Source of the DNA: a virus
Taxonomy: Duplodnaviria; Caudoviricetes
DNA length: 36,865 nucleotides
IMG/VR virus record: IMGVR_UViG_3300033406_000395
Span: 1 to 36,865 of that record
Direction: 5' to 3' (one strand)
Under the pieces are notes generated by a model that had not been told where the DNA came from, searched no databases, and worked only from the letters and a program-made list of their open reading frames with translations. Both the position numbers and the translations under genes were made by a program. Positions 1 to 36,865 of the stretch are shown piece after piece (the first letter of the stretch is position 1; the number at the start of each line of letters is the position of its first letter).

Positions 1-960
1 GTGGGCAAAAAGATGATGGGATCACTAAAAAAACAAGGGCTTAAACTTTCTAAGGAGAGTAACGTATCCGATATTGTGGATGAGTTTATGCGATATAGCG
101 GGATACGAGGGCTGAGCAGTTTCACTTTAAAGAATTACCGAAATACGCTGCGGAAATTTTTTGCGGAGTACATCGGGGTGCTGAATGATCCGGTTGCATT
201 AAGACGGCATATTCTGGTTCTGTTGGCTGGCAGCGGAGATGAATACCACAACAAACGGCTTAGCGTCTATAGGCTGTTCTTCGATTTTTGTGTTGAGCGT
301 GGCCTGCTAGAAAAGAACCCAGCTGTCGGATTAAAGTTCCGGCGGCATACCGTTAGGGTTGTAGACCATGCCGATGAAACGATCCAGAAGCTGCTGCGAA
401 TTATTAATAAGGATACGTTTTCGGGGCTGAGGGATTATGCATTTGCTATTCTAATTTTGGATACCGGCATCAGACCGAGTGAGGCTCTGCAAGTAACGCC
501 GGACGACATTGATTTTGTCCGCAAGCGCATTCACGTGCGACCGGAAGTTTCTAAAACGCGCGAAGAACGGTTTTTGCCGATATCTGTGCAAGTAATACAC
601 ATTCTCGAGAAATTGATGCATATCCGGCCCGATGAATGGAGTGCGGATACTCCGGTATTGAGCACGTACGAAGGTGGGGAAATGCCGACCGCCGCCATAC
701 GAGATCGATTCAGACAGTACAGTTTGCGGACGGGGACAAGTGTGACCCCCTACCATTTAAGACATACTTTTGCCGTCAACTTCATCCGCAACGGCGGCGA
801 TCCATTTACATTACAGTACCTGATGGGCCACAAGAAGATGGAAATGACTAGAGTATATGTCCATTTGAATGAAAAGGATATTGCAGACAAACATGCGGCA
901 GCATCGCCGCTGCGAAACTATACGGGCGGCAAGCGAGTAGTAAACGTCAAGAAGAAATAA
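1..960 (+). CDS. Tyrosine recombinase / phage integrase
   Basis: Catalytic set DTGIRPSE (R), SKTR (K), HLRH, MGH, TRVY (Y); N-terminal core-binding domain. Confidence 0.95.
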   Translation: MGKKMMGSLKKQGLKLSKESNVSDIVDEFMRYSGIRGLSSFTLKNYRNTLRKFFAEYIGVLNDPVALRRHILVLLAGSGDEYHNKRLSVYRLFFDFCVERGLLEKNPAVGLKFRRHTVRVVDHADETIQKLLRIINKDTFSGLRDYAFAILILDTGIRPSEALQVTPDDIDFVRKRIHVRPEVSKTREERFLPISVQVIHILEKLMHIRPDEWSADTPVLSTYEGGEMPTAAIRDRFRQYSLRTGTSVTPYHLRHTFAVNFIRNGGDPFTLQYLMGHKKMEMTRVYVHLNEKDIADKHAAASPLRNYTGGKRVVNVKKK

Positions 961-967
961 TCGACTG

Positions 968-996
968 AGCAGGCAGAGATGCCTGCTTTATTTTTT
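968..996 (+). terminator. Rho-independent terminator after integrase
   Basis: AGCAGGCA-gaga-TGCCTGCT followed by T-rich tail. Confidence 0.85.
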
Positions 997-1022
997 ACCT
1001 TTTCGTATTCTTGTTGATATAG
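993..1022 (+). promoter_or_regulatory. Candidate phage-sigma late promoter, copy 1
   Basis: TTTTACC-N11-TTGTTGATATAG; same boxes and spacing at 7535 and 18079. Confidence 0.7.
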
Positions 1023-1154
1023 GTAAAGTATGGAGGGGCTACGGTGCTGTTAAACAAAAAATGAAACTGTCAGGCGACGGGCAAAAGAGGCGCGAAGCTA
1101 GTCGTAGCAAGGTTTATAACAGATCGTTATAACTAAAAAAGGAGATGCTTAACT

Positions 1155-1685
1155 ATGATTATTGCTATTAACCCCGGCCACTATGCTGGCTCTGAAAATT
1201 ATGATTCTGGTGCGGTGAATGAAGCGCTGGGGCTGCGAGAAGTCGACATCAATATCGCGGTCGCCCAAAAGCTGCAGACGATGCTGGAAGATGCCGGGTA
1301 CGAAACCATTTATATTCATGCCGGCGAATTGTACGAGATTACGGATGCATCCAATAATGCTGGCGCCGATTTGTTCGTTAGCATCCATTGTAACAGCGCA
1401 GGATCGTCACAGCCTGTCGGCACGGAAACGTTTTACTGTCAGGGAAGCTGCCATGGCCAATCGTTTGCTACGTGCATTCAGGAAGAAATGGTTAATCTCG
1501 GTTTGACCGACCGCGGCATCAAATGTAACGGGCTGTACGTGACCCGGCATACAGATGCGGTGGCCGTACTGGTCGAGTTAGGATTTTTGTCAAACATGGA
1601 TGAGGGCGCCTTACTGGGCACGGAAGATTTTCAACAAGCCGCCGCAGAAGCGATTTACAGAGGGGTTTGCCAGTATGTTGGATGA
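1155..1685 (+). CDS. N-acetylmuramoyl-L-alanine amidase (Amidase_3), catalytic domain only; probable endolysin
   Basis: INPGH...E, FVSIHCN, LVELGF zinc-amidase motifs; GGAG RBS. Confidence 0.92.
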   Translation: MIIAINPGHYAGSENYDSGAVNEALGLREVDINIAVAQKLQTMLEDAGYETIYIHAGELYEITDASNNAGADLFVSIHCNSAGSSQPVGTETFYCQGSCHGQSFATCIQEEMVNLGLTDRGIKCNGLYVTRHTDAVAVLVELGFLSNMDEGALLGTEDFQQAAAEAIYRGVCQYVG

Positions 1686-1758
1686 ATTCCTTATTGGCAG
1701 GCCTGCCGTTTCATACACGCAATCCTGTGAGGTGTGGCTGCGTGATAATATGATTGTA

Positions 1759-1791
1759 ACTCCTGACCGAAAAGGCCGGGAGTATTTTTTT
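1759..1791 (+). terminator. Rho-independent terminator after amidase
   Basis: ACTCCTGACC-gaaaa-GGCCGGGAGT plus T7. Confidence 0.75.
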
Positions 1792-1801
1792 CGGGGCGGG
1801 G

Positions 1802-1830
1802 TTGACAGATTTATTTTTGGGTGATACGAT
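1802..1830 (+). promoter_or_regulatory. SigmaA-type promoter with extended -10
   Basis: TTGACA-17 nt-TACGAT with TG at the extended -10 position; no credible RBS/ORF downstream. Confidence 0.75.
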
Positions 1831-1836
1831 AGTCAC

Positions 1837-2150
1837 CGTTGAACCGATTAGGCCGTGATGGCCTCCGATCGGCGGACAATTCACTGGCAACAGGATTAGC
1901 GATTAGAGCGTGATTTGCGGCTGAACCACCCGATGATAAGGGCTGGCGCGACCGTAATGCGCGGCGAAAGCTGAGCCGAAGCCGACAATGTAAACCGTGC
2001 TGAAAATGCAGCACCCACTTACGATAACGCAGGATGCCCATAGCGGCCCTGCACCAAGCAAAATGCATACAGATTCATTCTGGCCCCGAATAAGGGCGCC
2101 AGGGCGTCTCGTGTGTTGCTTGGATTATCGTGAGTGGGTGCTTTTTGCTT
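1837..2150 (+). ncRNA. Candidate structured non-coding RNA, family not recognised
   Basis: Own promoter; several hairpins with GNRA loops; 18-bp stem 2010-2027/2125-2142 followed by a U-tract. Confidence 0.55.
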
Positions 2151-2154
2151 TTGG

Positions 2155-2454
2155 CTATTTTAATGCTTTGACAATTTGTTGCGCTACGAATAATTGTTCG
2201 ATGGAGTCTTCAATAGTTTGTTGAAAGAAAGTCCGTAAGAAGTCGTTCAATGTGCTTTGGTCTTTTAGTTTTTCTGCACAATGATGGCAGATACTTAATG
2301 AACCGACTATATCGCCGCTGTCTTGATCTATTACATCAAGGACAGCCTCTCCCTTGTGATTTTCGCCACCAAAGACTTGATAGCATGCATAGTCTTCGAG
2401 ATCCATGTCTTGTGTGTCATCTGGTCCGTAACTTGTAGCGGTTGCTAGATTCAT
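2155..2454 (-). CDS. Small acidic hypothetical protein with CxxC
   Basis: AAGGAGG RBS, own promoter, CHHC motif. Confidence 0.75.
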   Translation of the reverse strand: MNLATATSYGPDDTQDMDLEDYACYQVFGGENHKGEAVLDVIDQDSGDIVGSLSICHHCAEKLKDQSTLNDFLRTFFQQTIEDSIEQLFVAQQIVKALK

Positions 2455-2480
2455 ATAAATTACCTCCTTTTTCTTAGTTT

Positions 2481-2509
2481 ATTGTAAGGGAATACAACGT
2501 CACTGTCTA
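2481..2509 (-). promoter_or_regulatory. SigmaA-type promoter for the 2155-2454 gene
   Basis: TAGACA-17 nt-TACAAT on the minus strand. Confidence 0.65.
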
Positions 2510-2942
2510 GATTGTCGTCGAATTTGGCGAATGGTTATCTAGTGTACGAGGCCCAATATCGGCCAGCTGCCCCTGCGGGCCAGCTAACCTCTGCATGAGG
2601 CCGATGCAGGGGATGAGTTGACATGGGGAACGGTATCCATTTTATCTGGCCGCCGCCTCGCTGGACTCGCGGATAAACACCATGCCTGCATTAGTTTTCG
2701 GGGTGGTTAGCTATTAAACGATAAATTCACCATTAACAGCTCAACACTTCTGCCCGAACTTCGACTGAAACATGGACGGCTGCACCCGCCATTACTCCAC
2801 CGGCTCGAATATCGATTAAACTTCTCCCGCGGCCCCGACCTGAACTGCGAACTCTTATCTTAAATGACTACTAAGAAGGATTATTCGCGGACATAACAGC
2901 AGAAACTCAGTAACTAAGCGGTATCAAGGCCATTTTTAACCC

Positions 2943-2988
2943 CTACTAAAAAGTAGATATCCGGTTATCTAAATCTACTAAAAAGTAG
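2943..2988. repeat. Two copies of palindromic 14-mer CTACTAAAAAGTAG, 32 bp apart
   Basis: Exact copies at 2943-2956 and 2975-2988. Confidence 0.85.
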
Positions 2989-3011
2989 GTGCATACTTCT
3001 TGAAAAAAGCA

Positions 3012-3060
3012 TTGACTTTGTGGGGCACAAAGTACTATAATAAGTTTGTGGGGTACGAAG
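3012..3060 (+). promoter_or_regulatory. SigmaA promoter with overlapping palindromic operator
   Basis: TTGACT-18-TATAAT; ACTTTGTG-ggg-CACAAAGT at 3015-3033 and degenerate copy at 3045-3060. Confidence 0.75.
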
Positions 3061-3078
3061 ATCGATGGAGGGGATAAC

Positions 3079-3261
3079 ATGGCACAAGGTAAGAAAGGCG
3101 CAGTCGAACAAGACATGATTATCAAATTTCGGATCAACAGCAAGCTGTATGCTGCGGCGCAGGAATTAGCCAAGCAACGAGGGACTAACTTCAGCAAAAT
3201 GGTCAGAGATTATCTGCAGGCAGAGATTGATGCGGCTGCTAAAAACACTCCAGATAAATAA
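3079..3261 (+). CDS. Ribbon-helix-helix (CopG/Arc-like) DNA-binding protein
   Basis: IIKFRI beta-strand, helix, GTNFSKMVRDYL; start moved to ATG 3079 after GGAGG. Confidence 0.75.
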   Translation: MAQGKKGAVEQDMIIKFRINSKLYAAAQELAKQRGTNFSKMVRDYLQAEIDAAAKNTPDK

Positions 3262-3356
3262 ATTGAAGAAAATTATTGCTGCATATGTTACGTACCGATT
3301 GAAATTGCTAATTATGTTTATGTAGGCGATAACAAAAACAACTGGAGGAATGGATC

Positions 3357-4235
3357 ATGATTAAGAAAGTCAACAACATCGAAGAGTACGAGAAAATTGG
3401 TTATGTTAGCAGCAGGCCCAAAGAAGACATCACGGTAGGCACCGAAACCTTTGAACGCGCTGGTCGTGGCTACGAGAAGTCATTCTGGAAAAGGGGACGC
3501 TACATTATCAATAGCGGAACAAGCTTTATTAAGGTATACTGCCCAAGCGACAGCAATAAGTGCCCAAGCTTGCGCGATGCGCTCGTAGATAATGCCAAGG
3601 ACATCGGACAAATGATGATGATTATCTGGGACATGGATAAAAACAACATGGTGATGTACAAAGACAAGCATGCCCACAAAGGTGTGCCGGCAGACAAAAA
3701 GCTGCTCTACAGCATGATTAGCGACAACGACGAAGTTGCTAGACGCTTCGTTAAGCGCATGATTGACAAAGGCATCATCAAAGAAGCTAGGATTGACAGT
3801 TACTCCCGCTACTATATCAACCCAATTTACACGATGACCGACAGCGGCATTACCCTGGACCTGTACAAATTGTTTAAGGAGATTATCGATCCGTACTTGA
3901 CCGACAAAGCGAAAGAAGATTTGGCTACACTGATTTACTACGAGAATAATCCTTCGGAGATTGCAAGGCTACGGGCCGAACACGCTCAGCAACAAGAGGC
4001 GGCGGCAGACAAGATGATCGAAGATCTTATTGCACCTGTACAAACAACGAAAGCGCCCAATATCAAACCAGGGACAGCTGTCATAGACTTGCTGCTTGAA
4101 GGATACACGTGGGAAGAGGCCAGCGCACTTTGTCCGGGTAGCTTTGATGATATTGCCCCACTCAACGATGCCTGGATGCCGACAAAAAAAGAAGCTGTCA
4201 TAACGCCAGCAAGCGTCATAACAGCCCAAAACTAA
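3357..4235 (+). CDS. Putative replication protein, RepL-like winged HTH
   Basis: VARRFVKRMIDKGII...YYINP pattern; follows RHH gene and repeats. Confidence 0.55.
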   Translation: MIKKVNNIEEYEKIGYVSSRPKEDITVGTETFERAGRGYEKSFWKRGRYIINSGTSFIKVYCPSDSNKCPSLRDALVDNAKDIGQMMMIIWDMDKNNMVMYKDKHAHKGVPADKKLLYSMISDNDEVARRFVKRMIDKGIIKEARIDSYSRYYINPIYTMTDSGITLDLYKLFKEIIDPYLTDKAKEDLATLIYYENNPSEIARLRAEHAQQQEAAADKMIEDLIAPVQTTKAPNIKPGTAVIDLLLEGYTWEEASALCPGSFDDIAPLNDAWMPTKKEAVITPASVITAQN

Positions 4236-4449
4236 AACAACCAACGATAAGATTATATCATAAGATACAGAGGTCGGCACACCGGCCCAAAGATAAAACG
4301 GAATGGGCTCACCTGCTCGTGTCATTCACACTTGCGGAAGAGCCCGCCGCAAAAATGTTGAAGAAAAATTTTACGCAAATGTGTAATGCTAAAACAATAT
4401 ATGTATATGTAACACCAATCAACGAACCAACAAAAGGAGAGATTTGATT

Positions 4450-5310
4450 ATGGCAATCATGACAGCAGGACAAACCAATACTTATAAGGCGATCAGGGCT
4501 CTACAAGCAGGACAGCTTGATAAGGCAAATGAATACGCGCAGATAGCATTGGCGTTAGAGGCGGACGAAATCGACATGAGATCCCGGGCATTGGCAGCCG
4601 CCGTGCTGATGGTGGAAACCGAAGCAGATGCGGAAACACTGAAGACCATGGCGGTGTACAATGATATGGTTGCGCTCATCAACGAGGTGGAGGAACAACA
4701 ACCACCGGGGCGCTGTTTGATCGAGATGCACAATGAGTTATTTTGTGAAGAGACCGGATACAGACAAATTGCAGCGCTCGAAAATGCAATAAAAGAGATC
4801 GCGCAAACCATTGAAAGTACAAACAGAATGACGCCACTTGTAAAAGCCAACATAGCGGAAATGATTTACAAGATGATTGACGGCCATGATTCCCATGTGG
4901 TGCGTCTAGCGGCGACAGAACTCCTAGGAGTATTGAGTTGTCGCAAACAAGACAGAGATGATTTTGCATTTCTGTTGCGCTGTGACAATAAGTCCTATCT
5001 AGGCTATCATATCCCACGCGCAAACGAAAATAGCAATGCGAATAATATCAATGTGTACAAAACAATCAATTTGGCGGTAGATACATATTTTACAGGTAAC
5101 AATGACGAAGCGCGCAATATATGCAAAAGCATTGACTACAACACCAATCGCAATTTTGGCGATAGTGCTGCTTGCATGATTGCATATATCCCATTCCGAT
5201 GGTTGGGGACGGGTGTAGCAGGCATGACCCCAAACACCAACTGGGTTAAAATAGCTGAGTTTCTTGCAGTCGAGGACTACCGCGAATACGGCAAGCAACT
5301 AATCGGTTAA
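4450..5310 (+). CDS. Hypothetical helical protein
   Basis: Long ORF, AAAGGAG RBS. Confidence 0.75.
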   Translation: MAIMTAGQTNTYKAIRALQAGQLDKANEYAQIALALEADEIDMRSRALAAAVLMVETEADAETLKTMAVYNDMVALINEVEEQQPPGRCLIEMHNELFCEETGYRQIAALENAIKEIAQTIESTNRMTPLVKANIAEMIYKMIDGHDSHVVRLAATELLGVLSCRKQDRDDFAFLLRCDNKSYLGYHIPRANENSNANNINVYKTINLAVDTYFTGNNDEARNICKSIDYNTNRNFGDSAACMIAYIPFRWLGTGVAGMTPNTNWVKIAEFLAVEDYREYGKQLIG

Positions 5311-5406
5311 CCCGACGGGGCTCTCTGCTCTTGTTGACCACACTTTCAGCGGAGCCGCCAAAAAACTGAATATCACCACTTACGCTTAAGATAAAAATGA
5401 AAACCG

Positions 5407-5437
5407 AGGACATGGTTATGATACCGTGTCCTTTTTT
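5407..5437 (+). terminator. Rho-independent terminator
   Basis: AGGACATGGT-tatgat-ACCGTGTCCT plus T-tract. Confidence 0.75.
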
Positions 5438-5442
5438 ATTTT

Positions 5443-5484
5443 GTCCAACCGTTGGACTTTTTGAATTAGTCCAGAAGCTGGACT
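5443..5484. repeat. Two GTCCA-N5-TGGAC palindromes
   Basis: GTCCAACCGTTGGAC 5443-5457; AGTCCAGAAGCTGGACT 5468-5484. Confidence 0.8.
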
Positions 5485-5576
5485 TTTTGGCAAAAATATT
5501 TTTAGGGCGACTGAATATAGCTAGCAAAACGAGTAATTATGATTATGTAAGCAGATAAAAAAGGAGACGATTAATT

Positions 5577-5936
5577 ATGGAAAAGACAATGATTACCCGT
5601 ATTATGGAAGACGCAGCAAAGATGGAGGCTGCCAACGATTTGATGACAGAGGCGCTGATTGCGCTGGAGGCACAAGACTACTTGGAGGCATATGAAAAGG
5701 CAGAGGATGTCCTGGATATCTCCGACAACTGCGAAAAACGTCTGGCCGCTCTCTACGTGCAAGAATTAGCTGTCCGAGAAGATGGGCGCATCGCCCAACG
5801 AATCCTAGAGATTGCTTATGACACTGACCGGCGCGATGACATCATTGAACGTAACAATGCTGCGCACGCTGAGTTGCATAAGACGGTCAATGACTTTGTT
5901 GCCAGCCTGCAGCGCATCCGGGCCAAGATAATTTAG
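5577..5936 (+). CDS. Hypothetical helical protein
   Basis: AAGGAG RBS; resembles the N-terminus of the 4450 protein. Confidence 0.75.
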   Translation: MEKTMITRIMEDAAKMEAANDLMTEALIALEAQDYLEAYEKAEDVLDISDNCEKRLAALYVQELAVREDGRIAQRILEIAYDTDRRDDIIERNNAAHAELHKTVNDFVASLQRIRAKII

Positions 5937-5948
5937 GAGGTGAGGACC

Positions 5949-6365
5949 ATGACATACAGTCTGCGCTTATTTAATGATATCAAAGTCTTTTTGAAAAAGG
6001 CCATCAAACCTTGGCGTGACGAGATCTACAAGCGCCAGAGTGGCCGCTGCCGCATATCCAACCAATACCGCAATGTCGATATCCATCACGTCTCAAAATC
6101 CTTTAGCTGCATCGTGGGGGAGACCTTTGCCATCACCGGCATCCAGTATCGCCCTAGTACCAATGATTACTCAGCCGCCGAACTCAATCTGCTCGCAGCT
6201 ACCATCTTGGCCTTGCATAAAAACGTACAGGCCACGCTGGTCGCCCGCAGGTTGCACGCCGAATACCATAGGCAGTACGGCAATGACTGCACAGCTGATA
6301 ATTGGCGCGAGTTTAAGTCGCAATACAAGCCGCGCCGAAGAAATAATATCAAAAAAATTGCATAG
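5949..6365 (+). CDS. HNH-like endonuclease (degenerate)
   Basis: W..EIYKR...CRIS...DIHH...LHAEYHRQYG pattern. Confidence 0.6.
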   Translation: MTYSLRLFNDIKVFLKKAIKPWRDEIYKRQSGRCRISNQYRNVDIHHVSKSFSCIVGETFAITGIQYRPSTNDYSAAELNLLAATILALHKNVQATLVARRLHAEYHRQYGNDCTADNWREFKSQYKPRRRNNIKKIA

Positions 6366-6441
6366 CGATTGTGTAATAGCCCCTTTGTACAAGTAATACA
6401 TCTTACGTGAGACAAATTGCTAATATAAAGGGGTTTTGATC

Positions 6442-7002
6442 ATGGCATACACAGCGAAGGACAACGCTTGGGAAGAGTCGCAAACAAAAGCCAAAGTAGC
6501 AGAAGAGATTGCGATGCAGATACTGCACGCAGACGGCTGGGATCATGTACTCGACAAGCGGGATGACTATATATTCCAAAAAATGGACGTTGATTTTTTG
6601 ACCCTTAGCCGCAAACGGGTAAGCCAATTTGTTGAAGTCAAATCGGATGATTGCGCGAAGAACAATAATTATTGCCTCGAGGTTGTATCCAATACTGACA
6701 CGGGCACACCTGGCTGGGGACTGACAACCAAGGCCGATCAGATATGGATCTACCGCTCCGCATTCGGAACCATCGACTTGCTGGATGGCCCCAAAACCGT
6801 AGCTTGGCTAAAGGCTAATCATGATCGCCAAAAGAACGGTCGCGATGAGTTTTTTGCGCTCCGAAACGGGACGAAGAAAAAATACGGCAACGGCACACTG
6901 TACCCATCACTCTGCCGGCTCGTCAATCGAGACCTGTTTGCAAAAGAGGTCGGCATCATACGCCGGATAAACGTCAGGGATTACCTGACGCAAGCATCTT
7001 AG
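6442..7002 (+). CDS. PD-(D/E)XK nuclease-like protein
   Basis: AEE...DVDF...FVEVKSD motif. Confidence 0.6.
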   Translation: MAYTAKDNAWEESQTKAKVAEEIAMQILHADGWDHVLDKRDDYIFQKMDVDFLTLSRKRVSQFVEVKSDDCAKNNNYCLEVVSNTDTGTPGWGLTTKADQIWIYRSAFGTIDLLDGPKTVAWLKANHDRQKNGRDEFFALRNGTKKKYGNGTLYPSLCRLVNRDLFAKEVGIIRRINVRDYLTQAS

Positions 7003-7022
7003 CAAGCCGGAGGATGATAACC

Positions 7023-7532
7023 ATGTTAACAGCACAACAGCAAGATATGGCTGACCAACACTACCGATTCGCGATTTGGCTGGCCGCAAAATGGTCGAAA
7101 ATCCAAGATACAGTCCCGCGTGAAGAATTGGAGGGCATCGCCTTAATCGAATTGTGCAACGCTGCTGCAGCTTACGATCCAAGCCGCGGCAGCAGCTTTA
7201 CTCATTTTGCGAAGCATCATATCAATCAAATTCTGGCGCGCACAATTAAAGAGACACGGCGCCACAACCGAATCGAAGATCAGGCGGTCCGGAAAGAAGA
7301 AATGACTATCAAGCGTAAAAACGCCGAGTACAACGTCGAAAATAAAGCGCTCGGATCGGAGCTGCAAGATGCTCTTGATCAACTGTCGCCGGAACATCGC
7401 GAAATCCTTGAGGAATGTTATATCGACAAGCTAAGTTACAAAGAAATTGCCTTTAAGCACGGACTGACGGTTAACCAAGTCAAATTCATCTTGCGCTGCG
7501 CCAAACAGCAGGTGCGCCAGAAAATTGCATAG
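7023..7532 (+). CDS. Sigma-70 family RNA polymerase sigma factor (regions 2 and 4 only)
   Basis: YDPSRGSSFTHFA (region 2); LSPEHREIL...LSYKEIA (region 4 HTH). Confidence 0.9.
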   Translation: MLTAQQQDMADQHYRFAIWLAAKWSKIQDTVPREELEGIALIELCNAAAAYDPSRGSSFTHFAKHHINQILARTIKETRRHNRIEDQAVRKEEMTIKRKNAEYNVENKALGSELQDALDQLSPEHREILEECYIDKLSYKEIAFKHGLTVNQVKFILRCAKQQVRQKIA

Positions 7533-7534
7533 CG

Positions 7535-7564
7535 TTTTACCAAAATGCCCAGTTGTTGATATAG
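7535..7564 (+). promoter_or_regulatory. Candidate phage-sigma late promoter, copy 2
   Basis: TTTTACC-N11-TTGTTGATATAG directly after the sigma stop codon. Confidence 0.7.
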
Positions 7565-7622
7565 CTATTAGTGAGATCAACACTAGGCATTTTATTTTAT
7601 TAACGATGGAGGACGATACGAT

Positions 7623-7994
7623 ATGGCATATATTCATTTGTTTGACGGCGCAACCCAGATCAGCGAGGGCACGGGGCTTGCACCAGTTACTTTCGGCCCG
7701 CTGAACGCATCAGAGAACGAAGTGAGCGCGGCCAAGGCATTGACAATCAAAACCGAGGCTAATTACGTGACGTATGGCAGCACTGTGGTGGAATTTACTG
7801 GCGGGGCGACAGCCTCGAAGTTTTCGGTGTGCGCCACGGCGGACGGCACGTACGGCCCGACGCTGACGATTACCGACCCGATCACCGAAGCCGGCACGAC
7901 GATTTACATACGTTGCCAGGCAACAGATGACGAATCGCCCGTTAACGACACGACGGTCGACATCAAAATCAGCGCCACGGTGGCAGTTGTCTAA
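7623..7994 (+). CDS. Small all-beta putative virion protein
   Basis: Thr/Ala/Val-rich, GGAGG RBS, first gene after the late motif. Confidence 0.7.
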   Translation: MAYIHLFDGATQISEGTGLAPVTFGPLNASENEVSAAKALTIKTEANYVTYGSTVVEFTGGATASKFSVCATADGTYGPTLTITDPITEAGTTIYIRCQATDDESPVNDTTVDIKISATVAVV

Positions 7995-8006
7995 TTGGCT
8001 CATTAC

Positions 8007-8038
8007 AAGGGGGAGGGGGTAAAACTCCTCTCCTTTTT
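8007..8038 (+). terminator. Probable attenuating terminator
   Basis: G-rich/C-rich hairpin followed by T5. Confidence 0.55.
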
Positions 8039-8059
8039 GCATATCGGAGGTGAAACCCC

Positions 8060-10618
8060 TTGATTATCGACTTAGCTGCGCCGCCCAAGATTCGGCGTGA
8101 ACCATACCTGGAGTACGAATTTGTCGCCGACTTAGACGATGGAGGCGCCAAAATACTGTTTAATGACCCCACGCTGTCGTACAACCATCTGGTAGCCCTA
8201 GAGATCGGAGATAAGCTATTACGCTTCCAATTGGTTGGGGCGCAGCCTACAACCACCATACCTGGCGACGATTACTTGATATATCCTTCGGTCCTTCCGA
8301 ATATCGATTTGTGCTATGACCTTTATGCCGGCCGCTTAAAAGAGACTTTGGTTATTAACAGCGCCCAGGCGCAGCACGAATTCAGCTTCGATCTCGAAAC
8401 CAACGGCGTGACGGCAAGCTTGCAGCCGGACAACTCGATTGTCTACAAGGACGCCGCGGATAATGTTGTTTGGACCATCAATGCGCCATTCTCCGTCGAT
8501 GCTAACGGAGCCACAGTCGAAACTTACCTGCAGTTTAGCGACGGCCAATACATTGTCGGCGTTTCTCCGGCAACTGACGCCGCTTACCCGATCAGGGTTG
8601 ATCCGACAGTGACGCTACCATCAGCCTATATCTGGAATGCGCAAGGCAATACTGTCACAGTCACGCTTGCCCCATATCGTTTAGCGGTCGGGCGCGCAGA
8701 TGGGTCACGACCAATCCCCTCTTTGACGGTTTATAACCAGCGCAAATATGGGTCGACCTATTACACCGCAACCAACACCACAAACGCATCTACCAAATAT
8801 CAATTTTTTGACAAGGATAACGTAGCGGTGTCCGAACAGTTTGATTTTGCAGTGGATTCTGTCACCTATATAGGTTCTATCTCTGTTCCGTCAAACGCCT
8901 ACACAATTGAATTTGTCGGCGTAGCAAACGGCAGTGCTTCATTCCCTGTTACCAATATCCTGCAACTAAAAACAGCTGAATGCGCCGCCAACGCATCCCA
9001 TTGGGATTTCACCCAAAAGGTGCTGCCGTATTACACGGATACAGCGGTCCACTACAGTGTCCCCAAAGCATCGTTCAACAGCTCCACTAGCGGACAAGCA
9101 GTATCGGAAACCTATGATGCGCCGTTTGGTACGACTTTTACGGCAGGGTCTATTTCCGTATCCAGCGAGAGATCTCCTTATAGCTACATCAAAGACTGCT
9201 ACGTTGACCTATATACCACCGATGGTACGCTATACGGCAGCACCAGTATTCCGTATCCATCAACAGCACCCGGCTCTGGCTATAATACCCGAGGAACGAC
9301 AGTGACAGTGCCGGCAGGCATTGCCCGAATCACTCTTCGCGGCACAAAGTACACGGCTAGCACAGCAATTTATTGGCCAACTGTATATTTTAACGTAGGG
9401 ACTTCCGTGCCGGAATATGGCACGGCCAAGTACGCATTAACGCTGACCAGCGATGTGCAAGACATTCCTATTTCGCCCGGATTCGTAAATTTGCATCCGG
9501 CCAATCCATTTAAAACCTACGTCTGTTATGGAGCCGATGTGCCGGGGAACTATGTTGAGTCATCTACAGTTACGGGCGTAACAGGGGCTGTCGCAAACAT
9601 AAAAGTCTCTCTAACAGCAAATGAAACCGCGCGGCCAACAACTGCGATTAGCAACATCTGTTTGGCTTCGTCGCCTTATACCTCCGCCAATCTCACCGTC
9701 GATTCCAAGCGCTGCATAGCCCAAACCATTAATCTTAACAGCGACACAGTCCGGTCTCTTTTGGCTTCGGCAAATTCCCAAGCCGATACTTCCCGCAGCA
9801 CCGTTTCTGGCCAAACAGCCTATGCAGACAGCATGAGACAAACCCTAGCTGACACTACCGCTTTTGCCGACACCAAACGCCAAGTGTCCTTACTTCATTC
9901 AGCAAATGCGCTTATAGACGCCCTGCGCAAAGTTATTAAAAGTTCGGAACTCATAACGGACACGAAACGGGCGACCGCAAAATATGACTCCGTGACTTCC
10001 GATACTCTGCGCAAAACATTAGCAGCTGTCGCCAACCAGTTTGATATTTCGAGGAATACATTGGCTGCCATTATTTTGTTTACTGACGCAAAAAGGTCGC
10101 TGGCCAAATCCGTTCTTGCTGCAGCCGATACCGCACGCGGATTATCCATTTCAGTTCTCGTCAACGCCGACACGAAGCGCGGCATCGGCGTAGCTTTATC
10201 CGGGTTAGTCACCGTGGATACCGTTCGCGCCGTAATCAAAAACATTTCCGGCAATTATGACAGCACCCGGCGCATTGCAGCGTTCCGCTCAGCTTCGGCA
10301 GATACCAAGAGGCGATTGGCCGCTCCAAATATCAGCACAAGCGATCTCACGCGTCGCATTGGAACCGCAGCACAAACAAACGCAGATACCGGCCGCAAAA
10401 TAAATGCCGTAGTTATCAATCGTTTCGATTCTTCACGCAAACTGAAAGGCGTTGTCCATGCTGTTTATGATACGAAACGGGTATTCGGCACCCCTCTTAT
10501 CCTCATATTCGATACGAAGCGCACAATCAAAAGCGGCATCTGGCCATATATCAAGAGGCACGAATTAAATATCCAAATCCAAAACCGGCGCATAACAATC
10601 TTGTCATTTACAGACTAA
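8060..10618 (+). CDS. Large modular protein: WapA/RHS-type N-terminal-like domain, beta modules, about 20 DxxR repeats
   Basis: GRLKE...WTINAP..DANG...YPIRVDPTV; 14-aa periodic D-T-x-R repeats; TTG start with GGAGGTG. Confidence 0.7.
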   Translation: MIIDLAAPPKIRREPYLEYEFVADLDDGGAKILFNDPTLSYNHLVALEIGDKLLRFQLVGAQPTTTIPGDDYLIYPSVLPNIDLCYDLYAGRLKETLVINSAQAQHEFSFDLETNGVTASLQPDNSIVYKDAADNVVWTINAPFSVDANGATVETYLQFSDGQYIVGVSPATDAAYPIRVDPTVTLPSAYIWNAQGNTVTVTLAPYRLAVGRADGSRPIPSLTVYNQRKYGSTYYTATNTTNASTKYQFFDKDNVAVSEQFDFAVDSVTYIGSISVPSNAYTIEFVGVANGSASFPVTNILQLKTAECAANASHWDFTQKVLPYYTDTAVHYSVPKASFNSSTSGQAVSETYDAPFGTTFTAGSISVSSERSPYSYIKDCYVDLYTTDGTLYGSTSIPYPSTAPGSGYNTRGTTVTVPAGIARITLRGTKYTASTAIYWPTVYFNVGTSVPEYGTAKYALTLTSDVQDIPISPGFVNLHPANPFKTYVCYGADVPGNYVESSTVTGVTGAVANIKVSLTANETARPTTAISNICLASSPYTSANLTVDSKRCIAQTINLNSDTVRSLLASANSQADTSRSTVSGQTAYADSMRQTLADTTAFADTKRQVSLLHSANALIDALRKVIKSSELITDTKRATAKYDSVTSDTLRKTLAAVANQFDISRNTLAAIILFTDAKRSLAKSVLAAADTARGLSISVLVNADTKRGIGVALSGLVTVDTVRAVIKNISGNYDSTRRIAAFRSASADTKRRLAAPNISTSDLTRRIGTAAQTNADTGRKINAVVINRFDSSRKLKGVVHAVYDTKRVFGTPLILIFDTKRTIKSGIWPYIKRHELNIQIQNRRITILSFTD

Positions 10619-10633
10619 CCAGGAGGTGACACC

Positions 10634-13084
10634 ATGGCCTATATCGATTTTACTGAGAACTGCGCCATCCGGCGCGAACAATACGACCAATACGAGTTTC
10701 AAGCTGAACTCGGCGGCACCCTGGTACTGCTAAATGACAGCGCCGAAACCTATAACCATTTGGCCGCAATTAAAGTCGGGGACAAACTGCTCCGCTTCAC
10801 GTTGGCTGAAGCAGCCCCGACCGGCACTATTCTCTTTAACGATAATATTTGCTACCAGGATGTGTTCCCGGACGTTAGCCTTTACTACACGACCGAACCG
10901 GGGCGCTTAAAAGAATATTTTTTGATTAATAGCCAAGACTGCCGGCAATCCTTCACTTTCCTTTTGGAACAAGAAGGCACCACAGCTACCCTAAAGGCAG
11001 ACAACAGCATCGAGTTCCGTGATGCGGCTGACAATCTCGTTTGGACAATCGATGCGCCAACCGCAACGGATGCGGCCGGAAAAGATGTGCCGACCACTAT
11101 AGCTTTTAATGGATCAAGTTATACCATCGGAATTACTCCGGACGCCAATACCCAATTCCCGGTTTGTTTGGATCCGACCGTTAATGTATCTAATACCGTT
11201 ACGGCATGGTATCAAGGCCTCACGTATTCCACTGTCAATCTTGGGCCGAAACGGTATCAAGTGGGGCGCTTGGGATATACCGAACTCCTTACCAGCGTTG
11301 AGTTATTTAGCAACCGCCAATGGAAAGACATAGCCACAGCCGTCACCACAACTGTCTATGACAACAGTAGCCCTTACGTCAAAACATGGTATCAGTGGTA
11401 TGACAAAAATAATGTTCCGCTTGCAGAAAAGGCCGATCTGGTGGTATCAAGTTCGACCAGAAAAGTTTTGCTGACCGTTCCGGCCGATGCTTACTGGCTG
11501 GAACTGACCGGCCAAGTTGCCGGTGTTGCCAGCACGATTCAGGCCTATAGCCAAACCTACCTTAATAGCCTGAATTACGATGATACAAAAACAAGCCAGT
11601 GGGAAATGGGCGACAACGTTAACTTTCCAGGTGGCCAGCGATCGTCGTCTATGAAATCTCACTTAGGTCCAATCCCGGCATCGGCAGACGGGACGCCTTT
11701 TACCCGCACCGTTTATGCTTACCCAGGACAATCATTTTATGCCGGGACGATATATATTTACGCTTATCGGGATTCGAACGGCTATATCGGCGACGCAACA
11801 ATAAACGCATACAATGCTGCAGGAACTCTATTGTCGTCAGTGGCGGTCGATACCAGTACAAACGGGAAAAGCACCAGTTTCCCCGTTCCCGCCAGTACAG
11901 CTCGCATCGAGGCGTCCGGAACGTTCCGGTCTTTAACAGCCAACGCCAGTACGGCTTACATCGCATATAATCTGTTTTACTTGACGTCCCCATCTACAAC
12001 GACCGTGCTTGTATTTCAAGCCGCAAGAGATTATTCTGGCGCCCGCTATGCGCCGGAGTTATCACCTGATATGGGCATTACGCCGCGATGTTTCGTTTCC
12101 ATTAACAGCCAGACTGATTATGTCGAAACAAACAAAATTACCGCCAGCAAAGGCGATATGGTTTACATCAAACTTATGCGCCAATCCGGCGATGCGACTT
12201 CATATAAACTTCAATCAACTTGTCTTGTTTTGATCCCCGAATACTTTGAAGCCCTTATGAATGGCGACCTTGTCCGTAAACTCATATCATCTACAGCCAG
12301 CCTTGCCGACACAAACAGAAGGGCCGCGTGCAATGCTCTGACTAATGGTGATACTCTGCGCCAATCTGTCCGCGCTTTTATCATTAACAGCGATACCATT
12401 CGGCGCGTAACCAAAGGAGTACTCCAGGTTATCCCCGCCGATACGGCTCGGAAAATCACCAAACGTATTGCCGCTTATGCCGACACCAAACGTAAGGCGG
12501 CCGCAAATAATAACTTTGTTTCCGATACCAAACGGCGTATCAAAGCCGCCGTTAATACGCTTAGTGATTCCATCCGTTCTGTCTGCGCCAATACCCTAAG
12601 TTATTTTGATTCCAAGCGGATCGTCGCCATAGCCACATGGGAGTACCAAAAAGACTGCTCCATTCAAATCGACATCGAAGGCGACTCCCAAACAATGTCT
12701 CTTAACCAATCCATAAATGTCAGCGCAATTTTATCGCCATTTAAAAGCGACCAACTAACTACAGGAGGTGGCCCATTCATGCTTATCCAAGGTACCCACG
12801 CGGTCATCAACATCAACGTGTTCCAAACAGCCGAAGAAGCTTTCGATTTGACCGATTGCGCCGTAAAACTCATCATCACGGCAGCTGACACGAAAGCGAA
12901 TTTCCTTGTTCCGGCCGCAATCTTAAACCCGATCGAAGGCAGAGCCTGCGCATACCTTGCACCGGAACACCTGCCAACAGGCGGCATGTACGAATACCAA
13001 GTCCAGGTCATCTTCCCCGACGGAACAGTATCCAAAACAGCAATCAGCGCCTTTTACGTCGCGGACTCGCTGCAGACTGCATAA
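10634..13084 (+). CDS. Paralogous modular protein with 9 DxxR repeats and C-terminal BppU-like adaptor domain
   Basis: N-terminal ~185 aa align with the 8060 protein; C-terminal FDLTDCAVKL...G.Y.YQVQVIFPDG. Confidence 0.7.
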   Translation: MAYIDFTENCAIRREQYDQYEFQAELGGTLVLLNDSAETYNHLAAIKVGDKLLRFTLAEAAPTGTILFNDNICYQDVFPDVSLYYTTEPGRLKEYFLINSQDCRQSFTFLLEQEGTTATLKADNSIEFRDAADNLVWTIDAPTATDAAGKDVPTTIAFNGSSYTIGITPDANTQFPVCLDPTVNVSNTVTAWYQGLTYSTVNLGPKRYQVGRLGYTELLTSVELFSNRQWKDIATAVTTTVYDNSSPYVKTWYQWYDKNNVPLAEKADLVVSSSTRKVLLTVPADAYWLELTGQVAGVASTIQAYSQTYLNSLNYDDTKTSQWEMGDNVNFPGGQRSSSMKSHLGPIPASADGTPFTRTVYAYPGQSFYAGTIYIYAYRDSNGYIGDATINAYNAAGTLLSSVAVDTSTNGKSTSFPVPASTARIEASGTFRSLTANASTAYIAYNLFYLTSPSTTTVLVFQAARDYSGARYAPELSPDMGITPRCFVSINSQTDYVETNKITASKGDMVYIKLMRQSGDATSYKLQSTCLVLIPEYFEALMNGDLVRKLISSTASLADTNRRAACNALTNGDTLRQSVRAFIINSDTIRRVTKGVLQVIPADTARKITKRIAAYADTKRKAAANNNFVSDTKRRIKAAVNTLSDSIRSVCANTLSYFDSKRIVAIATWEYQKDCSIQIDIEGDSQTMSLNQSINVSAILSPFKSDQLTTGGGPFMLIQGTHAVININVFQTAEEAFDLTDCAVKLIITAADTKANFLVPAAILNPIEGRACAYLAPEHLPTGGMYEYQVQVIFPDGTVSKTAISAFYVADSLQTA

Positions 13085-13098
13085 GGGGGCGAAGCAAT

Positions 13099-13605
13099 AT
13101 GGGTAACAAACGATTCGATTGGGAAGCCCTCAAAGTTGATTTTATGCGCGGCGGTTATGCGAACCTAAAAGAGTTCGCCGACGCAAAGGGAATCAGTCAT
13201 GGGACAATTAGAAACCGCTGTTCTGGCTGGATGGCCGAAAAAGCTAACTACAAAGAACGGGTAACAGACCTTGCCGTGTCTGGCACCTTGGCAATGGACG
13301 TTATGACCGTCACCGAACGCAATCTTTATCACGTCGAAGTGTGGGACAAGTTCTTGGCCATGGTTGTACGCTCATTCGAAAATGAGTACACCCTCTGCAC
13401 GGTTGACGGCGTGGTACGTGTGGCCGCATTAGAACGCTTGGCCAATGTAATGGAGAAAATCCAGAAGTGCCAACGACTCGCATTAGGAATGGATAATCCC
13501 AACAAAGACAATAAAGGATTATTTGCCGAGTTTACTGCTGCTATTAATGCGGCTAGATCGGGATGTGATGCTGATGGCAATTCAATTCAGCCCGAAGCAG
13601 ATTGA
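13099..13605 (+). CDS. terS: Terminase small subunit
   Basis: DWEALK.DF..G...HTH N-terminus; overlaps the large subunit. Confidence 0.75.
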   Translation: MGNKRFDWEALKVDFMRGGYANLKEFADAKGISHGTIRNRCSGWMAEKANYKERVTDLAVSGTLAMDVMTVTERNLYHVEVWDKFLAMVVRSFENEYTLCTVDGVVRVAALERLANVMEKIQKCQRLALGMDNPNKDNKGLFAEFTAAINAARSGCDADGNSIQPEAD

Positions 13606-14800
13606 TTTTCTCGTCAACAGCAATGCCCGAATCAACATAGCTGACGGGGCAGTGCGTTCAGGCAAAACCTTTATATTCAATGTAAGATGGCTCGATTATA
13701 TTATGAATGGCCCGCCCGGCACTCTCTTGATGGCTGGCAAGACGATCCACTCACTCGAACGCAATGTGCTGACCGCCAGCATGGGATTGTTCGAAATCCT
13801 CGGCGAAGGCAATTACAAGTACAACCGTTCAACCGGCGAACTCCAGGTAGGCGATCGCAAGATTATCTGTATCGGCGCATCGAACAACGCTTCAGAAGGT
13901 CGTATACGCGGCATGACTTTGGCTGGCGCCTTATGTGACGAAGTAACCCTGTTCCCCCAAAACTTCGTTGAACAGCTTCTGGCGCGGTGTTCCGTCGCTG
14001 GCAGTAAGCTGTTTTGGAACTGCAACCCGGATTCCCCGGGGCACTATATCAAAACTGACTACCTCGACAATGAAGACATCAAAGACTTGGTTAAGTCATT
14101 TCACTTCCTGATGGATGATAACCCAGCCTTGTCGCCCGAATACGTTGCAGGATTGAAGCGCTCGACAAAAGGGGTTTTCTTTAAACGGAACATCCTCGGC
14201 CAATGGGCGCAAGCCGAAGGCGTTATTTACGACATGTTCGATACCGACAAGCATGTAGTTTCTGAGTTGCCAGCTTCCTTTGATAAATATTACGTGACGG
14301 CCGATTACGGCACCATGAATCCCTGTGCGTTTCTCTTATTCGGCGTGAAGGGTGACATGCATTATCTAATCAAAGAGTATTACTACGACGGCCGCAAACA
14401 AAAAAAGCAGCGTACTGACTCAGAATACGCTGACGACCTACAGGCCTTCATGGCCAATTACAAAGTCGCCGGACTCGCTGTCGATCCGTCAGCGGCTTCC
14501 TGGATTGTCGAATTACGCAAGAGAAAGCTATACATTACACCCGCAAAAAACAGCGTACTGGATGGCATCCGCACCACGTCCACCCAGATCGCTTTAAATA
14601 AGTTATTCGTCCATAAATCATGTAAGAATACAATAAGCGAGTTCCAATCGTACAGTTGGGACGAGAAAGCATCTAAGCAGGGTGAAGACAAGCCGATCAA
14701 AGAAAATGACCATGCAATGGATGCCCTGAGATATTTCTTCAACACCTTCGCGAATCGGCCGCAACTCCGCGCCATGAATAGAAGTGCATTTGGCTTTTAA
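13574..14800 (+). CDS. terL: Terminase large subunit, PBSX family
   Basis: GAVRSGKT Walker A, ALCDE Walker B, CNPDSP, DYG, DHAMDALRY. Confidence 0.96.
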   Translation: MAIQFSPKQIDFLVNSNARINIADGAVRSGKTFIFNVRWLDYIMNGPPGTLLMAGKTIHSLERNVLTASMGLFEILGEGNYKYNRSTGELQVGDRKIICIGASNNASEGRIRGMTLAGALCDEVTLFPQNFVEQLLARCSVAGSKLFWNCNPDSPGHYIKTDYLDNEDIKDLVKSFHFLMDDNPALSPEYVAGLKRSTKGVFFKRNILGQWAQAEGVIYDMFDTDKHVVSELPASFDKYYVTADYGTMNPCAFLLFGVKGDMHYLIKEYYYDGRKQKKQRTDSEYADDLQAFMANYKVAGLAVDPSAASWIVELRKRKLYITPAKNSVLDGIRTTSTQIALNKLFVHKSCKNTISEFQSYSWDEKASKQGEDKPIKENDHAMDALRYFFNTFANRPQLRAMNRSAFGF

Positions 14801-14920
14801 CATTCAACTCGGACAAGCAGAAATGCAGTAATACCAGCAGTTGTACACCGTTTTGGTTATCCAACATGGACAAAGTGTCCGAGTCGAAATCTGCTTCAAA
14901 ATCATAAGGAGGAATTCTGT

Positions 14921-16231
14921 ATGCTGAGTTTCACATTGCCTTCCGACCCAATTCAATTGATCAAAGACCTGATTGATTACCACAAACAGAACCTGCTGCC
15001 CAGATATGAAAAACTGCAAGCCTACTATATGGGCCAGCACGATATCACTAAACGCCGTACAGAAGACGGCAAGCCGAATAACAAAGTCGTGAATCCGTAT
15101 CCGGATTTGATTATTTCGACCGTCGCCGGTTATATGCTTGGGCAGCCAGTCAAATACACATCCGAAGATGAAGCATATCTCCAAAACGTCCAGGATGTTC
15201 TTAGCTGCAATAATGAAGAGGATCACAACCTGGAAATCCTCAAGACATTTTCCGTGCAAGGGGAAGCGTTTGAGTTGGTATATTTGGATGAAAACGCCGA
15301 CATTTGCTTTGCCCAGCTTCCGAATGAACAGACCATCGCCATTTATGATGATTTGATCAAACCACAATTGCAATTGGTGTTGCGCTACTACCCGATCGGC
15401 AGTCTAAAAAAAGATGTCGATCCACAATACAAAGTTGAGTTGTACTGGCCGGATCGCATTGATTACTACAGCCAAGCGGGCGGCAATTATGTCCTGGACG
15501 ATTCTGTTACTCATTACTTCGGTCAAGTTCCTGTCGTGCATTACTTCAATAACAAAGAGTGTTCCGGCGATTTCGAGAAGATCTTGCCGCTGATCGATGA
15601 TTACGACAAGATTCTCAGTGACAACTCAAACGAACTTGAATATTTCCGGAATGCCTACATGGTGATTAAAGGATTTGGCGAAATATCGGAAGACGATCTG
15701 CGCAAGATGCGAAAATCTGGTGCTTTCATGTTGCCTGGTACTGGAGACAACGAAGATATTTCATTCATCACCAAAGACATGGATGATGCGGCCGTTATGA
15801 GTCAGTTGGAAACACTTGAAGCCAATATCCATAAGTTCGCCAATGTGCCGAACCTGACAGATGAGAACTTTGCCAGCAACGCATCCGGTGTCGCTATTAA
15901 ATACAAGCTGTGGGGCTTTGAACAACTGATCTGCGCGAAGGAACGCAAATTCAAGAACGCGCTAATAGCACGTTTGCGGCTTATCACGCTTGCCCTCAAT
16001 CTGAAAGGCCACAGCTTCGATTGGCAGCAGATTAAGCCTACTTTAACGCGCAACCTGCCTGCGAACGTTCTGGAACAGTCTCAGATTGTCGCGAATCTGA
16101 AAGACCTTCTGGATATCATTCCGCTAGAAGAATTGTTTGCCCAGTTGCCGTTCATCAAAGATCCCCAGGCGGCCGCAAAAGAAGCGTACGACAAGCTGGC
16201 ATCTAAACCCACGCTATCCCCTGCTGCGTAA
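14921..16231 (+). CDS. Portal protein, SPP1 gp6-like
   Basis: YYMGQHDI, PNNKVVN, LIDDYD...SD, NASGVAIKYKL. Confidence 0.95.
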   Translation: MLSFTLPSDPIQLIKDLIDYHKQNLLPRYEKLQAYYMGQHDITKRRTEDGKPNNKVVNPYPDLIISTVAGYMLGQPVKYTSEDEAYLQNVQDVLSCNNEEDHNLEILKTFSVQGEAFELVYLDENADICFAQLPNEQTIAIYDDLIKPQLQLVLRYYPIGSLKKDVDPQYKVELYWPDRIDYYSQAGGNYVLDDSVTHYFGQVPVVHYFNNKECSGDFEKILPLIDDYDKILSDNSNELEYFRNAYMVIKGFGEISEDDLRKMRKSGAFMLPGTGDNEDISFITKDMDDAAVMSQLETLEANIHKFANVPNLTDENFASNASGVAIKYKLWGFEQLICAKERKFKNALIARLRLITLALNLKGHSFDWQQIKPTLTRNLPANVLEQSQIVANLKDLLDIIPLEELFAQLPFIKDPQAAAKEAYDKLASKPTLSPAA

Positions 16232-16466
16232 CAACTAACACAAAACGGTAGCCTATAGGTGCAATTTGGTAGTAAAAAATGCCTTCTGTTCTTAACAAAC
16301 ACATTTTGGTAGCCTGTATCAGTGGATTTAGCATGTTTCTGGCAGCTGCCGCTATTAAAATGGCTACCATTTTGTGTTCATACGACCATTTTGTGTTAGT
16401 AGACATGATGTGGTAAAAAAGGGGCTACCGTTTTGTGTTAGTTGGCTACCATTTTGCGTCAGATAA
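16232..16466. repeat. Array of ~20-bp GGCTACCRTTTTGYGTYAG repeats including a perfect 22-bp inverted repeat
   Basis: 16232-16253 is the exact reverse complement of 16423-16444; further copies at 16294 (minus), 16362, 16381, 16444. Confidence 0.88.
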
Positions 16467-16467
16467 C

Positions 16468-16497
16468 AAAAAAGTCCAGAAACTGGACTTTTTCAAA
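16468..16497. repeat. AAAAAAGTCCAGAAACTGGACTTTTTCAAA palindrome (operator or bidirectional terminator)
   Basis: 29/30 identical to 29057-29086. Confidence 0.8.
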
Positions 16498-16518
16498 TAT
16501 GAATTTCCATTTGCCTTT

Positions 16519-17088
16519 TTATCTTTCGTCCATTGCCCTGCGAAGCGAGTCAATGAAGTCATCATCGTCTTCTTCCTCTGGAGAGATAACCAGTGGTGCA
16601 CTATTAGCAGGTGTTCGGCGTGCCGGACTAGCCGGAGCAGTTGGAACAGGGGGCGACACGGCTTCTGAATGAGATTCTCCTGATAGGTTAGTTCCCATTA
16701 TCAGTGATAGCATATGGTTTTGTATAGGCTGCCTCAAGGATTCGTAGGTAAGGCCAGTTGGAAGGGCAATAAGGTTGTTTTCTTCGAGAACGCGAATAGT
16801 GGCTTCGACTGCGGTCAATGCCCAACGCTGTGATTCTACATGGAGAGCCTGTATTCTATGCGAGATATCCTCCTCTCGTTGTGCTTGATCTTCTAGGATA
16901 GGCAGTATTGTCCGGTAACGCCTGGCGACTTCGCGCCAGCCATTGAACTCCTCTCCTCGTTCTAATTGGCGAACTTTTGTGTCACTTACATCCAAATACC
17001 TGGATACTAGACGTGTTGAGGCGTAGGTTCTTTCCTGTCTGCGTCGTTGTAAGTCGGCACCAATTTCTGCTATAGGTCTTGTTGCCAT
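16519..17088 (-). CDS. XRE-like HTH protein with Pro-rich linker and acidic C-terminus
   Basis: IGADLQRRR...VSRYLDVSDTKVRQLERG; AAGGTGG RBS; extended -10 TGnTATAAT at 17130-17138 (minus). Confidence 0.7.
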   Translation of the reverse strand: MATRPIAEIGADLQRRRQERTYASTRLVSRYLDVSDTKVRQLERGEEFNGWREVARRYRTILPILEDQAQREEDISHRIQALHVESQRWALTAVEATIRVLEENNLIALPTGLTYESLRQPIQNHMLSLIMGTNLSGESHSEAVSPPVPTAPASPARRTPANSAPLVISPEEEDDDDFIDSLRRAMDER

Positions 17089-17164
17089 GTTGTAGCCACC
17101 TTTCTGTTTTAAATATGCAAACAGGCACTATTATATCACATCAGGCTCACCAGCATTTAAAGCA

Positions 17165-17187
17165 GGCTACCATTTTGCGTCAGATAA
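17165..17187. repeat. 23-bp exact direct repeat of 16444-16466
   Basis: GGCTACCATTTTGCGTCAGATAA at both positions. Confidence 0.9.
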
Positions 17188-17290
17188 AAAAATCCTACCG
17201 TTGGACAGATTTGTTCATGAGTTCATGTGTAAATAGACCGATCCGATGCTAATACTGTTTATGAATAACGGATTAGGAGAGTGGTTAGAT

Positions 17291-17689
17291 ATGGTAAGAC
17301 TAAAAATCACTGAGGTTTACGGCAAACGGGAAAGCAAAACACGCATTGGTTTCAGGAGCGGTAAGGTAGTCGCACTAACGTGTTGCGAGAACCCATGGCG
17401 CGAAATTGAGATTGCACCGACTGAACTAGAACGGATCAGTATTCACAATCAAGATGATGGCCACAGCTATCTCAGGGCGCGGGCTACGTTGTCTCTGACG
17501 CCGGAGTTGGAACCGATTTTCAATGAAATCTTTGCCAGCAAACTGATCCCGATGGATGAGATGTTTAACCTTAAAAGCAAAGGGTTTTTGGTCTATGGGA
17601 CGATTTTGCCGGACGTGACACCAGAAGAGTTTATGACAACGGATTTTACTAACGGAATCGTCGTAAAGGGAGGATACAAGCATGAATAA
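17291..17689 (+). CDS. Hypothetical protein
   Basis: AGGAG RBS; overlaps next ORF. Confidence 0.7.
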   Translation: MVRLKITEVYGKRESKTRIGFRSGKVVALTCCENPWREIEIAPTELERISIHNQDDGHSYLRARATLSLTPELEPIFNEIFASKLIPMDEMFNLKSKGFLVYGTILPDVTPEEFMTTDFTNGIVVKGGYKHE

Positions 17690-17999
17690 GCAATACGAAG
17701 CAGCACATTTTAATCCAGTGATAATTAACGGCATCGAATTCACCCAAGCCGATTTCGTCTGTCTTGCCCGCAAAGCGCAAGAGTATGTCCGCATTACCGG
17801 CTTTGAAGAACCGGTTAATGACGTCTTCCATGCGGGTTGCTACAGTTGCCCCTATGGAGGTGGAAACGACAGCTGTGCCAATATTATCGCCATGGAGAAG
17901 CTGACGAAACTGACAGGCACGTACTTCTCGCTTTGGGAAGGCAAAGATGGCGGCATGAGTGGCCTGCCTGACGAATATAAAAAACCAAAAGATGAATAA
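17682..17999 (+). CDS. Hypothetical protein with CxxC...C
   Basis: GGAGG RBS; GCYSCPY...SC. Confidence 0.7.
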   Translation: MNKQYEAAHFNPVIINGIEFTQADFVCLARKAQEYVRITGFEEPVNDVFHAGCYSCPYGGGNDSCANIIAMEKLTKLTGTYFSLWEGKDGGMSGLPDEYKKPKDE

Positions 18000-18008
18000 C
18001 CAAGTTTG

Positions 18009-18037
18009 CCCTGCTCCTAATACGAGCAGGGTTTTTT
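18009..18037 (+). terminator. Rho-independent terminator
   Basis: CCCTGCTC-ctaatac-GAGCAGGG plus T-tract. Confidence 0.8.
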
Positions 18038-18078
18038 GCGCTATTATCTGATCGCGCGCAGTAATTTTTGACCTGCGT

Positions 18079-18108
18079 TTTTACCATTTCGTGCACTTGT
18101 TGATATAG
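18079..18108 (+). promoter_or_regulatory. Candidate phage-sigma late promoter, copy 3
   Basis: TTTTACC-N11-TTGTTGATATAG upstream of the scaffold/capsid operon. Confidence 0.7.
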
Positions 18109-18162
18109 CTGTTTATGTAAAGCCTATCAAGAACAATTCACCCAATACTGGAGGTAAGCAAT

Positions 18163-18723
18163 ATGCCTGATCCTAACGCAACTCCGCCGGAGGGCCAGCC
18201 CGGAACTCCACCCGAGGGGCAACCGAATAATCAGCCGCTTCCTGCAACACCTGAAGAACTGCAGGCACTGCTTCAAGCCGAAAGCGACAAACGTGTTTCT
18301 CAAGCCTTGAACACAGCCAAAGCGAAATGGGAAGCCGAGTTTGGCGAGAAGCTGGAGACCGAGAAAAAAGAAGCCGCACGCCTTGCCAAATTGACGGCAG
18401 AGCAGCGCGAAAAAGAACTGTTCGAAAAACAAAAAGCCGAGTTTGACAAGCAACAGCAAGCGTTTCAGCGCGAACAGATGCTAAACAGTACGATGATTGA
18501 ACTGCAAAAGGAAGCGCTGCCGGTTCAGTTTGCTGAATACCTGCTGGCCGACACAGCCGAGCAAGTGACCGAAAATATTACGGCTTTTAAAAGCAAATGG
18601 CAAGAGGCTCTACAAAAGGCAGTAGATGAACGTTTAAAGGGTACGACCCCCAAAGGCGGCGCCAAACAAGAAGCGCCAGCAGGTAGTTTTTTTGACACCA
18701 TCAACAAGAACAAAATTCGCTAA
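18163..18723 (+). CDS. Capsid scaffolding protein (DUF4355-like)
   Basis: ESDKRVSQAL...AVDERLKGTTPK; precedes major capsid. Confidence 0.88.
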   Translation: MPDPNATPPEGQPGTPPEGQPNNQPLPATPEELQALLQAESDKRVSQALNTAKAKWEAEFGEKLETEKKEAARLAKLTAEQREKELFEKQKAEFDKQQQAFQREQMLNSTMIELQKEALPVQFAEYLLADTAEQVTENITAFKSKWQEALQKAVDERLKGTTPKGGAKQEAPAGSFFDTINKNKIR

Positions 18724-18742
18724 TTTATGGAGGTAATACATT

Positions 18743-19618
18743 ATGGCACAAACATTATCCGCTAATCTCGCCGGTCACATCCCTACCAGTATCGCCAATG
18801 AAATCATTGCAGACATCACTCGTGGTTCCGCCGTAATGGGTTTGTCCAAACTCGTACCGATGACTACGACGACTAAAACAGTCCCAGTGTTGGCTGGCGG
18901 CGTAGGTGCTTACTGGATCGGAGAGGGGCAAGCATATCAAACGTCTGCTGCCCAATGGATTTATCCCAAACTGGAAGCCAAGAAGCTTGGCATTATCGTA
19001 CCAGTGTCTAAAGAGGCATTGAACGACAGCACTTTTGACGTGTTTGCCGCTTATCGCGAAATGATCGCTTCTCAGTTTGCTGCCACGCTCGACAAAGCTG
19101 CTTTGTTTGGAACCGATTCCCCGTTTGGTGTTGGCGCATCTATTTACGAAAAAGCGATTGCCGCTGAAAACGAATTCACTATCGGCAGCGTTGCCGGGCA
19201 AGAAATCGGTGGCGACGTAGCCGATCTGATGGCTTTAATCGAGGCGGACGGTCATGACGTTAACGCGTTTGCGACGACGAAGCGATTCAAAAGCGTTATG
19301 CGCAAAATGAAAGACGACGCCGGCAATGCAGTGTTCGCCGACAAGTCCAAGGAAGCGCCGGCCGAATTGTATGGTCAACCGTTGGCGTTTGCTGACGCAG
19401 GCTTTGATATCACCAAATCTTCGATGATTGCCGGCGACTTTGAATATTCGCTGGTCGGTGTGCTTCAGGATATCGAATATGAGGTTTCTCGCGAAGCCAC
19501 TGTTGGCGGCGTCAGTTGCTTTGAAAACGACTTGGTTGCTCTGAAAGCTTCCATGCGCGTCGGCTTCCTGGTCGTCAAAGACAATGCTTTCGCCAACCTG
19601 AAACCGGCTACTGTTTAA
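18743..19618 (+). CDS. Major capsid protein
   Basis: IP..IANEII, AYWIGEG, AKKLGIIVPVSKE, FENDLVALKA.MR.G. Confidence 0.93.
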   Translation: MAQTLSANLAGHIPTSIANEIIADITRGSAVMGLSKLVPMTTTTKTVPVLAGGVGAYWIGEGQAYQTSAAQWIYPKLEAKKLGIIVPVSKEALNDSTFDVFAAYREMIASQFAATLDKAALFGTDSPFGVGASIYEKAIAAENEFTIGSVAGQEIGGDVADLMALIEADGHDVNAFATTKRFKSVMRKMKDDAGNAVFADKSKEAPAELYGQPLAFADAGFDITKSSMIAGDFEYSLVGVLQDIEYEVSREATVGGVSCFENDLVALKASMRVGFLVVKDNAFANLKPATV

Positions 19619-19625
19619 TAAGCCA

Positions 19626-19654
19626 GGGGCGGTGTAACAGCCGCCCTTTACTTT
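19626..19654 (+). terminator. Hairpin/terminator after capsid gene
   Basis: GGGCGG(T)-loop-(G)CCGCCC then T-rich tail. Confidence 0.6.
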
Positions 19655-19673
19655 AAACTAGGAGGTGCAGTAC

Positions 19674-19820
19674 ATGCTGATTTTCAACGGTGAGACTGTC
19701 CTGGACGTGACGCCGAAAGCCTACGAGGTTATCTATAAAAACCATGGCTACACCGTCCAAACCGAACCCGAACCCGAGGCGCCTGCGAAAAAGCCGGCCA
19801 AATCCAAGGCGGGTGAGTAA
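19674..19820 (+). CDS. Small 48-aa head-region protein (absent from ORF track)
   Basis: AGGAGGTG RBS; MLIFNGETVLDVTPKAYEVIYKNHGY...; abuts next gene. Confidence 0.75.
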   Translation: MLIFNGETVLDVTPKAYEVIYKNHGYTVQTEPEPEAPAKKPAKSKAGE

Positions 19821-19822
19821 TC

Positions 19823-20200
19823 ATGTTGATTACCGTGAAAGTCCTTCTGGGTATTCCACTGACGGACTACACGAAGGACCAAGTCCTGAATGCGTACTGC
19901 GAAATAATGGCTAGTAAAGTCAAAGCTTACTGCAACATTACGACTATCCCTCCGGCACTAGAAGATGTTGTGGCCGAAATGGTAGCAGTCTTATATAAGA
20001 AGCAATACGGTAGCGGACAATCTACGCAGCTAATCACCGTATCGGCAGGCGCAACGATTAAGAAGGAAACTGTCGGCGATCATACCATTGAATATGCGAC
20101 CGATACGTCCAGTTCTTCTTCCAGCACCAGCATCACGCAGGACATCGTAACCAGCCATGTGATGCAACTAAACCCGTACCGGCGCGTTAAATTCGTTTGA
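19823..20200 (+). CDS. Head-tail connector/adaptor
   Basis: VKVLLGI...KAYCN...IP.ALE; position. Confidence 0.8.
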   Translation: MLITVKVLLGIPLTDYTKDQVLNAYCEIMASKVKAYCNITTIPPALEDVVAEMVAVLYKKQYGSGQSTQLITVSAGATIKKETVGDHTIEYATDTSSSSSSTSITQDIVTSHVMQLNPYRRVKFV

Positions 20201-20213
20201 GGAGGCGCGATGA

Positions 20214-20534
20214 ATGATTTCAGCTAACATGCTTTCTCAAACCGTTCAGATTTACCGCACGGTTTCGGACAATACCTATTCTTTCGAACAGACAACGGAA
20301 GAACTTGTCGGTGAATATGCGTGCTATCTGGCGCAGAAGCGGCAAGCGTCGCAGCTTCAGCTGACGCCGCAGAACATCGTAACCTGTAACATGGAACTGT
20401 TACTGAATCTACCCGCTGATATTAAGATGGGTGATCGGGCAGTCGTGGACGGCGAGTCTTATGCCGTCGGCCACGTTCGTAAGCCCCTCAATCGCCACCT
20501 GCAAGCGGACCTGTACTTGGAGGCTGAAACCTGA
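20214..20534 (+). CDS. Putative head closure protein
   Basis: Position; DIKMGDR..VDG.Y. Confidence 0.6.
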   Translation: MISANMLSQTVQIYRTVSDNTYSFEQTTEELVGEYACYLAQKRQASQLQLTPQNIVTCNMELLLNLPADIKMGDRAVVDGESYAVGHVRKPLNRHLQADLYLEAET

Positions 20535-20887
20535 TGCTGGAATTAGATGATCTGATACGCAGCCTCAATGCGTCCCAAGCAACAATCGGACGCGAAAAGC
20601 AAGCCCTGTTGAACAGGGTAGGAAACCAAATGGCTGACAAAGTAAAAGCAAACACGCCAGTTGATACAGGCCAACTCCGAGACAGTATCCACCACACAGT
20701 CAACAGCAATGATTCCGTAACCATTGGTTCTGATGTTAAATACGCACCCTATGTCGACAAGGGCCATGCCAGGGGCGACAGCTTCGTACCCGGCCGGCAC
20801 ATGTTTGACAAGGCGATGCTGCAGGCAGACGCCGTCTTGGATGCGGAAGCACAGCGTTTCATTAACAATATCAACCTGTTAGGGTGA
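20534..20887 (+). CDS. HK97 gp10-like tail completion protein
   Basis: TPVDTGQLR.S, YAPYV..GH, VPGRHM. Confidence 0.88.
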   Translation: MLELDDLIRSLNASQATIGREKQALLNRVGNQMADKVKANTPVDTGQLRDSIHHTVNSNDSVTIGSDVKYAPYVDKGHARGDSFVPGRHMFDKAMLQADAVLDAEAQRFINNINLLG

Positions 20888-20891
20888 TTAT

Positions 20892-21332
20892 ATGACTCTC
20901 TTTACCATCCTCAAATCGATCTGCGACCATATTAAAACCGTGTTCCCCGCTCAGCCGATTTACATCATGCAAGTGCCACAAGGTTTTAAGCGGCCGTCCT
21001 TCTTCGTAAGTCTTGTCGATTCAACTGACCGAGACTTATGCCAGAACGGCATACGGCGGCAAGCCGTATTCGAAGTGGTTCACTTCGCACAGCAAGACGC
21101 AAAAGGCGTAACAAATCCGGTCACTCAGTTTGCTGCTTATGAACGGCTGATGCAGATTTTCCAAGTGCAATCGCTGCCGGTTGAAGATCGATATCTAAAG
21201 ATCACCCGCGTTGACGGCTCAACACGAGATAATGAAGTTTATTTGACAATCTCTTTTGAGTATACGTTCACACCGGACCTGAACCCAGTCGATCTGGAAC
21301 TAATGCAGCAACTCAGTATGAATTATCAATAG
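20892..21332 (+). CDS. Putative tail terminator protein
   Basis: IY..VPQGFKRPSFFV; precedes sheath. Confidence 0.7.
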   Translation: MTLFTILKSICDHIKTVFPAQPIYIMQVPQGFKRPSFFVSLVDSTDRDLCQNGIRRQAVFEVVHFAQQDAKGVTNPVTQFAAYERLMQIFQVQSLPVEDRYLKITRVDGSTRDNEVYLTISFEYTFTPDLNPVDLELMQQLSMNYQ

Positions 21333-21345
21333 GAGGTATCCTCAC

Positions 21346-22413
21346 ATGGCATTTCCTCAGATTAACATTATCTTCAAATCTGTAGCATCTTCGGCCATCA
21401 AACGCGGCAACAAAGGCATTGTTTTCGCAATCCTTAAAGATGATGCAGCCGTGGACGGCGTGTACGAGTTGATTTCTTCGGCCGAAATCCCGGTTGGACT
21501 CAGCGCATACAACAAAGCGCAGCTTGGTCTCATATTCCAAGGCGGCGAAACCGCGCCGAAGAAAGTCATCGCCTGTGTGCAAGATGACACTTTGACCGAC
21601 CTCTCCACCTCTTTGGCGACCGCTGAAGCAATGAAGTTTGACTACCTCGTTGTTCCCGGCGCAACCGCACCCGAAGCGACTGCAGCAGCTACAGCTGTTA
21701 AAGGGATGCGCGACAATTTGGCTAAGAAAGTAAAAGCCGTATTGCCGAACACTGCATCCGATTCAGAAGCGGTCATCAACTTCGTGACCGACGATATCAA
21801 AGTAGGCGCTGATACCTACACCACGGAAGACTTCTGTTCCCGCATTGCCGGCATATTGGCCGGTACGCCGCTGACGGCGTCCGTGACGTTTGCTGTATTG
21901 GCGGAAGTAACTGACGTTCCTCGTATGAGTCAGGCCGCTGCCGGCACGCTGATCGACGCTGGTAAGCTGGTGCTGTTCCATGACGGCGAGAAAGTCAAAA
22001 TCGCCCGGGGCGTCACTTCCTTAACTACTGTAACCGCCGAGAAAGGCGACCAGTTCAAGAAAATCAAAATCGTCGACATCTTGGATTTGATCCATGACGA
22101 CATCCGGCGCACTGCTGAAGATAATTATATCGGCCGGGTATCCAACAGCTACGCGAATAAATGTCTGTTGGTGAATGCGGTAAACGCTTATTTTACGCAA
22201 CTCGAAAACGAAGGTTTGTTGGAACGTGGCGGAAACAAAGCCTACATTGATGTTGATGCGCAACGCACTTACCTGAAATCCATTGGTTACGATACGGACG
22301 ATATGGACGACGCTGAAGTCAAAGCGGCTAACACCCGCGACAAAGTCTTCCTGGCTGCCACGGTGAAACCGATCGATGCGATGGAAGAAATCACATTCAA
22401 CGTTACGCTGTAA
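21346..22413 (+). CDS. Tail sheath protein (short, clostridial/XkdK type)
   Basis: P.INI.FK..., RIAGILAG, KIARGV.SL, KKIKIVD..DLI.DDI, DAMEEI. Confidence 0.92.
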   Translation: MAFPQINIIFKSVASSAIKRGNKGIVFAILKDDAAVDGVYELISSAEIPVGLSAYNKAQLGLIFQGGETAPKKVIACVQDDTLTDLSTSLATAEAMKFDYLVVPGATAPEATAAATAVKGMRDNLAKKVKAVLPNTASDSEAVINFVTDDIKVGADTYTTEDFCSRIAGILAGTPLTASVTFAVLAEVTDVPRMSQAAAGTLIDAGKLVLFHDGEKVKIARGVTSLTTVTAEKGDQFKKIKIVDILDLIHDDIRRTAEDNYIGRVSNSYANKCLLVNAVNAYFTQLENEGLLERGGNKAYIDVDAQRTYLKSIGYDTDDMDDAEVKAANTRDKVFLAATVKPIDAMEEITFNVTL

Positions 22414-22486
22414 TTGATTATCGCGCACGCTCATGCAAAGCATGAGCGGCGCTTCCTTCCAGAATTGAATTTAGGAGGTAACAACC

Positions 22487-22924
22487 ATGGCATATGAAAC
22501 AAAGAAAGTAATCAACGGCACCTGGGGTTCTGTCTGGGTGGATTCCGAGAAAATAAACGAGTGCTACGGCTTGCAAGCGACAATCGAAATCAAACGCGAA
22601 GCTGTTAAAGTTTGCGGCGATTTGTGGGAACACAACAAAATGGTCGGCGCCAAAGGCAAGGGCACAATCAAAATGAACCGCGTCACCAGCCGATTCGTCG
22701 AGAAGATTTTCAATATCCTTGAGACCGGTCAGGACGCTGTGTTCGAGATTCAGTCCATGTTGGAAGATCCGGACGCATTAGGACGCGAAACCGTGGTACT
22801 GAAGAATGTCACGTTTGACGAGTTGTCGATGCAAAACTGGGAAGCGGAACAACCGGGCACGTACGAAGTGCCGTTCAGCTTTGCCGGCGCGGAATACTTG
22901 GATCGGATTGACGCAACCGTTTGA
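22487..22924 (+). CDS. Tail tube protein (XkdM-like)
   Basis: VINGTWG.VW.D, LEDPDA.G.E, EVPF.F. Confidence 0.92.
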   Translation: MAYETKKVINGTWGSVWVDSEKINECYGLQATIEIKREAVKVCGDLWEHNKMVGAKGKGTIKMNRVTSRFVEKIFNILETGQDAVFEIQSMLEDPDALGRETVVLKNVTFDELSMQNWEAEQPGTYEVPFSFAGAEYLDRIDATV

Positions 22925-22993
22925 TTATACGCCCGGTTTGCGCCGGGCCCCTTCTCCCCCCCCCCATCATTAAATTTACGGAGGTAATTCATC

Positions 22994-23404
22994 ATGGCTA
23001 ACGCATTAGATCTTTTACTCGGCGGCAAAGTAAACGCTGAACGCCCTACCAAAGAAGTTAAGCTGCCGCGCTTATCCAGCGACGATATGGATTTTGTCCT
23101 GACTACTGTCGCAATCACGATGGATGATTTCAAGCATGTTCAAGAAATGAACCGCAAGGGCAAAGAGTTGGACGAAATCGGTATGAATCTGGATATGATT
23201 TGTTACGGCATCAAGGAATTCGATGAACGCCGCGCCGAGAATAAGGAACAGATCAAAGAACTCAAAAAGGCTTATGGCGTATCTAACATGCAGAAATTGG
23301 TTAACAACTTGCTGCTGCCCGGCGAGATCGCGATGTTGGCCACTGAAATTATCGGTGTGTCCGGCTTCGGCGAGGACATGATTGAAACCGTAAAAAAGGC
23401 ATAG
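22994..23404 (+). CDS. Tail assembly chaperone (XkdN-like)
   Basis: LLLPGEI...I..VSGF; between tube and TMP. Confidence 0.85.
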   Translation: MANALDLLLGGKVNAERPTKEVKLPRLSSDDMDFVLTTVAITMDDFKHVQEMNRKGKELDEIGMNLDMICYGIKEFDERRAENKEQIKELKKAYGVSNMQKLVNNLLLPGEIAMLATEIIGVSGFGEDMIETVKKA

Positions 23405-23607
23405 GCACCGACCCCGACACGACGATTGCTTATCACTTATATAAGGAACATCATGTGTTGCCGTCGGTGTACCAAGCAATGCCGGAGGGTGAGAAGGTAG
23501 TCATTCGGGCCTTCTTCGAACAAGAAATGCTTGAACGAAAAGAAAAAGGTGAAGCCATGGCTGAATTAGCCAAAAAAGGCTTCTTCTGCCCATCGATGTT
23601 GGGCTGA
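23392..23607 (+). other. -1 programmed frameshift site A AAA AAG and chaperone extension frame
   Basis: Slippery heptamer 23392-23398; -1 frame open for 69 codons (GIGTDPDTTIAYHLYKEHHVLPS...EGEKVVIRAFFE...) to TGA 23605-23607. Confidence 0.8.
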
Positions 23608-23618
23608 CAACGATTATG

Positions 23619-23643
23619 AGGGCGCACATGCGCCCTTTATTTG
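23619..23643 (+). terminator. Hairpin/terminator before TMP
   Basis: AGGGCGCA-ca-TGCGCCCT inverted repeat then TTATTT. Confidence 0.55.
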
Positions 23644-23678
23644 TATAACGACCACGCATAGCGAGGTGATTTGCATAA

Positions 23679-26501
23679 ATGGCTAATGAATATGGTACGA
23701 AACTCACACTCAAAGACAACTTTTCCGCCGTAATACAGAAGGCAATCAGCGCTACAGAGGCGCTGCGCAGCAAACTGCAATCGACAGAGAAAGAATTGGA
23801 TAAACTCGGCAACAAAAAGGTCAAGATCGGCGCACAATTGGATTCGTCGGTTCACTCCTCGTTGAACAAGTTGGGCGACAAGATCCCGAAAGATAAAGTC
23901 ATCAAAATCAAAGCCAAGGATGAAGTAACCCGCAATGTAACCAACATGCAGCGCGACATTTACAAAATGGGCCGCGAAATCAGCATGGGCATGCGTGATC
24001 CATTCAAAGGGCTTAACAGCTCTGCTTTGAACGCAGCCAGAAACTTGGCTATGGTCCGCGCAGCTAGTAGCGCCTTAATGACTGGCGCGGCTATGAGACA
24101 GATGGCAGCCAGTTCTTTACTGCCGGCACTCGTAGGCGGTGCTACCGCAGGCAGAGTAGCAGGCGGACTATCGGCTGGCAGAACAACCATAACTCCATTC
24201 GTAGCCGGTAGAGTGTTTGCTGAGCGACGTCGTTCTATCAACGTCAACCGCACAGGCGACCCAGATTACTATGAATCACAAGAACGCAATCACAGGCTTG
24301 GCGCTGGCGATGCCCCTGCTAGGTTTAACAGAGGCTCACGCTCCATGACGTACTTCGACGCTGACCGTGCTGACATGATTAGTAGGCAACAGCAAGTCAT
24401 GAAGTCACGGTATGGTATGGCTTACATGCCCCGTTATTCAGTACGGGATGAACATATCGGTGGCAGTGATTTCCTTACTACTCTTAACAAGAAGTTAGGC
24501 CGCGCCGGATTTGCGTATCAATCGGCAAAGGAAACGATCGGCGATAAAATTGGCTCAGTCAAGATGAAAGTCGATGTACTCACTAATCAAGCAATGTCTA
24601 AACTCAGCGCCTTTAAGCAGCGCATTGGCAATTCCAAAATCGGCGAAATCGCAATGAGAATGAAGTTTGCCGGGGAACGTGGCTTATACGGTGCTAAAGG
24701 TATGTTTGGTGGCCTTGCAAGTAAGGCAGTTACTATAGCGACAAAGTTCAAGGACTTGGGTGCAATGACTGGTATCGGTAGAGTGTTAGCAGCTGGCAAG
24801 ACGCTTGCCAAACCGGTCGCATTTACCGTTAAAGCTATTACGTCAGCGGCACACGCAGCTATAAACGGCCTCAAGACGGCCATTAAAGGTTTGGCAATGG
24901 CAGCCGGTGCTATCGTAATCGGCGGAGCAGCCACGGGAATCAAGGGTGCTGCAGAGATGGAACAAAATATTATATCCATCGAACATTTCGTTAAGTATGC
25001 CAATACGAAGAAAGTATCTGAAGGCAAAGGCACCGCAATGTCTGATGCCGAGATAAAAAAAGCTAGTGCCGACTACATGGGTGGCATGCGCAAATATGCG
25101 GATGAGACCTCTTTTTCGACCGGTGACGTTATGAACGCTGGTCGGCGGGCTGTTAATGTTATGAATGGTGATCTAAGTAAAGCTGATGAACTTGTTAAAA
25201 TCGCTGGAGACATGGCAGCGCTTAATCCAGGCAAAACCATTATGGATGCCATGGAAGCTCTGGCCGATATGAAAACTGGCGAGATGGAACGGATGAAAGA
25301 ATTCGGCCTGAAAATCAGTGCCGAACAATTCAAGGGGCTAGTCGGCAAAGGGAAAAATGATGATCTTTCCGATGACGAGACAGCGAAAGCGTATCAAATG
25401 GTAATGAACCAAAAGCTAAAGACTATGTTCGGTGGCGGCGCAAAGAAAATGGGTGAAACTGCTTCAGGCAAGTGGTCCACTTTGATCGGCTCAGCTGGAT
25501 CGGCTTTGACTGATGTCGGAACAATGTTTCTGCCTGGTATCAAAATAGGTTTAGACTCAGTGATTAGCATGATTAGCGGTGCGGCCCCGCGCATGATTGC
25601 CGCATTTAAACCTCTCGCTGATGGCTTCAATGCTTTTATGTCAGGTGGAGGCAGTGGCGGCAATAAGTTCTCAGCAATGTTCCAGCAAATCTCTGCAGCT
25701 ATCCAGCCAGCAACAACAGCTTTTAACAAGCTATTGGCTAACGGCGACCTTATGAAAATATTCGCTGGTGTAGTGGCCGCAGGCGGTTCTGCTATTAAAC
25801 TTGTTATGGAAATGCTTGGGCCAGTATTCAGCGTAGCAGGAGTAATCATTGCCGACGTTATGACATTCATGGGCGGACATATTGTCGATGTTCAAAATAT
25901 CTTTAAAGATTTAAGCATGATTTGGGCAAGCAGCTGGCCGGTGTTGAGTGATATATGTATCGGTGCTTGGGGAGTCATTAAACCAGCATTAGAAGCCTTG
26001 TGGAATATTGCTATGGTTATCGTCGATGTGTTCACTCTTGCTTGGCCGTTGATAGCAGGGGCCGTGCGAGTTTTATGGGCGGTAATCAGTCCAATCTTTA
26101 GTGCGCTGGGGGCACTCCTGGAAGGCATTGCATGGGCAGCCGGAAAAGCGCATCAAGCATTGCAGTGGGTTATCGACAAGAAAGCGCAACTTGGTGGATC
26201 AGTTGATATTAACGTGAACAATAGTGCCAGTAATGATGGATCCTCTGAACGTGCTGTCGGCATGGAGTATATTCCGTACAACGGCTTCAACGTCACAGCG
26301 CACCGCGGCGAAGCAATCCTGACCCGCACGGAAGCTGACAATTGGCGCGCAGGAAAATCCGGCAGCGCAGGCGGCGTCATAATCAACATCCATGATCCGG
26401 TTGTCCGCGAAGAGTCCGATCTGGATCGCCTCGGCACAATGCTTGCCAACAAAATCAGCGAAGTACGCAGCAATATGGGCGCTGTGCCCGCATTCGCTTA
26501 G
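23679..26501 (+). CDS. Tape measure protein
   Basis: L.LKDNFS start, Ala/Gly/Met-rich helices, EALADMKTGEMERMKEFG, Trp-spaced repeats, HRGEAILT. Confidence 0.92.
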   Translation: MANEYGTKLTLKDNFSAVIQKAISATEALRSKLQSTEKELDKLGNKKVKIGAQLDSSVHSSLNKLGDKIPKDKVIKIKAKDEVTRNVTNMQRDIYKMGREISMGMRDPFKGLNSSALNAARNLAMVRAASSALMTGAAMRQMAASSLLPALVGGATAGRVAGGLSAGRTTITPFVAGRVFAERRRSINVNRTGDPDYYESQERNHRLGAGDAPARFNRGSRSMTYFDADRADMISRQQQVMKSRYGMAYMPRYSVRDEHIGGSDFLTTLNKKLGRAGFAYQSAKETIGDKIGSVKMKVDVLTNQAMSKLSAFKQRIGNSKIGEIAMRMKFAGERGLYGAKGMFGGLASKAVTIATKFKDLGAMTGIGRVLAAGKTLAKPVAFTVKAITSAAHAAINGLKTAIKGLAMAAGAIVIGGAATGIKGAAEMEQNIISIEHFVKYANTKKVSEGKGTAMSDAEIKKASADYMGGMRKYADETSFSTGDVMNAGRRAVNVMNGDLSKADELVKIAGDMAALNPGKTIMDAMEALADMKTGEMERMKEFGLKISAEQFKGLVGKGKNDDLSDDETAKAYQMVMNQKLKTMFGGGAKKMGETASGKWSTLIGSAGSALTDVGTMFLPGIKIGLDSVISMISGAAPRMIAAFKPLADGFNAFMSGGGSGGNKFSAMFQQISAAIQPATTAFNKLLANGDLMKIFAGVVAAGGSAIKLVMEMLGPVFSVAGVIIADVMTFMGGHIVDVQNIFKDLSMIWASSWPVLSDICIGAWGVIKPALEALWNIAMVIVDVFTLAWPLIAGAVRVLWAVISPIFSALGALLEGIAWAAGKAHQALQWVIDKKAQLGGSVDINVNNSASNDGSSERAVGMEYIPYNGFNVTAHRGEAILTRTEADNWRAGKSGSAGGVIINIHDPVVREESDLDRLGTMLANKISEVRSNMGAVPAFA

Positions 26502-26506
26502 GAGGT

Positions 26507-27217
26507 ATGGCTATGGACTTTGTTCTCAGCCAGGGGGGCAGCCAACTCAGGCTGCCCGTTAACCCGGCAGAATTCTCGATACAATCAGGCAACCAAAACC
26601 AAACGGTCAGCGTAGTGCGGCGCGGCGAAATCAACCTATGGGGGCCAGAACAACTGGAAACAGTCACGCTTGCCGCATTCTTTCCGAAGTATTGGTTTCC
26701 GGGTTGCAACTACAGCAGCTTCCCTGATCCATGGGAGTGCGTCAGGATGATTGATGACTGGCGCAACTCCGGTCAACCGCTGCGGCTTATTATCACGGAC
26801 TCCCAGACAAACGTCAACATCAATATGGAAGTTTTGGTCGAGTCATTTGAACGCGGCGTCAAAGGCGGCAGCATAGGCGATGTGTATTACAGCATGACCT
26901 TGAAACGCTACAAACGAATCAATATTCCCGATACGGCAAGCATTTATCAACCTGCAATCACACGCCCGACGCCGCCAGGATCGCAGCAGCAATCCGCTTC
27001 GGATTCAACCAGCAAGACCAACACGCAAGGGTCCAACTCGGCATCAGCAACGCCAGGCGACACGTATACCGTGCAAGAGGGCGACACCCTTTGGGATATC
27101 GCCAAGACCCATTACGGCTTAGGATCGGACTGGACGAAAATTTACGAAGCCAATAAAGATGAATTGCCTGACGCCAGCAGTATTCAAGTGGGACAGGTTT
27201 TAACCATTCCGTCATAA
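26507..27217 (+). CDS. LysM-containing tail tube initiator (XkdP-like)
   Basis: LPVNP, SFFP-like motif, GDVYYS..LK.Y; C-terminal YTVQEGDTLWDIA LysM. Confidence 0.9.
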   Translation: MAMDFVLSQGGSQLRLPVNPAEFSIQSGNQNQTVSVVRRGEINLWGPEQLETVTLAAFFPKYWFPGCNYSSFPDPWECVRMIDDWRNSGQPLRLIITDSQTNVNINMEVLVESFERGVKGGSIGDVYYSMTLKRYKRINIPDTASIYQPAITRPTPPGSQQQSASDSTSKTNTQGSNSASATPGDTYTVQEGDTLWDIAKTHYGLGSDWTKIYEANKDELPDASSIQVGQVLTIPS

Positions 27218-27230
27218 GGAGGCGGCCAAT

Positions 27231-28466
27231 ATGGAACTACAGCAAGAACATAATTTTCAGGTCTATTTGCAAAAGCGAAGCGGCGGCCGAACTGTCGAGA
27301 TTACCGAAACGCTTGCAGGGATCACTTGGTCCGGTGATTATCAGCAGGTATCCCGCAAACTAGATATCGATGTCCTGTACGCTGTTAATGATAAGAATCA
27401 GCCAGTTATCGTGCCGGACGTAGGAGACAAAGTCACGATGCACTATAACGGTACGCTGCAATTCGCCGGCATTGTCTGGACGCGTGATTTGTCCTCTAAG
27501 GGCCAATTCATCAAGATCAGCTGCTACGATTCCTTGATTTACATCAACAAAAGCAATGTATCCTACAACTTCAAGGACATGACGGCTGAGGCGATCACTC
27601 AGCAAGTAGCGACCGATTTAGGGGTCACAGTGGGATCACTGGCATCGACCGGCGTAACCATGAATTTGCCGGCTATCGGCAAGTCGGCTTACGACACCAT
27701 CATGGCCGCTTACACGAAGGCAGCGGAATCGACGGGACTAAAATATTTGCCGATTGTCAAAGAAAACGCCCTGTGTGTGATCGAAAAAGGCACCACGCAA
27801 GTCGCCATGAAACTGGATTATGAGTACAACATCGAAGGAACGCAATTTACTGAATCCCTCGATGGCATGGTGAATCGGGTCATTATCTATGATGACGAAG
27901 GCAATATTGTAAATACGATCGACAACAGCGGCTGGATTACGGCATACGGTATCATTCAGGATGCAATTCAAAATGAAAAAGATAAGGATATGACAGTTAA
28001 GGCGAACAAAGCGCTGAAGCCGATTGAACAAAAAGCGAACGTCGATGCGCTCGGCTGCATTGAGGCGATTACCGGCTCCGCCATCGTGATCACGGACAAG
28101 CATACCGGTCTGGATGGGCTGTTTTATATAGACGGCGACAGTCATACTTTCGTAAACAACGTGTATGAAATGAAGCTGACGCTTGCTTTTAAAAACATCA
28201 TGGATGAAAAAACCACGGAAGAACAAAACAAGGACTCCGGCGCTTCTGACGGCTCTGATGATTCGGGCGGTGACGAAGAAAAAAAAGACAGCGACTTCTT
28301 GGATAAATGGACTGTCGATAAAGACGGCAATGCGGTTTATAACCCTGATGGTACGCTGGCCATAATCGATCCAAAGGCAGGAGTTACAACGTCGACTTCT
28401 TCTTCGGACAAATCAACTTTCTTAGACAATTGGAGTGTGGATGCAAATGGCAACGTCACAAAATAA
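27231..28466 (+). CDS. Baseplate hub protein (XkdQ-like) with C-terminal extension
   Basis: ITWSGD...SRKL, CYD.L.Y, G.FYI..DSHTF...M.L.L. Confidence 0.88.
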   Translation: MELQQEHNFQVYLQKRSGGRTVEITETLAGITWSGDYQQVSRKLDIDVLYAVNDKNQPVIVPDVGDKVTMHYNGTLQFAGIVWTRDLSSKGQFIKISCYDSLIYINKSNVSYNFKDMTAEAITQQVATDLGVTVGSLASTGVTMNLPAIGKSAYDTIMAAYTKAAESTGLKYLPIVKENALCVIEKGTTQVAMKLDYEYNIEGTQFTESLDGMVNRVIIYDDEGNIVNTIDNSGWITAYGIIQDAIQNEKDKDMTVKANKALKPIEQKANVDALGCIEAITGSAIVITDKHTGLDGLFYIDGDSHTFVNNVYEMKLTLAFKNIMDEKTTEEQNKDSGASDGSDDSGGDEEKKDSDFLDKWTVDKDGNAVYNPDGTLAIIDPKAGVTTSTSSSDKSTFLDNWSVDANGNVTK

Positions 28467-29058
28467 AATCAACTTGAATTGGGCATCGGATCTGATTAGC
28501 ATGATGCAATCGACCGGCAGCGACTTCAATTCTCCTGACATCATGCTGGGCGAAGTGGTTACGCCTCCTCCGGCCCTCACGATAAAAGTAGCCAATATCG
28601 TATTGTATCCCGAACAGCTTTTGGTGGCCGACTACCTGCTTCCCGGCTACAAGCGGGCCTACTTCCAAGAAGGAGTATTACATTTAAAAGCTACGGCTGA
28701 TGCGGAGCTTGCGGGCGCAACGAAACCGACGGTGACGCCAGCAGCAGCCGTTGATGCAGCAATTGTCGGCGACCACGGAAGCCATGGACACGGTAGCCAT
28801 ACGCATCCTGAACACGCCCATGCGTTGAACGATATTGATGTGACTACGACAAAAGAAAATTTCTTTGCGCACGGTGACGGCGCTGATCCGGTTGTAACCG
28901 ACGCACGGTTCAACGGCACGGACGCGGCGGAGAAATACTTTTACTTCACCGACACACTGAAACCGAAGGATTTGGTTTTGGTGCAGCAGATGCCGGGAAC
29001 GCACTACTTCGTGGTCAAGAATAGGCTGGTGCGCATGGAAGATGTGCAGGCAAACTAA
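28441..29058 (+). CDS. Baseplate spike-like protein (XkdR/DUF2577-like), His-rich insert
   Basis: LGEVV.PPP.L.I, FTDTLKPKD.V; start could be 28441 or 28447. Confidence 0.78.
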   Translation: MQMATSQNKINLNWASDLISMMQSTGSDFNSPDIMLGEVVTPPPALTIKVANIVLYPEQLLVADYLLPGYKRAYFQEGVLHLKATADAELAGATKPTVTPAAAVDAAIVGDHGSHGHGSHTHPEHAHALNDIDVTTTKENFFAHGDGADPVVTDARFNGTDAAEKYFYFTDTLKPKDLVLVQQMPGTHYFVVKNRLVRMEDVQAN

Positions 29059-29086
29059 AAAAGTCCAGAAGCTGGACTTTTTCAAA
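29057..29086. repeat. AAAAAAGTCCAGAAGCTGGACTTTTTCAAA palindrome
   Basis: Near-identical to 16468-16497; core identical to 5468-5488. Confidence 0.8.
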
Positions 29087-29130
29087 AGAGATACCTACTG
29101 AACATATAACTGTTATAGGTGGTGACGAAA

Positions 29131-29550
29131 ATGCCTTTTGTCTTTATTGATGGGTCTAGCAATACCCAAACCACGACCGCTTCATGGGAACCGTTTAAAG
29201 AGTACGAATGGGACATCGAAACCCATGAATTCGTGATCCGTGATGGCAAGATTAATCTCTTGGAAGGTAAGCCTGCTATTAAAATATGGATCTATAAAAC
29301 ACTGCTGAGCCAGCGCGGCCGCTATAAGGCTTACACCTGGAATTACGGCAATGACCTGGATTCATTAGTTGGCTGCGGCATGACGCGGGATGTGATTATA
29401 TCCGAGGCCAAACGGATCATCGAAGAGGCTCTGTACACGAATAAGCACATTTTGAACCTGCAGAACTTCACGGCCACGATGGAAGATAACCGGCTGACCA
29501 TCAACTTTGTTGCAGTGACTGACTCGGGAGAAATTGAGGTGGCTGTTTAA
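29131..29550 (+). CDS. Baseplate wedge protein (XkdS/DUF2634-like)
   Basis: EY.WD, AIKIWIYK.L...R..Y.AYTWNYG. Confidence 0.88.
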   Translation: MPFVFIDGSSNTQTTTASWEPFKEYEWDIETHEFVIRDGKINLLEGKPAIKIWIYKTLLSQRGRYKAYTWNYGNDLDSLVGCGMTRDVIISEAKRIIEEALYTNKHILNLQNFTATMEDNRLTINFVAVTDSGEIEVAV

Positions 29551-30596
29551 TGTATGAAAACAAAACTGAGTATATCATTCTGAATAACATGCTGGCCGAA
29601 GTAACAGCGCCGGTATCCAAAGAAGAAGGTTCGCTGATCTATGACGCCCTCTCCCCGGTTGCCAATGAATTAGCCAAGCACTACATTGAATTGGACTCCT
29701 TCGTTCGCCGGGCTTTCATCCAAACCAGCAACAGCGGCTTTTTAGATTTACGGGCTGCGGAATATGGTTTGGAGCGCAAACAAGCAACCAAGGCGACGGC
29801 TACGCTTAATTTTACCGGTACAATCGGCACGGTGATTCCACAAGGCTTCTTGGTGCAGACCGTCGATGGCAAGCAATTTAGAACAATTGATCCGGTTACG
29901 ATGGCAGCAGGAACGGCTACTGTATCGGCCCAAGCTGTCGATGTTGACACGCCGTATAATGTTGCGGCCAACACGATTACGCAGATTCCGATCGGCCTGG
30001 CCGGGATAAGCACTGTAACGAATCCCAGTACAGCCTCCGGTGGCACAGCGATCGAAACGGATGAAGACTTCAGGACACGCATTTTAACCACTGTGCGCAA
30101 TCCTGGTTCGTCTGGCAATGTGAATCATTATATTCAATGGGCGATGGAGATTGACGGTGTAGGGGCTGTTAAAGTATTGCCGCTATGGAACGGCAACGGC
30201 ACCGTAAAAGTGGCCGTACTTGACTCGAACCGTTTGCCGGCCTCCAGTGACATTGTCGACGATGTGCGGATCCATATCGAAGCGGAGCGGCCGGTTGGCG
30301 CTACTGTTACGGTAGTAGCCGGTGCACTCTATGATGTGAATGTGGCCTGCGACGTGACGCTTGACGGCACGAAAACATTAACCGAAGTAACGGACGCGAT
30401 TCGGGCAACGATTGAAGACTACTTTAAAGACATTGCTTATCAGCAGACCGTGGTCTCTTACCCGAAAATATCGGCTTTAATTTTGACTGTGGACGGTGTA
30501 GCGGATCATACCGGCCTGACACTGAACAGCACTGCCGAAAACGTTACCCTTCCGTCGACCAGCGTTGCCAGACTCAACACGTTCACTATTACCTGA
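29550..30596 (+). CDS. Baseplate J-like protein (XkdT-like)
   Basis: EGSLIYDALSP, ETDEDFR.R, SGN..HY.QWA, PLWNGNGTVKV, RPVGA. Confidence 0.93.
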   Translation: MYENKTEYIILNNMLAEVTAPVSKEEGSLIYDALSPVANELAKHYIELDSFVRRAFIQTSNSGFLDLRAAEYGLERKQATKATATLNFTGTIGTVIPQGFLVQTVDGKQFRTIDPVTMAAGTATVSAQAVDVDTPYNVAANTITQIPIGLAGISTVTNPSTASGGTAIETDEDFRTRILTTVRNPGSSGNVNHYIQWAMEIDGVGAVKVLPLWNGNGTVKVAVLDSNRLPASSDIVDDVRIHIEAERPVGATVTVVAGALYDVNVACDVTLDGTKTLTEVTDAIRATIEDYFKDIAYQQTVVSYPKISALILTVDGVADHTGLTLNSTAENVTLPSTSVARLNTFTIT

Positions 30597-30650
30597 TCTT
30601 ACAACAATGGCTGCCCCTGAACAAATGGGGCGGCCAAAGGAGGTATTCCC

Positions 30651-33476
30651 TTGGCCATAGACGCAACGAATTTGCAAAAGCAACTGCCGGAGTTCGTCGG
30701 CAACGGCGCTATCCTGTCCGAAGTATTCGCCATGGATGCGGAGACTTTGAACCAAGCCGCGGCTGATCGCCTGGATACCTTCAATCAAATGTTCGTGGAA
30801 ACAGGAACATGGGGATTGAAGTTCTGGGAAGTATTCCTCGGCATTAAAGTGGATGAAACCCAAACGGACGAAGTGCGCCGCCGCATCATTGAAGCCAAAA
30901 TTATCGCCAATTCGCAAGTATTTACGCTGAAACGGTTAGTCGAAGTTTTAAACGCCTACGGCTACGGCGTGGCCAATGTTATTGAAGATGTCGCAAACTA
31001 CCAGATCGAAGTCCAGGTGCCGAATGTCATTAACAGCGTACTCGAAGTCATGGATTTAGCCAGGTACTTGCGCATTGTGTTTCCGGCCCATTTGGCTTTT
31101 AAATTAAGCGCCATCAACCGATCGATGAACGCCATAACCACGATTGATGACATTGGCCCAGTGCTGACTGTCAGATATGATTCCGATGTGTACATACTGG
31201 GGATTCGCGATAATCAACTGTATACGATTACGAAATACCAAGTATTTGAGAATGAGTTTACCAAAGATACTGTAGTCAATATTGCCAGCGCTTATCCTGG
31301 CTACGACTTTGACCCATATAATGCCGCTGCCCATTACAGCGGCAAGGTGTATATTCCCTGCACCAGCAAAATTCCATCTTCCAAGCTGCTGGAAACAATG
31401 GCGCGGAACTTTACCATTAGTGGAGCCGACATTATCCATGACAGCATGATTGGCGGCAAGGTGTTTGCCTCCTGTAACGACGCAGGGGCGACGGTGCGGA
31501 CCAGTAAGCGCCTTGTTCTGACCGACAAGTTTACCGGCGTGAATCGTTACAGCAGCATCACGATGCGGGCATCATCCCAGTTTTTGTTCGAACAGCCGTC
31601 TACCCCCTGGAATGGCGATGTGAATACCGGGCCAACCAATGGTTATGAATTAGAGACCTTTGCGGCGAATCCGACCCTGGTCACTTTGACCTACCGCTAC
31701 TATGACAAAGACGGAAATGCACTAACCGCCGCTACGACGCCGACCTTTCAATCCGTGGCCGGTGGCAATGCCTGGGACGAAAAGTTCGTGTTAAGTAACT
31801 TTCCGTCAAATGCCCATTCGGTCGAGTTCGCCGTGACTGTTCAGAAGCCGGCCCGAACCAATGTCACGTACAACAGCACCACATATAGGCACGTATTAAG
31901 CTGGGTTGATATCTGGCTGGATACCGATGTGGAAAACAAAATTGTCTTGGAAAGTAAATCGTACTACCCATCTTACATTGCTGAGATAAGCATGAGTACG
32001 GGCGTAGCCATATTTCATAACTTGCATACCCTTCTCGGCATTCCGCTAACCAGCCGCTATTATATGTTGTCTGAGAATTTCACCGATCTGGAAGTAAAGC
32101 TGCACGTCGATGAAGCCAACAATTTCCTGTATGCAATTTGCGGCTATGGTTTGGGAATGGAAGCCACCGGCGTTTATGGAGAAGCTGCCAATAATCTGTG
32201 TGTTGCCAAGATTGATAAGGCAACGATGACAGTTGCTGGCAAAAACACTATCACCAGCGGTTCCTTGTACAACCCGAACGAAGATATCATGGTCGATGCA
32301 GGATCATACCCGGCGTATGCCGATGGTGCTATTAATGATTATGCGGCCGGCAATGAGAACCGTGTAGCCAATGTTTATCGGCGCACATCTTATATTGACG
32401 AAGACTATGGCCGCAACTTCTACCTGATCTCAGGCATCAGCGGCGACTACCTTGTGTCATACGCCCGAAAAGTAAAGCATTATACTTATTCCTACTATTG
32501 GGCGATGCCTTCTGATCCGGCCAACTTGCCGAAACGCTATCTCGGTTCGTGCGTCCGTTTGCCAAGTGATTACACCAAGACAACCAAATATCCGGCTATT
32601 AAAATTATGGATTTAAACAACCTGCAGGTACGGGAAATCACAAATGAAGATTTGCTGGAACTCGGCCGCACCAGCGTTTGCACAAGGGACATGACTCGCG
32701 CTCCATTCGGGTCTGAGTGTACAAAGATCAGCGAAAGCAAGGCGTACGGCCTGCCGCTGCAATTCATCGCCTGCCGACCGGCAGTGGTAAACAAGCCGTC
32801 CCTAAATGGATCTGGCGACGACAGCGACTACGGACTCCCATTGGCGCCTTTTTCTCAAACCGGGCTGTTCGAAACGCAGCGAAACGGCAGTAAATTCGCG
32901 ATGGCTGCCGTGGACAAAGAAACGCTAGCCGTTAACGCAAGCTTCTCGTACGTGTACAACAACTTTCAGACCGTCAATTTCGATCCGGCAAAAGACAAGG
33001 TGCCGGTCTACCCGACGAATATCATGCCAGACCTGGCGATGTGGCTGGAAACGTCTTTCAATATGAGTCTGGAAGGCAACCCGGCAATCACATCAGCCAC
33101 CGTTCCCGAAACGCCCGTTTTATATACACAGTACCCAGCAGGCTATGTTGGATCGCTGTTTTATCCATATAAGAAGTCCGGCATGGTTTATAGCGAACCA
33201 TGGGACGGCAGTATCATCACTTCGGTTGCCCTGTATGAAACGAATGGTGGTGCGCAGATAAAACGCTATATTGATTACTCGGGTTACTTCATGAATCACG
33301 CCAGCCGTGATGAATACGGCCTCGGAAACGCAGTGTACGCCACGTACGACAACACGGTGCTGACCACGGCATACAATGGGCACACTGTCGCCAACGCCGA
33401 TACGCATATGGGCAAGAAACTCGCCCGCTTTGTGAAGACCCCGTATAACAGTTATATGCTATTCAACTATGTCTAA
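30651..33476 (+). CDS. XkdU/YmfQ-like baseplate domain fused to a long receptor-binding-like region
   Basis: Q.FVET.TWGL.FWE..LGI...RR..I.AK...PAHLAF in the first ~155 aa, then ~790 aa Tyr/Thr/Asn-rich beta sequence. Confidence 0.75.
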   Translation: MAIDATNLQKQLPEFVGNGAILSEVFAMDAETLNQAAADRLDTFNQMFVETGTWGLKFWEVFLGIKVDETQTDEVRRRIIEAKIIANSQVFTLKRLVEVLNAYGYGVANVIEDVANYQIEVQVPNVINSVLEVMDLARYLRIVFPAHLAFKLSAINRSMNAITTIDDIGPVLTVRYDSDVYILGIRDNQLYTITKYQVFENEFTKDTVVNIASAYPGYDFDPYNAAAHYSGKVYIPCTSKIPSSKLLETMARNFTISGADIIHDSMIGGKVFASCNDAGATVRTSKRLVLTDKFTGVNRYSSITMRASSQFLFEQPSTPWNGDVNTGPTNGYELETFAANPTLVTLTYRYYDKDGNALTAATTPTFQSVAGGNAWDEKFVLSNFPSNAHSVEFAVTVQKPARTNVTYNSTTYRHVLSWVDIWLDTDVENKIVLESKSYYPSYIAEISMSTGVAIFHNLHTLLGIPLTSRYYMLSENFTDLEVKLHVDEANNFLYAICGYGLGMEATGVYGEAANNLCVAKIDKATMTVAGKNTITSGSLYNPNEDIMVDAGSYPAYADGAINDYAAGNENRVANVYRRTSYIDEDYGRNFYLISGISGDYLVSYARKVKHYTYSYYWAMPSDPANLPKRYLGSCVRLPSDYTKTTKYPAIKIMDLNNLQVREITNEDLLELGRTSVCTRDMTRAPFGSECTKISESKAYGLPLQFIACRPAVVNKPSLNGSGDDSDYGLPLAPFSQTGLFETQRNGSKFAMAAVDKETLAVNASFSYVYNNFQTVNFDPAKDKVPVYPTNIMPDLAMWLETSFNMSLEGNPAITSATVPETPVLYTQYPAGYVGSLFYPYKKSGMVYSEPWDGSIITSVALYETNGGAQIKRYIDYSGYFMNHASRDEYGLGNAVYATYDNTVLTTAYNGHTVANADTHMGKKLARFVKTPYNSYMLFNYV

Positions 33477-33490
33477 GGAGGAATTGCCTT

Positions 33491-33799
33491 ATGGTATTTT
33501 TAACGCACGGTGAAGTGGTGGACGGCAAAGCCAAAGTGCTGGCCGTCATCTACAAGACGGATGAGTTGTCCGAGGAAATGAAAGCGGCCGGGGTATTTGT
33601 GGAATCCATTCCTGACCCGGCCGTTAACCAAGGTATCCCGATGCTGATGGTGAATCTGGCCACAATGGAACTGTGGTATGAGTACGCACCGATCCCTGAA
33701 GCACCGGTTTATCCCACGACAAAAGAAGGCCAGATGCAAAAAGAAATTGACGACCTGAAGCTGTTAATCGCTGAATTGGTTGCCGGAGGTGCTGTCTGA
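33491..33799 (+). CDS. Putative tail fibre assembly/accessory protein
   Basis: GVFVESIP.P...LWYEY plus short coiled coil; follows fibre gene. Confidence 0.65.
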   Translation: MVFLTHGEVVDGKAKVLAVIYKTDELSEEMKAAGVFVESIPDPAVNQGIPMLMVNLATMELWYEYAPIPEAPVYPTTKEGQMQKEIDDLKLLIAELVAGGAV

Positions 33800-33951
33800 T
33801 GACTGAACTCAAATTAAAACTACTGACGGATGCCGTGCGCATCCACATGAAGCGCGACAAACTGACTTTGGAAGAAGCGCTGGCTAAATACCCTGCTTTG
33901 ATCGAAACAGAAAAGGCAGCCATTGCGGCCGCCATCAACGGAGGTAACTAA
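33799..33951 (+). CDS. Small 50-aa protein (absent from ORF track)
   Basis: TGATG stop/start overlap, GGAGGTG RBS; MTELKLKLLTDAVRIHMKRDKLTLEEALAKYPAL... Confidence 0.72.
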   Translation: MTELKLKLLTDAVRIHMKRDKLTLEEALAKYPALIETEKAAIAAAINGGN

Positions 33952-33953
33952 CG

Positions 33954-34205
33954 ATGGCTAGAGAGAGACTTTTTCAGATCAAGAAATGGATCACAGTGTT
34001 CTTTGCTTGTGTGATTATGATTCAGGCTGGCTTTGTCTGCTATGCGTCTGCCGTGCCAGTCAGCAGCGACATGGCGCTTCAGCTGAGCCGAATAGAACGA
34101 CTGGGACAAATGCTTGTCGCGGGTCTTACTTTGAATTTGGTGGTTGCCCTAGTGGCTGCATACGGATTCAATGTCAGCATCGTCAATAGTTACCGATGTA
34201 AATAA
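33954..34205 (+). CDS. Small two-hydrophobic-segment membrane protein (lysis region)
   Basis: GGAGGT RBS; two hydrophobic stretches. Confidence 0.65.
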   Translation: MARERLFQIKKWITVFFACVIMIQAGFVCYASAVPVSSDMALQLSRIERLGQMLVAGLTLNLVVALVAAYGFNVSIVNSYRCK

Positions 34206-34226
34206 TCTTTATCAGGTGGTGAAGGT

Positions 34227-34592
34227 ATGGGCATCTTCTTCGATACGTTTGTATTACAACTCATACTGGTAGCCTTCAGCGGATCGCTTTTGGGAGAGGC
34301 GGTCCGCGAGGTAAATAACAATACCCCCATTTCCTTCAGCCATTTCATTGTCGAATTTATGGCCGGGGGCTTCATGGCTTTGATGATCGCGATTGTATTG
34401 AAGGTGATGGTCATAAAAGACGAACCGGTTCTTATTTTACCGTTCACGGGTTTCTTAGCTTTTGCCGGCCGTAAGAAATCGGCTGCGTTGGTTGAACGAA
34501 TGTTAATGACGATGCTGTCTAAGGGAGGGGCTATTAATGATGACAAGCCAATTCTTACAGACGATAAAGCAGAGGGTACTAACTCTGAATAA
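34227..34592 (+). CDS. Holin-like membrane protein
   Basis: Three hydrophobic segments, charged C-terminus, position after tail genes. Confidence 0.62.
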   Translation: MGIFFDTFVLQLILVAFSGSLLGEAVREVNNNTPISFSHFIVEFMAGGFMALMIAIVLKVMVIKDEPVLILPFTGFLAFAGRKKSAALVERMLMTMLSKGGAINDDKPILTDDKAEGTNSE

Positions 34593-35127
34593 GAAACAAC
34601 AGCTGATATTGGGGACAATAATTTTGTTGATTATTATGCTTGCGGTGTTTTTTACGAGTCGTAACCAAAATAACACGGTGGTTATGCAACCGGTGGACGT
34701 AGCAAACCCGGTGCAGGTGGCCGCTCAGCTTGATATATCAACAGCGAAAGCAAAAGATATCGTCAAAGCGATTGAGAAGGCCGCAGAGAATCCGCCAACC
34801 ACAAGTTGGACCGTAGAGGCGACAGATACGAAAGCGGCCGCTGAAACCGTCGTGAAGCAAATCGAAACAAATAAGGCGCCACCGATGCCGTCTGCTGATA
34901 AGACGGTGGTGACGCCAAGGGAAACTAAAGTGGATGTTTACCGGATCGATATGGATGCCGATTGGGAAGTCAGCATAGGTTATGGCAACCATGATGGGCA
35001 TAGCTACGTGCCGGTTGAGATTCAGCGAAACTACAACAAGCATAAGGCAGTCGCGGCCGAGGTGCATATGGATATGGGCCTGAAGAAAGTCCAAGGCTAT
35101 GAAGTGAAGCATGTTTGGCGATTCTAG
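34537..35127 (+). CDS. Membrane-anchored protein with C-terminal amphipathic beta-strands; spanin candidate
   Basis: TM helix LILGTIILLIIMLAVFF; ends GYEVKHVWRF; overlaps holin-like gene. Confidence 0.65.
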   Translation: MMTSQFLQTIKQRVLTLNKKQQLILGTIILLIIMLAVFFTSRNQNNTVVMQPVDVANPVQVAAQLDISTAKAKDIVKAIEKAAENPPTTSWTVEATDTKAAAETVVKQIETNKAPPMPSADKTVVTPRETKVDVYRIDMDADWEVSIGYGNHDGHSYVPVEIQRNYNKHKAVAAEVHMDMGLKKVQGYEVKHVWRF

Positions 35128-35207
35128 CAGGATGCTGCAAATGGTATCCTCGCCTATGCAATACTCATTATGTCCCGCAATATAACAAATTTAACACTCT
35201 ATTCAAC

Positions 35208-35483
35208 TTACTGTTGTACATTATTCCGTCTTTTAGAGAAAGCTACAATTACTCCCACCACCCACGCTAAAACTCCTACAAATAGAGCGCCTACGCCAAT
35301 CATTATCGTAGCTTGAGAGTATTCTGTTCCAACAGAAAATGCGCAAATAACCCAATAACCGACCGTTGGCCACAAAACATTAAAATTTATTGGCCGTCCT
35401 ACTTTTTTAAAGGCTGATTTAATCAAGACCAGCGCAAAACAAAATACGAGTGCCGGTGCAACTGACCGAAGAAATGAAGACAT
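35208..35483 (-). CDS. Small membrane protein (moron)
   Basis: AAGGAGGT RBS; three hydrophobic segments; AT-rich. Confidence 0.7.
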   Translation of the reverse strand: MSSFLRSVAPALVFCFALVLIKSAFKKVGRPINFNVLWPTVGYWVICAFSVGTEYSQATIMIGVGALFVGVLAWVVGVIVAFSKRRNNVQQ

Positions 35484-35720
35484 ACCATTTACCTCCTTAA
35501 ATATTGTCCCATTTAAGTATATACTTGGTTATATTGGATTGTCCTGCTAAAATAACGATGATGGAAAATTTTTAACAACTACTAAAGATCCATATTTTCT
35601 TCTAATGTAGGTCATAGGAAGTGATGGCCGCCCGGCTAAAGGGCGGCTTTGTTGTTCCTCAAAATGTGGCATTTTGGGGAATTGCTTAGATACCGATGGC
35701 GGCGGAGCTTGATTGTTTCG

Positions 35721-35750
35721 TTGACATGAACAATTGTTTGGGTGTAAAAT
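35721..35750 (+). promoter_or_regulatory. SigmaA-type promoter
   Basis: TTGACA-18-TAAAAT. Confidence 0.55.
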
Positions 35751-35803
35751 TTACCCAGAAAGCCGCGTTTTGGGGCATCTTGAGTATATGAGGAGGAGAC
35801 AAG

Positions 35804-36214
35804 ATGGCTAAGGTGGAGAAGGTGGAGAAGATGGGGAAGGCCGAAATTGTTTGGGCAGGGTTACAACTGGTACCTTGGGACAAAGTTATTGATAAGGCGC
35901 CCGATATATTACGTGAGGCCCGATGTATGCTTCCAAGCTTTAAGTGGAAAAATAAATCAAATGCTCCACAGAAGTTAACAGTAGAAATCTTATCCGAAAA
36001 TATAGTTCAACTTGAAAACGCCTTGGAAGAACAGGCAACGCTGATTGAATCGATGACGGAACAAAGCATAGGAATGATAGATAAGATCAAGGAATTGGAA
36101 GAAGCCAACCAGAAACTATTGGTTGAACAAGGTGCGGTGAAAAACAAGTTAAATGTTGCATTGGGGCTATCGCTGATCTCCATAGTAATAGCGGCTGTAG
36201 CAATATTACGATAG
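35804..36214 (+). CDS. Coiled-coil protein with C-terminal TM anchor
   Basis: GAGGAG RBS; heptad pattern; VALGLSLISIVIAAVAIL tail. Confidence 0.72.
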   Translation: MAKVEKVEKMGKAEIVWAGLQLVPWDKVIDKAPDILREARCMLPSFKWKNKSNAPQKLTVEILSENIVQLENALEEQATLIESMTEQSIGMIDKIKELEEANQKLLVEQGAVKNKLNVALGLSLISIVIAAVAILR

Positions 36215-36247
36215 TGATGTTTTCAAAAAGCATTGGGGGTGGCTACT

Positions 36248-36865
36248 GTGCTTCCAGCACGAGTGAGTCAAAAGCCAATTATCCAATCAAATAAAAAGGC
36301 GTTGGTACTATCAGCAGCTACCACAGGAGACCTTCCCAAGTATTATAATGCAAGGGAAATGAAGATGATCCTGTGCGATGGGCTGCGTGACAAGCAATAC
36401 AACGCCTTTTTTTTATGCCTGTTCCTTTGGCGGACCGGTTGCCGCATTTCGGAAGCTTTGAATGTGACCGTCGCCGATCTTGATCTAACTAACAAAGTTG
36501 TGCGGGTTCACACATTGAAGCGTAAAGGCCATGTTCGCTTCATTCCGCTCCAAACGGAGTTTATCGGGGAGATTGCGATTTGGATTAACCAGCAGCGTTT
36601 GGGACGCGCTGACAAACTGTTCGACATCGATCGTAAGACTGGATACAACTGGGTAGCCTATGCCTGTAAAAACGCTTTTACCGGCGACGAAAGAAATCAT
36701 CCGCATACCTTCCGCCATAGCTTTGCTGTTAACTGTCTGACGCAAGGTGTACCGATCACAACAGTGCAGAATTGGCTCGGACATGCTGACCTGGGGAAGA
36801 CACTGATCTATACTCAGTTGGTAGCTGCGGATACTAGAGTATTTATGGATGGAATAAAATTTTAG
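36248..36865 (+). CDS. Short tyrosine recombinase (catalytic domain only; resolvase/invertase-like)
   Basis: WRTGCRISE, TLKR, HTFRH, LGH, TLIY; start 36233 or 36248. Confidence 0.93.
   Translation: MLPARVSQKPIIQSNKKALVLSAATTGDLPKYYNAREMKMILCDGLRDKQYNAFFLCLFLWRTGCRISEALNVTVADLDLTNKVVRVHTLKRKGHVRFIPLQTEFIGEIAIWINQQRLGRADKLFDIDRKTGYNWVAYACKNAFTGDERNHPHTFRHSFAVNCLTQGVPITTVQNWLGHADLGKTLIYTQLVAADTRVFMDGIKF

What the first reader, a model, noticed from the sequence alone, without database searches (positions are those of the whole stretch)
1802..2150. Candidate novel ~310-nt structured phage RNA with its own strong promoter
Seen: a near-consensus TTGACA-17-TGnTACGAT promoter with no credible RBS/ORF downstream. 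The 5' half has nested hairpins (CCGAU/AUCGG, AGGCC/GGCCU, CUG-GCAA-CAG, GGC-GAAA-GCU). The 3' half has an 18-bp stem (2010-2027/2125-2142, one G-U) closing a junction with GCAGG/CCUGC and CCAAGCAA/UUGCUUGG arms, then a U-tract. One sub-motif occurs twice: CCC-loop ending AUAA-GGG plus a bulged C (1926-1946 and 2081-2101). GUGCUG/CAGCAC (1997-2014) competes with the long stem, suggesting a switch. I do not recognise the family. Inference: a lysogen-expressed regulatory, antitoxin, protein-decoy or replication-control RNA.
Basis: partly seen in the sequence, partly recalled or inferred. Interest (0 to 1): 0.75.

Follow-up and report, generated by a model that had tools for sequence, protein, structure and literature searches.

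The report
New prophage noncoding RNA behind endolysin
A bacterial virus carries, right behind its cell-wall-lysis gene, a roughly 310-base protein-free stretch that is conserved in related elements, matches no catalogued RNA family, and likely makes a folded RNA that would bind a protein partner through two look-alike stem-loops.

Summary
The feature is real. The window is a provirus integrated at tRNA-Gly. A predicted RNA at about 1836-2147 lies between the endolysin's terminator-like hairpin and a convergent orphan gene, and has its own promoter-like site. It folds far better than shuffles (z -5.55), and its 3' domain is the most stable of 1837 140-nt tiles. Rfam gives no hit.

Homologue pieces were found only in raw public contigs: 8 of 8 runs laid, chosen as holders. 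One contig has the same endolysin-then-RNA order. Conservation stops at the U tract. Changes fall mostly in unpaired positions (7 of 27 against 7 of 106, p 0.008), and a stop codon breaks ORF 1997-2224. The competing hairpin is retained and masks the terminator base. The GGC-GAAA-GCU hairpin is not conserved, and the 5' fold is unresolved.

Transcription and function are untested. Best guess (0.4): a stand-alone, two-motif protein-binding RNA built like RCd22, but not a member of that family. It is a new, so far narrow, phage RNA family.

The parts
1..960 (+). Tyrosine integrase (context); tRNA-Gly(CCC) lies just left of the window in the parent contig
   Evidence: PF00589 E 5e-30; tRNA in L025, which is identical to the window here
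1155..1685 (+). Amidase_3 endolysin, the linked upstream gene
   Evidence: PF01520 E 2e-39, PHROG endolysin; same order and spacing in run X19 record 10
1759..1790 (+). Terminator-like hairpin plus U run that would end the endolysin transcript
   Evidence: fold -13.4 kcal/mol, z -0.66 so not unusual by itself; sequence; function inferred
1802..1830 (+). Sigma-70/sigma-A-type promoter-like site with extended -10
   Evidence: not visible in the homologue tables; activity untested
1836..2147 (+). Predicted non-coding RNA of about 310 nt (5' end inferred, give or take a few bases)
1838..1877 (+). 5' hairpin
   Evidence: predicted only; no homologue piece shown for it
1884..1893 (+). Possible GNRA tetraloop hairpin
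   Evidence: loop stays GNRA in the X1 loose end; absent from the RNA MFE
1896..1974 (+). 5' core with unresolved fold; candidate helices 1896-1900/1970-74, 1909-11/1964-66, 1918-22/1969-73
   Evidence: one two-sided change each for 1910/1965 (X1) and 1922/1969 (X4), read by hand; hand models are 14-20 kcal/mol less stable than the MFE
1926..1946 (+). Motif copy 1: CCA/UGG, bulged C, CCC/GGG, A-rich loop
   Evidence: pair probability 1.0; stem kept and loop varies in loose ends
1947..1963 (+). CGCG/CGCG hairpin with variable loop
   Evidence: X1 has 4 substitutions and 1 deletion in the loop, none listed in the stem; not in the MFE
1997..2014 (+). Competing hairpin that masks the last 5 bp of the long helix
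   Evidence: z -4.2; stem kept with G-C to G-U, loop changed; predicted to form first and be displaced at 2141-42
2010..2142 (+). 3' domain: 18-bp helix, three-way junction, short arm 2029-2052, long arm 2054-2123
   Evidence: z -8.33; best of 1837 tiles by 15 kcal/mol; change pattern
2081..2101 (+). Motif copy 2 at the tip of the long arm
   Evidence: loop and bulge vary, no stem change listed
2142..2147 (+). U tract where conservation ends; likely termination site
   Evidence: loose ends begin behind 2147 in X8, X19, X5, X17
2155..2454 (-). Convergent 99-aa orphan ORF with a strong SD; not part of the conserved unit
   Evidence: no family; only itself; itself plus one repetitive partial hit

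Best explanation
This is a conserved non-coding unit of a temperate phage that likely makes a stand-alone, folded RNA of about 310 bases, which would act in trans by binding a protein (as a decoy or antitoxin-like partner) through its two look-alike stem-loops. Shown: position, fold potential, conservation with a sharp 3' edge, no conserved reading frame, linkage to the endolysin gene in one relative. Inferred, step by step: (1) host sigma-A polymerase starts near 1836, so the RNA could be made in the lysogen, insulated from the endolysin mRNA by the hairpin at 1759-1790; (2) the hairpin 1997-2014 forms first and is displaced only as 2141-2142 emerge, when the 18-bp helix closes on the U tract and ends transcription by default; (3) the released RNA presents two CCC/GGG stems with an A-rich loop and a bulged pyrimidine as two binding sites; (4) the partner is a phage or host protein not identified here. 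That the unit is a real structured ncRNA gene is about 0.85-0.9 likely; the confidence given is for the protein-binding mechanism.
For: Fold statistics and strand preference. Homologue pieces in 8 of 8 runs laid, from 8 studies. Conservation ends at 2147, with four different flanks behind it (window, X19, X5/X8, X17). Changes are enriched in unpaired positions, 7 of 27 against 7 of 106, p 0.008 in both registers tried; 3 of the 7 paired-site changes keep the pair (2074, 2075, 2132). In the linked endolysin 13 of 18 listed differences are third-codon changes, so neutral divergence is substantial while 2010-2065 shows no listed change. The motif shape is kept while loop letters vary, and it occurs only in this RNA in 36.9 kb. 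No antisense target in the phage beyond chance (best 12 nt, E 0.54). Architectural precedent: RCd22 lies behind a prophage holin, has a sigma-A promoter, two motif copies and a leaky terminator, and binds AbiF (PMC12373285, abstract and sections 7 and 11).
Against: No expression data. No partner: no Abi, toxin or defence family among 21 window proteins scanned (one weak ZorB hit at E 0.003), and the neighbour behind the RNA varies. The repeat is only modestly beyond chance (13 of 300) and the second loop is not conserved in sequence. Four paired-site changes break pairs (2066 with 2115, 2116, 2126), and one G is inserted in the long helix. No two-sided change was seen in the 3' domain. Runs were found through shared 31-mers, so invariance of the core is partly built in. 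The difference tables are incomplete: 21 rows were hidden and changes near alignment ends are not listed. Homologues are all about 85% alike or closer, and endolysin linkage rests on one contig.
Confidence: 0.4

Rival explanations
1. A cis-acting attenuator or riboswitch-like leader: the 5' core senses a ligand or protein, stabilises the 1997-2014 hairpin and lets polymerase read through into a variable cargo gene, which this provirus has lost or replaced.
For: The hairpin masks exactly the 5 bp next to the U tract; the two folds differ by 3.8 kcal/mol; it forms first; its stem is kept in 7 of 7 runs that reach it. Loop 1933-39 can also pair with 2125-31 (7 bp, -6.8 kcal/mol). RCd22 works partly this way.
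Against: No co-oriented gene with an SD follows in the window; the next real-looking gene is convergent. In X5/X8 a second small hairpin follows the U tract (loose ends). The hairpin may instead be a folding intermediate or a minus-strand terminator for convergent transcription (listed as such). The loop complementarity may be chance.
Confidence: 0.2
2. An RNA-only scaffold or catalytic RNA, a small counterpart of ROOL, GOLLD or ARRPOF, with a pseudoknotted 5' core that self-assembles or reacts without protein.
For: Provirus context 2 kb from a tRNA; two multi-stem domains; a possible GNRA loop; the two helices with two-sided changes (1910/1965, 1922/1969) cross, as in a pseudoknot (read by hand). 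ROOL and GOLLD are phage RNAs that form RNA-only cages (10.1101/2024.12.08.627333, passages).
Against: Half the size of ROOL; no ribozyme or ornate-RNA model hits; each two-sided change rests on one low-depth contig; the hand models cost 14-20 kcal/mol against the MFE; the 5' third is under 80% alike in X19.
Confidence: 0.15
3. A base-pairing small RNA (trans sRNA or type I antitoxin) acting on host or phage mRNAs.
For: Own promoter and terminator; accessory slot behind the lysis gene; a convergent ORF ends 8 nt behind the U tract.
Against: No complementarity to the phage beyond chance. The convergent ORF is a 99-aa acidic orphan, not a small hydrophobic toxin, and is absent from the relatives' flanks. 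Single-stranded parts vary most. Host mRNAs could not be tested.
Confidence: 0.12
4. Not a functional transcript: stacked terminators and hairpins in a lysis-module spacer, kept by descent.
For: No RNA evidence; homologues are close and few; not found in any species genome searched.
Against: z -8.3 for the 3' domain; constraint pattern; stronger conservation than third positions of the linked gene; a sharp edge at the U tract with swapped flanks.
Confidence: 0.08
5. A replication element: a primer or copy-control RNA, or a single-stranded DNA structure, serving the RHH/RepL-like genes to the right.
For: It points towards a 570-nt gap with inverted repeats ahead of an RHH and a RepL-like gene. 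Some prophages use RNA-based origins (PMC7157519, abstract); ARRPOF and GEBRO sit in plasmid replication regions (PMC5737381, passages).
Against: The downstream flank is not conserved while the upstream endolysin is; an ORF lies between; the phage integrates at a tRNA; RNA parameters give the better z-score.
Confidence: 0.05

Closest known systems
RCd22 / abiF-motif RNA of the C. difficile phi027 prophage (PMC12373285; abstract and sections 7 and 11 read)
   Same: Prophage RNA right behind a lysis gene, sigma-A promoter, two copies of a hairpin motif, own intrinsic terminator with possible read-through.
   Different: About 310 nt against 98-132 nt; no abiF motif (RF03085) hit; no abiF gene or other co-oriented gene behind it in the window; much larger multi-junction fold; no partner known.
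ROOL and GOLLD RNAs (PMC5737381 and 10.1101/2024.12.08.627333; passages read)
   Same: Structured phage or prophage ncRNA of unknown function near a tRNA; multi-stem junctions.
   Different: About half the size or less; no model match; so far seen in one narrow group of elements; pseudoknots and oligomers untested.
ARRPOF and GEBRO plasmid motifs (PMC5737381; passages read)
   Same: Similar size class (223-349 nt given for the plasmid motifs); mobile-element context.
   Different: No Rfam match; linked to an endolysin rather than an origin; bounded by promoter-like and terminator-like signals.
Terminator/antiterminator leaders of Bacillota riboswitches and attenuators (recalled, not from a call)
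   Same: A hairpin that masks the terminator base next to the U tract.
   Different: The terminator helix closes a 97-nt junction domain; no regulated gene follows in the window; no aptamer model matches.

Membership tests
abiF-motif / RCd22 type III-like antitoxin | abiF motif (RF03085) | tested here: not met
   no Rfam hit at gathering score or at E up to 10
abiF-motif / RCd22 type III-like antitoxin | co-oriented abiF (Abi_2) gene directly downstream | tested here: not met
   convergent orphan ORF in the window; no Abi family hit; only 30 letters of the relatives' flanks were seen
abiF-motif / RCd22 type III-like antitoxin | own sigma-A promoter, two motif copies, terminator, position behind a lysis gene | tested here: met
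   as sequence features only
abiF-motif / RCd22 type III-like antitoxin | neutralises a toxin by direct RNA-protein binding | not testable with these tools
   needs pull-down and toxicity assay
ROOL / GOLLD | match to the covariance model; 580-800+ nt | tested here: not met
   unit is about 310 nt; sizes
ROOL / GOLLD | phage or prophage context near a tRNA | tested here: met
   provirus; tRNA-Gly about 2 kb away
ROOL / GOLLD | conserved pseudoknots | tested here: inconclusive
   two crossing helices with one two-sided change each; MFE disagrees
ROOL / GOLLD | RNA-only homo-oligomer | not testable with these tools
   needs mass photometry or cryo-EM
ARRPOF / GEBRO | match to the covariance model | tested here: not met
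   (that both are in Rfam 15 is recalled)
ARRPOF / GEBRO | lies in the replication region | tested here: inconclusive
   near a possible origin gap in the window, but that flank differs in relatives
Type I toxin-antitoxin antitoxin | conserved convergent or overlapping small hydrophobic toxin gene (recalled definition) | tested here: not met
   neighbour is a 99-aa acidic orphan; flanks differ; no conserved small ORF
Riboswitch / attenuator leader | mutually exclusive terminator and antiterminator folds | tested here: met
   predicted: 3.8 kcal/mol apart, ordered folding
Riboswitch / attenuator leader | regulated co-oriented gene downstream | tested here: not met
   none with an SD in the window; not determinable for relatives
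Riboswitch / attenuator leader | ligand-dependent read-through | not testable with these tools
   needs in vitro transcription and probing
Known self-cleaving ribozymes, introns, 6S, SRP, tmRNA, tRNA | match to Rfam or ARAGORN models | tested here: not met

The most novel reading that the evidence does not exclude
A new class of phage RNA device: a pseudoknotted 5' sensor coupled to a terminator whose helix closes a whole junction domain, so that one 310-nt molecule both binds its ligand or protein at two sites and decides its own 3' end, travelling with the endolysin gene as a lysis or lysogeny control module.
Probability: 0.15. Interest if true: 0.8.

Novelty: new variant of a known kind. 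Interest (0 to 1): 0.5.

Why it matters
Structured bacterial RNAs of 300 nt or more are rare, and the phage-borne ones (ROOL, GOLLD) still have no known function. This one is a new family with clear borders, a linked gene, a built-in alternative fold and a size that suits in vitro transcription, probing and cryo-EM. It would be directly testable for protein decoy activity, conditional termination or self-assembly. Its reach is limited so far: it was seen only in one narrow group of elements, and neither expression nor a partner is shown.

Tried and rejected
Families: no Rfam hit in the window at gathering score. Three sub-threshold hits at E 0.9-5.9 in 1600-3100 were rejected. No tRNA or tmRNA.

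Homologue searches that gave nothing:
- blastn in annotated phages and plasmids.
- Exact 21-mer in 185,579 species genomes, 0 hits.
- Metagenome 19-mer: only the window's own parent contig, L025.
- Four IMG/VR patterns: 1, 21, 0 and 1 hits, none extending beyond the pattern.
- BLAST of 10 + 40 + 401 genomes: 3 marginal hits at E about 1e-3, rejected on inspection.
- Single-sequence covariance models R1 and R2 (both built from two identical rows; the R2 structure was my hand model) over 77 sources: only the window, plus weak R2 hits, the best of which (L029, E 0.01) lies inside a coding gene. Loci L113-L142 were searched by nhmmer only.
- Model searches of 15, 151, 41, 40, 13 and 61 overlapping genomes: one hit inside a coding gene.
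- Hairpin pattern in 401 genomes: 3 hits, all in open frames.
These are samples: not found in those searched, not absent.

Expression: no RNA holder listed; X3 is labelled metatranscriptomic but flagged as probably DNA. This is no evidence either way.

Rejected readings: ORF 1997-2224 (stop in 7 of 7 covering runs); minus ORF 1811-2068 (start lost at 2066 in 7 of 7); the 19-aa ORF at 2034 (stop created at 2064-66); the GGC-GAAA-GCU hairpin; a riboswitch ahead of the amidase (z 0.0). The rest of the parent contig could not be fetched, so attR was not located.

Literature: seven searches gave no description of this RNA. In the Fremin 2023 phage RNA catalogue (PMC10690425; passages read) the motifs were not in the readable supplements, but its alignment archives could not be searched, so a short candidate matching part of this RNA is not excluded. 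10.64898/2026.07.01.735769: first part of five read, no match. Earlier scan findings: none for this sequence or genome; the word search listed unrelated RNAs.

Full report
Setting. The window is an IMG/VR provirus of 36,865 bases with a contractile-tail gene set. Its parent contig, L025, is identical over the region compared and has a tRNA-Gly just left of the integrase. The closest named relatives of the integrase are in Sporomusa, Sporomusaceae and Anaerosporomusa records at 41-52% identity, so a Negativicutes host is inferred. Gene order at the left end: integrase 1-960, amidase endolysin 1155-1685, a terminator-like hairpin 1759-1790, the candidate, a convergent orphan ORF 2155-2454, a 570-nt gap, then RHH and RepL-like genes.

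Observation. All named strings are present. The promoter-like site scores 10 of 12 with a TG extension. Loose matches are at chance level in 5 kb (8 against 8.2), but the strict pattern occurs once in the window and in 1 of 100 shuffles (written after the fact). The RNA fold has z -5.55, against -3.14 for the reverse strand and -3.48 with DNA parameters. Most of the signal is the 3' domain: z -8.33, and the best of 1837 tiles of 140 nt by 15 kcal/mol. The 5' half alone is weak (z about -1.7). Rfam and ARAGORN find nothing credible.

Homologues. Searches of species genomes, IMG/VR, JGI contigs, annotated phages and plasmids gave only the window's own contig or chance hits (see Tried and rejected). 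The word index listed 24 runs with a share of 0.06. I laid 8 of them, from 8 studies; all 8 hold pieces of the RNA, together covering 1918-2147. They were selected for sharing words, so this is no measure of prevalence. One 4,047-nt contig (X19 record 10) carries the endolysin and then the RNA, with 321 letters where the window has 324. The stretch 1610-1935 did not align at 80%, so the promoter and 5' hairpin are untested. Alignment stops at 2147 in X8, X19, X5 and X17, and the letters behind fall into four types, counting the window. A subfamily of 19 endolysins at 60-80% identity exists, mostly on short contigs; their DNA could not be fetched.

Non-coding. Positions 2006-2008 read as an in-frame stop for ORF 1997-2224 in 7 of 7 runs that reach them. 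The change at 2066 removes the start of the minus-strand ORF 1811-2068 in 7 of 7. No small ORF has a good SD.

Structure under selection. In the 3' domain I counted 14 changed positions from the tables and loose ends: 7 of 27 unpaired against 7 of 106 paired, Fisher p 0.008, the same in the MFE register and in my adjusted one. Of the paired ones, three keep the pair (2074, 2075: U-G to C-G; 2132: U-G to U-A). Four break pairs at helix ends (2066 with 2115, 2116, 2126), a bulged base at 2110 is deleted, and one G is inserted in the long helix in X17 and X21. No two-sided change was seen there. The tables hide some rows, so the count is incomplete. In the linked endolysin 13 of 18 listed differences are third-position, while 2010-2065 shows none listed; part of that invariance follows from how the runs were found.

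The 5' half. Motif copy 1 is firm (probability 1.0). The CGCG stem keeps its letters while its loop changes at five places in X1. Two candidate helices each show one two-sided change (1910/1965 G-C to A-U in X1; 1922/1969 U-A to C-G in X4), and they cross, which would be a pseudoknot. But 1972 U to C in X19 favours one and may break a third helix, each case rests on one low-depth contig, and the nested hand models are 14-20 kcal/mol less stable than the MFE. The 5' fold is unresolved.

The repeated motif. It occurs twice in 36.9 kb, both times here, but a generic repeat test gives 13 of 300. Stems and the bulged pyrimidine are kept; the second loop loses 'AUAA'. What is conserved is shape more than letters.

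The competing hairpin. The stem 1997-2001/2010-2014 is kept in 7 of 7 covering runs while the loop changes. It masks the 5 bp next to the U tract. The two folds differ by 3.8 kcal/mol, and the hairpin is predicted to persist until 2141-2142 are made. This is antiterminator geometry, with termination as the default. It could equally be a folding intermediate or a terminator for convergent transcription. No co-oriented gene follows in the window.

Mechanism. I commit to a stand-alone RNA that binds a protein through its two motif copies (0.4). The reasons are the promoter-to-terminator unit with swappable downstream flank, shape-conserved twin stem-loops, no antisense target in the phage, and the RCd22 precedent. 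Against it: no partner was found and no expression is shown. Rivals are an attenuator leader (0.2), an RNA-only scaffold or ribozyme (0.15), a base-pairing sRNA (0.12), no function (0.08) and a replication element (0.05).

Comparison and novelty. It is built like RCd22 but lacks the abiF motif and gene, so it is not a member. It shares context with ROOL and GOLLD but not size or model. Seven literature searches found no description; the alignment archives of the 2023 phage RNA catalogue could not be searched. I rate it a new family within a known broad kind, structured phage ncRNAs. Interest is 0.5: well supported as a sequence entity and easy to test, but narrow in known range and unproven in function.

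Noticed in passing
window 1-1685 and 34227-34592: The endolysin sits behind the integrase at the left end, far from the holin at the right end. Equal longest-contig lengths (5650 and 1875 nt) for integrase and endolysin homologues hint at the same adjacency elsewhere; not verified.
   Followed up: partly
window 36233-36865: A second, short (210 aa) tyrosine recombinase at the right end; role and attR unknown.
   Followed up: no
window 8060-13084: Two large paralogous ORFs (852 and 816 aa, 32% identical over 730 aa) just ahead of the terminase, with no confident family and repeated D-T-K/R-R motifs in the C-terminal third.
   Followed up: partly
window 2470-3040: A 570-nt gap with little coding potential, an inverted pair at 2942-2989 and a repeated 16-nt site over the strong promoter-like site at 3012-3041, ahead of RHH and RepL-like genes: likely origin and operator region.
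   Followed up: partly
window 5311-5450: Intergenic stretch with a long terminator-like hairpin, z -4.0.
   Followed up: partly
window 1112-1132: Inverted repeat just ahead of the endolysin's SD, possibly an operator; the leader itself does not fold better than shuffles.
   Followed up: partly
window 7014-7532: Phage-encoded sigma-70 family factor, a candidate partner to include in pull-downs.
   Followed up: no
window 16519-17088: A minus-strand 189-aa ORF without a confident family between portal and scaffold genes, possibly an accessory gene.
   Followed up: no

Follow-up and report, generated by a model that had tools for sequence, protein, structure and literature searches.

The final same-strand gene of a prophage late operon encodes a 196-residue protein that we judge, on balance, to be a lipid-free, inverted single-protein spanin, apparently an undescribed candidate for a third spanin architecture. 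The protein is predicted to be anchored in both membranes, through an N-terminal helix at one end and a four-stranded, barrel-type C terminus at the other. To our knowledge, all described spanins depend on an outer-membrane lipoprotein. We analysed the whole 36,865-nucleotide stretch of DNA (the window), a provirus record that is 78% complete and has a late operon of the contractile-tail type, in which tail-fibre genes are followed by an 83-residue membrane protein, a holin-like gene and the candidate. The relevant features are as follows.

1155..1685, + strand: phage-type Amidase_3 endolysin, displaced from the cassette; the sole endolysin outside the tail module
33954..34205, + strand: 83-residue protein with two hydrophobic segments and no family, conserved in a relative (L245)
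34227..34592, + strand: holin-like gene, 121 residues, at least two hydrophobic helices; PHROG 785 (holin), E 2.2e-4
34521..34528, + strand: ribosome-binding site AAGGGAGG, 8 nt 5' of the candidate start and within the 3' end of the holin-like gene
34537..35127, + strand: candidate barrel-anchored spanin, 196 residues; PHROG 10797 (unknown function), no Pfam family
34603..34659, + strand: single hydrophobic helix, residues 23-41, hydropathy 2.76 (helix 19-43 in the AlphaFold model)
34660..34962, + strand: predicted periplasmic spacer, residues 42-142, a folded alpha/beta domain in the AlphaFold model
34963..35124, + strand: four amphipathic strands, residues 143-196, Phe-terminated; predicted part of an oligomeric outer-membrane barrel
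35626..35648, + strand: terminator-like hairpin, 0.5 kb 3' of the candidate

A preliminary description of this DNA had placed the protein at 33954..35127, a span that does contain it but covers three open reading frames, of which it is the last. The anatomy given there largely holds: the reading frame overlaps the holin-like gene by exactly 56 nt, and its product has a basic N terminus, one hydrophobic helix, no cysteine and a final Phe. The supposed Ala/Thr/Pro-rich linker is indeed 35% Ala/Thr/Pro, but the model folds it with confidence into an alpha/beta domain, which is conserved and contributes two further strands. The relative at L245 (68% identity) also has the 56-nt overlap, and the same three genes stand there behind an unrelated tail fibre. 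The holin call for 34227-34592 is weak, and the 83-residue product is a possible lysis accessory. Terminator-like hairpins occur at 5 sites compared with 3.0 in shuffles, a weak signal.

The candidate matches PHROG 10797 over most of its length (residues 19-181, E 2.6e-29), and no Pfam family matches it. Profile searching yielded 285 representatives at 50% identity; when 7,995 candidates were scored, 1,437 relatives clustered at 90% were recovered; among the 120 relatives listed, two carry a name, 'hypothetical protein'. There were no relatives among the 50,697 phages of INPHARED, and none was found in the PLSDB plasmids. Across 105 aligned members, the terminal residue is W, F or Y in 96, G148 and G187 are nearly invariant, and a loose, unconserved lipobox occurs in four. 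The spacer measures 88-140 residues in the family (median 111) and 69-113 in subfamily B, which keeps the helix and the barrel and replaces the spacer with an unrelated, beta-rich one. Helix 23-41 is likely to be an inner-membrane anchor that stays uncleaved, as an AxA motif lies close to its end in only 6 of the 105 members, cleavage being judged by motif count only.

Family members sit in lysis cassettes. We used 113 of 127 hits, which include kin, for a count of gene context, dropping 14 with less than 1.5 kb upstream. An endolysin was found within 1 kb at 99 of the 113 loci and within 200 nt at 84, and in 84 of the 113 it lay directly upstream of the family gene. These endolysins belong to five unrelated families (Amidase_2, 35 loci; GH25, 35; Amidase_3, 19; VgrG3-like muramidase, 8; glucosaminidase, 2). 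When a smaller set of endolysin seeds was used, 20 of the 30 clusters formed at 70% identity qualified. The siting in a lysis cassette proposed earlier is thus borne out, but the usual neighbour is an endolysin, not a holin as had been supposed. No lipoprotein spanin accompanies the protein, again as proposed: a strict lipobox scan that detects three of three known spanins (lambda Rz1, T1 gp11 and T7 gp18.7) returned no lipobox reading frame in any of the 113 cassettes, and its two loose hits were an amidase and a holin-like start. Against the spanin reading, 14 of the 113 loci have no recognised endolysin within 1 kb, and neither does the window.

The window's displaced amidase is nearest to the endolysins that flank the family elsewhere (E 1e-39) and 37% identical to an amidase of the Negativicutes genome G034; we infer that it serves this prophage. 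Tyrosine recombinases occupy both window ends (1-960 and 36233-36865), the amidase being displaced beside the left one. A lipobox scan of all + frames found no lipoprotein on the + strand of this 78% complete record, and no Rz/Rz1 pair is evident elsewhere in the window, as the preliminary description had stated. We rejected the reading frame at 35804-36214 as an Rz (PHROG 'Rz-like', E 0.0013): it has a C-terminal helix and no other, is situated beyond the terminator-like site and is without a lipoprotein partner. In the Atlas, DUF6808 was the nearest cluster with a name, and it had no match within the window. Apart from the tail module, the region 8060-13084 carries two large unannotated proteins (852 and 816 residues) and a 123-residue gene before the terminase; these may be another set of fibre or appendage genes, controlled by the sigma factor at 7014-7532.

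A second phage architecture carries the family beside terminase genes. In T7-like phages of type A, the order holin-GH25-gene-TerS-TerL is found in most of the 17 loci with a T7-type TerL; in those with subfamily B, the order is endolysin-TerS-TerL-small two-helix gene-gene, and TerL adjoins 41 of 42 loci or, after clustering at 70%, 14 of 15 clusters. Such phages with T7-type terminases are integrated in Negativicutes and also occur in viral contigs (L150-L157, L159, L161, L173-L241); in several of them the candidate is followed by an excisionase-like gene. Other residents of the cassettes include Tad2-like anti-defence genes (L072:1833-2369, L093:4504-4851), an acidic coiled-coil protein of no family with a C-terminal helix between endolysin and candidate (L005:562-837, L018:1168-1536, L021:4491-4820), and, in the endolysin slot itself, an unclassified protein with no Pfam hit that probably represents an unnamed endolysin family (L018:597-1178, L058:3967-4614, L140:227-877, L310:1360-1950).

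Because small membrane genes recur beside the family, the candidate might be one half of a two-component system, with the 83-residue protein, a coiled-coil protein or the 60-residue two-helix gene of T7-like phages as its partner. We regard this as very improbable: no partner family is shared among loci, the coiled-coil family stands beside only 7 of 127 hits, the endolysin is most often directly upstream, and the candidate already has two anchors of its own. Gene context also bears on a moron reading, in which the helix would be removed as a signal peptide, leaving a small outer-membrane protein or a mini trimeric autotransporter that serves superinfection exclusion or adhesion and has no part in lysis. 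Such genes are often found at prophage ends beside lysis genes, lambda bor being an example; the window has no adjacent endolysin; orphan copies exist; and the C terminus resembles YadA-type anchors. However, the scarcity of AxA motifs, the close association, on a common strand, with endolysins of five families in two phage architectures unrelated to each other, the lack of a promoter-like site in 33400-34537, and the strand, rather than helix, that precedes the barrel in the candidate's subfamily make a moron improbable. The orphan copies, outside phage context, are at L158:4650-5285 and L162:4887-5318, with one directly upstream of ftsA-ftsZ.

An AlphaFold2 run on 105 sequences (pLDDT 94.5, pTM 0.78) predicted that a membrane helix is followed by a folded spacer of the alpha/beta type and then, at 143-194, by four antiparallel strands, a sheet of the barrel type that had been expected from the sequence. 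Its even strand number, amphipathic strands and terminal aromatic residue are those of barrels that are BamA substrates. Throughout the 105-sequence alignment, the 18 outward positions have a hydrophobic fraction of 0.81 and the 17 inward ones a fraction of 0.21; none of 100,000 permutations was as extreme, a descriptive figure and not a test, as inward and outward were assigned from the same alignment. Charged residues make up 27% of the inward-facing strand positions.

Mean-field covariation (378 sequences, about 154 effective) recovered the three intra-chain strand pairings and, in addition, an antiparallel register between strands 1 and 4 (i+j=339, z 1.26, 9 pairs; true neighbours, 1.3-1.65), which was present in both sequence subtypes and in 40 of 40 subsamples. 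Non-neighbouring strands gave z of 0.84 and 0.72 on 5 pairs, and the maximum of the shuffled null, a lenient one, was 0.28. As a basis for a shear number, the registers were ambiguous by two residues for each strand pair. As these edge strands would be unable to pair within one chain, the covariation and the model suggest that the four strands form an oligomeric barrel closed between chains. Complex prediction with three copies of residues 42-196 scored 0.28 and 0.13 against a mark of 0.42, and we counted it neither way.

Foldseek returned no PDB match at E<=1e-3 for the candidate and none of significance for subfamily B, and the best sequence match to a solved structure had E 0.14. In the VIA fold search (best Z 5.8), soluble sheets scored as well as barrels. 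These results favour a sheet that is soluble in the periplasm and tethered to the inner membrane, such as a regulator of holin or endolysin; yet the strict alternation leaves a hydrophobic face that one chain has no means of burying, the terminal aromatic residue is kept in 96 of 105 members, and the family is almost confined to diderm hosts, so that we consider a soluble sheet highly unlikely. For the last 59 residues, YadA anchors were the nearest named models (TM 0.66-0.71, under the tool's bar), and Hia 2gr8 was the nearest named structure (probability 0.99 but E 0.18, rmsd 3.9). Like the YadA/Hia anchor (PF03895), the candidate has four C-terminal strands per chain and an aromatic end. 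Unlike it, the candidate has no head or stalk, bulky polar residues face inward and the membrane anchor is probably uncleaved; moreover, a strand (132-137) precedes the sheet, where subfamily B has a helix. YadA_anchor gave no Pfam hit for the candidate and was not among the 25 families listed for 105 members. Eight-stranded barrels overlay the strands more tightly (OmpA 3nb3, rmsd 1.5 over 51), and the barrel may therefore be a dimer.

Carriage of the family is almost confined to the Negativicutes, which account for 44 of the 48 named GTDB loci. We drew even samples from the class (301 genomes) and from the phylum Bacillota as a whole (401 genomes). In the former, 94 of 301 matched at E<=1e-3 and 55 at E<=1e-15. 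In the latter, 7 of 401 matched at E<=1e-3, the two strong matches being to genomes that the class sample contains as well, whereas the five weak ones do not cover the barrel; LpxC was detected in 87 of the 401. The preliminary description had expected the family only in phages of diderm Bacillota and had counted homologues common in monoderm phages as evidence against its proposal. None of the 314 LpxC-negative genomes of the phylum sample gave a strong match (E<=1e-15), though Phage_holin_4_1 is present in 85 of them. The distribution is narrower than foreseen, however, with no strong match among the 73 LpxC-positive phylum-sample genomes outside the class sample either.

The remaining four of the 48 loci lie in three metagenome-assembled genomes (MAGs) without LpxC, LpxB or Omp85. 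Compared with prophage loci of Veillonella or Acidaminococcus, L043 is 96% identical, L039 88% and L003 83%, and L028 is 74% identical over 950 nt. Carriage by such genomes counts against the spanin reading, but with loci 83-96% identical to Negativicutes prophage DNA the three MAGs are probably misbinned. The window's own contig (L244) runs into genes 86-92% identical in DNA to G034, which is LpxC-positive and in which a LolA match was not found; no tRNA was found in L244. The host of this prophage is therefore a diderm, as previously assumed.

The envelope of these hosts gives a context for a lipid-free bridge. In the accessible text of three papers, Negativicutes have no Lol pathway, leaving room for a lipoprotein route of unknown nature (PMC5491611, PMC13018214, PMC10665443), and Halanaerobiaceae are described as having acquired Lol (PMC11784454, available sections). 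Lipoprotein spanins should thus not work in Negativicutes. In Veillonella parvula, according to the sections available, the periplasm measures 24 nm, and MlaD joins an inner-membrane helix and an outer-membrane barrel in one chain, with support from fractionation (PMC10665443). By that precedent, a helix-plus-barrel chain can span a Veillonella-type envelope. MlaD differs from the candidate, however, in that it transports lipids, has an MCE domain, forms a complete barrel of ten strands from each chain and is unrelated in sequence.

In the mechanism we propose, Sec would insert the N-terminal helix as a type II inner-membrane anchor, and BamA would assemble the four C-terminal strands with those of other copies into an outer-membrane barrel. 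The bridge would be entrapped in the wall until holin and endolysin remove it; it would then collapse, and the two membranes would fuse or tear. The fusion step is taken by analogy to T1 gp11, with inverted topology. A 111-residue spacer would span 24 nm only if largely extended, whereas the modelled spacer is folded, which counts against a spanin; as a periplasm of this width requires extension, the folded model may represent a collapsed state.

An outer-membrane lysis factor that acts without fusion is an unlikely explanation, though one that several observations suit. A tethered barrel could form pores, stall BamA or compete with the OmpM tether. Cassette position and host range fit such a factor equally well, the folded spacer looks short for 24 nm, and the charged inward residues are channel-like. 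Nevertheless, the covariation suggests a completed barrel and not a stalled substrate, spacers of 69-140 residues across unrelated folds look like a ruler, and a pore acting before wall breakdown would be expected to kill early.

Among known spanins, the proposed bridge comes closest to T1 gp11 as described in the available text of Kongari 2018 (PMC6139136): each is one protein encoded by the last gene of a lysis cassette, with an anchor at each end and no periplasmic cysteine. The periplasmic part measures about 85-110 residues in the two, with about 85 in gp11, so that both meet the same length problem against 24 nm. The candidate differs in having no N-terminal outer-membrane lipoprotein signal (0 Cys) and four strands in place of a C-terminal transmembrane helix, and Pfam and PHROG scans showed no sequence similarity between the two. 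As with u-spanins, one gene closes the lysis cassette and there is no Rz/Rz1 pair (99 of 113 loci near an endolysin; lipobox in 0 of 113). If at all, the candidate would act like a u-spanin; lacking both a lipobox and a C-terminal helix, it falls outside that class.

The N-terminal type II anchor is Rz-like, and the slot after the endolysin or by the terminases recalls lambda Rz/Rz1 and T7 gp18.5/18.7; T7 encodes its Rz/Rz1 between TerS and TerL, and the family adjoins terminases in T7-like phages. In contrast to Rz/Rz1, the spacer is alpha/beta with no coiled coil, and there is no embedded, overlapping or adjacent lipoprotein partner. Disruptin phiKT gp28 likewise disrupts the outer membrane at lysis without a lipoprotein, but it is a 56-residue cationic amphipathic peptide and not a two-anchor bridge (10.1101/515445, accessible text).

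How widely the slot is filled by this family was assessed from holins. Among 251 Negativicutes genomes, we examined the best 80 of 114 listed holin places and kept the 55 that had an endolysin and no less than 1.8 kb of sequence downstream; of the rest, 17 lacked a recognised endolysin and 8 had flanks that were too short. A four-strand member was present in 24 of the 55 cassettes, about ten of the 24 being close kin; five seeds of the divergent profiles were themselves taken from the holin-anchored loci. Another 11 cassettes encoded a protein with a signal-like helix, a coiled coil and a C-terminal helix; two had a coiled coil followed by strands ending in Phe, two a beta spacer with a C-terminal helix, and 16 no two-anchor protein. 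Coiled-coil and barrel types occurred together at none of the 55 loci (Fisher p 5e-5; loci not independent). With 24 of 55 cassettes carrying it and other proteins holding the slot elsewhere, the family is one of several spanin-slot occupants and not universal, and this, with the 16 cassettes that have no two-anchor protein, counts against our reading.

The coiled-coil family, a second post-endolysin family in Negativicutes prophages, combines a signal-like helix, a long coiled coil and a C-terminal hydrophobic helix with no conserved lipobox (L271:1962-2462, L280, L287, L300, L308, L310:2084-2527, L312, L313, L319, L320, L325), and is a possible second lipid-free spanin type. At L310:3175-3471, 0.65 kb after the coiled-coil candidate, a lone same-strand lipobox reading frame may encode a lipoprotein partner. 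Hybrids take two forms, a coiled coil ending in beta-strands and Phe (L268:136-588, - strand; L269:2460-2912) and a beta spacer ending in a helix (L321/L322:1892-2455), indicating that the spacer and the outer anchor are exchanged in modular fashion. Cassettes with no two-anchor protein often have small amphipathic helical proteins after the endolysin (PHROG 18996 and a basic neighbour of 57-73 residues; L273:2136-2620, L277, L278, L284, L294:2043-2330, L304:2642-2815), which are candidates for disruptin-like factors.

We see an even chance that phages of the Negativicutes have evolved a lipid-free spanin toolkit, used by siphoviral, myoviral and T7-like members, a modular class of inner-membrane-anchored bridges with an outer end that is either a BamA-inserted oligomeric four-strand barrel, as in this family with its at least three interchangeable spacers, or a C-terminal helix. 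These phages are described, in the accessible text of Rands 2019 (10.1101/606087), as descending from phages of single-membrane Firmicutes; there, the lysis modules comprise holin and lysin only, and the word 'spanin' does not occur. Neither 'Firmicutes', 'barrel' nor 'Veillonella' occurs in the accessible text of Kongari 2018 (PMC6139136). The literature searched, largely open-access articles and abstracts, contained no description of the candidate's family, and the papers found do not address how Negativicutes phages cross the outer membrane. The family offers a concrete answer to that question, in a group whose member Veillonella is a tractable commensal, and can serve as a marker for assigning metagenomic phages to Negativicutes hosts. 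If our reading is correct, the family would add a third architecture to the known spanins and, with it, a membrane fusogen that is anchored by a barrel.
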